From Candidatus Latescibacterota bacterium (lineage in GTDB: Bacteria; Latescibacterota; UBA2968; GCA-2709665): a DNA stretch of 64,000 bases. This document shows, in pieces, positions 1 through 64,000 of the stretch (its first letter is position 1; every line of letters starts with the position of its first letter). The stretch lies in NCBI GenBank assembly GCA_965116875.1, contig OZ220733.1, positions 3,936,001-4,000,000 on the forward strand. Direction: 5' to 3'. Below the pieces are notes generated by a model. It was not told the DNA's origin. It was given only the letters and a program-made list of their open reading frames with translations, and ran no database searches. The position numbers and the translations under genes are program-made.

Positions 1-22
1 GACTTCCTTCCGGCAAGCCTCC

Positions 23-910
23 ATGATGCTGCAAATCGAAAACCAGAATCCAGGTAGAAACCGCCGTTTGCCGGACTGGTTCCGGGTACCTGCGCCCGGC
101 AACGCAGGGTACCTGGGACTGAAGCGCCTCATGCGCGAACTGGACCTGCACACCGTTTGCGAGAGCGCGAAGTGTCCGAATATCGGCGAATGCTGGGGCG
201 CCGGTACGGCAACGTTCATGATTCTGGGGGACATCTGTACTCGCAGCTGCGGGTTTTGCGCCGTAAAGACCGGACGTCCGCAGGGTCTCGACATGGATGA
301 ACCCGGCCGGGTTGCCCAGGCCGTCGTGCGGCTGGGTCTGAGACACGCCGTAGTGACATCGGTAAACCGTGACGAACTGCCGGACGGAGGCGCGTCGATA
401 TTCGCGGCTACCATCAGGGAAATCCGACGTATGCGTCCTGAGACACGGGTGGAGGTGCTGATTCCGGATTTTCAGGGAAACTGGAGGGCGCTGGATCTGG
501 TGATGTCGGCCGGCCCCGATATACTGAACCACAACGTGGAGACGCCTCCCCGGCTCTATCGTCTGATGCGCCCCCAGGCCAACTACGCCCAATCCCTCGA
601 ATTGCTCCGGCGAGCCGGAATCATCAGTCCGGGCATCCCAACGAAATCCGGCATCATGGTCGGCGCTGGAGAAACCGTGGAGGAAGTGTACCAGACCATC
701 GACGAAATCGCCGAACAGGGAACGGACATACTCACGGTGGGTCAATATCTGCAGCCTTCTCCGGCGCATGTTTCCATTGCGAGATTCTACCATCCGGATG
801 AATTCGAGAAGATCCGGCGCTTCGCGGAGACGCGAGGATTCCGACACGTGGAGTCGGGTCCGCTTGTGCGGAGTTCCTATCACGCCGCAAACCATGCGAT
901 TGCAGGATGA
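23..910 (+). CDS. lipA: Lipoyl synthase (radical SAM)
   Basis: [12 protein letters not shown] (CX4CX5C) and CTRSCGFC (CX3CX2C) cluster motifs, NHNVET, and C-terminal PLVRSSY; 295 aa. Confidence 0.97.
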
Positions 911-914
911 GACC

Positions 915-1331
915 GTGTTCCGTTTGAGTCGATGGCGTCCGAAAAGCCGGCGCCGGACCGCGCAGACCGCTCCCGCGGACGCGGGACAGGTTCCTGGCTT
1001 TATACGGGTGGCTTCGATTCATGAAGTCCCCCCGGGTACCGGCAAACTCGTAACGATGATGGGCCGTGAAGTCGGGCTCTTCAACGTGGACGGAAGAATC
1101 GAGGCGATTGACAATACCTGTCCACACAACCACCGACCGATCGGGACAGATGGGTTCAGAGGCGGGGCCGTGACCTGTTTCTGGCACAACCTGACGTTCG
1201 ACCTTGCGTCCGGCAAATGTACCGAGGCGCCTCATTTCAAAATCAGGAAGTATCCCGTGCGTGTCCGGAGCCAGGAGATCTACGTGTCTCCCCGCGCTGA
1301 GGGATTGCCGGGCGCTTTGGAGTTGACTTGA
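915..1331 (+). CDS. Rieske [2Fe-2S] ferredoxin (NirD/dioxygenase ferredoxin-like)
   Basis: IDNTCPH...VTCFWH..FDLASG Rieske ligand motifs. Start uncertain (GTG 915 just after the lipA stop, or ATG 894). Confidence 0.85.
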   Translation: MFRLSRWRPKSRRRTAQTAPADAGQVPGFIRVASIHEVPPGTGKLVTMMGREVGLFNVDGRIEAIDNTCPHNHRPIGTDGFRGGAVTCFWHNLTFDLASGKCTEAPHFKIRKYPVRVRSQEIYVSPRAEGLPGALELT

Positions 1332-1351
1332 ATATTGGAGTTCAATACATT
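1323..1351 (+). promoter_or_regulatory. Putative sigma70 promoter for the GWxTD gene
   Basis: TTGACT (1323-1328), 17 nt spacer, TACATT (1346-1351). Confidence 0.45.
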
Positions 1352-1465
1352 GCCTGTTTCGGCCCGGGATGCGAAACCATTCGCACGAGGCTGGCTCCGC
1401 GCGGCGAATAACTCCATGGAAGCAGTTTTTACAGTCAGCATCTGACAATCTCGGAGAATCGGCAA

Positions 1466-2842
1466 ATGAAAAACAGGGATCGGCTTTGGGTGTGCGCCCT
1501 GCTGTTCGCGGGCGTTTTGTTCCTGGGCGTGAAGGGGCACTGCGCCGAGGCTGAGCGCCTGGACCTGCCGTTTATCGGCGAAGGGGACCTGGCATTTTTC
1601 ACCGACACCGCGGGATTCCAGGCGTCCGTGGGTTTCACGCGACAGGAGATCTACGTCCTGCTGGACGCGAGTCAGTTGAAATTCAGGCGCAAAAGGAAAC
1701 GATATGAAGCGGAAATGGAACTGTCTGTTTCACTGACCGATTCCGCGGGCGTCGTCGTCAATGAAGAAACCTGGAAGCGCAAGGTCTGGGTCGAAAGCGC
1801 CGACGACGTCGAGGGTGCGGGACTGCCCTTTCGCGATATGATCGGATTCGATCTGAAGCCGGGCACGTATCGAATGACCCTTTCAATTCGTGACCTCAAG
1901 GAGAAAAAAAGGGCCGTTGCCGAGGGGGACCTGCGGGTCCGGGATTTCGAGGAGCAGGCATTGAGATCCAGCGACCTCCTGTTCGCATCCGGGCTGTCCA
2001 GAACGGACTCGGAAGGCAGGTTCTCGAGATACGGCTGGCAGGTGACGCCCAACGTGACCCGGACCTATCCGGCCGGCGGGGACATCGAAGTTTATTTTGA
2101 GATCTATCACCTCTCGGCGCCCGTCGAGGGTGCGGACAATACGTTTCTGCTGGGGTACAGCGTGCTGGATACTGCCGGGGCCGTGGTGGCGAAGTTTGCC
2201 GACCAGAGGTTGATGAAGCCCGGCACCAGCGCCGTGAAGACGGAGATCTTCAGTACCGGCGAACTGCGACCGGGCCGGTACTTTTTTCAAGTCGAGGCGC
2301 TGGACCGGAGCAATCGCGCCGTCCACAGATCGAGACGGATGATTTCTCTGGCAAGGCAGCGGGAAGTCGTAGAGTTGTCACAGGAGGAACGGGACAATAT
2401 CCGATACTACAGGGAAATTCGATATATCGCGAAAGGTTCTCAGTGGAAGGAATACCGGAAACTGAAAAACCGTATGGACCAGATGGCGTTCCTGAAGGTC
2501 TTCTGGAAGGAACTGGACCCAACCCCGGCGACCGACGAAAACGAGCGCCTGATCCAGCACATCCATCGAATGCGTTTCGCGGAGAACAACTACGCCGCGG
2601 GCCGCGGCAAGCGGGGGTCGGATACGGACAAGGGCCGAATCTATATCAAGTTTGGCGAGCCGAGCGATATTCAATACAATCTGGCGGCGTCCAACGAAAA
2701 GCCGTTTGAAGTCTGGACTTACGAAGAACAGCGCGGTGTCCGATTCATCTTCGTGGATCGGCGCGGCGCGGGTGTATTCGAACTCGTACACTCAACGCAT
2801 CCGGCGGAAACGTACAACCCGAATTGGCGGCTGATGGAGTAG
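1466..2842 (+). CDS. GWxTD domain-containing secreted protein
   Basis: N-terminal signal peptide and Ig-like beta regions. C-terminal FWKELDPTPATDENE...GSDTDKGRIYIKFGEP...YEVWTY-like (FEVWTY)...FIFVD matches the GWxTD domain pattern. Confidence 0.85.
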   Translation: MKNRDRLWVCALLFAGVLFLGVKGHCAEAERLDLPFIGEGDLAFFTDTAGFQASVGFTRQEIYVLLDASQLKFRRKRKRYEAEMELSVSLTDSAGVVVNEETWKRKVWVESADDVEGAGLPFRDMIGFDLKPGTYRMTLSIRDLKEKKRAVAEGDLRVRDFEEQALRSSDLLFASGLSRTDSEGRFSRYGWQVTPNVTRTYPAGGDIEVYFEIYHLSAPVEGADNTFLLGYSVLDTAGAVVAKFADQRLMKPGTSAVKTEIFSTGELRPGRYFFQVEALDRSNRAVHRSRRMISLARQREVVELSQEERDNIRYYREIRYIAKGSQWKEYRKLKNRMDQMAFLKVFWKELDPTPATDENERLIQHIHRMRFAENNYAAGRGKRGSDTDKGRIYIKFGEPSDIQYNLAASNEKPFEVWTYEEQRGVRFIFVDRRGAGVFELVHSTHPAETYNPNWRLME

Positions 2843-2907
2843 CGTCCGGACAGGGGGCGTGAACTCCCGGGGCGGCCGCAGCCCGCATGGATTTTTTCAA
2901 CGGGCTG
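2843..2907. mobile_element. Degenerate copy of MITE family A (right end intact)
   Basis: GCAGCCCGCATGGATTTTTTCAACGGGCTG|CTAA closely matches the right ends of the copies at 28859-28942 and 39789-39948. The left end is eroded (TAG|CGTCCG). Confidence 0.65.
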
Positions 2908-2929
2908 CTAACCATCCAGAGGAATCGCG

Positions 2930-5900
2930 GTGGATCCTAGGTTTCTCCTTGAAGAAGGCGTCGGGATCTTTACCGGCAATGAGCTCATTGTCAAGGGCGG
3001 TCTCGAGCACCGCATGGGTATGCTTACCGGCTACCCCGGTTCTCCGGTCGCAGAGGTCTTCGATGCCGCTGAGCGCATCCGGGAACTGCTCGTGGAACAG
3101 GGCGTGGTGGTGCAGATTGCCAACAACGAAGCGCTCAGCGCCGCGCGGCTTAACGGTTCCCAGATGACGCCCGTGCGCGCGATGGCGGTGATGAAGAGCG
3201 TGGGCGCCCACGTGGCTTCCGACGGGCTTGCCCTCGGCAATATGGCGGGAACGGCGCCGGGCGGCGCGGCCGTGGCCGTGTTCGGTGACGATACGTGGTC
3301 GGAGGGCACCCAGGTTCCCGCCGATTCCCGGTTTATCGCGAAACACCTGTATATGCCCATTCTTGAGCCGAGCACGTTCCAGGAACTCAAGGACTGGATC
3401 GGCGTCGCCTTCGATCTTTCGGAAAAGACTCGCCTCTATGTGGCCTATCTCATTACCTCCAACCAGGCGGACGGCGGGGGCACCGTTACGGTAGCTCCCA
3501 ATCGTTTTCCCCACCTGACACCGCACGCGCCAATAACCATAGACAGCGACACGATTCCGCTCGACGACAGGGTGATCATCCCACCAAGCACCGCCATCAA
3601 GGAGGAAGACGTACTGCACCGGCGGATGCCGGAATTGCTGGAATACGCCCGCGAATACAAACTGAACCGCCTTCTGTATCCGCCTGAATCGGGGAAGAGA
3701 CGCATTGGTTTCGTCAGTTCCAGCCTCGCGTATTGCTACCTGGAGCATGTGTTGAATATGCTGGGGCTGGAAGGCAGCATCCCCATACTGAAATACGGGC
3801 TGACGTATCCGGTAGACCCGGTAATCCTGAAGGCATTCGTGGGATCTGTCGATGATATCTACGTGGTGGAAGAGAAACGCGGGTTTCTGGAGGGGCAGAT
3901 TACGGCCGCGCTGCAGGCATTGCATCAGGATGGAGAGATCGGCCCGTTCCGGGTCTGGGGCAAGCGTTTTCCTGACGGTCAACCGGGATTTCCGGACAGC
4001 AAGGGCATGAACCCGTCCATCCTCCTCAAAGCGCTCGCGCCCGTCCTGCTGGATCTGGACGACCCCGCGGTCCCCGTCGACCGTGGTCGGATCGCGCAGG
4101 AAGTCGACCTTGTCGACGAAACAGCCGGTTACCAGGTGGAGGCGGCCGTACGCACCCCCTCATTCTGTCCCGGTTGTCCGCATCGGGATTCCGCGAGCGT
4201 GCTGAACCGGGTCATCGACGATTTCGGCAATGCGGATTATATGCGGAAACACCATCACCGGGATCCGGCTGACCTGGTGTTTCACGGCGATATCGGGTGC
4301 TATTCCCTGTTGAAATACAAGCCCTTCGACCGGCTGATGCACAATCTGTCCGGGATGGGGCTGGGCGGAGGCACGGGAGCCGGGATCGATCCCTATATTG
4401 ACAATAAGCAGCTTGTCTTTATGGGAGACTCGACCTTTTTTCACAGCGGAATGGCGGCGATTTCCGATTCGATAAAGCACGGCCAGGACATTACCTACGT
4501 CATTCTGGACAACAAGACAACGGCAATGACCGGCCACCAGCCCACGCCCGGCGTTGACGTGGACATTCTGGGCAAGCCGACGTTTGCACAGGATATCGAA
4601 CAGGTTGTGCGGGGCATGGCCGGCGACGGCGACAGCGTCTTTATTGCGAGGATGGATCCGGCGGAACGCGCACCCTACCGGCAGACACTGGAGCGTGCGG
4701 TGTTGAAGGACGGTGTCAAGATCGTCATCGCCGACAAGGAATGCGGGATTACGTTTCACCGCAGGCAGCGCGCGATGCAGAACGAGACCGTGCAGGACAG
4801 GGGATACCTGCCGGAGGAACGCCACGTCAACATCACGCCGGAGGTCTGCGAATATTGCCTGGAATGTACGCGGGCAACCGGATGCAGCGGATTGACGGTG
4901 GAGGAGACGTTGCACGGCCCCAAGATCGCCACCGATCTTTCCCTGTGCGTGGCGGACGGCGCCTGCACGAAGGTGACCGTTTCAAATGGCGATGGCACAT
5001 GCCCGTCGTTCGAGGAAGTGATCGTCAGACGCACCCGGCCGGCGCAAAGACAGACGGAAGCCATCGACCTGTCTGACCTGCCTGCGCCGGAAGTGAGCTC
5101 CTTCGACGCCACCTGGTACGCGTACATTGCGGGGGTGGGCGGCATGGGCATCAACACCATCGCCGCGATTCTCTCCGTAGCCGGCGCAAGGCAGGGCTAT
5201 GCCGTGCGATTCACGAACAAGAAGGGGCTGGCCATCCGAAACGGCGCCGTGTATTCCCATGTCAGTTTTACGAAGGGTGACCGCGTCATTTCCCAGATCA
5301 CGCCCTACGGCCACGCCAATCTTCTGCTTGGGCTGGATATTCTGGAAGCGGTGCGTGGTCTGGAGTCGATGGGAAACGGTCGCGTCGCCAGTCCGAGGCA
5401 TACATCCGCGGTGGTGGAGACGGGGAAGCGGCATACGGTGCTCACGCTCACCGGGCAGGACGAATTCGATACCGCGGAACTGGAGGACGTACTCAAGAGG
5501 CACACGAAGTCCGAGGGGTATTTCGGGATGGACCTGGGGGAGATCTCGGAGCGATTCCTGGGCAACAAGATCTATGCGAACAGTATCCTTCTCGGAGTTG
5601 CCTATCAGCGGGGTGTGCTGCCGCTGGATCTGGAAAACATCAAGTGGTCGATGCGGCGCAACATCAAACGCAGCGACCTCGATCCGAATTTTAAAGCTTT
5701 CGATCTCGGCCGCAAAATCGCCATCGAACCGGAAGTCGTCTCGGAGGAGAAACCATTGCTTTCCTGCAGCGAACTGATCGAAGACAAGGCCGGCATTCTG
5801 GAGCGCGGAAAGGGCAGGAAAGCGAGGGCCGCGTACCTCGAACTTACTGCCGACGCGGCGCTGTTGGACCTTGCCGAAGAGGATCGTCTGCAGTTTGCCC

Positions 5901-6535
5901 TGGGTGTGTACGATCTGATGCAGTGGGACGGCGCCCGGTACGCCGGGTCGTACGTAAGGCGCGTGCGCAAGGTGTACGAAAAGGATCGGCCGGAGGAGGA
6001 GTACGAAGCCACGCGCGCGGTCATTCGCTACCTGCCGCGCGTGATGGCCTACAAGGACGAGGTGTACGTCGCCCATCTGCTGACAAGCGAAGAGAAATAC
6101 CGACGCGATTGCGAGCGATACAACGTGTGCGAGGAGCGGGGAGACCGGATATCGTACCGCCATTTCAACCGGGGCAATTTCAATATCCTGGGGTTCAACG
6201 TGTATCTCAAGCTGACCACCAGGGACTGGATGCTGAAGCTGATGAGACGGTTGAAATTCCTGCGCAAGCTGATGCCGTCGTGGCATAGGGAAGAGAAGGC
6301 GTACCGCGATTGGTATATCGAGTTTGTCGATCGGTTCGAGTTCGATCACGAAGAGAAGTACGCGGACTACGTGCGGGTGTTCCGGCTGCCCGACGAAGTG
6401 CGCGGATATCGCGAGGTCATCCGACCCAAGATCGAGGCCGCGTATCAGGCGGCCGCGGCGATGATGGACGGCAACGGACGTCCCCGGTCCGTGGAACCCT
6501 ATCTCTCAATCGAGCCCGTTGTCGAACGGGTCTGA
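2930..6535 (+). CDS. Indolepyruvate ferredoxin oxidoreductase family protein, single-chain (alpha+beta fused)
   Basis: TGYPGSP, NEALSA, RTPSFCPGCPH, GDIGCY, GDSTFFHSG TPP motif, NKTTAMTGHQP, CEYCLEC..C ferredoxin segment, beta-type GVGGMG and GLAIRNGAV, C-terminal MAYKDEVYVA...LPDEVRGYREV. GTG start after GAGGA. Confidence 0.93.
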   Translation: MDPRFLLEEGVGIFTGNELIVKGGLEHRMGMLTGYPGSPVAEVFDAAERIRELLVEQGVVVQIANNEALSAARLNGSQMTPVRAMAVMKSVGAHVASDGLALGNMAGTAPGGAAVAVFGDDTWSEGTQVPADSRFIAKHLYMPILEPSTFQELKDWIGVAFDLSEKTRLYVAYLITSNQADGGGTVTVAPNRFPHLTPHAPITIDSDTIPLDDRVIIPPSTAIKEEDVLHRRMPELLEYAREYKLNRLLYPPESGKRRIGFVSSSLAYCYLEHVLNMLGLEGSIPILKYGLTYPVDPVILKAFVGSVDDIYVVEEKRGFLEGQITAALQALHQDGEIGPFRVWGKRFPDGQPGFPDSKGMNPSILLKALAPVLLDLDDPAVPVDRGRIAQEVDLVDETAGYQVEAAVRTPSFCPGCPHRDSASVLNRVIDDFGNADYMRKHHHRDPADLVFHGDIGCYSLLKYKPFDRLMHNLSGMGLGGGTGAGIDPYIDNKQLVFMGDSTFFHSGMAAISDSIKHGQDITYVILDNKTTAMTGHQPTPGVDVDILGKPTFAQDIEQVVRGMAGDGDSVFIARMDPAERAPYRQTLERAVLKDGVKIVIADKECGITFHRRQRAMQNETVQDRGYLPEERHVNITPEVCEYCLECTRATGCSGLTVEETLHGPKIATDLSLCVADGACTKVTVSNGDGTCPSFEEVIVRRTRPAQRQTEAIDLSDLPAPEVSSFDATWYAYIAGVGGMGINTIAAILSVAGARQGYAVRFTNKKGLAIRNGAVYSHVSFTKGDRVISQITPYGHANLLLGLDILEAVRGLESMGNGRVASPRHTSAVVETGKRHTVLTLTGQDEFDTAELEDVLKRHTKSEGYFGMDLGEISERFLGNKIYANSILLGVAYQRGVLPLDLENIKWSMRRNIKRSDLDPNFKAFDLGRKIAIEPEVVSEEKPLLSCSELIEDKAGILERGKGRKARAAYLELTADAALLDLAEEDRLQFALGVYDLMQWDGARYAGSYVRRVRKVYEKDRPEEEYEATRAVIRYLPRVMAYKDEVYVAHLLTSEEKYRRDCERYNVCEERGDRISYRHFNRGNFNILGFNVYLKLTTRDWMLKLMRRLKFLRKLMPSWHREEKAYRDWYIEFVDRFEFDHEEKYADYVRVFRLPDEVRGYREVIRPKIEAAYQAAAAMMDGNGRPRSVEPYLSIEPVVERV

Positions 6536-6603
6536 ACCGAAAGACAGTTGAATCGGCCGCCGAATGTTGCGGTATTGTCGGGGCAGGACACCGGGAAGGA
6601 GAT

Positions 6604-7653
6604 ATGTTACGGGTTGGAGTCGCCGGATTGAGGCGTGGACGAGGCCTTGCGAAGACCTTTCACAACCATCCGGAAACGCGTCTTGCCGCCATTTGCGACC
6701 CGGTAGCGGACCGGCGGGAGCAGGAGGCCGAGGCCTTCGGCGTCGAACGGGCGTACGCGGATTTCGACGCGTTTCTGTCGGCGGACCTGGACGTGGTCGT
6801 CGTGGCAACGCCGGCGCCCCTTCACGCGGCGCAGTCCATTCTGGCAATGGAAGCCGGTGCGCATGTCCTGAGCGAGGTCCCGGCCGCCTGGTCGCTGGAG
6901 GAATGTGAGGCCCTTGCCGGGGCCGTTCGGCGCACCGGACAGTTCTACATGATGGCGGAGAACATGAACTTCTACCATTATGTTCAGGACTGGAAATCGA
7001 AAATCCGGTCGGGCGCGATCGGCCGCGTTTTCTACGCTGAAGCGGAGTATATACACGATTGCCGGAAGCTGATGCGGGGTCCGGGCGGTGAACTGACGTG
7101 GCGGGCATCCATGCCGCCGATCTACTATTGCACCCACAGCCTGGGACCGGTGCTGGATATCCTGGACGACCGGTGCGTCACCGCGGTGGGCATGTCCACC
7201 GGCACGCATACGGCGCCCGATATCGGTTCGATCGACATGCAGGTGGGGTTGTTCCGGACGGAGAAGGGAAGCGTCATCAAGATCCTGTGCGGGTTTACCG
7301 TCACCCGGGAACCCGGCATGCACTGGCAGATTTTCTACGGTACCGGGGGTACCCTGGAAAACAGACGGGCGCCCTGGGAAGACGCCAAGATCTTCCGTTC
7401 GGGCGAAGGACCCATGATGGCGTTTCCGGCGCAGGACTCGGATCCCGATGCGCCCGACGAGGCGTTGGCGGGTGGACACGGCACGTCGGAATTCTACATG
7501 GTGGACCGTTTTGTACGGGCAGTGACCGGCAGAGGTCCCGTACCGATTGACGTATACCGTTCTCTGGACTTCTCGGTCCCCGGCCTGTGCGCGCATCGGT
7601 CGGCCCAACAGGGCGGCGAGCCGGTTGAGGTACCGGACTACAGGGTTTATTGA
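6604..7653 (+). CDS. Gfo/Idh/MocA family NAD(P)-dependent oxidoreductase
   Basis: MLRVGVAGLRRG Rossmann start, VVVATPAPLH, HVLSEVP, YAEAEYIHD, YCTHSLGP, GGHGTSE. RBS GAAGGA before ATG 6604. Confidence 0.9.
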   Translation: MLRVGVAGLRRGRGLAKTFHNHPETRLAAICDPVADRREQEAEAFGVERAYADFDAFLSADLDVVVVATPAPLHAAQSILAMEAGAHVLSEVPAAWSLEECEALAGAVRRTGQFYMMAENMNFYHYVQDWKSKIRSGAIGRVFYAEAEYIHDCRKLMRGPGGELTWRASMPPIYYCTHSLGPVLDILDDRCVTAVGMSTGTHTAPDIGSIDMQVGLFRTEKGSVIKILCGFTVTREPGMHWQIFYGTGGTLENRRAPWEDAKIFRSGEGPMMAFPAQDSDPDAPDEALAGGHGTSEFYMVDRFVRAVTGRGPVPIDVYRSLDFSVPGLCAHRSAQQGGEPVEVPDYRVY

Positions 7654-7814
7654 TCCATAGCCGGCGCCAGCCAATGCCTTTGGATTCATGAAACGGCCGG
7701 GCCGATAGCAATTGTACTGCTGACAATCAAGCGGGGTTTCTGAGACGGGTCCGGCCGATGCCCTGAAAGCCGGCGAGAAAGGATCCCGTCTTCAATCTTT
7801 AAGGAGGGTGTGTT

Positions 7815-8960
7815 TTGGCTGCCAATGAGTGGACGACGTTCAATGCTTCGGGGAATCTGCGCGTGGTGGTTACGAAAGAGCTTCCTGGCGACCGCTGGCT
7901 GAATATTCTGGAACAGGCCGGCTGCCGCGTTGAATACAACACCTCCATCCGGATCCTGGAGGTGGATGAAATCAAGGCGGCGATCGGCGACCGGTGCGAC
8001 GGCGTGATCGGGCAGCTCACGGAGGATTGGGGCGAACCGCTCTTTGCGGTGCTGAAAGCGGCGGGCGGCAGAGCGTACAGCAACTATGCGGTCGGTTTCA
8101 ACAACGTGGACGTGGATGCGGCCACCCGAAATGGTATCCCCGTGGGAAACACGCCCGGTGTCTTGACGGAGACCACTGCGGAGATGGCGATTGCGCTTAC
8201 GTTTTCCGCCGCGCGCCGCGTGGTGGAGGCCGATGAATACATGCGGGGCGGGAGGTACGAAGGATGGCTCCCGACCCTGTTCCTCGGGCAGTTGCTGAAC
8301 CGGAAGACCGTGGGCGTGGTTGGCGCCGGGCGAATCGGAGCGACGTACGCGCGGATGATGGTCGAAGGGTTCAAAATGAACTTCGTGTACTACGATCCCT
8401 ACCCCAATGAAAGGCTGGAGGATTACATTCGGGATTACGCCGCGTTCCTTGAGGGACACGGTGAAGAGCCTGTGAGCGTTACCCGGGCGGACTCGGTGGA
8501 ACAGGTCCTGAGCGAGGCCGACGTGGTCAGCCTGCATCCGCTTCTGGATCCGACGACCCACCACCTGATGAACGAGGAACGCCTGAACCTGATGAAGTCG
8601 GACGCGATTCTCGTGAATGCCAGCCGCGGCCCGGTCATCGATGAAAACGCGCTCGTTGCTCATTGCAGGAAAAATCCGGACTTCCGCGTGGGGCTCGATG
8701 TCTTCGAAGACGAGCCGGAAATGAAGCCCGGACTGAATGAACTGAACAACGTGGTGATTGTCCCGCACATTGCGTCGGCGACAAGCTGGACGCGTGAGGG
8801 TATGGCAACGCTCGCCGCCAGCAACGTGGCCGGCGTTCTGAGAGGCCTTCCCACGTGGTCGGACCAGGACGACATCCTGCCGTTCCTGGGCGACGACGCT
8901 CCGGACGCATGTCCGAGTATCGTGAATGCAGAAGAGCTGGGACTGCCGGTGGCCGGGTAA
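7815..8960 (+). CDS. D-glycerate dehydrogenase / hydroxypyruvate reductase (plant HPR1-like)
   Basis: D-2-hydroxyacid dehydrogenase motifs AVGFNNVD, NTPGVLTETTAE, GAGRIG, NASRG, GLDVFEDEP, PHIAS. TTG start with RBS AAGGAGG at 7801. Confidence 0.92.
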   Translation: MAANEWTTFNASGNLRVVVTKELPGDRWLNILEQAGCRVEYNTSIRILEVDEIKAAIGDRCDGVIGQLTEDWGEPLFAVLKAAGGRAYSNYAVGFNNVDVDAATRNGIPVGNTPGVLTETTAEMAIALTFSAARRVVEADEYMRGGRYEGWLPTLFLGQLLNRKTVGVVGAGRIGATYARMMVEGFKMNFVYYDPYPNERLEDYIRDYAAFLEGHGEEPVSVTRADSVEQVLSEADVVSLHPLLDPTTHHLMNEERLNLMKSDAILVNASRGPVIDENALVAHCRKNPDFRVGLDVFEDEPEMKPGLNELNNVVIVPHIASATSWTREGMATLAASNVAGVLRGLPTWSDQDDILPFLGDDAPDACPSIVNAEELGLPVAG

Positions 8961-8982
8961 CTGAACCGGTCCTTGTGCCCGT

Positions 8983-9029
8983 ACAGCGGCGGGGTTCCGC
9001 GCGAACAAGGCGTGAAATCCCGCCGCTGT
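8983..9029. terminator. Long hairpin between convergent genes (probable bidirectional terminator)
   Basis: ACAGCGGCGGG...CCCGCCGCTGT, an 11-bp perfect inverted repeat with further internal pairing, between the stops at 8960 and 9053. Confidence 0.55.
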
Positions 9030-9052
9030 CGTTTATCGTGGCACGCCAACCT

Positions 9053-9925
9053 TCAGTCCGTTATCTTTGCAATGGCGATCCCGGATTCGCCCGCGACCGA
9101 GTAGAGGAGGTAGGTATCGTCGCCCTCCCGGTAGATTCCCGGATCGCGAAGTTGCCGGACCCGTTCCGGCGACCATCCGCGGCGGGAGGGTTGCAGGGGC
9201 AGGTCCGCCCCTTCGTAGTCGGTTTCCGGTTCGAGTATGACCACGGCCTCCGATGCCCGCCAGTTCATCCAGTCCGAGGTCAATTCAACCCGGGACAGCA
9301 GGATGCGCTCGGGGCAGTCGTGGGCGTTGGAATAGAAGACCGAGAGCGTGTTGCCGTCCAGCTTCAGCGCGGTGTGGCGCTGGTCCTCGGAGAACAGCGC
9401 GGGCCCCTGCAGGAATCCCGTGAGGCCGTCCATCGATCGATAGAAGACCCCGGGCATCCCCAGAGCGTACGTCGCGCCTCGCCACCGGAAGACCCTGAAG
9501 TAGGAGTTGCCGAGGTTTTCCGGCCGTGCGGTAAAGTGAATCCCGTCCGAAGACAGCGCGACTTTGGACTGTTGGCCCCGGCCCGGCACAGGGCCGTGAT
9601 AATACATCCTGATTTCACGACTCCCGTGGTCCACGTGGACGTCCGGCGAGGCAAGATGGCCGGTCGTGTACCCGTCGTTCAGGTGCAGCACGCCGGGTTC
9701 GTAGGTGGTCCAGGGGCCTGAGAGACGGTCCGCATACGCCAGGCGGATGTACTCGCCCCGATGGTGGCCGAAATAGAGATAGTACTTTCCGACGGGGTTG
9801 GGCAGCCAGTCGGGCGTCCGGACGAGCGAGGGTCCGTTGACGTTGGCGCCCATGCGGGCGTCCATGTGCGGGCGGATCATGGGGTTGTTCGGAAGGCGTT
9901 CAACGCGCATTGTCGGTGTCTCCAT
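9053..9925 (-). CDS. Five-bladed beta-propeller, glycoside-hydrolase-like protein (GH43/32/130-like fold), function unknown
   Basis: NVNGPSL, YYLYFGHH..YIRLAYADRLSGPW, HLASPDV, QLRDPGIY..YLLYSVAGE repeats typical of this fold. No signal peptide. Confidence 0.65.
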   Translation of the reverse strand: METPTMRVERLPNNPMIRPHMDARMGANVNGPSLVRTPDWLPNPVGKYYLYFGHHRGEYIRLAYADRLSGPWTTYEPGVLHLNDGYTTGHLASPDVHVDHGSREIRMYYHGPVPGRGQQSKVALSSDGIHFTARPENLGNSYFRVFRWRGATYALGMPGVFYRSMDGLTGFLQGPALFSEDQRHTALKLDGNTLSVFYSNAHDCPERILLSRVELTSDWMNWRASEAVVILEPETDYEGADLPLQPSRRGWSPERVRQLRDPGIYREGDDTYLLYSVAGESGIAIAKITD

Positions 9926-10005
9926 GAACTTGGTGACGGTTCGACGATAGCGCCCCGTTTCGGAGGGTTTTATCGCGTCGCCGCGTTGCCGTTATTTTCG
10001 GATTG

Positions 10006-11004
10006 ATGTGGAGTCTGGCACCAGTGGAAGAGACGGTCAACAGGCGCCTGTCGGTTGCGCCGATGATGGACTGGACGGACAGGCACGAACGGTATTTCCT
10101 GAGGTTGTTCTCACGGCACATCCTGCTGTATACCGAGATGATTGGCGTGGACGCCGTTCTCCGCGGACCGCGCGAGCAACTTCTGAACTACCATCGCAGG
10201 GAGCACCCGGTGGCGCTTCAACTGGGTGGCAGCGATCCGGAGGCGCTGGCGCGTTGCGCGCGGATCGGTGCGGAATACCGGTACGACGAAATCAACCTGA
10301 ACGTGGGTTGTCCGAGCGACCGGGTGCAGGCCGGCCGGTTCGGCGCGTGCCTGATGGCGGAGCCGGAACGGGTCGCCCGCTGCGTGGACGCGATGCGCAG
10401 GGCGGTTGAGATTCCGGTCACCGTGAAGACGAGGATTGGCATTGATGACCGGGATTCGTACGGGAACCTGGTCGATTTTATTCGAACCGTTTCCGATGGC
10501 GGATGCCGGGTATTCGTCATTCACGCCAGAAAAGCCTGGCTTCATGGGTTGAGTCCGAAGGAGAACCGCGAGATCCCGCCCCTGCGTTACGACGTGGTCT
10601 ACCGGTTGAAACAGGACTTCCCGGATCTGACGGTCGTCCTCAATGGTGGAATCACAACCCGCGAGCAGGTGCGCCGGCATTTGAAAAACGTGGACGGGGT
10701 CATGATCGGACGGGAGGCCTATCGGAATCCCTATTTTCTGGCGTCGATGGACCAGATGTTCTACGGCGATACGCGCGCCGTGGCCGGCCGCGGGGAGATT
10801 CTGGACCGTTTCTGCGAATACGTCGAGGATCAGCTGCAGAAGGGGATGCCGCTTGCCGGCATGACGCGGCACATCCAGGGGCTTTTTCAGGGCATGCCGG
10901 GGGCCCGCGCCTGGCGCCGGCACCTGAGCGAGAACGCGCACAGGCCGGGGTCCGGGGTGGAAGTGATTCGAAAGGCCGCCAGCTTCGTGCCCGGGTCGTC
11001 GTGA
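10006..11004 (+). CDS. dusA: tRNA-dihydrouridine(20/20a) synthase
   Basis: SVAPMMDWTDRH, ALQLGGSDP, NLNVGCPSDRVQAGRFGACLM, HARKAWLHGLSPKENREIPPL. Start may be GTG 10024. Confidence 0.96.
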   Translation: MWSLAPVEETVNRRLSVAPMMDWTDRHERYFLRLFSRHILLYTEMIGVDAVLRGPREQLLNYHRREHPVALQLGGSDPEALARCARIGAEYRYDEINLNVGCPSDRVQAGRFGACLMAEPERVARCVDAMRRAVEIPVTVKTRIGIDDRDSYGNLVDFIRTVSDGGCRVFVIHARKAWLHGLSPKENREIPPLRYDVVYRLKQDFPDLTVVLNGGITTREQVRRHLKNVDGVMIGREAYRNPYFLASMDQMFYGDTRAVAGRGEILDRFCEYVEDQLQKGMPLAGMTRHIQGLFQGMPGARAWRRHLSENAHRPGSGVEVIRKAASFVPGSS

Positions 11005-11050
11005 TTCGCCCGAGACCCGGGTTGTATGGAATCCCGCGCCCGCCGGATGT

Positions 11051-11836
11051 TTACGTCTCCAATGCCTTTCGGCAGGCGGCAACCAGGTCGCCGTGTGCGG
11101 TGGTGTATCCGATATTGACTTCCGTGTCGATGACTGCCGCGCGGGACAGGTCCAGGGTTTGGGACGTGTCCGCGACTTCGATGGCCGTGGTGCAGTCCCG
11201 GACGAGGATGATGTCGTAGCCGCGGTCCTTCATCGCCCTCATCCCGTAGTCCCGGAAGGGTACGCACATATTGGCGGCGAAGCCGGCGTAGAACAGGTGC
11301 AGGATGCCCCTGTGTTTCAGCAGGCGGTGCATCTGGGCGCCGGTAACGACGACGTCGTCGCCTTCGCGGGGTTCGGCCTCGGGAATGATGCGGCGGTTCC
11401 TGATGATGTCCTCGAAAACCTGATCGTGAGGGTCTTGGGGCCGCGCCCACGCTTCATAGTCGCCTGTTTTGGACCGGAATTCCGCGGGCGGCCAGTCGTC
11501 GGGGAGTGGCGCCGAACGCCCGAAGACTTCCTCGTCGCCCGCAAAACGGGTCCAGGCCTCATAGCGTCTGGCGCAGTCGGGGCTGGGCGCGTGAATCACG
11601 GAGGCGCCCACCGACCGGAACGCCTCGGCAACGGGAACGATACGTTCGAGTGTGATCTCTCTCCCGCGTTGCAGGTGCGTGCTCACGTAGTGATCGCTCC
11701 ACACGTCCACGAGCACCAGTGCGACCCGGTTTGCCGGATAGTCGCGCTGCAGGGTCCGGAGATGGAACTCACCTTCCGTGATGCTGGCTCGCCGGGTGAG
11801 GTGATAGTAACGGACGTCCAGCCTGATGCTCTTCAT
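11051..11836 (-). CDS. Isochorismatase/cysteine hydrolase family protein
   Basis: ALVLVDVW (catalytic Asp), VIHAPS, YAGFAANMCV (catalytic Cys), ILVRDCTTA. ATG 11836 preceded by AAAGG. Confidence 0.85.
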   Translation of the reverse strand: MKSIRLDVRYYHLTRRASITEGEFHLRTLQRDYPANRVALVLVDVWSDHYVSTHLQRGREITLERIVPVAEAFRSVGASVIHAPSPDCARRYEAWTRFAGDEEVFGRSAPLPDDWPPAEFRSKTGDYEAWARPQDPHDQVFEDIIRNRRIIPEAEPREGDDVVVTGAQMHRLLKHRGILHLFYAGFAANMCVPFRDYGMRAMKDRGYDIILVRDCTTAIEVADTSQTLDLSRAAVIDTEVNIGYTTAHGDLVAACRKALET

Positions 11837-11881
11837 ACGGGACCTTTCGATGCGTTGGTTTCTGACGCCTTGCCGGGAAGC

Positions 11882-11911
11882 AATATGGCAATGAATGAAC
11901 GCCGGTGTCAA
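11882..11911 (-). promoter_or_regulatory. Putative sigma70 promoter for the cysteine hydrolase
   Basis: Minus strand TTGACA (11911-11906), 18 nt spacer, CATATT with extended TG. Confidence 0.4.
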
Positions 11912-11979
11912 GGAGATCCCGGGACCGGCGCGGCGGATATTCGGCGCCTCGATCACGAATGGAAAGGCGGCATGCGGAG

Positions 11980-13350
11980 ATGAAAAGAGAACATATCTGG
12001 GCCCATCATGAGTGGGACGCTACGATCAACTGGAAGTTGATGGAGGGCGGCTACGCCAGCCTGCAGAGCGTGAAGCCGGGTGAGGAGATCGCGTTTCACA
12101 TTTCGAACTCCCGGTCCTATTATGAAATCTTCATCTTCAGGGAAGGCGCCAGACGGGAACTGGTCAAGACGATCGAGGGACTGCGAGGTTCGCTCCAGGA
12201 AGTCCCGGAACTGGGCTATCAGGATGGATACGGGTGGGCGCCGGCGGTGTCCTTCGTCGTACCGGATACGTGGAAGAGCGGAATCTACATTGCAACCTTT
12301 CCCACCGGACAGGGTCTGCGGGAGATTTTTTTCGTGGTGCGGCCCGGGTCGCCGCAATCGCCGATGCTGTTGACGGTTGCAACAAATACCTATCAGGCCT
12401 ACAACAACGTGGGAGGAAAGTGCTTCTACGATTACATTTCCACCGATCGGCAGCACGCCAAGCTGCTGAGTTTCGAACGCCCGCTTCAGATGGAAAGTCT
12501 GGGCAACTTCTATATCTGGGATCAGTTCTTCACTTCCTGGCTGGATGCGGAGGGATACCACGCCGACTATTGTGTAAACGGCGACCACGACGCGGAGCCC
12601 GATATTCTGAACGCCTACCGGGCGAACGTGCGCTTCGCTCACGATGAATACAACAGCCGGAATGAGTGTGAGCAGCTCCAGCGGTTCGTCGATGACGGCG
12701 GCAATCTGATTCTGTTCGGGGGGAATTGTTTCTGCCACGAGATCGAGTTGAGAGACCGGGGGAGGCAGATCTATTGCGCGAAGCCGTACTATCACGATCA
12801 TCCGACGCCCGAGCGGCCGGAGACGTCGTTTCTGTGTTTCATAGACGACCTGCGACAGCGAACGATCGGCCTGTTCTACACGTCGTTCATTCATACCAAG
12901 ACGCCGGATCCGAACGTGTTCCTTGCGCCCACGACCGAAGACTGGGGGTATTACCGCGTGTGCGATCCGGACCACTGGGTATTCGAGGGTACCGGACTTG
13001 TCGAGGGGGACGAATTCGGCCGCGAGGATTCGATCGTCGGCGTGGAGGCCGACGCGGCGGACCTGACATTCGAAAACGGCCGGCCGCGGTACACCGGCGC
13101 GGACGGCGTGTCGCCCGAATATAGAATCGTGGCCATCGCGGATTGTATGACGCCCGACGGACACCGGCTGGTGAAAGAAGGCGGGAAGGAGGGCGTCGCG
13201 CGGTGCTACGGAACCGTGGCCGTCAACGAGACCGAGTTCGAGGGTACGGTCTTCAACGCCGCCACGATCGAATGGGCCCACGGGTTATACCGGGATGAAA
13301 GCGTGGTGGCCAGGATCACGCGCAACGTACTGGACCGATTGGCGACGTAA
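11980..13350 (+). CDS. N,N-dimethylformamidase large-subunit-like protein (DUF6605-type)
   Basis: EGGYAS..SVKPGE, WKSGIY, FFVVRP, TNTYQAYNNVGGKCFYD, SFERP, AHDEY, GGNL...GGN, HWVFEGTGL, GVEAD, VFNAATIEW...ITRNVL. Confidence 0.82.
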   Translation: MKREHIWAHHEWDATINWKLMEGGYASLQSVKPGEEIAFHISNSRSYYEIFIFREGARRELVKTIEGLRGSLQEVPELGYQDGYGWAPAVSFVVPDTWKSGIYIATFPTGQGLREIFFVVRPGSPQSPMLLTVATNTYQAYNNVGGKCFYDYISTDRQHAKLLSFERPLQMESLGNFYIWDQFFTSWLDAEGYHADYCVNGDHDAEPDILNAYRANVRFAHDEYNSRNECEQLQRFVDDGGNLILFGGNCFCHEIELRDRGRQIYCAKPYYHDHPTPERPETSFLCFIDDLRQRTIGLFYTSFIHTKTPDPNVFLAPTTEDWGYYRVCDPDHWVFEGTGLVEGDEFGREDSIVGVEADAADLTFENGRPRYTGADGVSPEYRIVAIADCMTPDGHRLVKEGGKEGVARCYGTVAVNETEFEGTVFNAATIEWAHGLYRDESVVARITRNVLDRLAT

Positions 13351-13409
13351 CGCGGTCCGGTTGGGAAGTGCCGCCGCACCGCTGCCCCAATCTTCAACAC
13401 GGGCTTCCA

Positions 13410-15077
13410 ATGATGGATGCGGGTGTTCGAATTCAACTGGATCTGAGAATCCCGATGAGAGACGGGGTGAATCTCTACGGCGCGGCATACCTTCCGCCGC
13501 GGGGAGAGCGGTTTCCCGTACTGCTCATCCGGTCGCCGTACAGCACACAGCACCCCAGGTACGTGGACTGGGCCGTGCGTTTCGCTTCGTCGGGATACGC
13601 GGCTGTGATGGTGGACAGCCGCGGGCGCTACGAGTCCGAGGGCGAGTGGCGGGCGTACGTGGACGAGGCGCAGGATGGATACGACACGCAGCAGTGGATC
13701 GGGGCGCAGGCGTGGTGCGACGGCAACATCGGGATGTTCGGGATTTCCTATCCGGGTTTCACACAGATTCTTCCGGCCCCGTTTCGGAGTCCCTTCGTGA
13801 AGGGGCTGATGCCCATTGCGAACCAGGAGGACAACTACGGGCACCTGCGTTATAACGGCGTGCTCCAGCTGCAGAATGCGATGAACTGGATCTGGCTCGG
13901 CGGGCGGACCAGACAGCACGCGCCGCGGGACCTGCTGGACTGGGACCGGATCTACCGCCGGCTGCCGCTGATCTCGGCCATGGACGGCATCGCGGACCGG
14001 CCGTTCTTCAGGGAGATGGTCCGGCACAACGAATTCGACGCATTCTGGTCCTCGTACAGCATGAAGGGCCGGTACGGGGAAGTGAGTACGCCGGCCTATT
14101 TCGTGTCGGGATGGTACGATAATCTGGTCCACGAGGGTTTCAAGTGTTTTCGCGGCTGGCGCACGGAAGCCGGAGACGCCCGTACCCGGCAACTGACCCG
14201 TCTGATGGTCGGGCCCTGGACGCACTCGGCGATCGGGAGCGCCGAGCCGTTCGGAGACATCGACTTCGGATCGAACGCGGCGGTGGATATTCCTGGTGAA
14301 CATCTGCGCTGGTACGACAAGCGGCTGCGCGGGATCGATACCGGGATCGACGAGGAACCGGCCATCCGGATTTTCGTGATGGGCAGGAACGCGTGGCGAT
14401 GGGAAAACGAGTGGCCGCTGGCGCGAACGAATTACACGGCGTACTATCTCCACAGCGGTGGCCGTGCGAATTCGCTTCGGGGCGACGGTGAACTCAGCCT
14501 TGGGGCGCCGGGAGACGAACCCGCGGACCGGTTCGACTACGATCCCGGAAATCCGGTGCCGACGGTGGGCGGGCAGAGTCTGTCACACGCCAACACGGGT
14601 CCCCGCGACCGGCAGGGTGTGGAATGCCGTGAAGACGTGCTGGTATACAATACGGAAACACTGGTGTCGGACGTGGAGGTAACCGGCCCGGTGGCACTCA
14701 CGCTGTTCGCCGAATCGGATGCGCGGGATACGGATTTTACGGCCACACTGGTCGACGTACATCCCGACGGACCGGCGATCCACATAACGGAGGGTATCGT
14801 GCGGGCGCGATTCCGCGAGTCCTTTCGCAAACCGTGCCTGATTCCACCTGGCGCGGTTATTGAATACCGGATCGTACTCTGGGAGACCAGCAACGTATTC
14901 AAAGCCGGCCATCGGATCAGGCTGGAGGTCTCCAGCAGCAATTTCCCGCGTTTCGACCGGAACCTGAATACTGGCAATGTCCCGGGTCTGGATGAGGAGA
15001 TGAAGGTGGCGCGTCAGACGATCCATCACAGCAGTCGATACCCGTCGCATCTGCTTTTGCCGGTGATTCCCGAATGA
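13410..15077 (+). CDS. CocE/NonD family alpha/beta hydrolase
   Basis: IPMRDGVNL, IRSPY, DSRGRYESEG, GMFGISYPG nucleophile motif, SGWYD, GPWTH, C-terminal GHRIRLEVSSSNFPRFDRN. Confidence 0.95.
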   Translation: MMDAGVRIQLDLRIPMRDGVNLYGAAYLPPRGERFPVLLIRSPYSTQHPRYVDWAVRFASSGYAAVMVDSRGRYESEGEWRAYVDEAQDGYDTQQWIGAQAWCDGNIGMFGISYPGFTQILPAPFRSPFVKGLMPIANQEDNYGHLRYNGVLQLQNAMNWIWLGGRTRQHAPRDLLDWDRIYRRLPLISAMDGIADRPFFREMVRHNEFDAFWSSYSMKGRYGEVSTPAYFVSGWYDNLVHEGFKCFRGWRTEAGDARTRQLTRLMVGPWTHSAIGSAEPFGDIDFGSNAAVDIPGEHLRWYDKRLRGIDTGIDEEPAIRIFVMGRNAWRWENEWPLARTNYTAYYLHSGGRANSLRGDGELSLGAPGDEPADRFDYDPGNPVPTVGGQSLSHANTGPRDRQGVECREDVLVYNTETLVSDVEVTGPVALTLFAESDARDTDFTATLVDVHPDGPAIHITEGIVRARFRESFRKPCLIPPGAVIEYRIVLWETSNVFKAGHRIRLEVSSSNFPRFDRNLNTGNVPGLDEEMKVARQTIHHSSRYPSHLLLPVIPE

Positions 15078-17200
15078 ATGAGACGGCATTTCGAATCGGC
15101 GCCGACGTGGGCGGGACGTTTACGGATGTGATCCTTATGGACGCCGGGGGGAATCTGTGGACGCACAAGATTCCCTCGACTCCGCCGGATTTCGAGCGGG
15201 CCGTTCTTGACGCCATCGCTCGCCTGCTGAAGGAGACCGGGATACCCGCCGAATCGATTGCCGATGTCTCGCACGGGACCACGGTGGCGACCAACGCCGT
15301 CCTCGAACGCCGGGGCGCCAGGACAGCGCTGATCACCACGCGCGGATTTCGCGACGTACTCGAATTGCGGCGCGTCAGGGCCCCGCAGATGTACGATCTG
15401 TTCTTCGACAAACCGGAACCCATCGTGGAGCGGTATCTGAGGCTGGAGGTGACGGAGCGCATTGCCGCCGACGGTGAAGTCCTGGCGCCTCTGGACAGGG
15501 CGGACCTCGAAACGGTGAAGGCCGCAATTGAACGGGAACGGGTGGAGTCGATCGCGGTCTGCACGCTTCACGCCTACGCGTATCCACGGCACGAACACGC
15601 AATCGGCGAATTCCTCCAGGACGCGTTTCCCGACTTGCCGGTATCCCTTTCAACGGAGATTCTGCCTGAACGCCGGGAATACGAGCGCACGGCAACGACC
15701 GTGCTGAACGCGTACGTGCGTCCCGTCATGCAGCGTTATCTCAACGCGATGCGCGATGGCCTGACGGGACAGGGCATTCTCGCGCCTGTGCTGATCATGC
15801 AATCCGCGGGCGGCCTGACCCCGGAGGCCGACGCGGCCGGCCGACCCGTGTACGTTCTCGAGTCCGGGCCCGCGGCGGGGGTCTTCGCGGCCCGTTCCGC
15901 GGGAGAACAACTGGGTATCGACGATTTCATCACGTTCGATATGGGCGGCACCACGGCCAAGGCGTCCATCGTCGAAAACGGCGAGATCTCCTACAGCCCG
16001 GAGTACGAGGTCGGCGCATCCGTGTCGGCCGGAAACAGGCTGGTGGGCGGGGGCGGCGAGTTGATTCGCGCGCCCAGCATCGATATCGCCGAGGTGGGAT
16101 CCGGGGGCGGCAGCATCGCCTGTCTGGATGGGGCGGGCGGACTGCGGGTTGGACCCGGAAGCGCGGGCGCCGTTCCGGGCCCCGCCTGTTACGGCCGCGG
16201 CGGAAACGAGCCCACCGTGACCGACGCCAATGTCGTGCTGGGGTATATTCGCCCTGGGGAACTGGCGGACGGGGAAGTCTCCATAGACACCGAGGCCGCG
16301 AGCAGGATTGTGTATGATCGGATTGCGGCGCCGCTGGGCATGGACCTGCTCGAGGCGGCCGAGGGCATACACAGGATTGCCAACGCCCGGTGTATGCGAG
16401 CGCTTCGGTCCGTGTCCACGGAGCGGGGCCGTGATCCGAGGTCGTTCTCCCTGATCGCCTTCGGCGGTTCCGGTCCGGTTCATGCCGCGGGCCTGGCCGG
16501 CGAACTTCTGAGTCCCAGAGTCATTGTCCCTCCGTTGCCCGGATTGTTCAGTGCGCTGGGGCTTCTGTTTTCCGGCGTGGAACATCATGAAGTTTCCAGT
16601 TGTCTGCTTTCGGGCGACGGGCTGAGCGCGGAGGCGCTGAGCGGCATCCAGTCGGAACTGAAGCGAAAGATGCTTGCCCGGTTCCGGGCGGAGGGCTATT
16701 CCGATGAACAGGTGGCGCTTCACCCCAGTGTGGACGTGCGTTTTCGAGGCCAGGCGTCGGAGATCCGGATTCCTGTGGAGGAAATCCCGGTGACAGACGC
16801 GACGGTAAGAGACCTGTGCAGCGCATTCGAACGGGAACACAGGCAGCTTTACGGGCATTCGTCGGAACCCGATATTCCGGTTGAGGTGGTCGCCGTACGC
16901 CTGATCGGCAGCACCGGACGCCGCGGAACAGGGGGGCGAATTCGCGCTTCGCGGCGGAATGTCCGAAAGATGGCCTCGCGCCCTGCGTATTTCGGAAAGG
17001 CGTGGGGAACGGTGGAGACCCCGGTTATCGACCGCGAGGAGCTGACAGGAACCCGGGTCGGTCCTCTGTTGATCGACGAATACGATTCCACGACGGTAGT
17101 GCCGCCGGGGATTCGCGCCTATCGGGACCGTCAGGATTTCGTGGTTCTGGAAGGGAACGGTGCGTCGTCGTGCGCTTCGGCATCGCCGGGAGAAACGTGA
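15074..17200 (+). CDS. Hydantoinase/oxoprolinase subunit A
   Basis: DVGGTFTD, HGTTVATNA, EYERTATT, ESGPAAG, DMGGTT, GSGGGSIA, PGPACYG, PTVTDAN. Overlaps the upstream stop by 4 nt. Confidence 0.95.
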   Translation: MNETAFRIGADVGGTFTDVILMDAGGNLWTHKIPSTPPDFERAVLDAIARLLKETGIPAESIADVSHGTTVATNAVLERRGARTALITTRGFRDVLELRRVRAPQMYDLFFDKPEPIVERYLRLEVTERIAADGEVLAPLDRADLETVKAAIERERVESIAVCTLHAYAYPRHEHAIGEFLQDAFPDLPVSLSTEILPERREYERTATTVLNAYVRPVMQRYLNAMRDGLTGQGILAPVLIMQSAGGLTPEADAAGRPVYVLESGPAAGVFAARSAGEQLGIDDFITFDMGGTTAKASIVENGEISYSPEYEVGASVSAGNRLVGGGGELIRAPSIDIAEVGSGGGSIACLDGAGGLRVGPGSAGAVPGPACYGRGGNEPTVTDANVVLGYIRPGELADGEVSIDTEAASRIVYDRIAAPLGMDLLEAAEGIHRIANARCMRALRSVSTERGRDPRSFSLIAFGGSGPVHAAGLAGELLSPRVIVPPLPGLFSALGLLFSGVEHHEVSSCLLSGDGLSAEALSGIQSELKRKMLARFRAEGYSDEQVALHPSVDVRFRGQASEIRIPVEEIPVTDATVRDLCSAFEREHRQLYGHSSEPDIPVEVVAVRLIGSTGRRGTGGRIRASRRNVRKMASRPAYFGKAWGTVETPVIDREELTGTRVGPLLIDEYDSTTVVPPGIRAYRDRQDFVVLEGNGASSCASASPGET

Positions 17201-17204
17201 AACC

Positions 17205-18959
17205 ATGACTCGGATTGACCCCGTAACGCGCGAGATCATGCAGAATGCGCTTGCCGCCGCCGCCGATGAAATGAGCGCCGCGCTGTATCGAACGGCCTAT
17301 TCCACCATCGTGCGCGACTGCCTGGACTATTCCACGTCGCTGTGCAACGCAAAGGGACAGATGATCGCGCAGGGCGTGACGATTCCGCTGCATCTGGGAT
17401 CCGTCCCGTACGCAATGGCCGCGCTGTTCGAGCGCTTCGGCGATGAGATCCACCCCGGCGACGTGTTTATTCTGAACGACCCCTTCGACGGCGGGATGCA
17501 CATTCCGGATATATTCATCGTGCAGCCGGTTTTCTGGGAGGGTCAGCGAGTGGCTTTCGCGGTGAGTACGGCGCACCATCTGGACCTTGGCGGACGCCTG
17601 CCGGGGAGTTCCGCCTGCGATAACACGGAGATCTTCCAGGAAGGCATCCGCATTCCGTGGCTCAAGCTCTATCACAGGGGCGAGCCCGACGAGTCTATAT
17701 TTTCCCTGATTCGTACGAACGTGCGGGTGCCCCAGATGACGATCGGGGACATCAGGGCGCAGTTGGCGGCCTGCCACATCGGCGAGCGGGCGGTGCATTC
17801 ACTGATCGAACGGTACGGGCACGACACGTTCCAGGCGGGCTCGCAGGATCTGATCGACTACACGGAACGGCTGGTACGTTCGGAGATTGCATCCTGGCCC
17901 GATGGATCCCATTCCTTCACGGACTATCTGGACAGCGACGGTGTCGGCGGCCCCCGGGTGCGAATCAGGGTGAAAATGACCGTGCGGGGAGACTCGCTGA
18001 CGGCGGACTTCACGGGGACGGACCCTCAGGTGCGCGGGGCGGTCAACAGTACGCTCTCGTTTACGGCGGCGGTGGTTGCCCTGTGCGTGCGTGCCGTGAT
18101 GCGGGAGGACATTCCGAATACCGAAGGGTTGTTCAGTCCTCTGGAAATTGTCGCGCCCGAAGGCACGCTCGTGAACGTACGGATGCCGGGCGCGTCGTCC
18201 ATGCGCGGCGTGACGGGGTTCCGGATGACGGACGTGGTGTTCGGCGCGCTGTCCGGGCTGCTGCCGGAGCGCGTGCTGGCCGCTGGCGAGGGGGGCAATT
18301 CGCTGGTCATCATCGGTGGTCAGCGGCAGGACAGGTCGCACTATGTCTACTATGAACTGCTCTCCGGGACCTGGGGCGCGCGGCCGGACCGGGACGGAAA
18401 CGACGGGTTGTGCAATCCTGCGAACGTGGCCAGCAACATCCCCGTTGAACAGGCCGAGTGTGAATACCCGGTGAGAATCGACCGCTACGGGCTGGTTTGC
18501 GACAGCGGGGGCGCAGGACGATTCCGGGGCGGAATGGCGATCGAGCGGGAGTGGACCCTGCTCTCGGGCGAGGCGCACCTGGCGATCCGGTCCGATCGGA
18601 GAGACCACCTGCCGTACGGCCTCTACGGCGGTAAGCCGGCGACGGGATCGACCAATGTACTTTACAGCGGGAACGGCCGCGAGGAGTTGCCGACCATGAT
18701 ATCGACGTCGATGTCGGCGGGAGACCGGATCTACCACCGGCAGGCGGGCGGCGGCGGCTGGGGCGATGCGACGGAACGTGATCCTGCCGCTGTCGCGCGG
18801 GACGTCAGGAACGGGAGGGTTTCGGCGAACAGGGCGCGGAAGCAGTACGGCGTGGTGATCGATCCCGGGACGTTTGACGTCGACATGACAGAAACCGCGG
18901 ACGTGAGGCGGCGGATGGCCGGACAGGATACCGGGCCCGGCGGCGGCAACACGGGTTGA
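17205..18959 (+). CDS. Hydantoinase B/oxoprolinase subunit
   Basis: DPVTREI, RTAYSTIVRDCLDYS, LNDPFDGGMHIPD, HHLDLGG, EIFQEG, SGGAGRFRGG, GGGGWGD. Confidence 0.95.
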   Translation: MTRIDPVTREIMQNALAAAADEMSAALYRTAYSTIVRDCLDYSTSLCNAKGQMIAQGVTIPLHLGSVPYAMAALFERFGDEIHPGDVFILNDPFDGGMHIPDIFIVQPVFWEGQRVAFAVSTAHHLDLGGRLPGSSACDNTEIFQEGIRIPWLKLYHRGEPDESIFSLIRTNVRVPQMTIGDIRAQLAACHIGERAVHSLIERYGHDTFQAGSQDLIDYTERLVRSEIASWPDGSHSFTDYLDSDGVGGPRVRIRVKMTVRGDSLTADFTGTDPQVRGAVNSTLSFTAAVVALCVRAVMREDIPNTEGLFSPLEIVAPEGTLVNVRMPGASSMRGVTGFRMTDVVFGALSGLLPERVLAAGEGGNSLVIIGGQRQDRSHYVYYELLSGTWGARPDRDGNDGLCNPANVASNIPVEQAECEYPVRIDRYGLVCDSGGAGRFRGGMAIEREWTLLSGEAHLAIRSDRRDHLPYGLYGGKPATGSTNVLYSGNGREELPTMISTSMSAGDRIYHRQAGGGGWGDATERDPAAVARDVRNGRVSANRARKQYGVVIDPGTFDVDMTETADVRRRMAGQDTGPGGGNTG

Positions 18960-18984
18960 CTCGAAAGTGGAATGGTGATATATT
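18956..18984 (+). promoter_or_regulatory. Putative sigma70 promoter for the ankyrin lipoprotein
   Basis: TTGACT (18956-18961), 17 nt spacer, TATATT (18979-18984) with extended TG. RBS AGGAGG at 19022-19027. Confidence 0.6.
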
Positions 18985-19033
18985 TAAATCGGGACGGAAT
19001 GTAGTGTAACCCGATTCATATAGGAGGCAGCCT

Positions 19034-19873
19034 ATGTCCGGAAAAGTCAATCGTTTCGTGCTGTTTCTGCTGGTGTTGGGGTTCGCGGGCTGCGGCGCGC
19101 CGCTCACGGAATTGTCACGTCGAGGGGACGTCAATGGGGTTCAGCGGGCCCTCGATCGCGGGAGCGACGTGAATGCCAGGACGCCGCAGGGCCACAGCCC
19201 GTTGACGCTGGCTTCCAGAGAGGGTCATCTCGAGATTGTCCTCGCCCTCCTCCGTGAAGGCGCGGACGTCGACGCGGTGGCCTGGACCGTCGGCGCCCAC
19301 ACCGTCGAAAGCCAGGATCGTCACGGCGGCTATGCGTTCATCAGGGAACGGTATGCCAACCCCGACAGTTCGGGGCCCCAGTCCAGGTTCATGGCGCAGC
19401 GGACCCGCGGTTCGGCGTACTGGGTGTTGAGAGACGGAAAGACCGCGTTGATGCTTGCCGCCGAGGCCGGCCACCTGGACGTGGTCAAGGCGCTTGTTGA
19501 AGGCGGCTCCGCCCTGTTCGCCACAAGCGGCGGCGAAGTCGTAACCTCCGGAATGCCGTCATACAGGGACTACGACGGGATACTCGCGGGTTATACCGGC
19601 GCGCAGCCGGAAGATATCAGACGTGAAGACGGCAAACAAGGTGGCAGTTACTACGGTCCGGAGCATGGCCGCGTCTTATATTACGATGTTGTCGATTCCG
19701 ACCTTCCATCCTGGACGATCGGAGGCAGCACGGCGCTGGACTTCGCTTACCTGAACGGACATAAGGAAATCATCGACTTCCTCCTGGAATCGGGCGCCGG
19801 GATGACCCCGTCGACTCTGAAACGCGAACTTCCATCGTCACCTGAGAACGTGATCGATGTCTCGAACAATTAA
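19034..19873 (+). CDS. Ankyrin-repeat lipoprotein
   Basis: Signal peptide with lipobox FAGC. Ankyrin units GHSPLTLASREGHLEIVLALLREGADVDA, GKTALMLAAEAGHLDVVKALVEGG and GSTALDFAYLNGHKEIIDFLLESGA. Confidence 0.9.
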   Translation: MSGKVNRFVLFLLVLGFAGCGAPLTELSRRGDVNGVQRALDRGSDVNARTPQGHSPLTLASREGHLEIVLALLREGADVDAVAWTVGAHTVESQDRHGGYAFIRERYANPDSSGPQSRFMAQRTRGSAYWVLRDGKTALMLAAEAGHLDVVKALVEGGSALFATSGGEVVTSGMPSYRDYDGILAGYTGAQPEDIRREDGKQGGSYYGPEHGRVLYYDVVDSDLPSWTIGGSTALDFAYLNGHKEIIDFLLESGAGMTPSTLKRELPSSPENVIDVSNN

Positions 19874-19880
19874 ACGCCTC

Positions 19881-19960
19881 GCGGTGCGGGATTTCTCTTA
19901 CGAAAACGGACATACGTACGTCGTCGATCTCCTCCTGGAAGCCGGCGCGCTGGCGCGTAA
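19881..19960 (+). pseudogene. Orphan degenerate ankyrin repeat just after the stop codon
   Basis: Translates from 19881 as AVRDFSYENGHTYVVDLLLEAGALAR and aligns with the last repeat (ALDFAYLNGHKEIIDFLLESGA). It is out of frame with the gene and has no start codon. Confidence 0.65.
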
Positions 19961-20092
19961 TTCCCGTACAAAATAGGTCCCCAGGCGGTCCGTTCGGTAT
20001 GAGATGCGGTCTCGTAACAGGGAAACGTGGCGAGGCCGTTTTCTGTTAGATTCAGGCTGATCGCCTTGTCCCTGCATTCAGGGTGAAGGATA

Positions 20093-21685
20093 ATGGACCT
20101 GGTCATTTCCGGCGGAACCGTGGTCGACGGAACCGGCGCCGCTCCCGTCCCCGGCGACGTGGCCGTGGCGGACGGGCGGATCGTCGGCGTCGGCCGGTTC
20201 TCGCAGCCCGAGGGCGTGCCGTGTGTGGATGCGTCCGGTTGCTACGTAACGCCGGGATTTATCGATATCCACAGTCATTCCGATTTCACCCTGATGATCG
20301 ACCCCCGGGCGGTGAGCTCGATCACGCAGGGCGTGACGCTGGAGGTGGTGGGCAACTGCGGGCACGGAAGCGCACCGATAGGCGATCCGGAGCGAACGCG
20401 GGCGAACATATATGGATGCAGATCCGGGTATGAGATCGACTGGCGCACCGTGGGCGAGTACCTGGATCGCCTGGAGGACCGGCGCCCGGCTGTAAATGTA
20501 ATGACCCTGGTGCCGAACGGCAACCTGAGGCTGGCTGTCTGCGACGCGCTGGACCGTCCGTCCACGCCGGACGAACTGGGTAAGATGAAACGCCTCCTGG
20601 CGCAGGGGATGGAAGAAGGGGCCGTGGGGTATTCCACGGGCCTGGAATACGGTCCGGAACGGGATTGCCCCGAGGACGAGATTTCCGGGCTCTGTGCGAT
20701 TGCCGCGGAATACGGCGGAATCTACACGACACATACCCGAAACCGTCCGGGCGAGGCGGAGGAGGCCATCGCCGAGTCGATCCGTACGGCTGAAATGGCC
20801 GGTGCGCCTCTGCAGATCTCGCATATTTCTTCCGTTGCCAGGCTGGCCGACGACGGCGGACGGGCCGTCGATCGGGCGCTCGAACAGGTGGACGGGGCTC
20901 GCGGCGGCGGGCTGGACGTGCATTTCGATATGCACACGCGACTCTTCGGCACAACCAATCTGAGCGCGGCGCTGCCGCTTTGGGTGATGGAGGGAAGTTC
21001 AAAGGAAATCGCGGGTCGGCTGCGCGATCCATCCGTGCGTCGCGAAATGGAAGACGGCGAGAGTATCGTTACCTCTCTGGCGCAGGGAGACTGGGAGCGG
21101 ATCGTCGTCTTTCACTCGCCCGCGCAGCCCGAGCTCGCCGGGAAGAGTATTGCAGATCTTGCCGCTGCCGGAACCGGAAACGTCTATGACGTCATCTGCG
21201 ACATGCTGATTGCAGCGTCCGACCGGCTGCACGAGATGATGGTAATCGCGTTCAGCTATCGCGAGTCGGACGTCCGGCCGGCATTCGAACACCCGTTCTG
21301 TATGGTCGGCTCGGACGCGACCGCGCTCGCAACGGACGGGCCGTTGAAGGACGATACGTTCCACGGCGCCTATACCTGGGCATCCTGGTTCTTTCGTCAT
21401 TTCGTCCGGGACCGGAAGCTGTTCCCCCCGCAGGAAGCCGTGCGCAGGCTGACGTCTCTGCCGGCTTCCCGGCTGGGGTTGTCCGAACGCGGCGTGATCC
21501 GCAATGGGGCGCATGCGGACCTGGCCGTTTTCGATCCGAAGGTGTTCGCCGAGCGGGGAACCACGTTCCAGCCGAACCGGACGGCAGCGGGCATGCGTCA
21601 CGTGCTGGTAAACGGCGGTGTTGCGGTGCGGGACGGCGTCCTTTCGGGACAGCGATACGGACGGGTGTTGCGGCGCGAGGCCTGA
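20093..21685 (+). CDS. N-acyl-D-amino-acid deacylase (D-aminoacylase) family amidohydrolase
   Basis: GGTVVDGTG, PGFIDIHSHSD, QGVTLEVVGNCG, STGLEY, THTR, ISH, GSD, GAHADLAVFDP. RBS GAAGGA. Confidence 0.93.
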   Translation: MDLVISGGTVVDGTGAAPVPGDVAVADGRIVGVGRFSQPEGVPCVDASGCYVTPGFIDIHSHSDFTLMIDPRAVSSITQGVTLEVVGNCGHGSAPIGDPERTRANIYGCRSGYEIDWRTVGEYLDRLEDRRPAVNVMTLVPNGNLRLAVCDALDRPSTPDELGKMKRLLAQGMEEGAVGYSTGLEYGPERDCPEDEISGLCAIAAEYGGIYTTHTRNRPGEAEEAIAESIRTAEMAGAPLQISHISSVARLADDGGRAVDRALEQVDGARGGGLDVHFDMHTRLFGTTNLSAALPLWVMEGSSKEIAGRLRDPSVRREMEDGESIVTSLAQGDWERIVVFHSPAQPELAGKSIADLAAAGTGNVYDVICDMLIAASDRLHEMMVIAFSYRESDVRPAFEHPFCMVGSDATALATDGPLKDDTFHGAYTWASWFFRHFVRDRKLFPPQEAVRRLTSLPASRLGLSERGVIRNGAHADLAVFDPKVFAERGTTFQPNRTAAGMRHVLVNGGVAVRDGVLSGQRYGRVLRREA

Positions 21686-21723
21686 ACATCGCCACCTTCG
21701 TGGAACGGGAAGTGAGGAATTCC

Positions 21724-22725
21724 ATGGGTCGAAACTCGATTTCAGGACCGATTCACTGGAGGTTCAGCGATGAAAACCCGGTGATCGCTCCGGGTCAATT
21801 GCACGCGGATATGGATAGCCGCCGCGCCGGCGCTGCCCACGTCCTGCAGATCTGGGACCGGTACCGGATGTATTACTGGGGAACCGGAACGAACGGGTTT
21901 CACCGCATTCTGATTGCCGAAAGCCCGGTGGACGAGCCCAACGACTGGAAGCCCGTGGGCGTGGCGCTCAGCCGGCAGCCGGACACGGCGTATAACGACG
22001 AAGGGCCGGGTTTTCCGTTTGTGGTCCCGAGGGACGACGGCCCCTGGCTCCTGTATTTCTGCGGATGGGGAAAACCCAGGGCGGACGGCAAACTTCCCAA
22101 TACCACGGGCGTGGCAGTCAGCGAAGACGGCGGGTACCGGTTCCGCTATCCGAAACGGGAACCGATTCTGCCGCTGGACCGGGACTGGGACCGGGAGGGA
22201 ACCGGAAGCGTGTGTGTCTTACGGTTCAATGACCTCTATCATATGTACTATACGTCTATCGGGTCCTATTTCACCCGTCCCGAAGGCGCTGTCACGGGCC
22301 ACGGAGACGTCATTCCCCGCATCGGCGTTGCCTGTGCGGCGTCGCAGGACGGGTTGGTATGGACCAAACCGCAGAATGGTCTGATGGTCGCACCGAGGGG
22401 TTTCGAGACCGAGCCCTACGAGTACATCTGTTCGAAGCCCTTCATCCTGCGGGAACCCGGCGGCTACCGGATGTGGGTGAACACGTTCGGCACGGCCTAT
22501 CGGATGAGGAGTCTGGTCGGACCCGACGGCATGGACTGGCGCTGGTGCGAAAGCGGGCCCGACGGGGAGTTTGGTGTGGGCAGGCCGGGAGCGTTCGACG
22601 ACAGGCAGCGTTGCTACGCGAGTGTCGTCAGGTGTGGCGAGGAATACCGTTGCTGGTATACGGGAAACCGGTTTGGCGCGACAGGGATGGGGTATGCGGT
22701 TGGGAGGCTCGAGAGCGAGGGATAG
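21724..22725 (+). CDS. Beta-propeller glycoside-hydrolase-like protein
   Basis: ENPVIAPG, YRMYYWG, PGFPFV..WLLYFCG, EPILP..WD, YHMYY, CYASV..YRCWYTGN...MGYA blade repeats. RBS GAGGA. Confidence 0.7.
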   Translation: MGRNSISGPIHWRFSDENPVIAPGQLHADMDSRRAGAAHVLQIWDRYRMYYWGTGTNGFHRILIAESPVDEPNDWKPVGVALSRQPDTAYNDEGPGFPFVVPRDDGPWLLYFCGWGKPRADGKLPNTTGVAVSEDGGYRFRYPKREPILPLDRDWDREGTGSVCVLRFNDLYHMYYTSIGSYFTRPEGAVTGHGDVIPRIGVACAASQDGLVWTKPQNGLMVAPRGFETEPYEYICSKPFILREPGGYRMWVNTFGTAYRMRSLVGPDGMDWRWCESGPDGEFGVGRPGAFDDRQRCYASVVRCGEEYRCWYTGNRFGATGMGYAVGRLESEG

Positions 22726-22820
22726 CCGGGATTTCCGATGCGGATCTGACGGATCGGGTCCTCAGGTCGTATGGATCTTCACAGCCAGGTGTACCTGCGG
22801 GAAAATCGGGAGAGCGACCC

Positions 22821-23543
22821 ATGAAGCTGGATGAGTCGAAGCTGCGGCAGTACAGGCAAGATGGATATACAACGGTGGAAGGGCTGATATCTACAGCCGA
22901 GGCGGCCGCGGCGCGGAAGCGGCTTCTGGAGATTCTGGAAGGAGAGCATGACTGGCCGGACCTGCATTTTCAGGTCCTGGACCCCGGGAAGCACCGCAAC
23001 AAAAGGGGTGGATTCGTACCGATCGGCGTCCAGAGGCCGGCCAGACAGGAGGCCGTCTTCCGGGACATTGCGGACCACGCCAATCTGCAGGGAGCGATGG
23101 CCCAACTCCTGGGCGGCCCGGTGAAGCGTTTTACGGATCAGGCGCTGATCAAGAACCGGGCGATCGACGGCCAGTCGTTCTATCACCAGGACTCCTACTA
23201 CTGGAAAATCGAGCCGGGACGCGGGTGCAACGCCTGGATCGCGCTGGACGAAGTCGGGTTGGACGCCAGCGCGCTGGGCATCCTTCCGGAGACCCAGAGG
23301 GATTGGACGCTGGCGCCTCACGAGAAGTACTTCGATGAGCCCAACTATTACGCCGCGCGTACAGGAGAAGCATTTACCCGATGGCGGATTCCAACGGAAG
23401 ATTCGGACCTGTCCGATGAGGTCGTGCTGCCGATGCAGCCTGGAGACGCCGCGTTCTTCTCGAATTACACCTGGCATCGTTCCGAGGTAAACCGTTCGGG
23501 CCAGCACAAGACGGCCTACGCGATCGCGTATCAGTTGCGATAG
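22821..23543 (+). CDS. Phytanoyl-CoA dioxygenase (PhyH) family Fe(II)/2-oxoglutarate dioxygenase
   Basis: YRQDGY, YHQDSYYW (HxD), NAWIALD, MQPGDAAFF..TWHRSEVNRS. Confidence 0.9.
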   Translation: MKLDESKLRQYRQDGYTTVEGLISTAEAAAARKRLLEILEGEHDWPDLHFQVLDPGKHRNKRGGFVPIGVQRPARQEAVFRDIADHANLQGAMAQLLGGPVKRFTDQALIKNRAIDGQSFYHQDSYYWKIEPGRGCNAWIALDEVGLDASALGILPETQRDWTLAPHEKYFDEPNYYAARTGEAFTRWRIPTEDSDLSDEVVLPMQPGDAAFFSNYTWHRSEVNRSGQHKTAYAIAYQLR

Positions 23544-23633
23544 CGGCCGAAGACGGCGACGGTTCGAACGTGGACCCTTGCGCAGGTTGGGGACAGATCT
23601 GCATCCGGCATTGTTGCTGAGGAGAAGGTACCT

Positions 23634-25082
23634 ATGGTTCGGGGAAAAGAGCGTGCGCCGACTTCCCGCGTGCGTTTCGGCTTCGCGCGCGTGGACATGA
23701 CGCCGCCGGTGGGAATCTATCACCGCATGTGGGGCGCGGCCAGGCACGACAGGGCCACGGGCGTTCATCGCCCGATTCTTGGAGACGTGCTGGTTTTTGA
23801 ATCAGTGGACGCGCCGGAGGAGATTCGGCTGGTTCGGGCGCATCTGGACCTCGTCGGTCTGGTCGCGAAACAGTATGCTGCTCTTGTGAAGGCGCTCGGC
23901 GCCGCCGCGGGGGTCGGTCGGGACCAGGTGGACGTGACGTTCTCCCACACCCACGCCTCCGGATGGTACGCGCCGGATCGTTTCGGCATGCCCGGTGGCG
24001 AGCTGATCGAGCCGTTTCTGAAGGACGTGGAAGATAAGCTGGCGGAGGCATGCGGCGAGGCGATATCGGGAATGCGGGAGGTGCTGATCACCTACGCCTC
24101 GGGTCATTGCGGCATGGCGGCCGACAGGGATTACCGGGATGAGGCGTTCGAAGGATACGTCTGCGGGTACAATCCCGAAGGCAACGGCGACGATGCCCTG
24201 CTGGTGGGTCGTCTTGCTGAAGGAGACGGCAGGACCGTGGCGACGGTGGTGAATTACGGATGCCACCCGACCACGCTTGCCTGGGAAAATACGCTGATCA
24301 GCCCGGATTACGTGGGCGCGATGCGGGAAGAGGTGGAGCGGGTGACCGGGGCGCCCTGCACGTTCGTGCTGGCGCCGTGCGGGGATCTGGGTCCGAAAGA
24401 CGGATTCGTGGGGGACCTCGACGTCGCAGACAGGAACGGACGCCAGCTTGGGTTTGCGGCGCTTTCCGTTCTGATGTCGATGGGACCGCCGGGCACGGAT
24501 TTCGAATACCGGGGTCCTGTGATCTCGGGCGCCACGATTGGTACGTGGGCGCACGCGGCATTCGGACGGGAGCGATTGCACGAGGTTGCCGCCTTCGCCC
24601 GCGGCGTGTATTCGGTGGATCTGCCGATGAAAGAACGCCGGGACCCGGAATCGCTCCAGGATGAACTGGCGCGGTGGTCGGAAGCCGAACGGGCGGCCGA
24701 TGCGGCCGGAGACGCGGCGGAGGCGCGATTATGCGGCGCCCGGGCGGAGCGGGCCAGGCGATGGCTGGCGCGGATCGCGAATCTGCCGCCGGGCGAGACA
24801 TATCCGTATCGATTCTCCGTATGCCGTATGGGAGACGCGATCTGGGTGACGTGCGGCGGGGAGCCCTACAGCGATCTTCAGGTGGCGTTGCGACGACGAT
24901 TTCCCCGGCTCGCGATTCTGGTATCTCCTCTGGCGGGCAATGTACAGGTCGCTTACCTGCTGCGGAAAGAGGCGTACGGCAGGGGTCTCTACCAGGAGGA
25001 ACCGTCGAGTCTCGCGCCCGGCTGCCTGGAAATCCTGACCGGTGCGATTGAAGAACGAATCGAAGAGATCGTCGCTGAATAG
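23634..25082 (+). CDS. Neutral/alkaline ceramidase-like amidohydrolase
   Basis: GFARVDMTPP, FSHTHA, NYGCHPT, ISPDYVG, PCGD, GGEPY. RBS GAGGAG upstream. Confidence 0.75.
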   Translation: MVRGKERAPTSRVRFGFARVDMTPPVGIYHRMWGAARHDRATGVHRPILGDVLVFESVDAPEEIRLVRAHLDLVGLVAKQYAALVKALGAAAGVGRDQVDVTFSHTHASGWYAPDRFGMPGGELIEPFLKDVEDKLAEACGEAISGMREVLITYASGHCGMAADRDYRDEAFEGYVCGYNPEGNGDDALLVGRLAEGDGRTVATVVNYGCHPTTLAWENTLISPDYVGAMREEVERVTGAPCTFVLAPCGDLGPKDGFVGDLDVADRNGRQLGFAALSVLMSMGPPGTDFEYRGPVISGATIGTWAHAAFGRERLHEVAAFARGVYSVDLPMKERRDPESLQDELARWSEAERAADAAGDAAEARLCGARAERARRWLARIANLPPGETYPYRFSVCRMGDAIWVTCGGEPYSDLQVALRRRFPRLAILVSPLAGNVQVAYLLRKEAYGRGLYQEEPSSLAPGCLEILTGAIEERIEEIVAE

Positions 25083-25105
25083 TGGGGTAACAGGGAGGAC
25101 AGGAG

Positions 25106-25990
25106 ATGGCCGAACTCGTATATCGTCCGGCTGCCGACGCGTATCATTTCGAAACGGAGGCGATGACCGGCGAAATCCGCGCGTCGGGAAACTATCACGG
25201 GGTGTGGACGCTTACGGACAAAGTCACCGGCAGGCAGGTGGTCCACCCGCAATTTTCGGCATTGAACCTGTTCCGGCTGTTCGCGGTGCACCAGGGTCTG
25301 GATCAACCCCGTCTGATGGACCGGACCGTCGACGTCCGGGACAACGTTATCGAAATACACTGGTCCGCCACTGAAACCCATCAGGGCGCGTTGACGGCCC
25401 GCTACGAGGTGGTCGAGCCGAATTGCATCGACCTGGCGGTGACGGTAGCGTGCGAGGGGACGTATGCGGGATATGAGCTCTTCCTGTCCAACTATTTCGA
25501 CAAGACGCTGCGGCCCCACGTCTATCTGCACGGAAGCCGTTACGGCCGGGCAAGCGAGGCTCCCGAACGGGTTGTGCCGATGGTGAATGACGTCTTTCGA
25601 GGGACCGTCATCGTGTTTCCGCGGGACCCGCACGCCGCGAGGCGCTGCGTCGACGGGCGGTGGAACCGCAGTGAGAACAATTCACCCACCGTGCAGATGT
25701 GCCCGGTCCGGTACTACGGCTATCCGTTCTCGTTCCTGACCGACGTCGGGAATCGTCTGGGCGTTGTGCTGATGTCGACGGAGGCGGACTGCTATGCGAT
25801 CAGCACGCGCTACCACGTGGACGACGAAGCCGATCGAATGACGGATTACAGCGCGTTCGATTTCTCGTTGTTCGGCGACGACCTCGTACCCGGCAGCCGT
25901 CGCACGGTCCGGATGCGGTTGGCGTTGACAGAGATCGATGAGGAAATGTCCCAGCCCCTGGCGCATTATCAGACGTTTGCGGAGGGTTGA
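25106..25990 (+). CDS. Hypothetical protein (beta-rich, possibly mutarotase-like fold)
   Basis: Strong RBS AGGAG and a co-directional 294 aa ORF. No motif recognised with confidence. Confidence 0.6.
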   Translation: MAELVYRPAADAYHFETEAMTGEIRASGNYHGVWTLTDKVTGRQVVHPQFSALNLFRLFAVHQGLDQPRLMDRTVDVRDNVIEIHWSATETHQGALTARYEVVEPNCIDLAVTVACEGTYAGYELFLSNYFDKTLRPHVYLHGSRYGRASEAPERVVPMVNDVFRGTVIVFPRDPHAARRCVDGRWNRSENNSPTVQMCPVRYYGYPFSFLTDVGNRLGVVLMSTEADCYAISTRYHVDDEADRMTDYSAFDFSLFGDDLVPGSRRTVRMRLALTEIDEEMSQPLAHYQTFAEG

Positions 25991-26076
25991 TGGCAACGGA
26001 CTGTCAGCGATGCTTTCCGTTATCCGGGACAATTTCTGGGTTGAATCGCGGCGGGCTTGTTCCTATTTTTACCAGG

Positions 26077-27270
26077 ATGAAACGACTGAATCAGGTTTGG
26101 GTCCGGCTCGCGTTTGCCGTCTTTGCGGCCGTGGTCGCGGCGGCATGTGGGAAGACACCGCCGACCGTGGACGACGATCTGTACGAAGAGTACCCCGGGT
26201 TGCCGTATGGGATCATGATCACCGTTGCCGGCACCGGAGATCCCGGCAGGAGCGCCACCGGAAACGGCCCCCTGGACACGGAATTGTATTTCCCCCAGGA
26301 CGTGGCCGTCGGCCCCGAGGGCCGGACGTACATTCTGGACTGGAACAACAATCGCGTTGTCGTGATCGACAACGGAACCGTCCGCCCCCTGATCGGCAAC
26401 GGCGAACCGGGCCAGGCGCTTACGGGTCCCGCGCTGGAAACAGGCGTCGATCATCCGGCACACATTTCGTTCGATCCGCAGGGGCGGTTGATCCTGTCGG
26501 CCTGGCAGAATTCGAGGATCCTTCGATACGACTTTTCCACGCGCCGGATCGGGACCATTGCCGGCACGGGCGATCGGGGGTTCAGCGGCGATGGCGGCCC
26601 CGCTCTGGACGCCTCGTTGAATCTGCCGAGTTCCACAGTCTTCGATCCGTCCGGTCGCATGTATATCTCCGATCAGGGCAACCTCCGCATTCGATTGGTC
26701 GATCTGAACGGCATCATCTCCACCGTTGCGGGCACCGGACGGGAGGGGTTTGCCGGGGACGGCGGTCCTGCGACCCTGGCCGACCTGTATGCGCCCACGG
26801 GTGACGCCGCACAGCCCGGCGGCCGGATTGCGATGGATAGCCGGGGCAACCTGTATATCGCCGATACGTTCAACAACCGGATACGCAAGGTGGATACCGC
26901 CGGCAGGATCGGCACGGTGGCCGGCGGGGGCAGTATCGGTGCAACCGCCGGTACGTATTCCGGGGACGGCGGTCCGGCAACCCAGGCCAGCCTTTCGCGG
27001 CCCAGCGACGTGGCCGTCGACGCGGAGGGGAATCTGTATATTGCCGATACCGGCAACCATTGTATCCGGAAGGTGGATACAGAGGGGACAATCACCACGC
27101 TTGCCGGCCGGTGCGGGGAGCCGGGATTCAAGGGCGACAGCGACCACCCGAGATGGGGAAAACTCAGGAGCCCCTATGGCGTCGCGCTCGACCGGGAAGA
27201 GAATCTGTACATCGCCGATACGTTCAACCATCGGATCCGCGTGGTGTACAAGCACATCGCCGTACGATGA
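26077..27270 (+). CDS. NHL-repeat beta-propeller lipoprotein
   Basis: Signal peptide with lipobox AAAC. Repeated GFSGDGGPA..A.L..P..VA.D..GNLYIADT.N.RIRKVD..G.I.T.AG units. RBS AGGA. Confidence 0.9.
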   Translation: MKRLNQVWVRLAFAVFAAVVAAACGKTPPTVDDDLYEEYPGLPYGIMITVAGTGDPGRSATGNGPLDTELYFPQDVAVGPEGRTYILDWNNNRVVVIDNGTVRPLIGNGEPGQALTGPALETGVDHPAHISFDPQGRLILSAWQNSRILRYDFSTRRIGTIAGTGDRGFSGDGGPALDASLNLPSSTVFDPSGRMYISDQGNLRIRLVDLNGIISTVAGTGREGFAGDGGPATLADLYAPTGDAAQPGGRIAMDSRGNLYIADTFNNRIRKVDTAGRIGTVAGGGSIGATAGTYSGDGGPATQASLSRPSDVAVDAEGNLYIADTGNHCIRKVDTEGTITTLAGRCGEPGFKGDSDHPRWGKLRSPYGVALDREENLYIADTFNHRIRVVYKHIAVR

Positions 27271-27336
27271 TCTTCCCGCCGGTGAGCGGGAGTCATGGCG
27301 ATCGGGATCTGATACCGTACCTTCAGGGGTGAGCAA

Positions 27337-27840
27337 ATGGGCGGAATGAGACGGCTTGGATTTGCAGGCATCCTGCTGGCTGCGAGTCTGTTCTGTTGTT
27401 TTCCGGATATCGCGGCCGCCGGGGATAAGGAACCCGTTCCCCTGCCACGCGTGCAGGTTGTCACGCTGGAAGGAGACACGCTGAATCTTGCCGATGTGTG
27501 CGAAGACAAGCCATCCTTCGTCTATCTTTGGGCAACCTGGTGCAAGACGTGCAAGAAGGACTTGAAGAATGTCTTCAAGTTGAGGGATAAATTCGGCGAC
27601 CGGATCCAGGTTTTCGGCATTGCGTGGAAGAACAGCGCGGAGGAGATTCAGACCTTCTTCGCGGACAGGAAGCAGACGCTGCACAGCTACATCGATTCGG
27701 ATGGCCGGGTATTCGAAGCCTTCGAGACCCGGTTGACGCCCACGGTTGTGATCGTCAATGCCCGCGGGGAGGTCCTTTTTTCGGGTTACGGCTCCTTTCG
27801 GAAGTACAGAAAGATCCTGGAAAAGGCATTGAAAGGGTAG
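27337..27840 (+). CDS. TlpA/ResA-like thioredoxin-fold disulfide reductase
   Basis: Signal peptide, YLWATWCKTC (CxxC), cis-Pro loop LTPTVVIV. Confidence 0.88.
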   Translation: MGGMRRLGFAGILLAASLFCCFPDIAAAGDKEPVPLPRVQVVTLEGDTLNLADVCEDKPSFVYLWATWCKTCKKDLKNVFKLRDKFGDRIQVFGIAWKNSAEEIQTFFADRKQTLHSYIDSDGRVFEAFETRLTPTVVIVNARGEVLFSGYGSFRKYRKILEKALKG

Positions 27841-27883
27841 CGGTCGACTGAACGAAAACCACAATGCTCGAGGAGTGTGGAAG

Positions 27884-28858
27884 ATGAAACGAGTTTTCAA
27901 GGTTCTCCCGTTGATTCTGATCAGCCACCTGTTTTACGGTTACGAACCTGCCCTGGCGCAGCCTGGCGTAAGCTGACGTCGTCCCGTACTCCCGGGCGGG
28001 AGAATGCTTCAGGGCAGTCTGATCACGAAGGACCTTTTCGTCGTGAGCGCGAACTACGAGTACGAGTACCTGGGCGATGCGATGTACGGTACCGGGCCGA
28101 TCCCCAACATCAACCAGGAAGTGACCAGCATGTCAACGGTGTCCGTATTCGCCAGTTACGGGGTCACGGAATGGTTCGGCGCCGCCGTCGTGCTTCCGTT
28201 TCGTTCCATTACCAACGACAAGATTCTGCTACCCGGTCAGTACGACAACCAGTATCAGGGCGGAAAGTACGTCCGGCACGCCGCCGGTCTGGGCGACGTC
28301 GTTCTGATGTTGAATTTTGCGCCGCCACTGCCCGACGCACTGCCCGGATTGCTCTTTTCGGCAGGTGTCAAGTTGGCCAACGGTTCGACTCACGCGGTCG
28401 ATGAGTACGGCAGCCGGTTCGCCGACCTGTTGCAGGTGGGTTCCGGAAGCATGGACCCCATTTTCTCCGTCAGTCTGTCCCGCGCGTTCGACAGCCTGTT
28501 TTTCTCCGGTATGCTCTTCACACGCATTATTTCCCGCGAGAACGTGTACGGATACAAATACGGAAATGAGTTTCAGGGCATCTTTTCCATGGATTACATG
28601 CACGGGGAGAAGATAATTGCCGGTCTCAGCCTGAACCACGTCTACACGGACCGCGATTATTTCCAATATGGAAAGATTGCCCGAAAACGTGGCGGTACGT
28701 GGCTGTATCTCGCGCCGAAGCTGGGTGTACGGGCAACGGAGAATCTGAGCCTGGAGGCCAGGCTGCCGCTTCCCGTGTATCAGAACGTGAACGAAAGCCA
28801 GCTGACCTCCGACTACCAGCTCCACGTGGGCGCCACCTATCACTTTTTCGCCCGTTAG
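27884..28858 (+). CDS. Outer-membrane beta-barrel ('transporter'/MetA-pathway-like) protein with an in-frame TGA at 27974-27976 (candidate selenocysteine)
   Basis: ATG 27884 after GAGGAG begins MKRVFKVLPLILISHLFYGYEPALA-QPGVS*RRPVLPGGR, in the same frame as ORF 28004..28858. The body has GLGDVVL, LQVGSGSMD, YKYGNE, GGTWLYLAP, LPLPVYQNVNESQL and C-terminal YHFF-type beta strands. Confidence 0.75.
27977..28019 (+). promoter_or_regulatory. Candidate bacterial SECIS element
   Basis: Upper stem CTCCC/GGGAG (27989-27993/27998-28002) closes a GGGC loop that starts 17 nt after the TGA. It is extended by GTA/TGC and CCC/GGG pairs. Confidence 0.5.
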
Positions 28859-28942
28859 CAGTCCGTTGATAAAGTCGCTCTGCAGGCCTGCGAGTGAAGT
28901 CTTCGCAGGCAGGCAGCCCGGATGGACTTTTTCAACGGGCTG
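28859..28942. mobile_element. MITE family A, short (84 bp) copy
   Basis: Imperfect TIRs CAGTCCGTTGATAAAGTC / GACTTTTTCAACGGGCTG, flanked by a TTAG direct repeat (28855-28858, 28943-28946). Internal hairpin GCCTGCGA..TCGCAGGC. Confidence 0.85.
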
Positions 28943-28971
28943 TTAGCGGCTGTACAGCGTGGAAACGTCAC

Positions 28972-29718
28972 ATGCGGGAGGCCGGGTTGGCGCCGAATGA
29001 AACCGAAAAGATGTGGGCCGAACTGGCGCCGTACTATGACGTATTGTATCAGTGGAAGGACTATCGGACCGAGTCGGAGCGGGTTCATCAATTGATCCAG
29101 GCGCATCGAATGACGTCCGGCAATGCCCTGCTGGACGTCGCGTGCGGGACCGGGGGGCATGCCCGGTTTCTGCGGGACCACTACGATGTAACCGGTGTCG
29201 ATCTGAATCGCGAAATGTTGAAGGAGGCCCGCAGAAAAATACCCGGTGTCAGATTTCTGTCCCGGGACATGACGTCCTTCGATCTCAATCGTCGCTTTGA
29301 CGCGGTCATCTGTCTGTTCAGTTCAATTGCCTACGTAAGGACGTACCGGAACCTGAAACGGACGATCGCCTGTTTTGCGAGACATCTGAAACCCGGCGGC
29401 ATTCTGATTATCGAGCCTTTTTTCACGAAAGAGACGTTCGTTGCAGGATCGATCCACGGAGGCACGCTTGAAGCCGAAGGTGTAAAGATCTCCAGACACA
29501 ACGTGAGTCGACGCCGCGGAAACCTGGCCGTCCTCGATTTTCATTTTCTCCTTTCAACGAAGAAAGGCACACGGTACTTTCGCGACACCCACGAGATGGC
29601 CCTGTTCGACAGGGAGAGATTTCTCGAGATTATGGCGCTTGCAGGTCTGGCGCCGAGGTACGACGAAAGCGGTCTGATGCCGGGTCGGGGACTCTACGTC
29701 ACGCAGAAGGCCGTTTGA
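28972..29718 (+). CDS. Class I SAM-dependent methyltransferase (TylM1/DesVI-like N-methyltransferase family)
   Basis: YYDVLY.WKDY, LLDVACGTG, GVDLN, FDAVICLFSSIAY, HLKPGGILIIEP, GRGLYV. Start uncertain (28972 or 29011). Confidence 0.85.
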   Translation: MREAGLAPNETEKMWAELAPYYDVLYQWKDYRTESERVHQLIQAHRMTSGNALLDVACGTGGHARFLRDHYDVTGVDLNREMLKEARRKIPGVRFLSRDMTSFDLNRRFDAVICLFSSIAYVRTYRNLKRTIACFARHLKPGGILIIEPFFTKETFVAGSIHGGTLEAEGVKISRHNVSRRRGNLAVLDFHFLLSTKKGTRYFRDTHEMALFDRERFLEIMALAGLAPRYDESGLMPGRGLYVTQKAV

Positions 29719-29737
29719 ACAGCAGGAGCGATACCAT

Positions 29738-31102
29738 ATGGAACCACGTTCGGACAATGGCAATGCGGGGACCGATCGGAATCCGCAGGTTCTGGGCAAG
29801 AATTTCATGTTTCCGCCTCACGTGATCGACGATATACACATCAAGGCGAATCTGGGCCGGTACCGCATGCGCGGTATGGCGCTTTTCAAGAAGATCCCAT
29901 CGTGGGACGACCTGACGTTTCTGCCGGGCACGCTTACCCGGTTCGTTATCGAGGGATACCGTGAAAAATGCGAAACGAGGACGGTGCTCGGGCCCATGGC
30001 GGAACGGCCCCTGGCGCTGGATATTCCCATATACATAACGGGAATGAGCTTTGGGGCGTTGTCCTACGAGGCGAAGGTGGCTCTGGCCAGAGGGGCCACG
30101 ATGGCGGGCACGGCGACCTGTTCAGGAGAGGGTGGAATGCTGCCCGACGAGCGGCGGTATTCGGAGAAGTGGCTGTACCAGTGCATTCAGTCCCGTTACG
30201 GATTCAATCCGCACCACATGCGACTGGCCGACGGTGTCGAGTTCTTCATCGGTCAGGGATGCAAGGTGGGCCTCGGCGGGCACCTGATGGGCCAGAAGGT
30301 GACCGACCAGGTTGCCGAAATGCGTTCATTGCCGGCGGGGATCGATCAGCGTTCGCCGGCCAGGCACCCGGACTGGCTGGGCCCCGACGATCTGGCCCTG
30401 AAGATCGAGGAGATCCGCGAAGCGACCAACTGGCAGATACCCATCCAGTTGAAGCTCGGCGCGGCGCGGGTCTATGACGATGTGAGGATGGCGGCCAAGA
30501 CCGGCCCCGACAGCATCTATATGGACGGGATGGAAGGCTCGACGGGGGCGGGACCCCACCTGGCCACCGAGGAGACGGGCGTGCCGGGGATCGCGGCCAT
30601 CAGGCAGGCCAGAAAGGCGCTGGACGACGTGGGAAAGACCGGGGAGATTACGCTGGTCTATGCGGGAGGGATACGCAACGGGGCCGACGTTGCCAAAGCG
30701 CTCGCGCTTGGCGCCGACGCGGTAGCCATCGGCACCGCGGCGATGGTGGCGCTCAACTGCAACAAGGATATCCCGGAGGCCGATTACGAGGGAACGGTCG
30801 GCGTTCCCGCGGGTACCTGCTACCATTGCCATACCGGGCTGTGTCCCGTGGGCGTGGCCACCCAGGATCCTGTGCTTCGCAGCCGACTGGACCCGGATGA
30901 GGCGGCCGAACGGGTATACAATTTCCTTCATACCCTTGCCATCGAGTGCCAGATGTTCGCCAGGGCCTGCGGCAAAACCGACGTCCACTCCCTGGAGCCG
31001 GAGGACCTTGCCGCGCTGACCATGGAAGCGTCCGCCATGGCGGAGGTTCCGCTTGCGGGCACCCGCCATACCGTGGGCCATCCGGAGATGAACAGGTTCT
31101 GA
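29738..31102 (+). CDS. FMN-binding glutamate synthase family protein, GlxD/MgsC-like (N-methylglutamate synthase subunit C)
   Basis: TRFVIEGYREKC, GMSFGALS, SGEGGM, SRYGFNP, GQGCKVGLGGHLMGQKV, DQRSPARHPDW, GGIRNGADVAKALALGADA, CYHCHTGLCPVGVATQD [3Fe-4S] motif. RBS AGGAG. Confidence 0.88.
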   Translation: MEPRSDNGNAGTDRNPQVLGKNFMFPPHVIDDIHIKANLGRYRMRGMALFKKIPSWDDLTFLPGTLTRFVIEGYREKCETRTVLGPMAERPLALDIPIYITGMSFGALSYEAKVALARGATMAGTATCSGEGGMLPDERRYSEKWLYQCIQSRYGFNPHHMRLADGVEFFIGQGCKVGLGGHLMGQKVTDQVAEMRSLPAGIDQRSPARHPDWLGPDDLALKIEEIREATNWQIPIQLKLGAARVYDDVRMAAKTGPDSIYMDGMEGSTGAGPHLATEETGVPGIAAIRQARKALDDVGKTGEITLVYAGGIRNGADVAKALALGADAVAIGTAAMVALNCNKDIPEADYEGTVGVPAGTCYHCHTGLCPVGVATQDPVLRSRLDPDEAAERVYNFLHTLAIECQMFARACGKTDVHSLEPEDLAALTMEASAMAEVPLAGTRHTVGHPEMNRF

Positions 31103-31190
31103 AAAAAGGAAGAAGGAAGAAGGACCACAACGCACCCCGCCGGTTCCGCGCTCGCCATTCCGGGACAGGGCGCCGCACCAGGAGAATCCG

Positions 31191-31607
31191 ATGGCAGAAG
31201 CCAAAGACGTGAACTACTACCTGAAGTCCACGGGGCTCGACTCGGACCGCGAAAAGGAAATCGGTCAGCACATCGGGTATCGGTACGATGTGAACCTCCC
31301 GCCGGACTATACGCTGCTGACGCCCTTCCTGAAGAGGTATATGGAGGCGATGGGATGGCGGGACCTCAACTGGCTGGAAGATGTACATATGGGGTACGAA
31401 GACGGAAAGCCCGCGGTATTCGACCGGAATATCAACGGCTGGGTGCTGGTTCCCGAAGATATGGCGCTGCCCGACAACCAGCAGGAGCGCGACATGATTG
31501 CGCGCGAACTGCTTGTCAAGTTTCAGATGTCCGAAAAGCATCCCGTCGTGGAACTTGGCCACGCGTACGGAATGAACCTTGAGGACGACGGCGGCGCGCG
31601 CGGGTAG
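31191..31607 (+). CDS. Hypothetical protein (138 aa) in the methylamine cluster
   Basis: RBS AGGAG, GC3-biased codon usage, operon position. No known motif recognised. Confidence 0.75.
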   Translation: MAEAKDVNYYLKSTGLDSDREKEIGQHIGYRYDVNLPPDYTLLTPFLKRYMEAMGWRDLNWLEDVHMGYEDGKPAVFDRNINGWVLVPEDMALPDNQQERDMIARELLVKFQMSEKHPVVELGHAYGMNLEDDGGARG

Positions 31608-31654
31608 CGCAGGGTCGAGCCGCGATCCCGAGAAACCAGGAGTCTGGAGGCGTT

Positions 31655-33049
31655 ATGAGCAAATCGAAGATGTGGGGTCCGGATGCGTTCTGGGGCCTGG
31701 ACTACGACTGGGACCCCCAGTGGGTATTGACGCAGGAGCAGGAGGCGCTCCAGGAGAAGCTGATCGAGCTTTGCCGGACCACGCTGCGGGATAACGCCGT
31801 AGAGAGCGATCGCGAACTCGTGTTTCCACGGAAGAACTTCGAGGCGCTGGCTTCGCTGGGCCTGCTTGGGCTGAACGTGCCACGGGAATGGGGGGGCATG
31901 GGAGAAAACCATACCTGTACGGCGATGGTGGTGGAGACGATCGCGCGTTACGGGTGCGCAAGTACTGCGATGTGCTATACCATGCACATCGGGGCCGTGG
32001 CGGCCGCCATGTTTCGGGCGCACGACAATCCGACGCTTCAGGATCTGATGAAACGCCTCGACAAAGATGTCCTGGTGGGCACGCTGTCCTATTCGGACCC
32101 CGAGACGGGATCGCATTTCTGGTATCCGATATCCTCGGGAGCAGAGCGGGTGGAGGGCGGCTGGAAGGTACGCAAAAAGGCATCGTGGACGACGTCCGCG
32201 GGCTTCGCCGACTGGTACATCGTGCAGACCACGAGTCCCGATTTCGACGGCGACTACTCGAATCTGTCCTGTTTTCTCGTCATGGCCGGGGAGGTGAAGT
32301 CGGAGCCGTCGCTGTGGGACGGCCTGGGTCTGCGCGGGAACCAGTCCGGCACGCTGGAGGTCGACAACGTCACGATGCCGGAAGACAGGCTGGTGGGCCC
32401 CGTGGGCGACGGGGCGAATTCCAACGACGAGACGGTGGATCCGTTCTTCCTGTTATGCTCATCCGCGTGCTGGAACGGAATCTCACTGGGGATGATCGAT
32501 ATCGCCAGGCGGCACACCACCGCGAGGCGGCACGCGGACGTGGGCATGCGGGTGGCAGATTACCCGACGATCCAGGATTACGTGGGCGAGGCCGTTATCG
32601 ACACGAACACCTCACGGTCCTTCGTCTACATGATGGCACGGGCGATGGACGACGTCACGAATCAATGCGATTGGTCGATTCATGAGGACCTCGCCTGTAT
32701 GCCAAGGGCGGACGTGCTTCACTGGATGTGGCAGGTGAAGTTCACCGCGGCGAAGAACGTGGCGAACGTTTCTGACAAGATGCTCCACGCCTGCGGTGGG
32801 ACGGGGTACAAGCCCGACCTGGGGATCGAACGGTACCTGCGCGACGGAAAGGCCGGGTGGGTGATGGGCCCCACGAATGAGGTCCTGCGCCAGTTTGTGG
32901 GCAAGAGCGTGTTGCTTGGGTTCGACTCACTGGACTACTGGAACCAGTCCGTAAACGAGCGGTTATTGAGGAACGAACTCAAGAAGATGGATGGCGAGAG
33001 CAAGAGGGAACTCGGGCGTGAGCTTCTGGCCGAAACCGATGAGGGATGA
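31655..33049 (+). CDS. Acyl-CoA dehydrogenase-fold flavoprotein (atypical)
   Basis: LTQEQ, LGLLGLNVPREWGGMG, SDPETGS, KASWTTSA, WDGLGLRGNQS, GGTGY...IERYLRD..AGWVMGPTNEV. RBS GGAGG. Confidence 0.9.
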   Translation: MSKSKMWGPDAFWGLDYDWDPQWVLTQEQEALQEKLIELCRTTLRDNAVESDRELVFPRKNFEALASLGLLGLNVPREWGGMGENHTCTAMVVETIARYGCASTAMCYTMHIGAVAAAMFRAHDNPTLQDLMKRLDKDVLVGTLSYSDPETGSHFWYPISSGAERVEGGWKVRKKASWTTSAGFADWYIVQTTSPDFDGDYSNLSCFLVMAGEVKSEPSLWDGLGLRGNQSGTLEVDNVTMPEDRLVGPVGDGANSNDETVDPFFLLCSSACWNGISLGMIDIARRHTTARRHADVGMRVADYPTIQDYVGEAVIDTNTSRSFVYMMARAMDDVTNQCDWSIHEDLACMPRADVLHWMWQVKFTAAKNVANVSDKMLHACGGTGYKPDLGIERYLRDGKAGWVMGPTNEVLRQFVGKSVLLGFDSLDYWNQSVNERLLRNELKKMDGESKRELGRELLAETDEG

Positions 33050-35382
33050 TGCCTGTAGACGTCCAAATGTACGGAACGGGACTGCTGAGGTGGACGCCGG
33101 GCCGGGAGCGCTATCGGGTGCCCGGCGGTGGGGCGATCGCCCTGGAGTTGTTGCAGGGAGATCGGCTGGCGATGGTGGACGTCGAGGGGCGCCAGCGTTG
33201 CGAGCTTGGGATATTCGGTCCTGACGGCAGCGCCGATCCTTCCAGATTGGGGGTCCGGGCTGATGGCGCGATGGAGGGTTTCGCGGAGGCGCTCGGCCGC
33301 GGGGACGAGAGCGCGCAGGCGGCCAACGCGGCCCTGCGGCGCAGGGGCGTCGACGTTGCAGGCGCGCGGGCGGTGCAGGTTTTCGGCGGAGAGACGGAAG
33401 CCGGCGCCGAAGCCGGTTTCGACGTGCAACGGGACGCCGTTTGCGTGATTGCGGCCCCGGGCGGACCGATGAGCGTGGATGCCCAGGATCCTCCGACGGA
33501 CCTGGAAGTCGTGGTCAGACGTTCAAATGTGGAAACGCCTGAACGCCCGCCGCTGCCCGCGCCATTGGGAGACACGCGACTGGATCTGGACGTCGAAAGG
33601 GCGTCGGCCTTTGCCTACGAGGTCAAAGCCGGAGAATTCATCCAGGTGATCGACGTTGCCGGCCGCCAGTGTTCGGATTTTCTGGCGTTCGACGCCAGGC
33701 AACTGCAGCGCGGGGTTGAGCGGGGCCTGGATGCGACCACCACGCGGACCCTCATGGGCGCCGCCTATCCCGGTCCGGGCCTTTATTCGAAATTCTACGA
33801 CCGGGATATGCAGCCGCTGGTCGAGGTAGTTCGGGATACGGTAGGGCGGCACGATACGTTTGCGCTTGCGTGCACCGCCAAATATTACGAGGATATGGGT
33901 TATCCGGGTCACGTCAACTGTACGGACAACTTCAACGCGGCACTGGACCCGTATACCATACAGCCCCGGCGCGGCTGGCCCGCGGTGAATTTCTTCTACA
34001 ATACGAGAATCGACGGGAATAACGTCCTGTTCATGGACGAGCCATGGTCTCGTCCGGGCGACTACGTTCTTTTGAAAGCGCTGACGGACCTGGTCTGTCT
34101 GTCGTCCGCGTGCCCGGACGATATCGATCCGGCCAACGGCTGGGAGCCTACGGAAATTCAGGTCCGCGTCTACCCTGAACGATACCGGTTTTCGAGAGGG
34201 ATTGCTCACCGGATGACGGCAGACGCCGAGCCCAGGTTGACGAGGGAGACGGCCTTTCACCCGCGTACGTCCGCCCTGACCCGCCATTTCGAGGAATATC
34301 GGGGGTTCTGGCTGCCCTCGTGCTTTACCGGCAGCGGCGCCGTCGAGGAATATTTCGCCTGCCGCGAAACCGCGGCGGTGATGGATTTGTCCGCGCTGCG
34401 CAAGTTCGAGGTCCTGGGACCGGACGCCGAGGCGCTGCTGCAGCATACGCTGACGCGAGACGTTCGCAGGCTCTCGCCGGGTCAGGTGACGTATTCCGCG
34501 ATGTGTTACGAAACCGGCGGCATGCTGGACGACGGCACGCTGTTCCGACTGGGCCCCGAGAATTTCCGGTGGATCTGCGGCGATGACTACGGGGGCGAGT
34601 GGCTGCGCGAGCAGGCGGGTCGACTCGGGATGCGGGTGTGGGTCAGAAACTCGACCGATCAGCTCCACAATCTTGCCGTCCAGGGTCCCCGAAGCCGGGA
34701 ACTCCTTCGCAATCTCATCTGGACCCCTCCTTCCCGCCCGTCTCTGGCCGAATTGGGCTGGTTCCGATTCACGGTGGGCCGAATCGCCGATGGGAGCGGG
34801 CCGGCGGTTGTCGTCTCGCGGACGGGGTACACGGGGGAACTGGGCTACGAGGTTTGGTGCCATCCCAACGATGCACCGGCGGTCTGGGACGCCATCCGGG
34901 AAGTGGGACACGGGTACGGCCTGACGCCGTTGGGGCTGGAGGCCCTGGACATGCTGCGAATCGAGGCCGGTCTGGTTTTCGCGGGCTGTGAGTTCGACGA
35001 TCAGACGGACCCGTTCGAAGCGGGAATCGGCTTCACGGTTCCGCTCGGACGCAAGAAAGACGATTTCATCGGCAAGGAAGCTCTGGTTCACAGGCGGTCG
35101 CACCCCCAACGGGTGCTGGTTGGCCTGGAGGTATCCGGAAACGAACCGGCCGCCACCGGTGACGACGTCTACCAGGGGCGCGGCCGGGTGGGCGTGATTA
35201 CCAGCGGTACACGATCGCCCGTTCTGGGAAAGAATATCGCGCTCTGCCGAATCGCGGCCGGGTACGCCGCGATCGGCGTGGAGGTCGAGGTCGGAAGGCT
35301 GGACGGCCATCAGAAGCGCATTCCCGCGCGGGTGGTGCGGTTTCCGTTTTACGATCCGGGCAAATCGCGGCCTCGTTCCTGA
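33046..35382 (+). CDS. tdm: Trimethylamine N-oxide demethylase (DUF1989 + glycine-cleavage T fusion)
   Basis: N-terminal DUF1989 with GRQCSDF, RHDTFALACTAKYYEDMGYPGHVNC, SSACPDDIDPANGW. C-terminal GCV_T domain (DLSALRKFEV, SRTGYTGELGYEV, LDMLRIEAG, FYDP.K.RPRS). ATGA overlap with the ACAD gene. Confidence 0.85.
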   Translation: MMPVDVQMYGTGLLRWTPGRERYRVPGGGAIALELLQGDRLAMVDVEGRQRCELGIFGPDGSADPSRLGVRADGAMEGFAEALGRGDESAQAANAALRRRGVDVAGARAVQVFGGETEAGAEAGFDVQRDAVCVIAAPGGPMSVDAQDPPTDLEVVVRRSNVETPERPPLPAPLGDTRLDLDVERASAFAYEVKAGEFIQVIDVAGRQCSDFLAFDARQLQRGVERGLDATTTRTLMGAAYPGPGLYSKFYDRDMQPLVEVVRDTVGRHDTFALACTAKYYEDMGYPGHVNCTDNFNAALDPYTIQPRRGWPAVNFFYNTRIDGNNVLFMDEPWSRPGDYVLLKALTDLVCLSSACPDDIDPANGWEPTEIQVRVYPERYRFSRGIAHRMTADAEPRLTRETAFHPRTSALTRHFEEYRGFWLPSCFTGSGAVEEYFACRETAAVMDLSALRKFEVLGPDAEALLQHTLTRDVRRLSPGQVTYSAMCYETGGMLDDGTLFRLGPENFRWICGDDYGGEWLREQAGRLGMRVWVRNSTDQLHNLAVQGPRSRELLRNLIWTPPSRPSLAELGWFRFTVGRIADGSGPAVVVSRTGYTGELGYEVWCHPNDAPAVWDAIREVGHGYGLTPLGLEALDMLRIEAGLVFAGCEFDDQTDPFEAGIGFTVPLGRKKDDFIGKEALVHRRSHPQRVLVGLEVSGNEPAATGDDVYQGRGRVGVITSGTRSPVLGKNIALCRIAAGYAAIGVEVEVGRLDGHQKRIPARVVRFPFYDPGKSRPRS

Positions 35383-35469
35383 TCGCAGACAACAGCTTCT
35401 CCGGCCGTCGAGGAACCGCATGAACGGGGCTGGAAGCTTCGCGGCGGACGTCGCTCTTGTTGAGAGGGT

Positions 35470-35967
35470 ATGGGAATGGCCTTCGACCCGATGGAGCAAC
35501 GCCGGATCATGGGTTGTTTTGCAACCGGCGTAACCGTTGTCACTACCGTTTCCGGCGGCGAATACAGGGGAATGACGGCCAATGCCGTGACCTCGCTTTC
35601 GCTGGAGCCCCCGCTGGTCATGGTGTCCGTGGACAGGGGGGCGCAAATGCACGCGCATCTGACGGAGAGCCGGTATTTCGCCTTGAATATCCTCAGCGAG
35701 GATCAGGAAGCGGTTTCAACGCAGTTCGCCAGACCGGGTCCCAAGGACTTTTCAAACGTGGCCACAACGACGTGCCGGACCGGCGCGCCCGTCCTCACGG
35801 ACGCGCTGGGCCACGTGGAATGTCTGCTGGCCGACGTACTCCGTGCCGGCGACCATGATATCTTTGTTGGTGAAATCGTAGCGGGCGATGCCGGACCAGG
35901 TCGTCCGCTCCTGTTTTACCAGGGGAAGTATCGCCGGATGTCGAACGGGACTGAATCCAGGGTCTGA
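35470..35967 (+). CDS. Flavin reductase (HpaC/RutF-like)
   Basis: FATGVTVVT, GMTANAVTSLSLEPPL, FALNILSEDQ, GDHDIFVGE, PLLFYQG. Confidence 0.93.
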   Translation: MGMAFDPMEQRRIMGCFATGVTVVTTVSGGEYRGMTANAVTSLSLEPPLVMVSVDRGAQMHAHLTESRYFALNILSEDQEAVSTQFARPGPKDFSNVATTTCRTGAPVLTDALGHVECLLADVLRAGDHDIFVGEIVAGDAGPGRPLLFYQGKYRRMSNGTESRV

Positions 35968-36164
35968 AGGACGCGTGACGCGGGCGCCTCGCTTTCCTCA
36001 GGTTTTACCTCAATTCCGCCCAAGCCGCAACGCGGCGCCGCGACGAAACCATTCAAAACGGGCCGAAATGGTCGTCATGAAGGACATTTTTTCCGTTCAC
36101 GTACAGTGTCCTGGTGTATCCTGGTAATCAGCAGTTTAATCGCCTTTATTAACTCACACATATA

Positions 36165-36206
36165 CGAATTAACCTCCCGGAAAAATAACGAATCAAGGTT
36201 AATTCG
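36165..36206. promoter_or_regulatory. 11-bp perfect inverted repeat abutting the amt RBS (operator or RNA hairpin)
   Basis: CGAATTAACCT (36165-36175), 20 nt spacer, AGGTTAATTCG (36196-36206), in an AT-rich patch. Confidence 0.55.
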
Positions 36207-36216
36207 GAGGGGAGAT

Positions 36217-37611
36217 ATGGACAACGAACTCAGCGCATTGACCGTCGTGTTTACGGAATTCTATTACTGGATATGCATCGTGCTCATGTTCCTCATCCAC
36301 GTCGGCTTCTGTCTGTACGAAGTCGGCGTGTCCAGGAGGAAGAATATGATGCATACCCTCATGAAGAACGCGATGCTGATTCCGCTGGTCACCATCACGT
36401 TCTATTTCTTCGGGTGGTGGATCTATTTTGCCGTTCAGAACGGACCCGGGATCACGGGCGGACTGATCGAAGCCGCGTGGGCGACGCCCTGGAATGAGCT
36501 GATGGGGACCCATATGGGAGGCAAACCGCACGGCGGGGGTCTCACAGGAGACGACACGGCGCTCTGGGCGCGGCTGAACGGCGTCTTCTGGGCGGCCTTT
36601 CTGCTGTTTTCATGGACGGCGGGATCGATCCTATCGGGCGCGGTCATCGAACGCATCCGATCCGGCGCGTTCTGGATCTTCGCGGTGCTTGTGGGGTCGG
36701 TCACGTGGGTGATCGACGCGGCGTGGGGCTGGTCCGCAGACGGCTGGATGGTGCAGATTCTGGGGTATCACGATGCGTACGCATCCGGCGTCATCCATGC
36801 AATCAGCGGCGGGTCCGCGCTGGCGATCCTCTATCACCTGGGACCTCGAATCGGCAGATTCAGGTCCGACGGTTCTCCCAGGAACTTCCCGCCGCAAAAT
36901 ACCTGGCTTGTGATCATCGGTCTGTTTCTGATTTACACGGGATTCTGGGGTTTCTACGCGGCCTGCAACGTGCCCATTATGGACATCGACGCCTCCGACG
37001 CCAGGGCGTTCTTTTCCGCCACCACGATTTACCTGACGCCCACCACGCTCAGCGCGATCACGTTCAACTTTCTGATGTCGCTCGCCGGCGGTTTGATCAT
37101 GGGCTATTTCGTGTCCGGGGGTGATCCGTACTGGACCTTTTCCGGCGGACTTGCCGGCATCATCACGGCGTCTGCGGGCAACGACCTGTACCATCCGATG
37201 CAGGCGCTGCTCATCGGCGCATTCGGCACGTTCTGCATGTACAGGTTGCACAATTGGGTCGAGAAGCGGTTCAGGATCGACGATGCGGTGGGCGCCGTGG
37301 CGGTACATGGATATGCCGGAGTTATCGGGGTGATTGTCGCGGGATTCGTACTCTGGGGGTATCCCGCAGCCAATCCCGAGTACGCTCCGATTACGCCGTG
37401 GGGACAGACGCTCGGTGCTGTCATTATGTTTTTTGTGCTGGGCTTTCTACCCTGTTACGTCGTTGGCGCGATCCTCAAGAAGCTTGGCGTTCTGCGTATA
37501 CCGGGTCGGATAGAACTTGCGGGCCTGGATCACGTGACCATTCAGAACGAGACGGTGGATACGGACGAACTCGTTCAGGCGGAAATCGACGAATCGCAGG
37601 CAGGCGGATAG
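36217..37611 (+). CDS. amt: Ammonium/methylammonium transporter (Amt family, divergent)
   Basis: About 11 TM segments, GFCLYEVG..R.KN, ILSGAVIER, twin His (SGVIH, AVAVHG), LGPRIGRF, IDDAVG, E.AGLD. RBS GGAG. Confidence 0.88.
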   Translation: MDNELSALTVVFTEFYYWICIVLMFLIHVGFCLYEVGVSRRKNMMHTLMKNAMLIPLVTITFYFFGWWIYFAVQNGPGITGGLIEAAWATPWNELMGTHMGGKPHGGGLTGDDTALWARLNGVFWAAFLLFSWTAGSILSGAVIERIRSGAFWIFAVLVGSVTWVIDAAWGWSADGWMVQILGYHDAYASGVIHAISGGSALAILYHLGPRIGRFRSDGSPRNFPPQNTWLVIIGLFLIYTGFWGFYAACNVPIMDIDASDARAFFSATTIYLTPTTLSAITFNFLMSLAGGLIMGYFVSGGDPYWTFSGGLAGIITASAGNDLYHPMQALLIGAFGTFCMYRLHNWVEKRFRIDDAVGAVAVHGYAGVIGVIVAGFVLWGYPAANPEYAPITPWGQTLGAVIMFFVLGFLPCYVVGAILKKLGVLRIPGRIELAGLDHVTIQNETVDTDELVQAEIDESQAGG

Positions 37612-37620
37612 AAAGGATTT

Positions 37621-39306
37621 ATGCGCGAGCACGACCCGTTGCCGGACATCGAGATCGCGAGGCGAGCACGCCTGCTCCATATAGGCCAGGTCGCGCAGAC
37701 ACTGGGCGTGCCGGAAGACCAGCTGGAGGTCTACGGCAGGCATAAGGCCAAGGTTTCGATGGACTTTTGCGACAGCCTTGCCGGCAATGCCACCGGCAGG
37801 CTGGTGCTGGTCTCGGCGATCAATCCCACGCCGTCCGGTGAGGGCAAAACCACCACAACCGTGGGCCTGGGCGATGCGCTGAACCGGCTGGGAAAGCGCA
37901 CCGCCATCTGTCTCAGGGAGCCTTCCCTGGGACCCTGTTTCGGGATGAAGGGGGGGGCTGCCGGCGGCGGGATGTCCCAGGTGGCGCCGATGGAGGACAT
38001 CAACCTGCACTTTACGGGCGATATCCATGCCATCGGGGTCGCCCACAATCTGCTGTCCGCTGCGATCGACAACCACATCCATCACCGGAACCGGCTGGAA
38101 ATCGACCCCCGGCGCGTACTCTGGAAGCGCGTGATGGACATGAACGACCGCGCGCTTCGTGAAATCGTCGTCGGTCTGGGAGGTACGGGGAACTCCTATC
38201 CTCGTGAATCCGGATTTGAGATCACGGTCGCGTCCGAAGTGATGGCGATTTTCTGCCTGTCGGAGTCGCTCGACGAACTCCGGGAGCGGCTGGGTCGGAT
38301 CGTCGTGGCGGTTACGCGGGCCAATGAACCGGTCACGGCGGAGGACCTCAACGTGCACGGGGCGATGGCCGTACTGTTGAGAGACGCGCTGAAGCCGAAT
38401 CTGGTACAGACCCTGGAGAACAACCCGGCCATCGTTCACGGCGGTCCGTTCGCCAATATCGCGCATGGTTGCAATTCGGTGATCGCGACGAAGCTGGCGA
38501 TGCGTCTGTCCGAGTATACCGTAACCGAAGCCGGATTCGGCGCGGATCTGGGCGCGGAGAAGTTCCTGAACATCAAGTGCCGGCAGGCAGGTATCCGCCC
38601 CGATGTGGTGGTGCTCGTGGCGACGGTGCGCGGGCTGAAATACCATGGCGGCGTCTCGCTCAGGCGACTGTCGGACGCCGACCCGGCGGCGCTGGAAAAG
38701 GGGCTCGTCAACCTGAGGAAGCATATCGAAAACATCCGGCGTTTCGGCCTGCCCGCCGTCGTGGCCGTGAACCGGTTTCTTTCCGATACGTCCGGTGAGA
38801 TCGCTCGGATACAGGACGCGTGCGCCGATATGAATCTGCCGATCGTTCCTTCGGAACACTGGGCAAAAGGAGGGGTCGGCGCGGAGGCGCTTGCGGGGAC
38901 GGTTGTCGAAGCCGCGGAAACGGCGCCCCGCGATTTCAAGCTTCTCTATCCCGACGGTCTTCGGCTGTGGGACAAGGCCAGGATCGTTGCCCGCGAAGTC
39001 TACGGCGCCGACGATATTATGGGGGACAAACGGTTGAGGGCCCGGTTCGCAAAGCTCGAGGAAGCGGGCTACGGGAGGCTTCCGGTCTGTATGGCCAAGA
39101 CCCAGTATTCGCTCTCGACCGATCCGGGCTTGAAGGGCAGACCGAGGGGTTTCGACGTGCCCATTCGCGACGTCAGGGTATCTGCCGGCGCCGGGTTTGT
39201 GGTTGTGTATACAGGAGACGTCATGACAATGCCCGGGCTTCCGCGCAGGCCTTCCGCGGAAGCGATCGATTACGATGAAGCCGGGAACACGGTCGGATTG
39301 TTCTGA
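37621..39306 (+). CDS. fhs: Formate--tetrahydrofolate ligase
   Basis: [89 protein letters not shown]. Confidence 0.98.
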
Positions 39307-39340
39307 AGGCGGAACCTGGTTTGATTCCAGCCACGGACGT

Positions 39341-39520
39341 TTCGTCCATTCGTTTCTCGTCTGTTCGTCTTCTGGCTTTGCGAAACTGCGAATGTACGAG
39401 GGAACGAATGTACGAAAGAGCGGGAATACGTCGTTCGTCCTCTGGTTTTCTCGTCTATCGTCTCTTCGTTATCTCGTAGTCTCGTATTCTCGTAGTCTCG
39501 CTATCTCATTACTTCGCGTG
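39341..39520. repeat. Degenerate 8-bp periodic array with strand-switching blocks
   Basis: CG dinucleotides every 8 nt at 39381, 389, 397, 405, 413, 421, 429 (purine-rich, e.g. ACGAATGT) and at 39459, 467, 475, 483, 491, 499 (pyrimidine-rich, e.g. CTCGTAGT), plus a shorter pyrimidine block at 39341-39370. Confidence 0.75.
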
Positions 39521-39557
39521 TTTTGCAGTTTCCGGGTTGCTTCAAAGGAGGACGCAG

Positions 39558-39788
39558 ATGAGAACGGGTTTGGTTGAAACGTGGACGGGGAATCCGGCCG
39601 ACGTGGGCCCGATGTATCCCTTTGTCGGGTACGAGGTTCCTCTCTTCGTGGTCTGTATTATTCTGTGGCTTGCGTACACGATCTGGCAGATCAGACACGA
39701 GAATGCAACCTATGCTGACGAGTCGAAGCAACTGGCCGAAGCAGGTTCGCTGGTATCGGCGATTGAACGTGAGGGAAGGAACCTCTAA
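39558..39788 (+). CDS. Small single-pass membrane protein (76 aa)
   Basis: RBS AAGGAGG. MRTGLVETWTGNPADVGPMYPFVG followed by one hydrophobic helix (VPLFVVCIILWLAYTIW). Confidence 0.75.
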   Translation: MRTGLVETWTGNPADVGPMYPFVGYEVPLFVVCIILWLAYTIWQIRHENATYADESKQLAEAGSLVSAIEREGRNL

Positions 39789-39948
39789 CAGTCCGTTGAT
39801 AAAGTCGCTCTGCAGGCGAGGCCGAGCCATTGTGGTCGAAGACAAGGCGCGCGACCGAGTCCCATCCTGCGATTCGGCGAGGGAGCGCAACGCAGGTTTT
39901 CGACCGCAAGGGCCGGACGCAGCCCGGATGGACTTTTTCAACGGGCTG
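39789..39948. mobile_element. MITE family A, long (160 bp) copy
   Basis: Same ends as the 28859 copy (CAGTCCGTTGATAAAGTCGCTCTGCAGGC ... GCAGCCCGGATGGACTTTTTCAACGGGCTG). Flanks CTAA/CTAT. Confidence 0.85.
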
Positions 39949-39969
39949 CTATAAGGAGGAGAACCGACG

Positions 39970-41304
39970 ATGACGCTGGACCAGGTTAAAGAATTCGTAG
40001 CCGCGAATGGAATCGACTTCTTTCTGTGTTCATTCGTGGAGATGAGCGGAATGCCCAAGGCGAAGGTGGTGCCTGTGACCCACCTCGACGACATGGCCTC
40101 GGAGGGCGCGGGGTTCGCGGGGTTCGCGGCGGGCAATATGGGGCAGGGACCGCACGATTCCGATATGATGAACATCCCGGACTTCAACTCGATGACCGTA
40201 TTGCCGTGGCGCAAGAATACGGCGTGGGTTGCGGGCAACATCCAGGTTGAGGGGGAGCCTTTCGGGTATTGTCCGCGGACGATCCTGCAGCGCCAGCTCG
40301 CGAAGGCGGAGGCGATGGGATATCGCCTGAATCTGGGCGTGGAGGCGGAGTTCATTCTCCTGAAAAAAGACGACCAGGGGAACTATGTGCTGGCCGATCC
40401 GATGGACACGCTCGAAAAGCCCTGTTACGATCTCGTCACCCTTCATCGCAACCTGGACGTGATGACCACGCTGATCGGGTATATGCAGGAGCTGGGATGG
40501 GAACCCTATGCAAACGACCACGAAGACGCCAATTGCCAGTTCGAAATCAACTGGACCTATTCCGACGCGCTGACGACCGCCGATCGCCAGACGTTTTTCA
40601 GGTGGATGGTGAAGGTGAACGCGGAGCGGCTCGGGTACCACGCGACCTTCATGCCGAAGCCGTTTTCTCATCTCACGGGAAGCGGAGCGCACTATCACAT
40701 GAGCCTGTGGGACCCGGAGAACAGGACCAACCTTTTCCTCGACGACGGGGATGAAAACGGCCTGTCGAAGGAGGCTTACTGGTTCATGGCAGGCATCCTC
40801 AACCACGCGAAGGCGATTTCAGCCGTGTCCGCGCCGCTGGTGAACAGCTACAAACGCCTCACGCGCGGCGCGCCTCGATCTGGCGCGTCCTGGGCGCCGA
40901 TCTGCATCACCTACGGCGGATCGAACCGGACGCAGATGGTTCGAATTCCGGACGCGGGTCGGATCGAGAACCGGGCGATCGACGGGGCGGCGAATCCGTA
41001 CCTGACGACCGCGGCAATGCTGGCGGCCGGGCTGGACGGCATCGAAAACCGCATGGAACCCGGCGAACGCAACGAGGGCAACTTGTATGAGGTGTCCGAG
41101 AGCGATTTGAGAGCGAGGGGCATCGACCTTCTCCCGGGTACCCTGGCGGAGGCGGCCGATCACCTGGCGTCCGACGACGTGCTCCGGGAGGCGCTCGGCA
41201 CGGAATATGCGGACTATTACGTGCAGGTGAAACGCGAAGAGTGGGCGGAGTACCATCTGCACGTCGACCAGTGGGAACGCGAGCGCTATCTGCCGGTCTA
41301 TTAG
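39970..41304 (+). CDS. gmaS: Gamma-glutamylmethylamide synthetase (type III glutamine synthetase-like, GlnT)
   Basis: AKVVP, GAGFAGFAA, GVEAEF, KPCYD, YANDHEDANCQFEINW, TFMPKPFSHLTGSGAH, NSYKRL...SGASWAP, NRTQMVRIP, DGAANPYL. RBS AAGGAGG. Confidence 0.87.
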   Translation: MTLDQVKEFVAANGIDFFLCSFVEMSGMPKAKVVPVTHLDDMASEGAGFAGFAAGNMGQGPHDSDMMNIPDFNSMTVLPWRKNTAWVAGNIQVEGEPFGYCPRTILQRQLAKAEAMGYRLNLGVEAEFILLKKDDQGNYVLADPMDTLEKPCYDLVTLHRNLDVMTTLIGYMQELGWEPYANDHEDANCQFEINWTYSDALTTADRQTFFRWMVKVNAERLGYHATFMPKPFSHLTGSGAHYHMSLWDPENRTNLFLDDGDENGLSKEAYWFMAGILNHAKAISAVSAPLVNSYKRLTRGAPRSGASWAPICITYGGSNRTQMVRIPDAGRIENRAIDGAANPYLTTAAMLAAGLDGIENRMEPGERNEGNLYEVSESDLRARGIDLLPGTLAEAADHLASDDVLREALGTEYADYYVQVKREEWAEYHLHVDQWERERYLPVY

Positions 41305-41344
41305 TGGCTGTCGTTGGGAGTCATCGATCTCCGCACCGCCATTT

Positions 41345-41448
41345 GGGCGCCCACAAGGGTTGCCCCTGCAAATGCAACGTCGGCGCGTAGCCCGGAGTAT
41401 TCAATTCCTGGATGTTTGGTCGTGTAGGGGCGCCCCTTGTGGGCGCCC
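41345..41448. repeat. Inverted pair of GTAG-family REP-like palindromes
   Basis: GGGCGCCCACAAGGGTTGCCCCTGCA (41345-41370) is the near reverse complement of TGTAGGGGCGCCCCTTGTGGGCGCCC (41423-41448). Confidence 0.75.
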
Positions 41449-41494
41449 GGCCGACGACATCCTTGCGGTATCGAGAATCTGACGGGATAAGTCA

Positions 41495-42838
41495 ATGAAA
41501 AGTGAAGCCAGGCGGCCGGTTCGGGAGGCGCCGCGCGGCATCGGAGGCTTGTTGCGGAATATCGGACCGGGCGTGGTCGTGTCGGGTTCGGTGGTCGGGT
41601 CCGGCGAGTTGCTGGTGACCACGCGCATGGGGGCGGAGGTGGGGTTCGTCTTCCTCTGGGGGGTGATCCTGGCCTGTCTGGTCAAATTCTTCATCCAGCT
41701 GGAACTCGGGCGGCAGTGCGTCCTTCACAACAACACGACGATCCAGGTGCTGGACCGTGTGCCCGGGATGCGCCTGGCGAAGGCCTCCTGGGCGGCCTGG
41801 CTGTGCGTGTTGGGTTATTTCTCCGTGATGATTGCCGTGATCGGCATCCTGGGTTCCGTGGCTGGGCTGATGGTGACCCTGTTCCCCGGCGTCCCGTACA
41901 ATGTCTGGGCCATGCTGGTTTTCGCGGCAATCTCGGTACTGCTGTACCGGGGTCTGTACGCCGACCTGGAGCGGATGATCACAATACTCGTCGCGGGCTT
42001 CAGCCTGGTGGTCATCGGGTCCGTGCTGACGATGCAGGCAACGCCCTACGCCGTGAGTGGCGCCGAGGTATTGTCGGGGTTTCGCTTCGCCCTGCCCGCG
42101 GACGGGGCGTTCGTCGCCATGGCCGTGATGGGGTCCGTGGGCGCGACGGCGGTGGAGCTGTTCATGTATCCGTACTGGGTGCGGGAGAAGGGGTATGCGG
42201 ATTACGTGGGACCGCGGGAGGATACGCCGGAGTGGCGGGCGCGCTATCGGGGTTGGATGCGGGTGCTGAAAGCCGATGCGCTGGTCTGCACCGGAATCGC
42301 TTTGGTGATTACCTGCGCATACTATCTGCTGGGCGCCTCCATTCTGAAGAAGCTGAACGTGGTCCCCCAGGGCATGGAGGTCGTGGAGCAGGTATCGCTG
42401 ATATTCACGCAAAGCATTGGACCATGGACCAAGAACGTGTTCATGTTCGGCGCTTTCTGCACGCTGTTTTCCACGCTGCTCGTCTTTACGGCCAGCTCCG
42501 GGCGCATCAGCGTGGATTTTCTGAGGCAGACGGGCGTCTCCGGCCTGGACAGCGAAGCGGTCCGGCTGCGGCTGCTGCGGGCGTTGCAGGTCGCCTTTCC
42601 GTTTCTGTGGCTTTGCGTGACCATTGCAACCCCCGATACCCCGCTGGCACTGGTACTCATCGGCGCCAATGCAAACAACCTGCTGCTGATTCCGATGGCC
42701 TACGGGGTGGTGCACCTTGCGATGCGGGCTGCGGAAGCGGAGAGAATGTCCGTCTGGACGGAACTTGCATTGTTGCTGACGATCTGGGCGATCGTCAACT
42801 TTACCGCGGTTAATCTCTATTTGAACTGGACGAGATAA
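41495..42838 (+). CDS. NRAMP/MntH-like (APC superfamily) transporter
   Basis: IGPGVVVSGSVVGSGEL, LWGVILACLVKFFIQLELGR, about 11 TM segments, YPYW..EKG, FCTLFST. The canonical DPGN is absent, so the substrate is uncertain. Confidence 0.8.
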   Translation: MKSEARRPVREAPRGIGGLLRNIGPGVVVSGSVVGSGELLVTTRMGAEVGFVFLWGVILACLVKFFIQLELGRQCVLHNNTTIQVLDRVPGMRLAKASWAAWLCVLGYFSVMIAVIGILGSVAGLMVTLFPGVPYNVWAMLVFAAISVLLYRGLYADLERMITILVAGFSLVVIGSVLTMQATPYAVSGAEVLSGFRFALPADGAFVAMAVMGSVGATAVELFMYPYWVREKGYADYVGPREDTPEWRARYRGWMRVLKADALVCTGIALVITCAYYLLGASILKKLNVVPQGMEVVEQVSLIFTQSIGPWTKNVFMFGAFCTLFSTLLVFTASSGRISVDFLRQTGVSGLDSEAVRLRLLRALQVAFPFLWLCVTIATPDTPLALVLIGANANNLLLIPMAYGVVHLAMRAAEAERMSVWTELALLLTIWAIVNFTAVNLYLNWTR

Positions 42839-42865
42839 GGTACTGAACAGTCGAGCAAGTTCTCA

Positions 42866-42891
42866 GCGGCGGCCGGCAACGGCCGCCGTTT
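42866..42891 (+). terminator. Rho-independent terminator-like hairpin
   Basis: GCGGCGGCCG-GCAA-CGGCCGCCGT followed by TTCCCGTTT, between convergent genes. Confidence 0.55.
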
Positions 42892-42960
42892 CCCGTTTGT
42901 CGTCTTTCGCGTTTCGGCCGCTGCACCCTTCCCCAGGCCGGGGATCGGCAATCGCCCGAG

Positions 42961-45312
42961 TCACTCCGTTGTCTCCACCCAGATGGGTGTGCTCCATCCT
43001 TTGGCGCCCAGGGCGTGCGCGACGTTGGCCGGATATTGGGGGATGGCTTCGGGCGAAAGGACTTCGAGATGGTAGTAGTGCCTTCCGGGGCGGTACCGGC
43101 GCAACTGGAATTCCTTTCGCTCTCCCCGGGTCCGTCCGACGAACCTCTCGTCGTACATCAGACGCCCGTCCCGGTGGACGCGCAGGATGTATTCCCGGCC
43201 CGCTTCGCCCTGCACGCGCCACTTCAGCACCGGGTCGTCCCGGACGACAAGCGAACTGCCCATCATCCGATCGTTGATCGTGAACTCGATCAGGATTTTC
43301 CGGCCGGCCGTTGCGTAACAGCGCCTGGCCCTGATCGCGTCCAGAAACGCGGCGCGGTCCAGGCGTTCCGCCCAGATGCCGGTGAGCGCGCCGCTCAGGC
43401 CCGGGTTGCGGTGGTGGCTGTCTCCGCTGCCGGTGAACGCGAACTTGTGGCCTGCGTCCAGGTATTTGAAGTAGACGTCGTACAGGTCGATGTTGATCAT
43501 CCACGCGGCGCACACGTCGACGCCCCACTCCACGTCCGTGTCGTAGAGGTTCCACTTCCCGTTGTGGGGATGGGGGAGCGGCAGGTAGCCCCTTTCTTTA
43601 AACCAGTCGAGGCACTCCCGGGTGTCCTTGTGGGTATGCCGCTCGCCTTTCGAGTGGGCCTCTTTGTACTTGAAGTGGAGCAGGTCCATTTCCATTTCGT
43701 CGTCGTCCGACATCACGGATCGGTGGTCCCGCCCGGAGTCGACGCGGTCGGTGATCGTCATTTCGTAACCGGGAAACAGGGCGAAACGTCCGGGTTCATT
43801 CAGGACCATGGCGTTGCCCTTGACGTAGTCCCACTCGTAGTCCTTCAGGTGCCTCACGTTCCGGCGGGTGGGCAGGTTCCAGAAACTGTCGTTGTCGGAA
43901 ATGGTCAGTCCGTCGATCTGCGCCTTGTCCCGCGCGTAGTGGCCCAGTTCATCGGGCTCACCCTCCACCTCGATGGATGCCGACGAGTGGCAGTGCAGAT
44001 CCACCCAGAAGAGCTGATATCTGCCGGTTTCCCCACCCGGCAACTCGTTCCGGGGCCGGGCGGCCGGGGGCGCGGTGTCAAACGGCAACCGGACTTCCTT
44101 CCATTCGGTCAGGTCGACGCGGCGGCATTCAGGGGGAATAGCGGACAGACCGGTCGAGAGGCGGACCGTCTCCAGGTAACGCTCATCGGTGATCATGTCC
44201 TGCGACAGGAGGTGAACCACGTTCCCGACCTCGTCGTTGTGGGGAAGCTCGTAGAAGACGTCTCCTTCCGCCACGCAGAGAGGTTCCGACCAGTCGCCGT
44301 TCCTGCAGTGGTGGCCGAACAGGCGACCCGTTGAAGTAAGCGTTCCCTGCTCACTGTCGGCCTTGACCTCGTAGAAGAGCCAGACGCCGCCGGATTCGGC
44401 CGCCTTGAGGACGGGGAAGAGGCGCCTTCCCATGTGCCCCAGATTGGGCGGTTTTGGGAATTCGGTCAGGAGTCCGTAGTGCAGCGGCGCAATGTCCGCC
44501 CCGCCGTCGGGTCCCGTCAGCGGTTCCCACGCCCCGCCGTCCAGCCGGGCACCCCGCAGCGAGTATTTCTGCTGGAGCGTGCTGCGCCGGTACATGACGT
44601 CCACGCCGCGCACCCACACCGCCCACAGCGCCCCTCCCGCGTCCCTGCAGAGGCTGGACCTGTTTTCCCATCCCTGATCGCAACTGATTCTGACCGCTTT
44701 CCGAGGGCCCGTCGGGCCAACGGCGCAGCCATAGACGTCGTAGGTGTGGTCGACGTAGCTGTCCCAGACAATATAGACGCCTTCCGCTCCCCATTCGACC
44801 ATCCTGGGCCGATAGTTGTACCGGCTCCCCTTTCCGGCCGACCAGGTTGTGGTCGTCCCATCCGGAAGCGTCCTCAGGATCCGGATGCGGCTCTCTCCCT
44901 TTTCGGACTGGGCCCAGCAAATCCAGAGGACGCCGCTTTCGTCGAGAAGGGCCTGCGGCTCCCAGACCTTCGCCGACGCAGGCAGGACGTGCCGCTCACG
45001 GCAGGAAGTGAATCCGTCCCCGTCACTTCCGCGGGTCCGGAACGCGTACTGGCGGCCGGTCTTTTCCAGCCAGACGAACACCGCCTCGTCGCCGTTCGGG
45101 ATGCAGATCGGGCGCGTCTGCATGGTGTTGTTGGGTGACAGCGGCTCTATCGAACAGCCGGTTTCACCGACGAATTTCCGGACGAATGCCCTCGACCCCG
45201 CGGCGCCGTAGGCCGCCCAGGCGGTCCAGCAGAGTTCTCCGTCGCCCAGGGTGCAGAGGTTGGGTTCGTAACTGTCTTTCGAATAGACGCCCTCTGTGAC
45301 GACCATCTTCAC
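42961..45312 (-). CDS. Hypothetical protein: N-terminal beta-propeller-like repeats plus C-terminal PHP-like metallohydrolase (DUF3604/CehA-McbA-like)
   Basis: FWVDLHCHS, ISDND, FPGYE, PHPH, FTGSGDSHH, LTGIWAE, AIRARRCYAT, WSTPIWV. Confidence 0.72.
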   Translation of the reverse strand: MKMVVTEGVYSKDSYEPNLCTLGDGELCWTAWAAYGAAGSRAFVRKFVGETGCSIEPLSPNNTMQTRPICIPNGDEAVFVWLEKTGRQYAFRTRGSDGDGFTSCRERHVLPASAKVWEPQALLDESGVLWICWAQSEKGESRIRILRTLPDGTTTTWSAGKGSRYNYRPRMVEWGAEGVYIVWDSYVDHTYDVYGCAVGPTGPRKAVRISCDQGWENRSSLCRDAGGALWAVWVRGVDVMYRRSTLQQKYSLRGARLDGGAWEPLTGPDGGADIAPLHYGLLTEFPKPPNLGHMGRRLFPVLKAAESGGVWLFYEVKADSEQGTLTSTGRLFGHHCRNGDWSEPLCVAEGDVFYELPHNDEVGNVVHLLSQDMITDERYLETVRLSTGLSAIPPECRRVDLTEWKEVRLPFDTAPPAARPRNELPGGETGRYQLFWVDLHCHSSASIEVEGEPDELGHYARDKAQIDGLTISDNDSFWNLPTRRNVRHLKDYEWDYVKGNAMVLNEPGRFALFPGYEMTITDRVDSGRDHRSVMSDDDEMEMDLLHFKYKEAHSKGERHTHKDTRECLDWFKERGYLPLPHPHNGKWNLYDTDVEWGVDVCAAWMINIDLYDVYFKYLDAGHKFAFTGSGDSHHRNPGLSGALTGIWAERLDRAAFLDAIRARRCYATAGRKILIEFTINDRMMGSSLVVRDDPVLKWRVQGEAGREYILRVHRDGRLMYDERFVGRTRGERKEFQLRRYRPGRHYYHLEVLSPEAIPQYPANVAHALGAKGWSTPIWVETTE

Positions 45313-45455
45313 GGAAACGATTCCTTGTGCAGAGACGTTTTTGGGGAAGCCTGGATGTCCGGGAGGGATGGAGATCCGTCGTCAGGATGCCCGGCGTGGA
45401 TCGTCAACCAGATATGCGTTCGTGGCCGTGCCGGCTCGAATTCGAGCCGCTGCGC

Positions 45456-47078
45456 TCATTTCCAGGGCTTTCCCGACTCCGTCACTTCCTCCTGGGTCGT
45501 GGCCTCCGGCCCAAAGCGGATGTGACGGAAGGCGAACGGGATATGGCGTCGGCCGAACAGTGCGTGGGTGAACCCCCAATGGCACAATGTGAAGACGGTC
45601 GCTGCGGCCAGCCCGATGAGGATCGTGTTCCGGATCCAATCGACACGGGCGCCTGCCTGCGGCACCGTGGGACCATATGCGGGATCGGCAAGCGTTATGG
45701 AAGCGGCCAGGACGGTGCAGACGATGGCGTTGAACGTAATCAGACCCTCGGTTACCAGGCGCCGGGGACTGAATTCAACGATCTTCAGGGCGAAGTTGAA
45801 ATTGACGACCCACCACAGAAAGACCAGGTAGAGAAGCTGGCCCTTGCCCAGCCAGGGATCCGGAATGAATGCAAGGGACTGCGAGCGGTGCATCTGCATC
45901 AGCCAGAAAACGGCGATGCCGATGGCGATGTAGATCAGTTCAATCCACCCGATCCAGCCCCTGGACCGCACAAACCAGCCCGCTACGGAAAGTCCGTAGG
46001 GTCTCTCCGGCAGGGCGTCCACTTTATCGACCCAGTTTCCGGATGCTTTTCGGTGGTTCAGGTACGTCAGGCCGATCAGAACGAAACCCGTCGCGAACAT
46101 TCCCGTCCACGCCGGCATGGGGTACGCATCGGAATTCGGGGGCGCAATAACCGATAGCAGACCCATCGAGACGGCAATGGCAATGCCGTGGAAGAGGCCC
46201 TGGGTCTGTTCCATGACACTGTGCCAGTTCGTCTGCAATCCGGTACGGATATTCAGCAGTTTCAGGAACTGACCCAGGCTGAAGCCGACACCTCCGATGA
46301 ACCCCGTGATCAGCGAGGCAAGGGCAAGACCGTTCAGGTCGTAACGCCAGCAGAAGATCAGCAGCCCGAAGGCAAGGCCGACGCAACCGGCCCAGTTATC
46401 GCCCCGTGGAGGCGTCATCCGGAGCTTGAAGCAAACGACGAGCAGAAGAAAGGGTACGTACCATCCCACTGTAAGGTGAAGTACAAGGGACGTGGCGATA
46501 TCGAAACCTCCGCGAACGGCTGCGACGATCAACCCGGCGGCCATCGCCACAAGCGTCGCCAGCCAGTCGGTATCGTACCAGGTGAGGCTGGCTCTGCCGG
46601 ACTTTCCCGTACCTGAGAATACCAGGTCGACCAGAATCGACTGAATCGCCCATCCCGAGAAGATCGCGGCCAGCGGCGCAAAGAAAAGTGTAAGTCTGTC
46701 TCCGGTGAGCAATGCCGGAAGCGCGGTCCCTGCGCCGCCCATGAACGCCCATAGAAAGCCGATGACGAACAGGTTGGCGAATCCGTAAAGCACGGAGGGC
46801 GGGTGGCCGGAGTGCGTGTAACCGACCACGCCCATGTAGGACATGCTTCCGCCGAAGGACCAGCCGAGCGCGCCGAACATCGCAAAGTAGTGAACATGGG
46901 CCAGCCAGTCGGGGCGCCCTGATACCAGCACCGCGGCGATTGCCGCCAGCGCGCCCGGTATGGCCGCGCCGTACTCGTGGCCGAAGTTGCCGCGGATCCC
47001 CCAGCCCACAGAAAGGGAAAGCCCGCAGAAGACCACGAGTTGCCACGTAATGCCCGAAGTCGCCAGATGCAGGTCCAT
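45456..47078 (-). CDS. Polytopic membrane protein of unknown function
   Basis: Many hydrophobic helices (about 14-15). Conserved-looking GWGIRGNFGHEYGA, FGGSMSY, RMTPPRGDNWAG, NWHSVMEQ. Confidence 0.75.
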   Translation of the reverse strand: MDLHLATSGITWQLVVFCGLSLSVGWGIRGNFGHEYGAAIPGALAAIAAVLVSGRPDWLAHVHYFAMFGALGWSFGGSMSYMGVVGYTHSGHPPSVLYGFANLFVIGFLWAFMGGAGTALPALLTGDRLTLFFAPLAAIFSGWAIQSILVDLVFSGTGKSGRASLTWYDTDWLATLVAMAAGLIVAAVRGGFDIATSLVLHLTVGWYVPFLLLVVCFKLRMTPPRGDNWAGCVGLAFGLLIFCWRYDLNGLALASLITGFIGGVGFSLGQFLKLLNIRTGLQTNWHSVMEQTQGLFHGIAIAVSMGLLSVIAPPNSDAYPMPAWTGMFATGFVLIGLTYLNHRKASGNWVDKVDALPERPYGLSVAGWFVRSRGWIGWIELIYIAIGIAVFWLMQMHRSQSLAFIPDPWLGKGQLLYLVFLWWVVNFNFALKIVEFSPRRLVTEGLITFNAIVCTVLAASITLADPAYGPTVPQAGARVDWIRNTILIGLAAATVFTLCHWGFTHALFGRRHIPFAFRHIRFGPEATTQEEVTESGKPWK

Positions 47079-47089
47079 TTGGGCCAACC

Positions 47090-49183
47090 TCAGCCGACGT
47101 CGATCACGAGATTGCCGTAGTTGTCGACGTTGACAGTACAACCGTGGGGAATGAGCGTCGTGGAGTCGATTTCCTCGACGATGGCGGGGCCGGGGAAGCG
47201 GTTGTTCGCCTCCAGGCGATACCGGTCGTAGATCGCCGTGGGCGCCCGACCGTCGTGACCCGGCATGCGGACGCCGCGTTCCGCCTTCAGGCCAGCCTGC
47301 GCGGACGGCCCGCCTTCCGGAACCTGCCGCCGGCTGGGACGGGGGACGGCCCCTACGGCGGAGAGACGGACATTGACCACCTCCGTGGGTTCATCCCGCG
47401 TCGCAAACCCGTACTGGCGCCGGTGCGCCGAGAAGAAAGCGGCGTTCAGTGTACCGGGGAGGTCGTCCGACAGGCGTCCGACCGGAACCCGAAGCTCGTA
47501 GGACTGGCCCGTATATCGCATGTCCGCCTCCCGAACGAACCGGATGTCCGAGGGGGAGACGCCCTCACTCAACAGCAGCCGGGTCGCATTCTCTTCGAAT
47601 TCGCGGTAGACGTCCGACAGGGAAGCAACGTCCAGATCGTCTGTCCCTGAAATAAAGGTGCGGACGTAGTCGTGGCGAAGATCGGTAACCAGCAAACCCA
47701 GCGCCGTCGTCACGCCGGGGCTTGGCGGCACGAGGACGGTGCCGATATGCAGCGCCCTCGCGAGGGCGGCGGCATGGAGGGGACCGGCGCCGCCGAAAGC
47801 GACGAGTACGAACGCGCGCGGGTCCACGCCCTTCTGGACGGAAACGAGCTGAAGGATGCCGGTCATGTTGGCGTTGGCGATTTCAATCAGCCCGGCGGCC
47901 GCTTCTTCAACGGGAAGATCCAGGGTCCTGGCGATGCGCCGTTCGATCGCCTGTTTCGCGAGAGCCGTGTCAAGGCGGAGTTCGCCGCCCAGGAAATAGT
48001 CGGGATTGAGCCGGCCCAGAACCAGGTTTGCGTCCGTCAACGTGGGTTCCGAACCCCCTTTTCCGTAGCATGCGGGGCCCGGCGCGGCGCCCGCGGATTG
48101 CGGGCCGACGGCGAGGGCCCCGCCCGGATCGACGTGGCCGATGCTGCCGCCGCCGGAACCGATTTCAACCAGGTCGATGACAGGCGTTTTTACCGGATAT
48201 CCCTGACCCTTGTCCCGGGTGGTGGTTGCGACCGCGGCGTCGCCAACCTCGAACTCGGCGGCAAGACGCGGCCGGCCGTTTTCGATGAGGGCGGCCTTCG
48301 CGGTGGTGCCTCCGATGTCCAGGGCGATCAGGTTATCGAAACCCGCCGACTGGCCGACGTAGGACGCGGCGATGACGCCGGCCGCGGGGCCGGACTCGAT
48401 GAGTTGTACGGGCTGCTGTCTGGCCGTGCCGGAGGCAATGATGCCGCCGCCCGAGGTCATCAGGAACAGGCCGGAGCCGGGATTCACGCTTCCGAGCCGT
48501 TCCTCCAGCCGTTCCACGTACGCGCCCACCGCGGGCAGTAGCGCGGCGTTCACGGCGGTCGTGCTGGCGCGGGTATATTCGCGGTACTCGGGACAGATGT
48601 CGGAGGAAATACATACGGGCAGGTCGGGGCAGACTTCCCGGATGATCTCGGCGGCCCGCCGTTCGTGGGTCGGGTCCTTGTATGCGTGCAGGAAGCAGAC
48701 GAGAAGCGCTTCGACCCGGTCCCCGGCCAGTTGACGTGCTGCGCGATACACGGCGGGTTCATCCAGCGGAACGAGCACCCCCCCGTCTGCGTCGATGCGT
48801 TCGGGCACGCCGATGCAGAGGTGTCGCGGCACGAGCGGGGGCGGCTTGTCGTAATTCAGATCGTAGAGGTTGGGGCGGATCTGCCAGGCGATTTCAAAGA
48901 GATCGCTGAAACCTTCGGAGGCGATCAGGCCGATCCGCGCGCCTTTTTGCTGGATGATCGTGTTGGTCGCCACCGTGGTGCCGTGGACCACGAAGCGGAC
49001 CGGATCGGATGTGAGACCCCGGTTGGCGAGGCCCCGGGTATACGCCTCCATGAAAGCCAGCGAGGGATCGTCCGGGGTGGACGAGACCTTGACGGGATGG
49101 AAGTCGCCGGATTCTTCGTCCATCACCACAGCATCGGTGAACGTGCCCCCGATGTCGATTCCGACGCGGTATGATTCGCTCAT
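47090..49183 (-). CDS. Hydantoinase/oxoprolinase subunit A (second copy)
   Basis: DIGGTFTD, HGTTVATN, EYREYTR, ESGPAAG, DIGGTT, GSGGGS, PGPACYG, PTLTDAN, AFGGAGP. Overlaps subunit B by 4 nt. Confidence 0.95.
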   Translation of the reverse strand: MSESYRVGIDIGGTFTDAVVMDEESGDFHPVKVSSTPDDPSLAFMEAYTRGLANRGLTSDPVRFVVHGTTVATNTIIQQKGARIGLIASEGFSDLFEIAWQIRPNLYDLNYDKPPPLVPRHLCIGVPERIDADGGVLVPLDEPAVYRAARQLAGDRVEALLVCFLHAYKDPTHERRAAEIIREVCPDLPVCISSDICPEYREYTRASTTAVNAALLPAVGAYVERLEERLGSVNPGSGLFLMTSGGGIIASGTARQQPVQLIESGPAAGVIAASYVGQSAGFDNLIALDIGGTTAKAALIENGRPRLAAEFEVGDAAVATTTRDKGQGYPVKTPVIDLVEIGSGGGSIGHVDPGGALAVGPQSAGAAPGPACYGKGGSEPTLTDANLVLGRLNPDYFLGGELRLDTALAKQAIERRIARTLDLPVEEAAAGLIEIANANMTGILQLVSVQKGVDPRAFVLVAFGGAGPLHAAALARALHIGTVLVPPSPGVTTALGLLVTDLRHDYVRTFISGTDDLDVASLSDVYREFEENATRLLLSEGVSPSDIRFVREADMRYTGQSYELRVPVGRLSDDLPGTLNAAFFSAHRRQYGFATRDEPTEVVNVRLSAVGAVPRPSRRQVPEGGPSAQAGLKAERGVRMPGHDGRAPTAIYDRYRLEANNRFPGPAIVEEIDSTTLIPHGCTVNVDNYGNLVIDVG

Positions 49184-50934
49184 CGAATCCCACCCTCCTG
49201 GAATTGTTGGCGCAGCGTCCTGGTTCCCTCTTCGTCTACGGTCCAGTCTTTTGAATCGTAAGCCACACCGTAGGTCTCGCGGGCGGCGCAAGGTGTAATC
49301 TTCCGGTCGCGAACGTCCCGCACCACGGCCTCCGGGTCGCGTTCCCGCGGGCGGCCGTAGCCCCCTCCGCCGGGCGTCTGCACGCTCACGCGGCCGCCTT
49401 TGGGAACCGTGATGCTGGTCTTTGACGGCAACGCTTCAGCCGCGCCCTCGGGATCCCGGATGAACCGGGCGGGACGGCCTTCCCCGCCGCCGTCAAGCCC
49501 CCATGGAGGAAACCGCGTGCCGTCGGAGAGGACGGTAAACGTGGTATCGCAGTCGGGGAATTCAAAGTCCCTCCGGATGCCCAGGCCCCCGCGAAACCGT
49601 CCGTCGCCGCCGCTGTCGGTGATCAGGCCGTACCTGGCGAAGCGGATGGGATAGTTGATCTCCACCTCTTCGATCGGCGCGTTCTCCGTGTTGTGGATGG
49701 TCGTTTGAATGGCGTCCGGGCCGTCTTTGGCGGGGCGGGCCCCGTTGCCGCCGCCAACGGTTTCCATGTAGCAGTAATACGCTTTTTTTCGCGGGTCGTT
49801 GCCGGCAAACCCCAGGTTGCAGATAATGCCCTTGCCGCAGGCGGGGATTCTGTCCGGCAACACCTCGCGAAGGGAGGTCAGGGTGAGTTCGGCGGTGAGT
49901 TGCGCCAGTTCCCACGCGCCGACCACGGCGGCCGGCCACGTGGCGGTGAGCACGGTATTGTCGGGCCCAACCACTTCCAGACAGCGGTAGAGGCCGTCGT
50001 TGACCAGGATGCGCGGGTCGATCAGGCTCTTGACGACCACCGCGATGGCCGCGAGCGTATTGGAACGGGTGGCGTTCAACGGGCCGGTCTGCTGCGGCGA
50101 GGATCCGGTAACGTCCAGCGTGGCGTTTCCATCGCGGATTCGGACCGTGACGGCAATCCTGACCGGTTCATCGTCGAATCCGTTGCCGTCGCGGTATCCT
50201 TCTGCTTTGAACACACCATCCGGCAGCGCGGCGATTTCGCGGCGCGCCCACCGTTCAGTGTAATCGAGCAGTTCATCGAAAAAAGCCTCGAGCTGACCGA
50301 TTTCATAACGGTCGATCAGTTCGGCGATGCGCCGTGCGCCAACGAGATTTGCGCCCATCTGGGCGCGAAGGTCGCCACCGGTTTCGTGGGGGGCGCGCAC
50401 GTTCTGCAGAATGAGGCCCAGTACGTTCTCGTCGATCTCACCGTTCCGCATGATTTTCGTGGGGGGTATGATGATGCCTTCCTGGTAGATCTCCCGGTTT
50501 ACGCCCAGGCTGCACGGCGTGCTGCCCCCCACGTCGACGTGGTGGGCCATGTTGGCGAGGTACCCGAGCCGGGTCTTTCCGGCGTCGACGGGCGCGATGA
50601 GGGCGATGTCGTTGAGGTGACTGCTTCCGCGATGCGGATCGTTCAGGATGAGGCCGTCTCCGGGCGCGAGATTCCCGGCTCCGTACTCCCGCAGTGCGTT
50701 GGGAATCGCAGTCTTCATGGAAGAGAGATGGGGCGGCTGTGAGAAGGACTGCGCGACCACACGGAAGGAAGCGTCGAAGAAGGCGCAGGAGAAATCCGCC
50801 CGGGTCTTGATATTGGTGGAGTATGCCGTGCGGCGTATGGTATACGCCATCTCTTCCGTGGCGTTGAGCAGCGCGTTCTTCATCACTTCGAAGGTGATGG
50901 GGTCCATGGTGAGGTGAGATGGCTGATCGGCCAT
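49180..50934 (-). CDS. Hydantoinase B/oxoprolinase subunit (second copy)
   Basis: DPITFEV, RTAYSTNIK..ADFS, NDPHRGSSHLND, HHVDVGG, EIYQEG, SGGDGRFRGG, TPGGGGYG. Confidence 0.95.
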   Translation of the reverse strand: MADQPSHLTMDPITFEVMKNALLNATEEMAYTIRRTAYSTNIKTRADFSCAFFDASFRVVAQSFSQPPHLSSMKTAIPNALREYGAGNLAPGDGLILNDPHRGSSHLNDIALIAPVDAGKTRLGYLANMAHHVDVGGSTPCSLGVNREIYQEGIIIPPTKIMRNGEIDENVLGLILQNVRAPHETGGDLRAQMGANLVGARRIAELIDRYEIGQLEAFFDELLDYTERWARREIAALPDGVFKAEGYRDGNGFDDEPVRIAVTVRIRDGNATLDVTGSSPQQTGPLNATRSNTLAAIAVVVKSLIDPRILVNDGLYRCLEVVGPDNTVLTATWPAAVVGAWELAQLTAELTLTSLREVLPDRIPACGKGIICNLGFAGNDPRKKAYYCYMETVGGGNGARPAKDGPDAIQTTIHNTENAPIEEVEINYPIRFARYGLITDSGGDGRFRGGLGIRRDFEFPDCDTTFTVLSDGTRFPPWGLDGGGEGRPARFIRDPEGAAEALPSKTSITVPKGGRVSVQTPGGGGYGRPRERDPEAVVRDVRDRKITPCAARETYGVAYDSKDWTVDEEGTRTLRQQFQEGGIR

Positions 50935-51080
50935 GTCCTGTCCCTCTGATTTGCTTCCGCGGGAAGGAAGCAAGGTGAAGTTTTCGAGACGTGTTACCGG
51001 TGATGCGGCGCCGGCGCGGCTGGAGATTGAGTTTCACTCGCGGATTCACGCCTGAACGCTCTGCCAGCCGGCACAGCTTG

Positions 51081-54000
51081 TCACGCGCGCGACCGCGGTC
51101 CGCCGTCGGGGGCGTCGGCTCCCCGTTGCCAGTGACCCCAACCGAAGATTCGGAATCGGTCCACGCCCGGGTGCAGCGCTGAAAGGGCGATCTCGTCGCC
51201 CGCGGACAAGTCTTGCCCGTCGTGAAGCTTCAGGCCGTGTCGGGTACGGATGCGGGTGTCCCGTTCGTCCACGATGTCCTCGGAGACCAGGCCGTCCAAA
51301 CGCTGGAGAAAGGCAAGGCTTCGATCCGACACTGTCTTGAAGACGTTAAGGTTGTTTTCCTTGCCCTGGATCACCGGGGGAGGCTCCACCCAGGCGCACC
51401 CGTCTTCCACCGCGGTGACAACCAGATAACCCGTCGCCAGGTGGGGAAAGCCGTCCAGATGCAGGACAAACCCGTCGTCGGTATTCCTTCTGACGGAAGC
51501 GATGGTATAGGCGGAGGCGCGTTCGCGATGGCGAATGGTAACGGTTTTGCTCAATAGGGCATCGGGACAGGCAATATCGACGTCGGGTCGAATCGTCAAC
51601 GTTTTCCCGACGTCGTCGAATCCGGTCAGCAGTCCCTCGACCGTAGGGAAGGGTTCGATCCTGCGGCCGCCGGCGCCGGCGAAGGTGCCGCCGATAAGTG
51701 CGAGCGTACGCAGACCATCTGCATCGAATGACGCGAACGCGAATTCTCCGTCGCTGCGCAGTCTGCGGCCGTTACCGGCGATTTCACGCGTTGCGCCGGA
51801 CGAATTGCTCAGGATCAGATCCGTTGATCCGTTGCGCGTTACCAGTATACCGGCGCCCTCCGGGTGGTTGCATGGCAGGTGTCTGACCTGTTCGATGAAC
51901 GGGTCCCTGCGGTACGGTTCGTGGACGGCCAGAAACGTGTTTGGGCGGCGACGGTTCCTGCGGCGGACGGTGACCACCTTCATCTGATCTCCCATGTCCC
52001 GGTTGTCCAGCCAGCGCTGCGCGGGGCCGGTGCCCGCAATGATCTCGGTTCCGGGCGTGTCGAGCATGTGAAGCTTCAGGAAGGCTTCCGGATCGATCTC
52101 GGGAGAACCGTCCGGGTTCGGATATTCGGTAACGTCACCCCATGTAGCGGTCCACGGCCCGGTGCTCTGGCCGGTGCTGAGACGGGTAACGCGCTGGGTG
52201 CCCCACCTGGCGCCGGCCCGGGGCGTGCGACGTGCGGGCGTGAAAGTAAAGCCGCTGTAATCGTAGAGTGATTCCGCCGGGTCGGTCCGATCGTCGAGCC
52301 TGACGCCTTCGACGGAAAAACGATGCCCGTTGCCGTGGAACGTCCAGTCGTGTATGTGCCCGCCCCCGACCCGGAAGACGTCGACAACGTAGGCGTTCCG
52401 TGAGTCGCAGTCAATGAGAGCGACCGTGCGCTGATAACGGCCTGTCCCCGGCACTTTGGCGAGTTCGTCTGCGTCCTCCTCGGCGGCATCCACCGCTTTG
52501 AGGCCGGGTAGATCGAAAAAGAAACGGAGGTCCCCACGCAGGTTGTCGGTACCCATCGGGTCGCCGTCACGGGTGCGGATGGCCACGGAATTGTGGGCGG
52601 GAAAGGTCTTGATCCAGTCAACCGTCATAAAGTGGGTAGATCCCATGTATCCGAGGTCGGTTGCCATCTCGTGACCCACGGCGAAGAGTGTGAGGTTGAG
52701 CGGCGCCATGTGGTAATGGCCGACACGTTCCGTGTAATCGAGGGAGACCATGCGGGAATGGTCACCCTCTCCGCTGCGGAGGACGGCCTTGCGGTTCTGG
52801 CCCAGAAGGTGGGACGGAAGCGGCATGGGGAGTTTCAGAGAGACAACGGGATCGCCCGTGGGGTCGATGTTCAGATAATTCCGGTAGGCATCCGGTATAC
52901 CGCCGCCGAGAGTTTCAGCCAGCGCGAGCTGTTCAACGGGCATTGCGGCTGAGATCACAGAGTCTTCCCAGGCAATGGGTCGACCGTCGGGGAAGCCCGT
53001 TTTGAGGTATTGACCAAGACCGTGCTTGAATACGGGCATGGAAAAAAGGTTGATCCCGTTTCGCTCGCCGTCGTAATAGGGGGCGGCCCGATCGAATGCG
53101 CCCTGCTGCCCGTGGCAGGCGGCCATTACGCTTGAGATGCCCCAACTGGTGTAGGACGGAGAGCCCTCCTTGCCCAGACCGTCACCGGTGAAGAAATTAT
53201 GCAGAAAGTAGGCAATGTCCCTGGCCACGTTTTCGATGATCCGTTCGTCGCCGACAATGCGCCCCAGTTGCAGCCTGGGCATCTGCGTGGAACTGGAAAG
53301 GTTGTCCGCCCCTGAGACGAGCGCGTAAGGGTGCAGTGTATATTCCAGAATACCGCGTTTGAGTATTCCGCCGGAGGCCTGCAATTTCAGGGAATCGCCT
53401 TCGGCGGACGTCAGGATGCGCAGTGCGGCCGTTTTCAGGTCGGACTCGGGGTCGTCGAATGATTCGGCAATCAGGCTGTACCCCACCAGGAGATCCTGGC
53501 CCAGGCTGGCTTTCCAGTTCCACAGGCCGGGAAAAATGGAAGCGGCTCTCGTGCCGTACCGGTCTCCGGGTCCGTTCAAAGGGCGTTTCGGGTCGCCCTC
53601 AATATGATCGAATGGGGCGTAGAGGCGGTATCCGGGATAGATCCTGGCAGGTGCGTCATTCTCGTAAAAATCAGCGAGACGTGCTTGCAGACTCGTTTCG
53701 GACGTGCCCAGAAGTGCGGCAAGATAGGCGTCACCCAGGAAGGCTCTGGAAAGCGTAACCAGCAGGACCCGGCCTTTGCGCGCGTGTCTTTCCGCCGTAT
53801 CGGAGTCCGACCTCAGCCTTGCGGCGTGGAAGGCTTCACCCAGACGATGGAGGACGTTACCGGATAGCTCCCGCAGAGAATTCATCCAGCAGAGGGCTTT
53901 GAAATAAAAAGCGTTGGTGGGTTCGACGTAACCGTGGGCTTCTCCGTCCCAATGGTCCCAGGGGATGCCGTCGTGCGCCAGGCTCCAGGCCTCGTCGTGG

Positions 54001-54431
54001 TCCTCGCGCCACACATCGTTGGTGGGAAAGCAGCCGTCCCCGTCGTCCGGGTACCGGGGGTTGGGATAGGCAGGGTATTCACGGCCGTCCCTCCTGCAGT
54101 ACGGGCAGTAGAGGTGCCAGGGATCGTCGAGGGACCAGTCGAAGTAGCTGTAATACCGTACACGGAACGGATGGATGGGACATGCGCAGGTATAGATGCC
54201 GCGAGGCTCACGATGCCAGATGGTATCCAGGTACCAGGCATCGGACTTGCCGGACCATTTTTCGGCCAGGGCAAGTGACCTGTCAGCCCACGATCGGACC
54301 TCCTCGTCTCCGGCCGCGTACCGGCTGCGGATCTCTTCGATGGTACGCGTGCCGATCCAGACGTGGGGCCGGTCGGGAAACGCGACAACCCGGTGCCCCT
54401 TGGCTTCCGGTGGCGTCCAGGAAGGACTCAC
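51081..54431 (-). CDS. Heparinase II/III-like large protein
   Basis: Alpha-helical N-half with DGLGKEGSPSY; C-half with GHYHMAPLNL...DLGY...W.K..AHNSV, YQRTVAL, YVVDVFRVGGG.IHDW.FH, typical of this family. Confidence 0.75.
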   Translation of the reverse strand: MSPSWTPPEAKGHRVVAFPDRPHVWIGTRTIEEIRSRYAAGDEEVRSWADRSLALAEKWSGKSDAWYLDTIWHREPRGIYTCACPIHPFRVRYYSYFDWSLDDPWHLYCPYCRRDGREYPAYPNPRYPDDGDGCFPTNDVWREDHDEAWSLAHDGIPWDHWDGEAHGYVEPTNAFYFKALCWMNSLRELSGNVLHRLGEAFHAARLRSDSDTAERHARKGRVLLVTLSRAFLGDAYLAALLGTSETSLQARLADFYENDAPARIYPGYRLYAPFDHIEGDPKRPLNGPGDRYGTRAASIFPGLWNWKASLGQDLLVGYSLIAESFDDPESDLKTAALRILTSAEGDSLKLQASGGILKRGILEYTLHPYALVSGADNLSSSTQMPRLQLGRIVGDERIIENVARDIAYFLHNFFTGDGLGKEGSPSYTSWGISSVMAACHGQQGAFDRAAPYYDGERNGINLFSMPVFKHGLGQYLKTGFPDGRPIAWEDSVISAAMPVEQLALAETLGGGIPDAYRNYLNIDPTGDPVVSLKLPMPLPSHLLGQNRKAVLRSGEGDHSRMVSLDYTERVGHYHMAPLNLTLFAVGHEMATDLGYMGSTHFMTVDWIKTFPAHNSVAIRTRDGDPMGTDNLRGDLRFFFDLPGLKAVDAAEEDADELAKVPGTGRYQRTVALIDCDSRNAYVVDVFRVGGGHIHDWTFHGNGHRFSVEGVRLDDRTDPAESLYDYSGFTFTPARRTPRAGARWGTQRVTRLSTGQSTGPWTATWGDVTEYPNPDGSPEIDPEAFLKLHMLDTPGTEIIAGTGPAQRWLDNRDMGDQMKVVTVRRRNRRRPNTFLAVHEPYRRDPFIEQVRHLPCNHPEGAGILVTRNGSTDLILSNSSGATREIAGNGRRLRSDGEFAFASFDADGLRTLALIGGTFAGAGGRRIEPFPTVEGLLTGFDDVGKTLTIRPDVDIACPDALLSKTVTIRHRERASAYTIASVRRNTDDGFVLHLDGFPHLATGYLVVTAVEDGCAWVEPPPVIQGKENNLNVFKTVSDRSLAFLQRLDGLVSEDIVDERDTRIRTRHGLKLHDGQDLSAGDEIALSALHPGVDRFRIFGWGHWQRGADAPDGGPRSRA

Positions 54432-54497
54432 TGGCAGTCAATCTCCATTCGAGTTTTCAGGAACGGCGTCGCGGACCCTCGGCCGTGCGCACCCAAC

Positions 54498-55793
54498 TCA
54501 GGTATCACCGTCCGCCGCGATTGCCGCGAGGCGCTCGCCGTGATTCGCTACCTTTGAAAAGGCCGCGGCAACCTGGTCCACCCACGCCGGGCTGGGGTCG
54601 ACCGGCGTGGACAGCCAGAAACATGAATCATGGATGCGTTCGCTGACCGGCAGATCACCGCGGGAATATTGGATTCGGGTGTCAGGAGGAAGGTCGCCCC
54701 ACGGACCGCCCAGATCGTCGAACGGGAAATCGTTGAAGAGCGGCTCCAGGTGCATCGCGCCGTAGCCGAAGGGCGTAATCGCCGGCGTGGTGGGCACGCC
54801 CTCCGCCACGAGCGCTTTCAGGATGGCGGGTACCGGCGCGCCGATTTCCCGTGCATCGATCGTGCCGGTGTACAGGAGGAGTCCGCCCCGCACCGCCTCA
54901 GGGTAGGTCTCCTGCGGGTATATGCCCGGTACGGATTTCAACCGTCTGCTCAGCCGGTTGAACCAGGCGCGCCTCTTCTCGTTCAGTCCGGGCAGCCGTT
55001 CAAGCTGCGCCCGCGCCATGGCGAGGCCCAGCGGGTTCGCCCGGTACTTGATGCCCAGGCCCATGTTGCGAAGGTCCCGGAATCTGTCGGTGACAAACGC
55101 ATTCTCACATCTTCCGTAGTGTCCCAGGGCCAGCATCCGGTCGTAGAGGTCTTCGTCATCGGTCACGACAACGCCGGCTTCGATCCCGGTGACCGGCTTG
55201 CTCCCCTGCAGGCTGAAACAGCCGACGTGGCCGAGAGAGCCTACCGGCCTGCCGTTCCAGAGGGCGCCGTGCGCGTGCGATGCGTCTTCGATCAGCGTAA
55301 GTTCCGTTCCGTCTACGAGATCCCGGAAAGCGTCCATTTGTGCGGGGTTGCCGTATACGTGGGTTACGATGATCGCGCACGTGTTCTCCGTGATCCGGCT
55401 CTCGGCATCCCGGGGGTCCGCGCAGAAGGTACCTGGGTCCGCGTCGCAGAACACCGGCGTTGCGCCGCAGTGCAGAATCGGCGTGATGCTGGCGTGCCAC
55501 GTGACGGAGGGCACGATCACCTCCTTGCCGATGCGGGCGCCGGATGCGAAGACAGCGGAGTGCAGGGCCGACGTCCCGTTGCACGTGGCAATGGCGAACC
55601 TCGATCCGGTGAATGCGCGGAATTCTTCCTGAAAACCGTCGATCTGGGAATAGGAATCGCCCAAACCGCCTTCCAGCACGTTCATTACGGATTGTTTCTC
55701 CAGGTCGGTGACAGCTTTCCAGCCGTCACTCTGAGGTTCGGTCACGGCCCGTGGGCCGCCATCCAGCGCCAGGTCGGATTCAGGCATGACCAT
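54498..55793 (-). CDS. DegT/DnrJ/EryC1/StrS PLP aminotransferase
   Basis: LALDGG, CNGTSALH, EVIVPS.TW, THVYGNP, IEDASHAHG, FSLQGSK (PLP lysine), GIKYR. Confidence 0.93.
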   Translation of the reverse strand: MVMPESDLALDGGPRAVTEPQSDGWKAVTDLEKQSVMNVLEGGLGDSYSQIDGFQEEFRAFTGSRFAIATCNGTSALHSAVFASGARIGKEVIVPSVTWHASITPILHCGATPVFCDADPGTFCADPRDAESRITENTCAIIVTHVYGNPAQMDAFRDLVDGTELTLIEDASHAHGALWNGRPVGSLGHVGCFSLQGSKPVTGIEAGVVVTDDEDLYDRMLALGHYGRCENAFVTDRFRDLRNMGLGIKYRANPLGLAMARAQLERLPGLNEKRRAWFNRLSRRLKSVPGIYPQETYPEAVRGGLLLYTGTIDAREIGAPVPAILKALVAEGVPTTPAITPFGYGAMHLEPLFNDFPFDDLGGPWGDLPPDTRIQYSRGDLPVSERIHDSCFWLSTPVDPSPAWVDQVAAAFSKVANHGERLAAIAADGDT

Positions 55794-55935
55794 TCTTCTC
55801 CCGTAAATGCGGTCTCGTGAATCGCCGCGGTTCAATCGTGCGCGCCCCAATGAAACCCGTAGAGCGCTGTTCGCAGGAAACAGGCCGTCTGCGCCGGGTC
55901 TTCGTTATGAAGACGGCGGCGTTCAAACGCGTTGC

Positions 55936-55964
55936 AACATAGCATGTGCTGCGGGGATTGTCAA
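55936..55964 (-). promoter_or_regulatory. Putative sigma70 promoter for the minus-strand gene run
   Basis: Minus strand TTGACA (55964-55959), 17 nt spacer, TATGTT (55941-55936) with extended TG. Confidence 0.6.
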
Positions 55965-55987
55965 AGCGGAAGGCGACCCGTCGAGGC

Positions 55988-56016
55988 TTGACAGCCGTAC
56001 CGGTGTACGTTATATA
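55988..56016 (+). promoter_or_regulatory. Putative sigma70 promoter for rhodanese-MauE
   Basis: TTGACA (55988-55993), 17 nt spacer, TATATA. RBS GGAGG at 56039-56043. Confidence 0.5.
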
Positions 56017-56051
56017 TAGACCGTACGATTCATCCACGGGAGGCCGTTCTG

Positions 56052-56552
56052 ATGGTACGATTCCGTCTTGCATTTAGGGCGGTGGCTATTCTGCTGTTTG
56101 GATCGGTCGCGGGCCTTGGCTACAACGCCATGTCCGCTTCCGGCATTCCGCTTCAGACGCCCAAAGACGTGACGCAGGCCGAGCAAGTGAACTGGAGCCT
56201 GTACCTCGAGGGAATCCGGGCGAGTCTTGCCGACGCGAAAGCGGCTTACGACACCGGTTCCGCGTTATTTCTGGATGCACGCATGCCGCGCGCCTATGCC
56301 GCGGGACACATACCCGGTGCGGTGAACCTGACGCCGCACGAACTGAATCAGCACGGCAGGAAAAAGCTCCACGGTGTACCCCGGGACGCGCAGATCATCA
56401 CCTACTGCGGCGGAGCCCGGTGCCAGGCCAGCGTCAGGCTGGCGCACCTGCTCACGAACGGCTTCGGGTTCAGGCGCGTGCAGGCGTTCTTCGATGGGTG
56501 GAGTGCATGGGCAGGCGCGGGATATCCGGTGGCGAAGGGGGTGGACCCGTGA
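56052..56552 (+). CDS. Membrane-anchored rhodanese-like protein
   Basis: N-terminal TM helix, FLDAR..Y.AGHIPGA.N, IITYCGGARC..S, FDGWSAW..AGYP. Confidence 0.9.
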   Translation: MVRFRLAFRAVAILLFGSVAGLGYNAMSASGIPLQTPKDVTQAEQVNWSLYLEGIRASLADAKAAYDTGSALFLDARMPRAYAAGHIPGAVNLTPHELNQHGRKKLHGVPRDAQIITYCGGARCQASVRLAHLLTNGFGFRRVQAFFDGWSAWAGAGYPVAKGVDP

Positions 56553-57007
56553 ATCAGGTCCGGTACGGAATCCCGGTCGTCCTGCGGCTCGTGCTTGGCG
56601 GAGTGCTGATGTGGGCGGGTCTGGCCAAAGTGTCGGAGCCGGCGCTGTTTGCAATGACGGTCCGCGCGTATAACGTGCTACCGAATGCGTTCATCAACGG
56701 CTTCGCCGTTGTCGTGCCATGGATGGAAATCGCCGCTGGCGCATGCCTGCTGGCGGGTTTCTGGTCGAGGAGCGGCTCGCTTGCCGCTCTCGCGCTGCTA
56801 TCGTCGTTCGGCGTCGCCATCGCGGTGAACATCTTCAGAGGCGCGAATCTCGACTGCGGCTGCTTCGGTCTGGACGGCACACGCGGCTCGCTCCATGCGG
56901 CGCTGGTGCAGGACCTCCTGCTGATCGCGTGTTCGCTGATATTGTTGTTTGTGCGCAATATGCCGCTATCGCTGGATCGGTGTCTCTTCAGGACTGCCGA
57001 ACGGTAG
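56549..57007 (+). CDS. MauE/DoxX family redox-associated membrane protein
   Basis: RLVLGGV...AGLAK, PWMEI..G..LL.G, RGANLDCGCFG, QDLLL. GTG start overlapping the rhodanese stop (GTGA). Confidence 0.88.
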   Translation: MNQVRYGIPVVLRLVLGGVLMWAGLAKVSEPALFAMTVRAYNVLPNAFINGFAVVVPWMEIAAGACLLAGFWSRSGSLAALALLSSFGVAIAVNIFRGANLDCGCFGLDGTRGSLHAALVQDLLLIACSLILLFVRNMPLSLDRCLFRTAER

Positions 57008-57094
57008 CGGCGCGATTCGTTTCACTTCCATATTGTCTGTTTTGGCGTTTTCAGGAGCGGCGCCGTTTTGCTACGGTTCCGCCTTTCTGATTTA

Positions 57095-57258
57095 AGAAGC
57101 TGTTTTAAAATTCCCAGCGGTCTTCGCGCGGCTGCAAAAGCGCCGGTCGGCGTTGGTCAAATCCATCCGTATAGACAAATATGGGCGAATTTTCCCGCCT
57201 TGACCGCCACTTTTTCGCTCGCGCTCGGGAACTCGCCGGTAATTTTAAAACAGCTTCT
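57095..57258. mobile_element. MITE family B (about 164 bp)
   Basis: Perfect 18-bp TIR AGAAGCTGTTTTAAAATT (57095-57112) / AATTTTAAAACAGCTTCT (57241-57258). No coding signal inside. Confidence 0.75.
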
Positions 57259-57283
57259 CAGGTCGTCAGGATTATCCTTTCCA

Positions 57284-60200
57284 GTGGAACTGACCACGAG
57301 ATATCTCTGCATCGCGCTTGTACTCTTCGGCCTGTCGGCCGGATGCGAATCCGACCTCCCATCGCCGGGCAGCGAGGCATACCGGCAGGCGGTTGCCGAT
57401 TTCTATACCGGCCTGGCGGCCCTGGACGTGGGGGCTCACGAACGGGCCGCCGCCGCGCTGACCCGGATGACCGAAATGATCCCCGGCGAGCCCGCGGGGT
57501 GGGCGAATCTGGCCCTGCTGCAGTTCTCGCTGGGCAGGGATGAAGAAGCGATCAGATCGATGGAGCGCGCACAGGGACTCGCGCCGGAGAACGCTGAGTT
57601 CGCACTTTCGATGGGGACATTCGAGAGCCGCCGAGGCCGCGTGGATGAAGCGGTTTTTCACCTTCGGCGTGCATCGAGCCTGGCCGGCCCGGGTCACCTC
57701 AAGGCAGGCTACGCGCTGGCGCGTGAACTGGAACGGAAAGGAGATACGGCGGGTGCGGTTGACGTGGTGGTGGGTTTGCTCGGCGAGGCGCCGGAGAACC
57801 AGGCGCTCCTGCTCGAACGGATCCGGCTGGCGGCAAAGGCGCAGGATTCCGAAGGGATGAGAAAGTCTGTTTCGCGGATCGCCCAACGGACCGACGGATG
57901 GCCGGAAGCGGCGAGAGAACAGTTGCAGGCGCTGGCGAATGCGGAATCGGACTTCAGGCTCGCCGCGAGGCACGCGGCATTCCTGCACAACGCGCTGCTG
58001 CGAACGCCGGTTTTCCGCCGGGACATGAGTCGGGTGCGTCTCCCCGCGCAGGCGGCGGGAGAACCGGTGCGGCGGTTCGTGAAGATGCGAAGTCCGTCCG
58101 CGGATCCGGCGCCGGCGGATACCTCGCTCTCTTTCGTTTCGGAGAACATTGACCGCGTTTCAGGCGGTACCATGCTTGGCATCGCCTGGGCGGATACGCC
58201 GGTCGCGCTGATGGCTGCGGAGGGTTCCGTCCGCTGGCTGGACTCCTCGGGAGGAACCGTACCAACGCCCGCATCCGGCGGTGTCGGCGAGCGCGGTCTG
58301 CTGTCCGTGGACTGGAACAACGACTTTGAAATGGATCTGGTTGTTGCGGGCGGTGGCGGCGTTCGTCTGTACCGACAGGGCGGCGACGGAGCGCTGTCGG
58401 ACGCGACCGGCGGCGCCGGGCTCGACCCGGAGGTGACAACGGCATCCTATGAGGGCGCGTGGCCGGCAGACATTGAAATGGACGGGGACCTGGATCTTGT
58501 GCTTGGAGGTCCGGAAAAATGCCTGGTCTTGCGCAACAACGGCGACGGTACGTTTGCGGTCGTCCGGCCCTTCGACCGTGTATCGGGCATGCGGGACTTC
58601 GAATGGACGGATCTCGACGGCGACGGCGTTCCCGATGCGGCGATGGTGGACGACGGGGGCCGGTTGGTTGTCTTTCTCAATGAGCGAAGCGGGTCGTTCG
58701 AGCGTTCGTACGAAGGTCCGGACCAGGCGGATGCGCTTGCGTCCGGGGACGTGGACGGCGACGGCAGCCTGGACCTGTTGATCCTGAACAGGCGAGGCGG
58801 CGTATCGTCGATATCGCGCCGCGATGGCCGCTGGGACGTCCGTGAGCTGGTCAGCACGGTGGATCTTGCAACGACGGCGCGTCTGTTTCTGGCCGATCTC
58901 GACAACAACGGACAACTGGACCTGGTCGCCAGCGGCGAGGCGGAAGGGGTTTACTGGCTGGGGGATACGGGGAATTCCTGGCGTCGCAATGCCCTGCCGG
59001 ACGGCGTTCGGGTCTTCGAGATTTCGGACATGAACGGTGACGGACGCCTCGACCTGCTGGGGCTTTCCGAAGACGGGGCGCCGCGGCTGCTCGTGAACCG
59101 GGGCAACCGGAATTACCACTGGCAGGTCGTACGGCCGCGGGTGAGGGCGGTCCGGGGGGACGGGAGGATCAACTCATATGCCCTGGGCGGGGAGGTGTTG
59201 CTGCGTTCCGGTCTTCTGGCGCAGCGCCGTGCGATCCGGGCGCCTGTGGTTCATTTCGGTTTGGGCGAATACGATCTGGCGGACGTGGTGCGGGTGCAGT
59301 GGCCGAACGGTACCGTTCAGGCGGAGTTCGAACTGGCGGCCGACCAGACGATTCTGGCACAGCAGCGTCTGAAAGGGTCCTGCCCCTGGGTGTTCGCCTT
59401 CGATGGCAAAGAAATGGCCTTCATTAAGGACTTTCTCTGGCGGTCGCCGCTTGGGATGCGGATCAACGCGCAGGTGACGGCGGGGGTGTCTCAGACGGAG
59501 GACTGGATCCTGATCCGGGGAGAGGAACTGGCGTCACGGGATGGGTTCTACGATATCCGCATCACCTCCGAACTGTGGGAAACCCAGTTCGTGGACTGGG
59601 TCGAGTTGATGGTCGTGGACCATCCGCCGGACATCACCGTATTTGTGGACGAACGGTTTGCGATGCAGCAACCGGAATTGAAGGTGATTGCAACGGGAAC
59701 GCCTGTGGCCGTCCACGCGGCGCGGGACGACGCGGGGCGGGACGTCTCGGCAACGGTTAACGCAAGGGACATGCGCTACCTCGACACGTTCGCTGTGGGA
59801 AGATACCAGGGTGTCGCTGCCGATCACTGGGTTGAATTCGATTTGCCCCACGCGGCGGAAAGCGGCGGAGGGTGGCTGATCGGTCACGGATGGATCTATC
59901 CGACGGACAGTTCGATCAACGTCGCGATGGGGCATGGCGCGGATGTAAGACCCCGGGGGCTGCGGCTGGACGCGCTCCGAAGCGACGGCGCGTGGGAATC
60001 CGTGAAACCGGACCTCGGCTTTCCCGCCGGCAAGTTCAAGACGATCGCGATCGACCTGGCGGGCGTGGCGTCCACACGGTTGCGCCTTCGCACGAACCTC
60101 GAGATCTACTGGGACTGGCTGGCGTGGGCAGCGCGCGCAGACGGAGCGCGGGTGAGGACGCGTCGGGTCGGATCCCGGACCGCGGCGCTGAGGGGCCGTG

Positions 60201-60652
60201 GGTTCTCGAAGATCTCGCATCCGGATCGGCGTTCTCCCGACGTCCCTCTGTATTCCGCGGCCGTAAACACGGCGGCGCGGTGGTGGGACCTGAGGGGATA
60301 CCACACCCGATTCGGGGATGTGCGTCCCCTGCTTGCGGAAGTAGACGACCGGTATGTGATCATGAACGCCGGGGATGAACTTGTGCTGCGCTTCCCCGAT
60401 CCCGGGCCCCCGCCGGACGGCTGGGTGCGGGATTTCGTGCTGATGGGCGACGGCTGGGTGAAGGACGGAGATTACAATACGGCGTTTTCCGAGACGGTGC
60501 TGCCGCTGCCCTCCCACGCGTGGTCGTCGTACGAAACGCCGCCGGGCCGGCTGGAGGAGGACCCCGTCTACCGCCGCAACCCCGCGGACTGGCAGGAATA
60601 CCACACCCGGTACGTCTCGCCGGAGATTTCCGGGATGCACACCGGCAGATAA
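57284..60652 (+). CDS. TPR + FG-GAP/VCBS + ASPIC/UnbV domain lipoprotein
   Basis: Lipobox LSAGC, TPR helices, DxD/NxDGxxD repeats, VHFGLG..VRVQWPNG, RLKGSCPW, GDGWVKDGD. Probable GTG start at 57284. Confidence 0.85.
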   Translation: MELTTRYLCIALVLFGLSAGCESDLPSPGSEAYRQAVADFYTGLAALDVGAHERAAAALTRMTEMIPGEPAGWANLALLQFSLGRDEEAIRSMERAQGLAPENAEFALSMGTFESRRGRVDEAVFHLRRASSLAGPGHLKAGYALARELERKGDTAGAVDVVVGLLGEAPENQALLLERIRLAAKAQDSEGMRKSVSRIAQRTDGWPEAAREQLQALANAESDFRLAARHAAFLHNALLRTPVFRRDMSRVRLPAQAAGEPVRRFVKMRSPSADPAPADTSLSFVSENIDRVSGGTMLGIAWADTPVALMAAEGSVRWLDSSGGTVPTPASGGVGERGLLSVDWNNDFEMDLVVAGGGGVRLYRQGGDGALSDATGGAGLDPEVTTASYEGAWPADIEMDGDLDLVLGGPEKCLVLRNNGDGTFAVVRPFDRVSGMRDFEWTDLDGDGVPDAAMVDDGGRLVVFLNERSGSFERSYEGPDQADALASGDVDGDGSLDLLILNRRGGVSSISRRDGRWDVRELVSTVDLATTARLFLADLDNNGQLDLVASGEAEGVYWLGDTGNSWRRNALPDGVRVFEISDMNGDGRLDLLGLSEDGAPRLLVNRGNRNYHWQVVRPRVRAVRGDGRINSYALGGEVLLRSGLLAQRRAIRAPVVHFGLGEYDLADVVRVQWPNGTVQAEFELAADQTILAQQRLKGSCPWVFAFDGKEMAFIKDFLWRSPLGMRINAQVTAGVSQTEDWILIRGEELASRDGFYDIRITSELWETQFVDWVELMVVDHPPDITVFVDERFAMQQPELKVIATGTPVAVHAARDDAGRDVSATVNARDMRYLDTFAVGRYQGVAADHWVEFDLPHAAESGGGWLIGHGWIYPTDSSINVAMGHGADVRPRGLRLDALRSDGAWESVKPDLGFPAGKFKTIAIDLAGVASTRLRLRTNLEIYWDWLAWAARADGARVRTRRVGSRTAALRGRGFSKISHPDRRSPDVPLYSAAVNTAARWWDLRGYHTRFGDVRPLLAEVDDRYVIMNAGDELVLRFPDPGPPPDGWVRDFVLMGDGWVKDGDYNTAFSETVLPLPSHAWSSYETPPGRLEEDPVYRRNPADWQEYHTRYVSPEISGMHTGR

Positions 60653-60666
60653 CCATCGAGTGATCC

Positions 60667-62421
60667 ATGTCACGTCGAATGGTCCATGGCGTTATGTTCG
60701 CCGTCTTCGCGCTGCTTTTGGCGGTTCCCGTCGTGCGCGGTCTGTGGCCGCCGCCGGAAAGAGCGGCGCATTACGGGTTTTCGCTCGAGGAAGTGGCGCG
60801 CGAATGCGCAGTCCATTTCGTGCACCGGGGACCCACGCTGGATGCGAAGCTGAACCATATCATGCCGCACGTCGCCGCGATGGGCGCGGCGGTGTCCGTG
60901 GCGGATTTCGACCGCGACGGCTGGCAGGACCTCTACGTGACCAACAGCGGCGAGGGTTCCGCGAATCGGCTGTACCGCAATCTCGGAGACGGTCGGTTCG
61001 AAGACGTGGCGGGAGCGCTGGGCGTGGCAGACCTGAATCAGCCGGGTACCGGGGTCTCCGTCGGCGCGGTCTGGGGAGACTATGACAACGACGGCTTCGA
61101 GGACCTGTTCGTGTACAAATGGGGTCGCCCTGAGTTGTTTCGCAACGCGGCCGGACGAAGGTTCACGCGGGTGACGGAAGAGGCGGGGTTGCCGGGCTGG
61201 ATCAACGCCGGCAGCGCCGTCTGGCTGGATTACGACTGCGACGGGCTGCTGGATCTGTTCATCGCCGGATACTGGCCGGACGGGCTGGACCTCTGGCATC
61301 TTGAATCCACCCGCATGATGCCGGAGAGTTTCGAATATGCGGAGAACGGCGGTCGGAAGTACCTGTTGCGCAATCGGGGCGACGGGCGGTTCGAGGACGT
61401 TGCGGAAAAGCTGGGCATTCGGAGCCGGCGCTGGACCCTTGCCGTGGCGGCGGGGGACCTGAACGGTTCCGGTTACCCGGACCTGTTCCTGTCCAACGAC
61501 TATGGCGTTTCGGAGCTATACCGGAACCAGGGCGGGAAGGCCTTCGAGGAAGTCGGGCGCCGGGCGGGCGTCGGATACCAGCCCAAGAGCGGAATGAACG
61601 CGGCATTCGGGGATGTGTTGAATCAGGGCAGGCTGGCGATCTATGAGACCAATATCTCGGAGGCCGGGATTCTGCTTCAGGGCAACAACCTCTGGATCGC
61701 CCGGCAGGGTGACGACCTGGCGTTCGAAAACCTCGCGCAGGTGATGGGCGTGGAACTGGGCGACTGGAGTTTCGGCGCGCAATTCGGAGATCTCAATAAC
61801 GACGGGCGGCTGGATCTGTATCTGACCAACGGCTACGTGTCCGCCGCGGAGTCGGATAGCTATTGGTACGACTTTTCCCAGGTTGCCGGAGGACACAGGG
61901 CGATCATTTCGGACGCGAAGAACTGGCCGGCGATGAAGGGACGCAGCCTCGCCGGCTATCAGAGAGCGCGCGTATGGGTGAACGACGGGATGGGACGGTT
62001 TGAAGACGCGGCGCCGGCTGTCGGCGTGGACGACCGGTACGACGGCCGCGCGGTTGCGCTGGCGGATCTCTGGAACCGCGGGGTGCTGGACGTCGTGGTG
62101 GCCAACCAGCGCGGTCCGCTCCTGATATACAGAAACTCGGTGAGTACCGAAAGACAGTGGGTCGGTTTCGAACTTGCCGGCGGGACAAGCAATCGAAGCG
62201 CGATCGGGGCGCAGGTACGGCTGTTCTGGAACGGACAGGAGCAGATGCAGGAAGTGTCCGGTGGCAGCGGCTTTTCGTCACAGAATCAGAGACGGTTGCA
62301 TTTCGGGCTGGGCGTCGATCCGTCGCTGGAGAAGGCGGTTGTGACGTGGCCGTCGGGACGGCGCAGGACAATGGAAGACCTGGCGTTGAACGTCTATCAC
62401 CGCGTCGAGGAACCGCAGTAG
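60667..62421 (+). CDS. CRTAC1 / ASPIC-UnbV family protein
   Basis: N-terminal TM/signal, ADFDRDGWQDLYVTN repeats, MPESFEYAENGG, NRSAIGAQV, SGFSSQNQRRLHFGLG, VTWPSG. Confidence 0.9.
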   Translation: MSRRMVHGVMFAVFALLLAVPVVRGLWPPPERAAHYGFSLEEVARECAVHFVHRGPTLDAKLNHIMPHVAAMGAAVSVADFDRDGWQDLYVTNSGEGSANRLYRNLGDGRFEDVAGALGVADLNQPGTGVSVGAVWGDYDNDGFEDLFVYKWGRPELFRNAAGRRFTRVTEEAGLPGWINAGSAVWLDYDCDGLLDLFIAGYWPDGLDLWHLESTRMMPESFEYAENGGRKYLLRNRGDGRFEDVAEKLGIRSRRWTLAVAAGDLNGSGYPDLFLSNDYGVSELYRNQGGKAFEEVGRRAGVGYQPKSGMNAAFGDVLNQGRLAIYETNISEAGILLQGNNLWIARQGDDLAFENLAQVMGVELGDWSFGAQFGDLNNDGRLDLYLTNGYVSAAESDSYWYDFSQVAGGHRAIISDAKNWPAMKGRSLAGYQRARVWVNDGMGRFEDAAPAVGVDDRYDGRAVALADLWNRGVLDVVVANQRGPLLIYRNSVSTERQWVGFELAGGTSNRSAIGAQVRLFWNGQEQMQEVSGGSGFSSQNQRRLHFGLGVDPSLEKAVVTWPSGRRRTMEDLALNVYHRVEEPQ

Positions 62422-62425
62422 CAAG

Positions 62426-64000
62426 CTACGCTTCTGCTTGCCGGTCAGCGTTCCTGCCGAATACGATCAGAATCGCGGGGATGATCGCCAGGCCGATCAG
62501 CAGCCCGCACCACACCGGATAGAAAAAGGTCGCTCCGATGTACCCTGTGAGCGCGGCGATGCCCATTGTGGTCAGGGCGTAAGGAAACTGGGTCCTCACG
62601 TGGTCCAGATGGTCGCATGACGTGGCGAGGCTGGACATAACGGTCGTGTCGCTGATCGGGGAGCAGTGATCGCCGAAGATTGCGCCATCCAGTACGGCGG
62701 CGGCGGCGAGAATCGTGAGCGGAAAGCCGCCCAGGCTGTGCGCAAGGGGAACGGCGGTGGGGATGAGAATCGCCATGGTCGCCCAGGACGTCCCGATAGA
62801 GAAGGCGATCGACGCCGCCAGGAGAAAGATGAGCAGAGGCAGCAGGCCGGGCGCCGCGATCGGCGATAGCGCTGCGGCAAGATACGTGGATGTACCGAGG
62901 TCCTTGCAGACCGCCTGAATGGCCCAGGCCATGACCAGGATGGCGATGGCATAGTGGATGCCCGTGACGCCCTGCGCCCAGGTTGTCAACGCCGCCAGCG
63001 GTCGAATGGGGGCGGGTCCTCCGGCGGGACGGCGCCTGGCAACCGCGATGACGAGCGCGACTGCGGAACCCAGTATGGCGGAAAGGAAGAGCACCCGTGC
63101 GTTGTCGGCGTTGGAGAAACATGCGGTCCAGTACGAGATGCTGAAGAGCGAGCTTGCAAGCCGTATCGGCCGGACGTTTGGATCGTTCCATGTGTCCGCG
63201 GCCATGCCGCCAATGACCGCGGCGACGACCATCAGAACAGGTGCGGCCGCGGCCCACCACGCGGGCTGAACGCCGTCGGCGGGCAGGACCTCCCTGCTGC
63301 GCCGCACCGCCAGCGGCGCAGCGCCCGGCCGGAGTACCTGTCCGGTCGTCCTTGCGCGGTATTCCGCACGGTACATGGGTCCGTAGTCCCGCTGGAGCCA
63401 GGCTGACGCGACGACGAATGCAAGCGTAAAGAGGCAGTAGAATCGAAACGGGAGGGCATGGAAGAAGAGCTGGTAGCCGGATACGCCTGTGCCGAGATCT
63501 CGCATGAGGTCGCCGAAGAGTCCAACCTCGAATCCGATCCAGGTGCTGATGACCGCGACGCCCGCGACCGGAGCGGCCGTGGAATCCACGATGTACGCGA
63601 GTTTTTCGCGGGAGATCCGGAACCGGTCGGCCATAGGACGAAACGTGGTGCCCACCACGATCGTATTGGCGTAGTCATCGAAGAATATCGCCAGCCCCAT
63701 GAAGAATGCGGCCAATCGTGTGGACCTCGCGCCTTCCGATCGGGAGGCAAGGAGTGCGGCTATACCCTGGTTGCCCCCCGCCAGCGACGTGACCCTTACC
63801 ATGCCGATCAGGGCAGCCGTAAAGCCGAGAATGTACAGCTGAAACGACGATCTGAGCGGCGTCCAGACGTAACTCACGGCTGCTCTTTCGAAGGCGGCGA
63901 ACGGGAGCAAATGGATCGGGGCATTTCCGGCCGTGAGGAAGCCGCCACAGAGAACGGCCAGGGACAGTCCCAGGAGAACACGTCCGCTGAAAATGGCAAC
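62426..64000 (-). CDS. Na+/H+ antiporter NhaC family protein (5' end beyond the window)
   Basis: IFFDDYAN, ISREKLAYIVDSTAAP, FSIGTSWATMAI, GAIFGDHCSPISDTTVMSS...DHLDHV.TQ.PYA. The frame stays open to position 64000. Confidence 0.92.
   Translation of the reverse strand, partial: VAIFSGRVLLGLSLAVLCGGFLTAGNAPIHLLPFAAFERAAVSYVWTPLRSSFQLYILGFTAALIGMVRVTSLAGGNQGIAALLASRSEGARSTRLAAFFMGLAIFFDDYANTIVVGTTFRPMADRFRISREKLAYIVDSTAAPVAGVAVISTWIGFEVGLFGDLMRDLGTGVSGYQLFFHALPFRFYCLFTLAFVVASAWLQRDYGPMYRAEYRARTTGQVLRPGAAPLAVRRSREVLPADGVQPAWWAAAAPVLMVVAAVIGGMAADTWNDPNVRPIRLASSLFSISYWTACFSNADNARVLFLSAILGSAVALVIAVARRRPAGGPAPIRPLAALTTWAQGVTGIHYAIAILVMAWAIQAVCKDLGTSTYLAAALSPIAAPGLLPLLIFLLAASIAFSIGTSWATMAILIPTAVPLAHSLGGFPLTILAAAAVLDGAIFGDHCSPISDTTVMSSLATSCDHLDHVRTQFPYALTTMGIAALTGYIGATFFYPVWCGLLIGLAIIPAILIVFGRNADRQAEA

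What the first reader, a model, noticed from the sequence alone, without database searches (positions are those of the whole stretch)
27884..28858. Candidate new selenoprotein: outer-membrane beta-barrel with an in-frame UGA just after the signal peptide and a SECIS-like hairpin
Seen: ORF 28004..28858 has no signal peptide although it looks like an outer-membrane barrel. In the same frame, ATG 27884 (preceded by GAGGAG) encodes a convincing signal peptide (MKRVFKVLPLILISHLFYGYEPALA) and then QPGVS-TGA(27974)-RRPVLPGGR, which runs straight into the barrel. A G-rich apical loop (GGGC) closed by CTCCC/GGGAG begins 17 nt after the TGA. Established: bacterial SECIS elements lie just 3' of the UGA with a G-containing apical loop roughly 16-37 nt away, and a Sec-containing porin-like protein (ExtI) is described in Geobacter. 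Inference: this is a Sec-containing barrel with the Sec at about position +6 of the mature protein, perhaps a metal- or redox-binding plug. Standard gene callers would truncate it.
Basis: partly seen in the sequence, partly recalled or inferred. Interest (0 to 1): 0.85.

Follow-up and report, generated by a model that had tools for sequence, protein, structure and literature searches.

The report
Selenocysteine-bearing outer-membrane barrel protein
This gene very probably encodes an outer-membrane channel protein with one selenocysteine near its start, a family that gene callers cut short at the UGA and that I did not find described as a selenoprotein.

Summary
ATG 27884 opens a signal peptide, TGA 27974 is codon 31, and the frame runs on to the stop at 28858 (324 codons).

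The TGA is not an accident. All 90 related loci whose N-terminus I could read, from several phylum labels and down to 36% identity, carry S/N-U-R-R-P in frame after a signal peptide.

A 5-bp hairpin with a 4-nt loop starts 17 nt after the TGA. The loop sits at the same offset as the SECIS loop of this genome's own selD. Its one freely variable pair covaries (C-G, U-A, A-U, G-C, G.U; 58 of 58 paired). The genome has selA, selB, tRNA-Sec and selD.

A periplasmic CxxC redoxin gene is a frequent neighbour. Barrel-thioredoxin fusions also exist.

I read it as a new selenoprotein family whose plug selenol cycles with that redoxin. The substrate is unknown.

The parts
27869..27874 (+). Shine-Dalgarno-like GAGGAG, 9 nt before the ATG
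   Evidence: Read directly from the sequence.
27884..28858 (+). Full coding sequence of the selenoprotein: 324 codons including UGA 31, plus the stop codon
   Evidence: Translation with TGA=U. The same architecture is found in 36 unique read-through proteins from related loci.
27884..27958 (+). Signal peptide (M1-A25). The predicted cleavage is ALA|Q, inferred from the sequence pattern because no predictor was run.
   Evidence: All related loci keep a K/R-rich start, a hydrophobic core and A-x-A before Q-[PG]-G.
27974..27976 (+). UGA read as selenocysteine (residue 31, about +6 of the mature protein)
   Evidence: TGA is at the same aligned codon in 90 of 90 loci that cover the site. It aligns with Cys in distant relatives. 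Assembled contigs of three studies, not raw reads, show no difference here. The two full-length contigs, or one of them, may come from the sample the window was assembled from.
27989..28002 (+). SECIS core hairpin: arms 27989-27993 and 27998-28002, loop GGGC at 27994-27997
   Evidence: RNAalifold predicts it on its own. On 58 unique sequences 99.0% of cells are paired. The pair at columns 30-39 shows CG 35, UA 14, AU 4, UG 4, GC 1. The pair state changes at least 13 times on the tree and is never unpaired. The loop offset equals that of the selD SECIS of the same genome.
28004..28858 (+). The truncated ORF (284 aa) that a table-11 gene caller reports. It is part of the real gene.
   Evidence: Of 36 close database hits, 34 have 236-289 residues and cover at most 89% of the query. 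The four of these that I read start after the TGA.
27337..27840 (+). Periplasmic TlpA/ResA-like thiol:disulfide oxidoreductase (W-A-T-W-C-K-T-C), 43 nt upstream on the same strand. It is the proposed redox partner.
   Evidence: Pfam AhpC-TSA scores 48.5 bits against a cut-off of 26, and Redoxin 45.9 against 26.6. WxxWCxxC and the T-P-T cis-Pro site are conserved in alignment A8. A homolog lies directly upstream in 31 of 59 distinct Sec genes with enough flank. It lies directly downstream of the Cys-type barrels in L116 and L118; L120 has a hit whose ORF limits as drawn overlap the barrel, so its position is unclear.
25987..27270 (+). NHL-repeat beta-propeller protein, first gene of the apparent NHL-redoxin-barrel run. 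The start codon is uncertain.
   Evidence: Pfam NHL 2.3e-30. It is syntenic in the genus and in L035/L061. A different beta-propeller lipoprotein follows the barrel in the paralog and in other phyla.

Best explanation
**What is shown by comparison**
- Window 27884-28858 is one gene for an outer-membrane selenoprotein.
- Translation starts at ATG 27884. Codon 31 (UGA 27974) is decoded as selenocysteine by SelB and tRNA-Sec. The signal is a small SECIS hairpin, CUCCC-GGGC-GGGAG at 27989-28002, whose loop begins 17 nt after the UGA.
- The frame then continues into a 12-stranded beta-barrel of the COG4313/Phenol_MetA_deg kind.

**What is inferred**
- After signal-peptide cleavage (ALA|Q) the mature protein starts Q-P-G-V-S-U-R-R-P.
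- The single Sec is the only Cys/Sec in the mature chain. It sits at about +6, just before the N-terminal segment that occludes the lumen from the periplasmic side in the solved relative Pput2725.
- Proposed mechanism: the selenol is a reactive site on the plug. It reacts with a thiophilic or oxidising species in or under the channel. A co-encoded periplasmic CxxC redoxin (27337-27840) returns it to the selenol through a selenenyl-sulfide intermediate.
- The physiological substrate is not known.

**My odds**
- Sec is inserted here: about 0.93.
- The product is an outer-membrane barrel: about 0.9.
- There is functional coupling to the redoxin: about 0.6.
- The confidence given for this entry is for the statement as a whole.
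For: **1. Conservation of the UGA**
- All 14 same-genus genomes searched, and the window's own genome, hold two paralogs, each with exactly one in-frame TGA. So do two genomes of a second genus.
- A scan of species-representative genomes used a C-terminal peptide pattern, so it was blind to the N-terminus. It gave 30 of 30 loci with S-U-R-R-P after a signal peptide. The record labels were Latescibacterota, Gemmatimonadota, KSB1, Calditrichaceae, Fidelibacterota and Neomarinimicrobiota.
- A metagenome scan gave 34 loci with the motif out of 44. The other 10 lacked the N-terminus on the contig or were distant forms.
- In all this is 90 loci, 64 distinct genes and 58 unique 72-nt segments.

**2. 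RNA-level selection on the hairpin**
- The hairpin is paired in 99.0% of cells.
- The only pair made of two fourfold-degenerate third positions (Leu CTN with Gly GGN) shows CG 35, UA 14, AU 4, UG 4, GC 1. That is 58 of 58 paired.
- None of 500 column shuffles reaches the observed covariation score, and all slid registers score lower.
- On a tree built from the barrel body, the two columns change at least 12 and 9 times. In independent pairs the second column follows the first or stays a G.U wobble, and never goes the other way.
- The Leu codon is always CTN. The Ser/Arg codon closing the stem is AGN in 55 of 58, although nearby Leu and Ser codons use TTR and TCN.
- The second loop base, G, is invariant.

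**3. Fit to the published bacterial SECIS model** (Fig. 2 legend of PMC13188914, read)
- The loop is 4 nt, the stem 5 bp, G stands in the first two loop positions and the spacing is 17 nt.
- The selD gene of this genome has its GGUC loop at the same offset of 20 nt from the U of UGA.

**4. Sec machinery in the genome**
- selA (474.8 bits), the SelB wing domain (74.6 bits), tRNA-Sec (73.4 bits against a gathering score of 47) and selD with its own TGA are all present.

**5. Sec/Cys homology**
- A profile-profile alignment of the Sec clade with a Cys-type clade has probability 100 and E 1.1e-41. It puts Sec31 on the second Cys of S-C-G-S-A-N-C.
- Many distant full-length members carry C-C, C-S-C or CxxxxC directly after the signal peptide.

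**6. Fold**
- The AlphaFold2 model has pLDDT 75.5 and pTM 0.73.
- Passages of the Pput2725 paper state that its first ~14 residues fold into the lumen (PMC4493636).

**7. Without the upstream part the barrel has no signal peptide**.

**8. Link to a redoxin**
- A redoxin gene lies directly upstream on the same strand in 31 of 59 distinct Sec genes with at least 700 nt of flank. These span several phylum labels.
- It lies directly downstream of the Cys-type barrels in L116 and L118.
- Ten database proteins fuse a barrel of this family to a C-terminal thioredoxin-like extension. I scanned one, P0049, which hits Pfam Thioredoxin. Nine carry CxxC and P0063 carries CxxS.
- 35 of 36 unique read-through proteins have no Cys in the mature chain, so any resolving thiol must come from a partner.
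Against: **No direct evidence**
- I have no evidence of selenium incorporation or of translation.

**The hairpin is weak on its own**
- It is short. The window's 76-nt fold is no better than shuffles (z 0.58).
- The 14-nt core gives -7.0 kcal/mol. 0 of 58 cores reach the model's -7.5 threshold. 53 of 58 reach it only with 45 nt of context. In the window's own 45 nt the minimum-energy fold is a competing structure.
- Only one of the five pairs covaries. The other four are invariant and lie in conserved L-P-G-G codons, so they say nothing either way.
- The phylogeny-aware sign test is only marginal, with median p 0.06.
- Rfam gives no match in the window at gathering scores.

**Residues at the Sec column in close homologs**
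- Two close full-length homologs (P0014, P0023) have Ser there, not Cys.
- Four fragments have Trp there. I did not check their DNA.

**Alternative starts exist**
- In-frame starts lie shortly after the UGA in most genes, for example a GTG at codon 4 in 21 of 36. A truncated product cannot be excluded from sequence alone.

**Family and structure limits**
- Pfam and NCBIfam give no hit for the window protein itself at E up to 1.
- The N-terminal 19-40 of the model has low confidence. Where the Sec sits relative to the lumen is therefore unknown.

**The redoxin link is incomplete**
- The redoxin neighbour is missing in 28 of 59 genes. These include the whole paralog group, and so the second copy in this genome.
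Confidence: 0.7

Rival explanations
1. A real selenoprotein barrel, but the Sec is a ligand for a soft metal or metalloid (Cu(I), Hg, As, Se) in or under the channel rather than a redox catalyst. On this reading the redoxin only keeps the selenol reduced so that it can bind.
For: - Distant relatives carry vicinal C-C, C-S-C or CxxxxC motifs at the same place. Such motifs are typical of metal sites, a point I recall rather than tested.
Against: - No metal-handling gene lies in the conserved neighbourhoods that I annotated.
- A single Sec with no second ligand in the mature chain makes a poor chelate unless the protein oligomerises.
- The PcoB match stands far below the COG4313 match.
Confidence: 0.2
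2. The UGA is an ordinary stop. On this reading a 30-codon upstream ORF acts as a leader peptide or regulatory uORF, and the barrel is translated separately from a start after the UGA.
For: - In-frame GTG, ATG or TTG codons lie 4-11 codons after the UGA in 31 of 36 unique genes.
- Gene callers produce such ORFs.
- The hairpin could pause ribosomes.
Against: - The downstream product would be an outer-membrane barrel without a signal peptide. The upstream ORF is a canonical signal peptide, always in the same frame and always ending in A-Q-x-G-x-S right at the UGA.
- Five of 36 genes have no start within about 20 codons.
- Full-length Ser and Cys homologs are single polypeptides across this point.
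- The stop is always TGA, never TAA or TAG, in 58 of 58 unique sequences.
Confidence: 0.03
3. The UGA is read through, but not as Sec. Near-cognate Trp, Cys or Arg could be inserted, or the lineage could have reassigned UGA.
For: Four database fragments show Trp at this position.
Against: - UGA ends ordinary genes in these same loci. Four of the barrel genes themselves stop with TGA.
- The genome has a complete Sec machinery and a selD with its own in-frame UGA and a hairpin at the same offset.
- A conserved, covarying hairpin at SECIS distance is not needed for simple leakiness.
- Members of the same subclade as the Trp fragments have TGA in DNA (L076, L106-L109, L112, L114). This suggests the Trp calls come from translation under another code, which I did not check.
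Confidence: 0.03
4. A nonsense mutation, pseudogene or sequencing error.
For: None beyond the presence of an in-frame stop.
Against: - The TGA is present in 90 of 90 related loci.
- Contigs of three studies cover the site without a difference. X1 and X2 are identical over 27300-28882. The X3 contig over 27819-27988 differs at two letters (table 8); the one listed is 27867, and none is listed at the TGA.
- The barrel body evolves mainly at third codon positions, with 20, 8 and 74 variable sites at positions 1, 2 and 3.
Confidence: 0.01

Closest known systems
COG4313 / Pfam PF13557 (Phenol_MetA_deg) outer-membrane channels; solved member Pput2725 of Pseudomonas putida F1 (PDB 4rl8)
   Same: [quoted passage not shown]
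- Some relatives of the window protein pass the Pfam model.
   Different: - No member is described with Sec or with an N-terminal Cys motif. The term 'cysteine' occurs 0 times in that paper.
- The window protein itself does not hit the Pfam model.
- Sequence identity to 4rl8 is 11%.
- The N-terminal segment here is about 25 residues, against about 14 in Pput2725.
- This family has a dedicated redoxin neighbour.
FapF amyloid secretion channel (PDB 5o65)
   Different: FapF is a secretion pore with a coiled-coil N-terminal extension. It has no Sec, and identity is 13-15%.
Selenoprotein families of the outer membrane listed in the 2026 review (PMC13188914): the GSU2204 family MtrB/PioB-type barrel (NF041027) and the TonB-dependent receptor of FCYXU motif type (NF049945)
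   Same: These are beta-barrel outer-membrane proteins predicted to contain Sec (table passages).
   Different: - They belong to different barrel families.
- The window protein matches no NCBIfam model at E up to 1.
- The Sec contexts differ: CxxU or a heme motif in those families, against S-U-R-R-P at the mature N-terminus here.
ExtI of Geobacter sulfurreducens
   Same: It is a porin-like outer-membrane protein linked to selenite and tellurite reduction (PMC5877670, abstract and passages).
   Different: It is not described as a selenoprotein. The predicted Sec protein of that cluster is the cytochrome ExtKL.
Sec or Cys peroxidase and thiol-disulfide systems recycled by a CxxC thioredoxin-fold partner (GPx/Trx type, TlpA/ResA type)
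   Same: A single reactive Sec with no resolving Cys in the same chain, together with a dedicated CxxC redoxin. This is a likeness in how it may work, not in descent.
   Different: The Sec is carried on a membrane barrel, not on a thioredoxin-fold enzyme. No activity has been shown.
Hypothetical protein GOS_A (Zhang and Gladyshev 2008, PMC2398784)
   Same: A marine metagenomic selenoprotein family of unknown function with 2 Sec reads and 155 Cys homologs (table passage).
   Different: Its sequences are only in a figure and a supplement that I could not see. Identity with this family can be neither shown nor excluded.

Membership tests
Bacterial selenoprotein gene (Sec-UGA plus bSECIS) | The in-frame UGA is conserved at the same codon in homologs | tested here: met
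   90 of 90 loci that cover the site, making 58 unique segments, all with TGA.
Bacterial selenoprotein gene (Sec-UGA plus bSECIS) | Cys-containing homologs align at the Sec position | tested here: met
   hhalign puts Sec31 on a Cys of the CxxxxC clade. C-C and C-S-C motifs occur in distant members. However, the two closest full-length non-Sec forms have Ser.
Bacterial selenoprotein gene (Sec-UGA plus bSECIS) | Apical loop of 3-9 nt on an upper stem of 4-16 bp, with G in the first two loop positions (model quoted in PMC13188914) | tested here: met
   The loop is 4 nt and the stem 5 bp. Loop types are GGGC 29, AGGT 16, GGTC 7, GGGT 2 and four singletons. The second loop base G is invariant in 58 of 58.
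Bacterial selenoprotein gene (Sec-UGA plus bSECIS) | Spacing of 16-37 nt between the UGA and the apical loop | tested here: met
   17 nt. The alignment is ungapped, so the spacing is identical in all 58 sequences. The offset equals that in selD of the same genome.
Bacterial selenoprotein gene (Sec-UGA plus bSECIS) | Minimum free energy of -7.5 kcal/mol or lower | tested here: inconclusive
   The 14-nt core gives -7.0, and 0 of 58 cores reach -7.5. With 45 nt of context 53 of 58 reach it, but the window's own minimum-energy fold is a competing structure.
Bacterial selenoprotein gene (Sec-UGA plus bSECIS) | selA, selB, selC and selD are in the genome | tested here: met
   selA, selB and tRNA-Sec are clustered at C1:184347-187552. 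selD is at 1070717-1071640 and has 1 TGA.
Bacterial selenoprotein gene (Sec-UGA plus bSECIS) | Selenium is incorporated into the protein | not testable with these tools
   This needs 75Se labelling or mass spectrometry.
COG4313 / PF13557 outer-membrane channel | A match to the family's sequence model above its cut-off | tested here: not met
   The window protein hits 0 Pfam families at E up to 1. Relatives P0087 and P0072 pass at 22.9 and 23.0 bits against a cut-off of 22. Some close hits carry a precomputed PF13557 label.
COG4313 / PF13557 outer-membrane channel | A 12-stranded beta-barrel fold like Pput2725 | tested here: met
   [not shown]
COG4313 / PF13557 outer-membrane channel | The N-terminal segment folds into the barrel lumen and occludes it | tested here: inconclusive
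   Model residues 37 onward align from residue 1 of 4rl8.
TlpA/ResA-like periplasmic thiol:disulfide oxidoreductase (the neighbour at 27337-27840) | A thioredoxin fold with a CxxC active site and a cis-Pro loop, and export to the periplasm | tested here: met
   AhpC-TSA and Redoxin score above their cut-offs. W, C, C and the T-P-T site are conserved in 11 of 11 rows of A8. The N-terminal hydrophobic leader was read by eye. NCBIfam StoA, ResA and TlpA models are matched only below their cut-offs, so it is not an equivalog of any of them.

The most novel reading that the evidence does not exclude
The Sec-plug barrel, its CxxC redoxin and the beta-propeller lipoprotein may form a previously unrecognised outer-membrane machine in which passage is coupled to covalent chemistry.
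- The selenolate on the plug would capture a substrate inside the channel. Candidates are a chalcogen species, a soft metal, or an electrophilic or halogenated aromatic of the kind COG4313 channels carry.
- The periplasmic redoxin would then release the substrate and reset the selenol.
- That would make it the first outer-membrane channel with a catalytic residue. It could also be a candidate for the dedicated selenium or sulfur uptake or detoxification step that has not been identified in bacteria.
Probability: 0.15. Interest if true: 0.9.

Novelty: new member of a known kind. Interest (0 to 1): 0.68.

Why it matters
**Annotation.** The family is systematically mis-annotated. Of 36 close database entries, 34 are N-terminally truncated 'hypothetical' or 'transporter' proteins without a signal peptide. 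Their location and their key residue are therefore invisible to annotation pipelines.

**Range.** The family occurs in uncultured marine and host-associated lineages, judged by record labels such as Latescibacterota, KSB1, Fidelibacterota and Neomarinimicrobiota. This genome carries two copies.

**Biology.**
- A selenocysteine on the plug of an outer-membrane channel puts selenium chemistry in the outer membrane.
- The recurrent redoxin neighbour and the barrel-thioredoxin fusions give a concrete partner to test.
- The finding also defines a wider, undescribed subfamily of COG4313-like barrels with Cys-rich mature N-termini.

**Methods.** The clean covariation at two synonymous sites makes this a useful test case for SECIS prediction with very short stems.

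Tried and rejected
**Steps that gave no usable result**
- Single-sequence folding and Rfam at gathering scores gave nothing distinctive.
- The promoter and terminator scan of 25800-29200 found no more sites than shuffles.
- Pfam and NCBIfam on the read-through protein gave no family.
- I looked for barrel-thioredoxin fusions in 168 genomes of the window's phylum with alignment A5. Only the barrel part matched, so the DNA of the fusions could not be examined for an upstream TGA.
- The complex prediction used a Cys-type barrel (L118, residues 30-335, alignment A7) with its neighbouring redoxin (residues 24-169, alignment A8). The verdict was 'no answer', with a score of 0.00 against a mark of 0.32. 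I count it neither for nor against binding.
- The window pair itself could not be sent with its Sec, because that tool takes code-11 proteins only.
- The beta-propeller lipoprotein gave only generic Lactonase and YncE-like clusters in the protein atlas. Its likeness to the window's NHL protein is marginal (E 0.006).
- The RNA-library run X12 holds one 209-nt contig over 28025-28233 with 4 differences. That is not evidence of transcription.

**Literature**
- Four full-text searches found no description of this family as a selenoprotein.
- Nor did passages of PMC13188914, PMC2398784, PMC12013277 or bioRxiv 10.1101/2022.07.06.499078.
- Haft and Tolstoy 2025 was not held.
- Supplementary tables and datasets were closed and may list the family. 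An example is GOS_A in Dataset S2 of PMC2398784.
- I did not read the whole table of the review. I read the passages shown and ran term searches: PF13557, phenol, COG4313, channel and porin each occur 0 times, and 'membrane' occurs 2 times.

**Considered and rejected**
- The downstream methyltransferase as part of the system. Synteny holds only within the genus, and a dispersed repeat separates the genes.
- A lipoprotein signal for the barrel. The A-x-A|Q pattern fits signal peptidase I better, but this was read by eye.
Full report
**Observation**

The sequence is as described.
- GAGGAG lies at 27869-27874 and ATG at 27884.
- The first 25 codons look like a signal peptide (MKRVFKVLPLILISHLFYGYEPALA), followed by QPGVS.
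- TGA is at 27974-27976 and is followed by RRPVLPGGR. The same frame runs to the stop ending at 28858.
- Under table 11 only 28004-28858 (284 aa, starting MLQGS) is an ORF.
- The hairpin CTCCC/GGGC/GGGAG occupies 27989-28002, with 17 nt between the TGA and the loop.
- Taken alone the local fold is not special. The z-score is 0.58, and 144 of 200 shuffles fold at least as well. Rfam finds nothing in the window.

**Sec machinery**

The window lies at C1:3936001-4000000 of a 5.45-Mb genome. That genome holds the following:
- selA (474.8 bits);
- the SelB wing domain next to it (74.6 bits);
- a selD gene that itself has one in-frame TGA;
- tRNA-Sec beside selA and selB (73.4 bits against a gathering score of 47).

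In selD the TGA after T-C-G is followed by a 7-bp hairpin with a GGUC loop. That loop begins 20 nt after the U of UGA, the same offset as in the gene studied here.

**Conservation of the TGA**

- A six-frame search of 61 related genomes found two paralogs in each of 15 genomes of the genus (the window's own plus 14). The paralogs are 87-100% and 51-54% identical to the query, and each has exactly one in-frame TGA. Copies in two genomes of a second genus also have it. The second copy in this genome lies at C1:4532170-4533108 on the minus strand.
- A scan of one genome per species of bacteria and archaea was seeded by a C-terminal peptide pattern. It returned 30 loci, and 30 of 30 show a signal peptide followed by [QG]-G-[VI]-S-U-R-R-P-x-L-P. 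The record titles name Latescibacterota, Gemmatimonadota, KSB1, Calditrichaceae, Fidelibacterota and Neomarinimicrobiota. Identity falls to 36%.
- A metagenome scan returned 44 loci, and 34 have the same motif with TGA. Of the other ten, one lacks the N-terminus on its contig, one is a 31% relative without the motif, six are 24-27% relatives, and two are partial 27% matches. Of those six relatives, five show A-S/T-C-G-S-x-x-C-F-L-V-T and one (L120) lacks its N-terminus on the contig.
- Together this is 90 loci, 64 distinct genes and 58 unique 72-nt segments. The stop is TGA in all 58.
- Contigs of two studies are identical to the window over 27300-28882. One of them may be the source sample. 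A third study's contig over 27819-27988 differs at two letters (table 8); the one listed is 27867, and none is listed at the TGA.

**The hairpin is under RNA-level selection**

The 58 segments align without gaps (A4). RNAalifold predicts the hairpin without prompting.

Pair counts:
- 99.0% of cells pair.
- Four pairs are invariant or nearly so.
- The middle pair joins the third position of a Leu codon to the third position of a Gly codon. Both sites are free at the protein level. It shows CG 35, UA 14, AU 4, UG 4 and GC 1, with none unpaired.
- The covariation score is 0.207 against 0.070 in shuffles (0 of 500 reach it). All slid registers score lower.

Because sequences are related, I mapped the two columns on a tree of the barrel body, leaving the hairpin columns out:
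- The columns change at least 12 and 9 times.
- In independent pairs on supported branches, the second column follows the first in about 5 of 7 and never goes the opposite way.
- The sign test is marginal, with median p 0.06.

Codon usage agrees:
- The Leu codon in the stem is CTN in 58 of 58.
- The Ser/Arg codon that closes the stem is AGN in 55 of 58, and the amino acid switches between Ser and Arg while AG stays.
- Neighbouring Leu and Ser codons freely use TTR and TCN.
- By contrast the Arg-Arg-Pro after the Sec varies at all synonymous positions, so that motif is conserved as protein.

Fit to the consensus bacterial SECIS model, as quoted in Fig. 2 of PMC13188914:
- Loop length, stem length, G in the first two loop positions and the 16-37 nt spacing are all met.
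- The energy threshold is not met by the 14-nt core (-7.0 kcal/mol, 0 of 58). It is met by 53 of 58 with 45 nt of context.
- In the window's own 45 nt the minimum-energy fold is a competitor.

**Protein family**

- Word-indexed and exhaustive profile searches found few close relatives. There are 39 at 90% clustering, and 14 cluster representatives at E up to 1e-30. There are 1698 distant relatives.
- Of 36 close database hits, 34 have 236-289 residues and cover at most 89% of the query. The four that I read begin after the TGA.
- Two close hits are full length and carry Ser at the Sec column: P0014 (…MSSRRPALLGG) and P0023 (…MGSRHPVLPGG).
- I realigned 159 hit segments to the profile in a script. 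86 do not reach the N-terminus. Among the rest, many distant full-length members read A-Q-x-C-C-[ST]-G-G-x-P, C-S-C or S-C-G-S-x-x-C directly after the signal peptide.
- Four short fragments read V-S-W-R-R-P. Members of the same subclade have TGA in their DNA, so I take the W as a gene call under another code. I did not check this.
- A profile-profile alignment of the Sec clade with the CxxxxC clade has probability 100 and E 1.1e-41. It puts Sec31 on the second Cys.
- 35 of 36 unique read-through proteins have no Cys in the mature chain.

**Fold**

- AlphaFold2 on a 25-row alignment gave pLDDT 75.5 and pTM 0.73, with low confidence for residues 19-40.
- In the Pput2725 paper (abstract and passages) the first ~14 residues fold into the lumen from the periplasmic side and nearly close a 12-stranded barrel.
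- Here about 25 residues precede strand 1, and the Sec lies six residues before the part that aligns with that plug. Whether it lies in the lumen or at the periplasmic mouth cannot be said from this model.
- Pfam and NCBIfam do not recognise the window protein. Some relatives just pass PF13557.

**Neighbours**

- 43 nt upstream on the same strand lies a 167-aa exported thioredoxin-fold protein with W-A-T-W-C-K-T-C (AhpC-TSA 48.5 bits, Redoxin 45.9 bits). It resembles ResA, StoA and TlpA below their NCBIfam cut-offs.
- Homologs with an invariant WxxWCxxC and the T-P-T loop (A8) lie directly upstream in 31 of 59 distinct Sec genes that have at least 700 nt of flank. These are the genus's first paralog, the second genus, KSB1, Calditrichaceae, Fidelibacterota and several marine groups.
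- Homologs lie directly downstream of the Cys-type barrels in L116 and L118. L120 also has a hit, but its ORF limits as drawn overlap the barrel, so its position is unclear.
- Ten database proteins of 357-417 aa fuse a barrel of this family to a C-terminal thioredoxin-like extension. I scanned one, P0049, which hits Pfam Thioredoxin. Nine carry CxxC and P0063 carries CxxS. All ten lack an N-terminal signal peptide in the database, which hints at the same truncation. I could not fetch their DNA.
- The redoxin is missing next to 28 of 59 genes, including the whole second-paralog group.
- In those loci, and in most others outside the genus, a ~350-aa beta-propeller lipoprotein follows the barrel within a few bases. 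It has an invariant lipobox Cys and a C-terminal F-E-P-Y-N…D-L-Q-R-I.
- In the window an NHL-repeat propeller (25987-27270) precedes the redoxin instead. The two propellers are barely alike.

**Interpretation**

I commit to a genuine selenoprotein, for three reasons. The UGA is fixed over deep divergence. A SECIS-like hairpin is kept by compensatory synonymous changes at the offset this genome uses in selD. Cys stands at the same column in distant relatives.

The location in the outer membrane rests on the signal peptide and the barrel fold.

The mechanism is inferred as follows:
- A lone selenol sits on the flexible N-terminal plug of a channel.
- The same chain has no resolving thiol.
- A dedicated periplasmic CxxC reductase is encoded beside it, or fused to it in relatives.
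- Together these point to a cycle between selenol and selenenyl-sulfide (or selenenic acid) reset by the redoxin.

I cannot tell which job that chemistry does. It could detoxify oxidants at the envelope, gate the channel, or capture a thiophilic substrate.

The metal-ligand reading is the main rival. The 'separate ORFs', 'non-Sec read-through' and 'error' readings are very unlikely.

**Novelty**

- The 2026 review of prokaryotic selenoproteins lists two outer-membrane barrel families, a GSU2204 MtrB/PioB type and a TonB-dependent receptor type. It holds no mention of PF13557, phenol, COG4313, channel or porin.
- No NCBIfam model matches the protein.
- Four literature searches found no description.
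- An old, uncharacterised marine family, GOS_A, cannot be excluded because its sequences are in material I could not see.
- I file the finding as a new member of a known kind: a new bacterial selenoprotein family.

Noticed in passing
window 28856-28913: A palindromic repeat of about 58 nt starts right after the barrel's stop codon. Contig depth jumps from 12.6 to about 2448 at 28855-28900, and many contigs end there. The genome holds at least 40 copies on both strands at 81-100% identity, from 126 candidates. It looks like a REP- or MITE-like intergenic element. It makes the GTG 28894 start of the downstream methyltransferase ORF doubtful.
   Followed up: partly
database proteins P0049, P0050, P0053, P0056, P0060, P0063, P0149, P0156, P0170, P0185: These 357-417 aa proteins are a sister subfamily that fuses the barrel to a C-terminal thioredoxin-like extension. 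I scanned only P0049, which hits Pfam Thioredoxin. Nine carry CxxC and P0063 carries CxxS. All lack a signal peptide in the database, so they may also be selenoproteins cut at an upstream TGA. They were not found in 168 genomes of the window's phylum.
   Followed up: partly
L066:3480-4556, L064:3524-4582, L074:3441-4496, L076:3439-4671 and others (alignment A6): A conserved beta-propeller lipoprotein of about 350 aa lies directly downstream of the Sec barrel in the paralog group and in other phyla. It has an invariant lipobox Cys, an L-Y-L-A-D-Y-G-N-N repeat and a C-terminal F-E-P-Y-N..D-L-Q-R-I. It gives only weak Lactonase, SGL and NHL hits.
   Followed up: partly
G000:C1:4532170-4533108 (minus strand, outside the window): A second copy of the Sec barrel in the same genome is 52% identical and has one in-frame TGA. 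In relatives this paralog has no redoxin neighbour and is followed by the beta-propeller lipoprotein.
   Followed up: partly
L116-L121 (metagenome loci) and L038: Distant barrels at 24-27% identity have a mature N-terminus of A-S/T-C-G-S-x-x-C-F-L-V-T. In L116 and L118 a W-A-T-W-C-P-x-C redoxin gene lies directly downstream. L120 also has a redoxin hit, but its position is unclear because the ORF as drawn overlaps the barrel. This is an undescribed Cys-type subfamily of COG4313-like barrels.
   Followed up: partly
L008 (G000:C1:1069217-1073140), position 1528: The selD gene of this genome is itself a selenoprotein (T-C-G-U). It has a 7-bp SECIS stem and a GGUC loop. A further TGA lies upstream in the same open frame at L008 1339, probably before the true start.
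   Followed up: no
window 29738-31102: A glutamate-synthase-like FMN protein (Pfam Glu_synthase 1.2e-90) is 96-99% identical across the genus. That is far more conserved than its neighbours.
   Followed up: no
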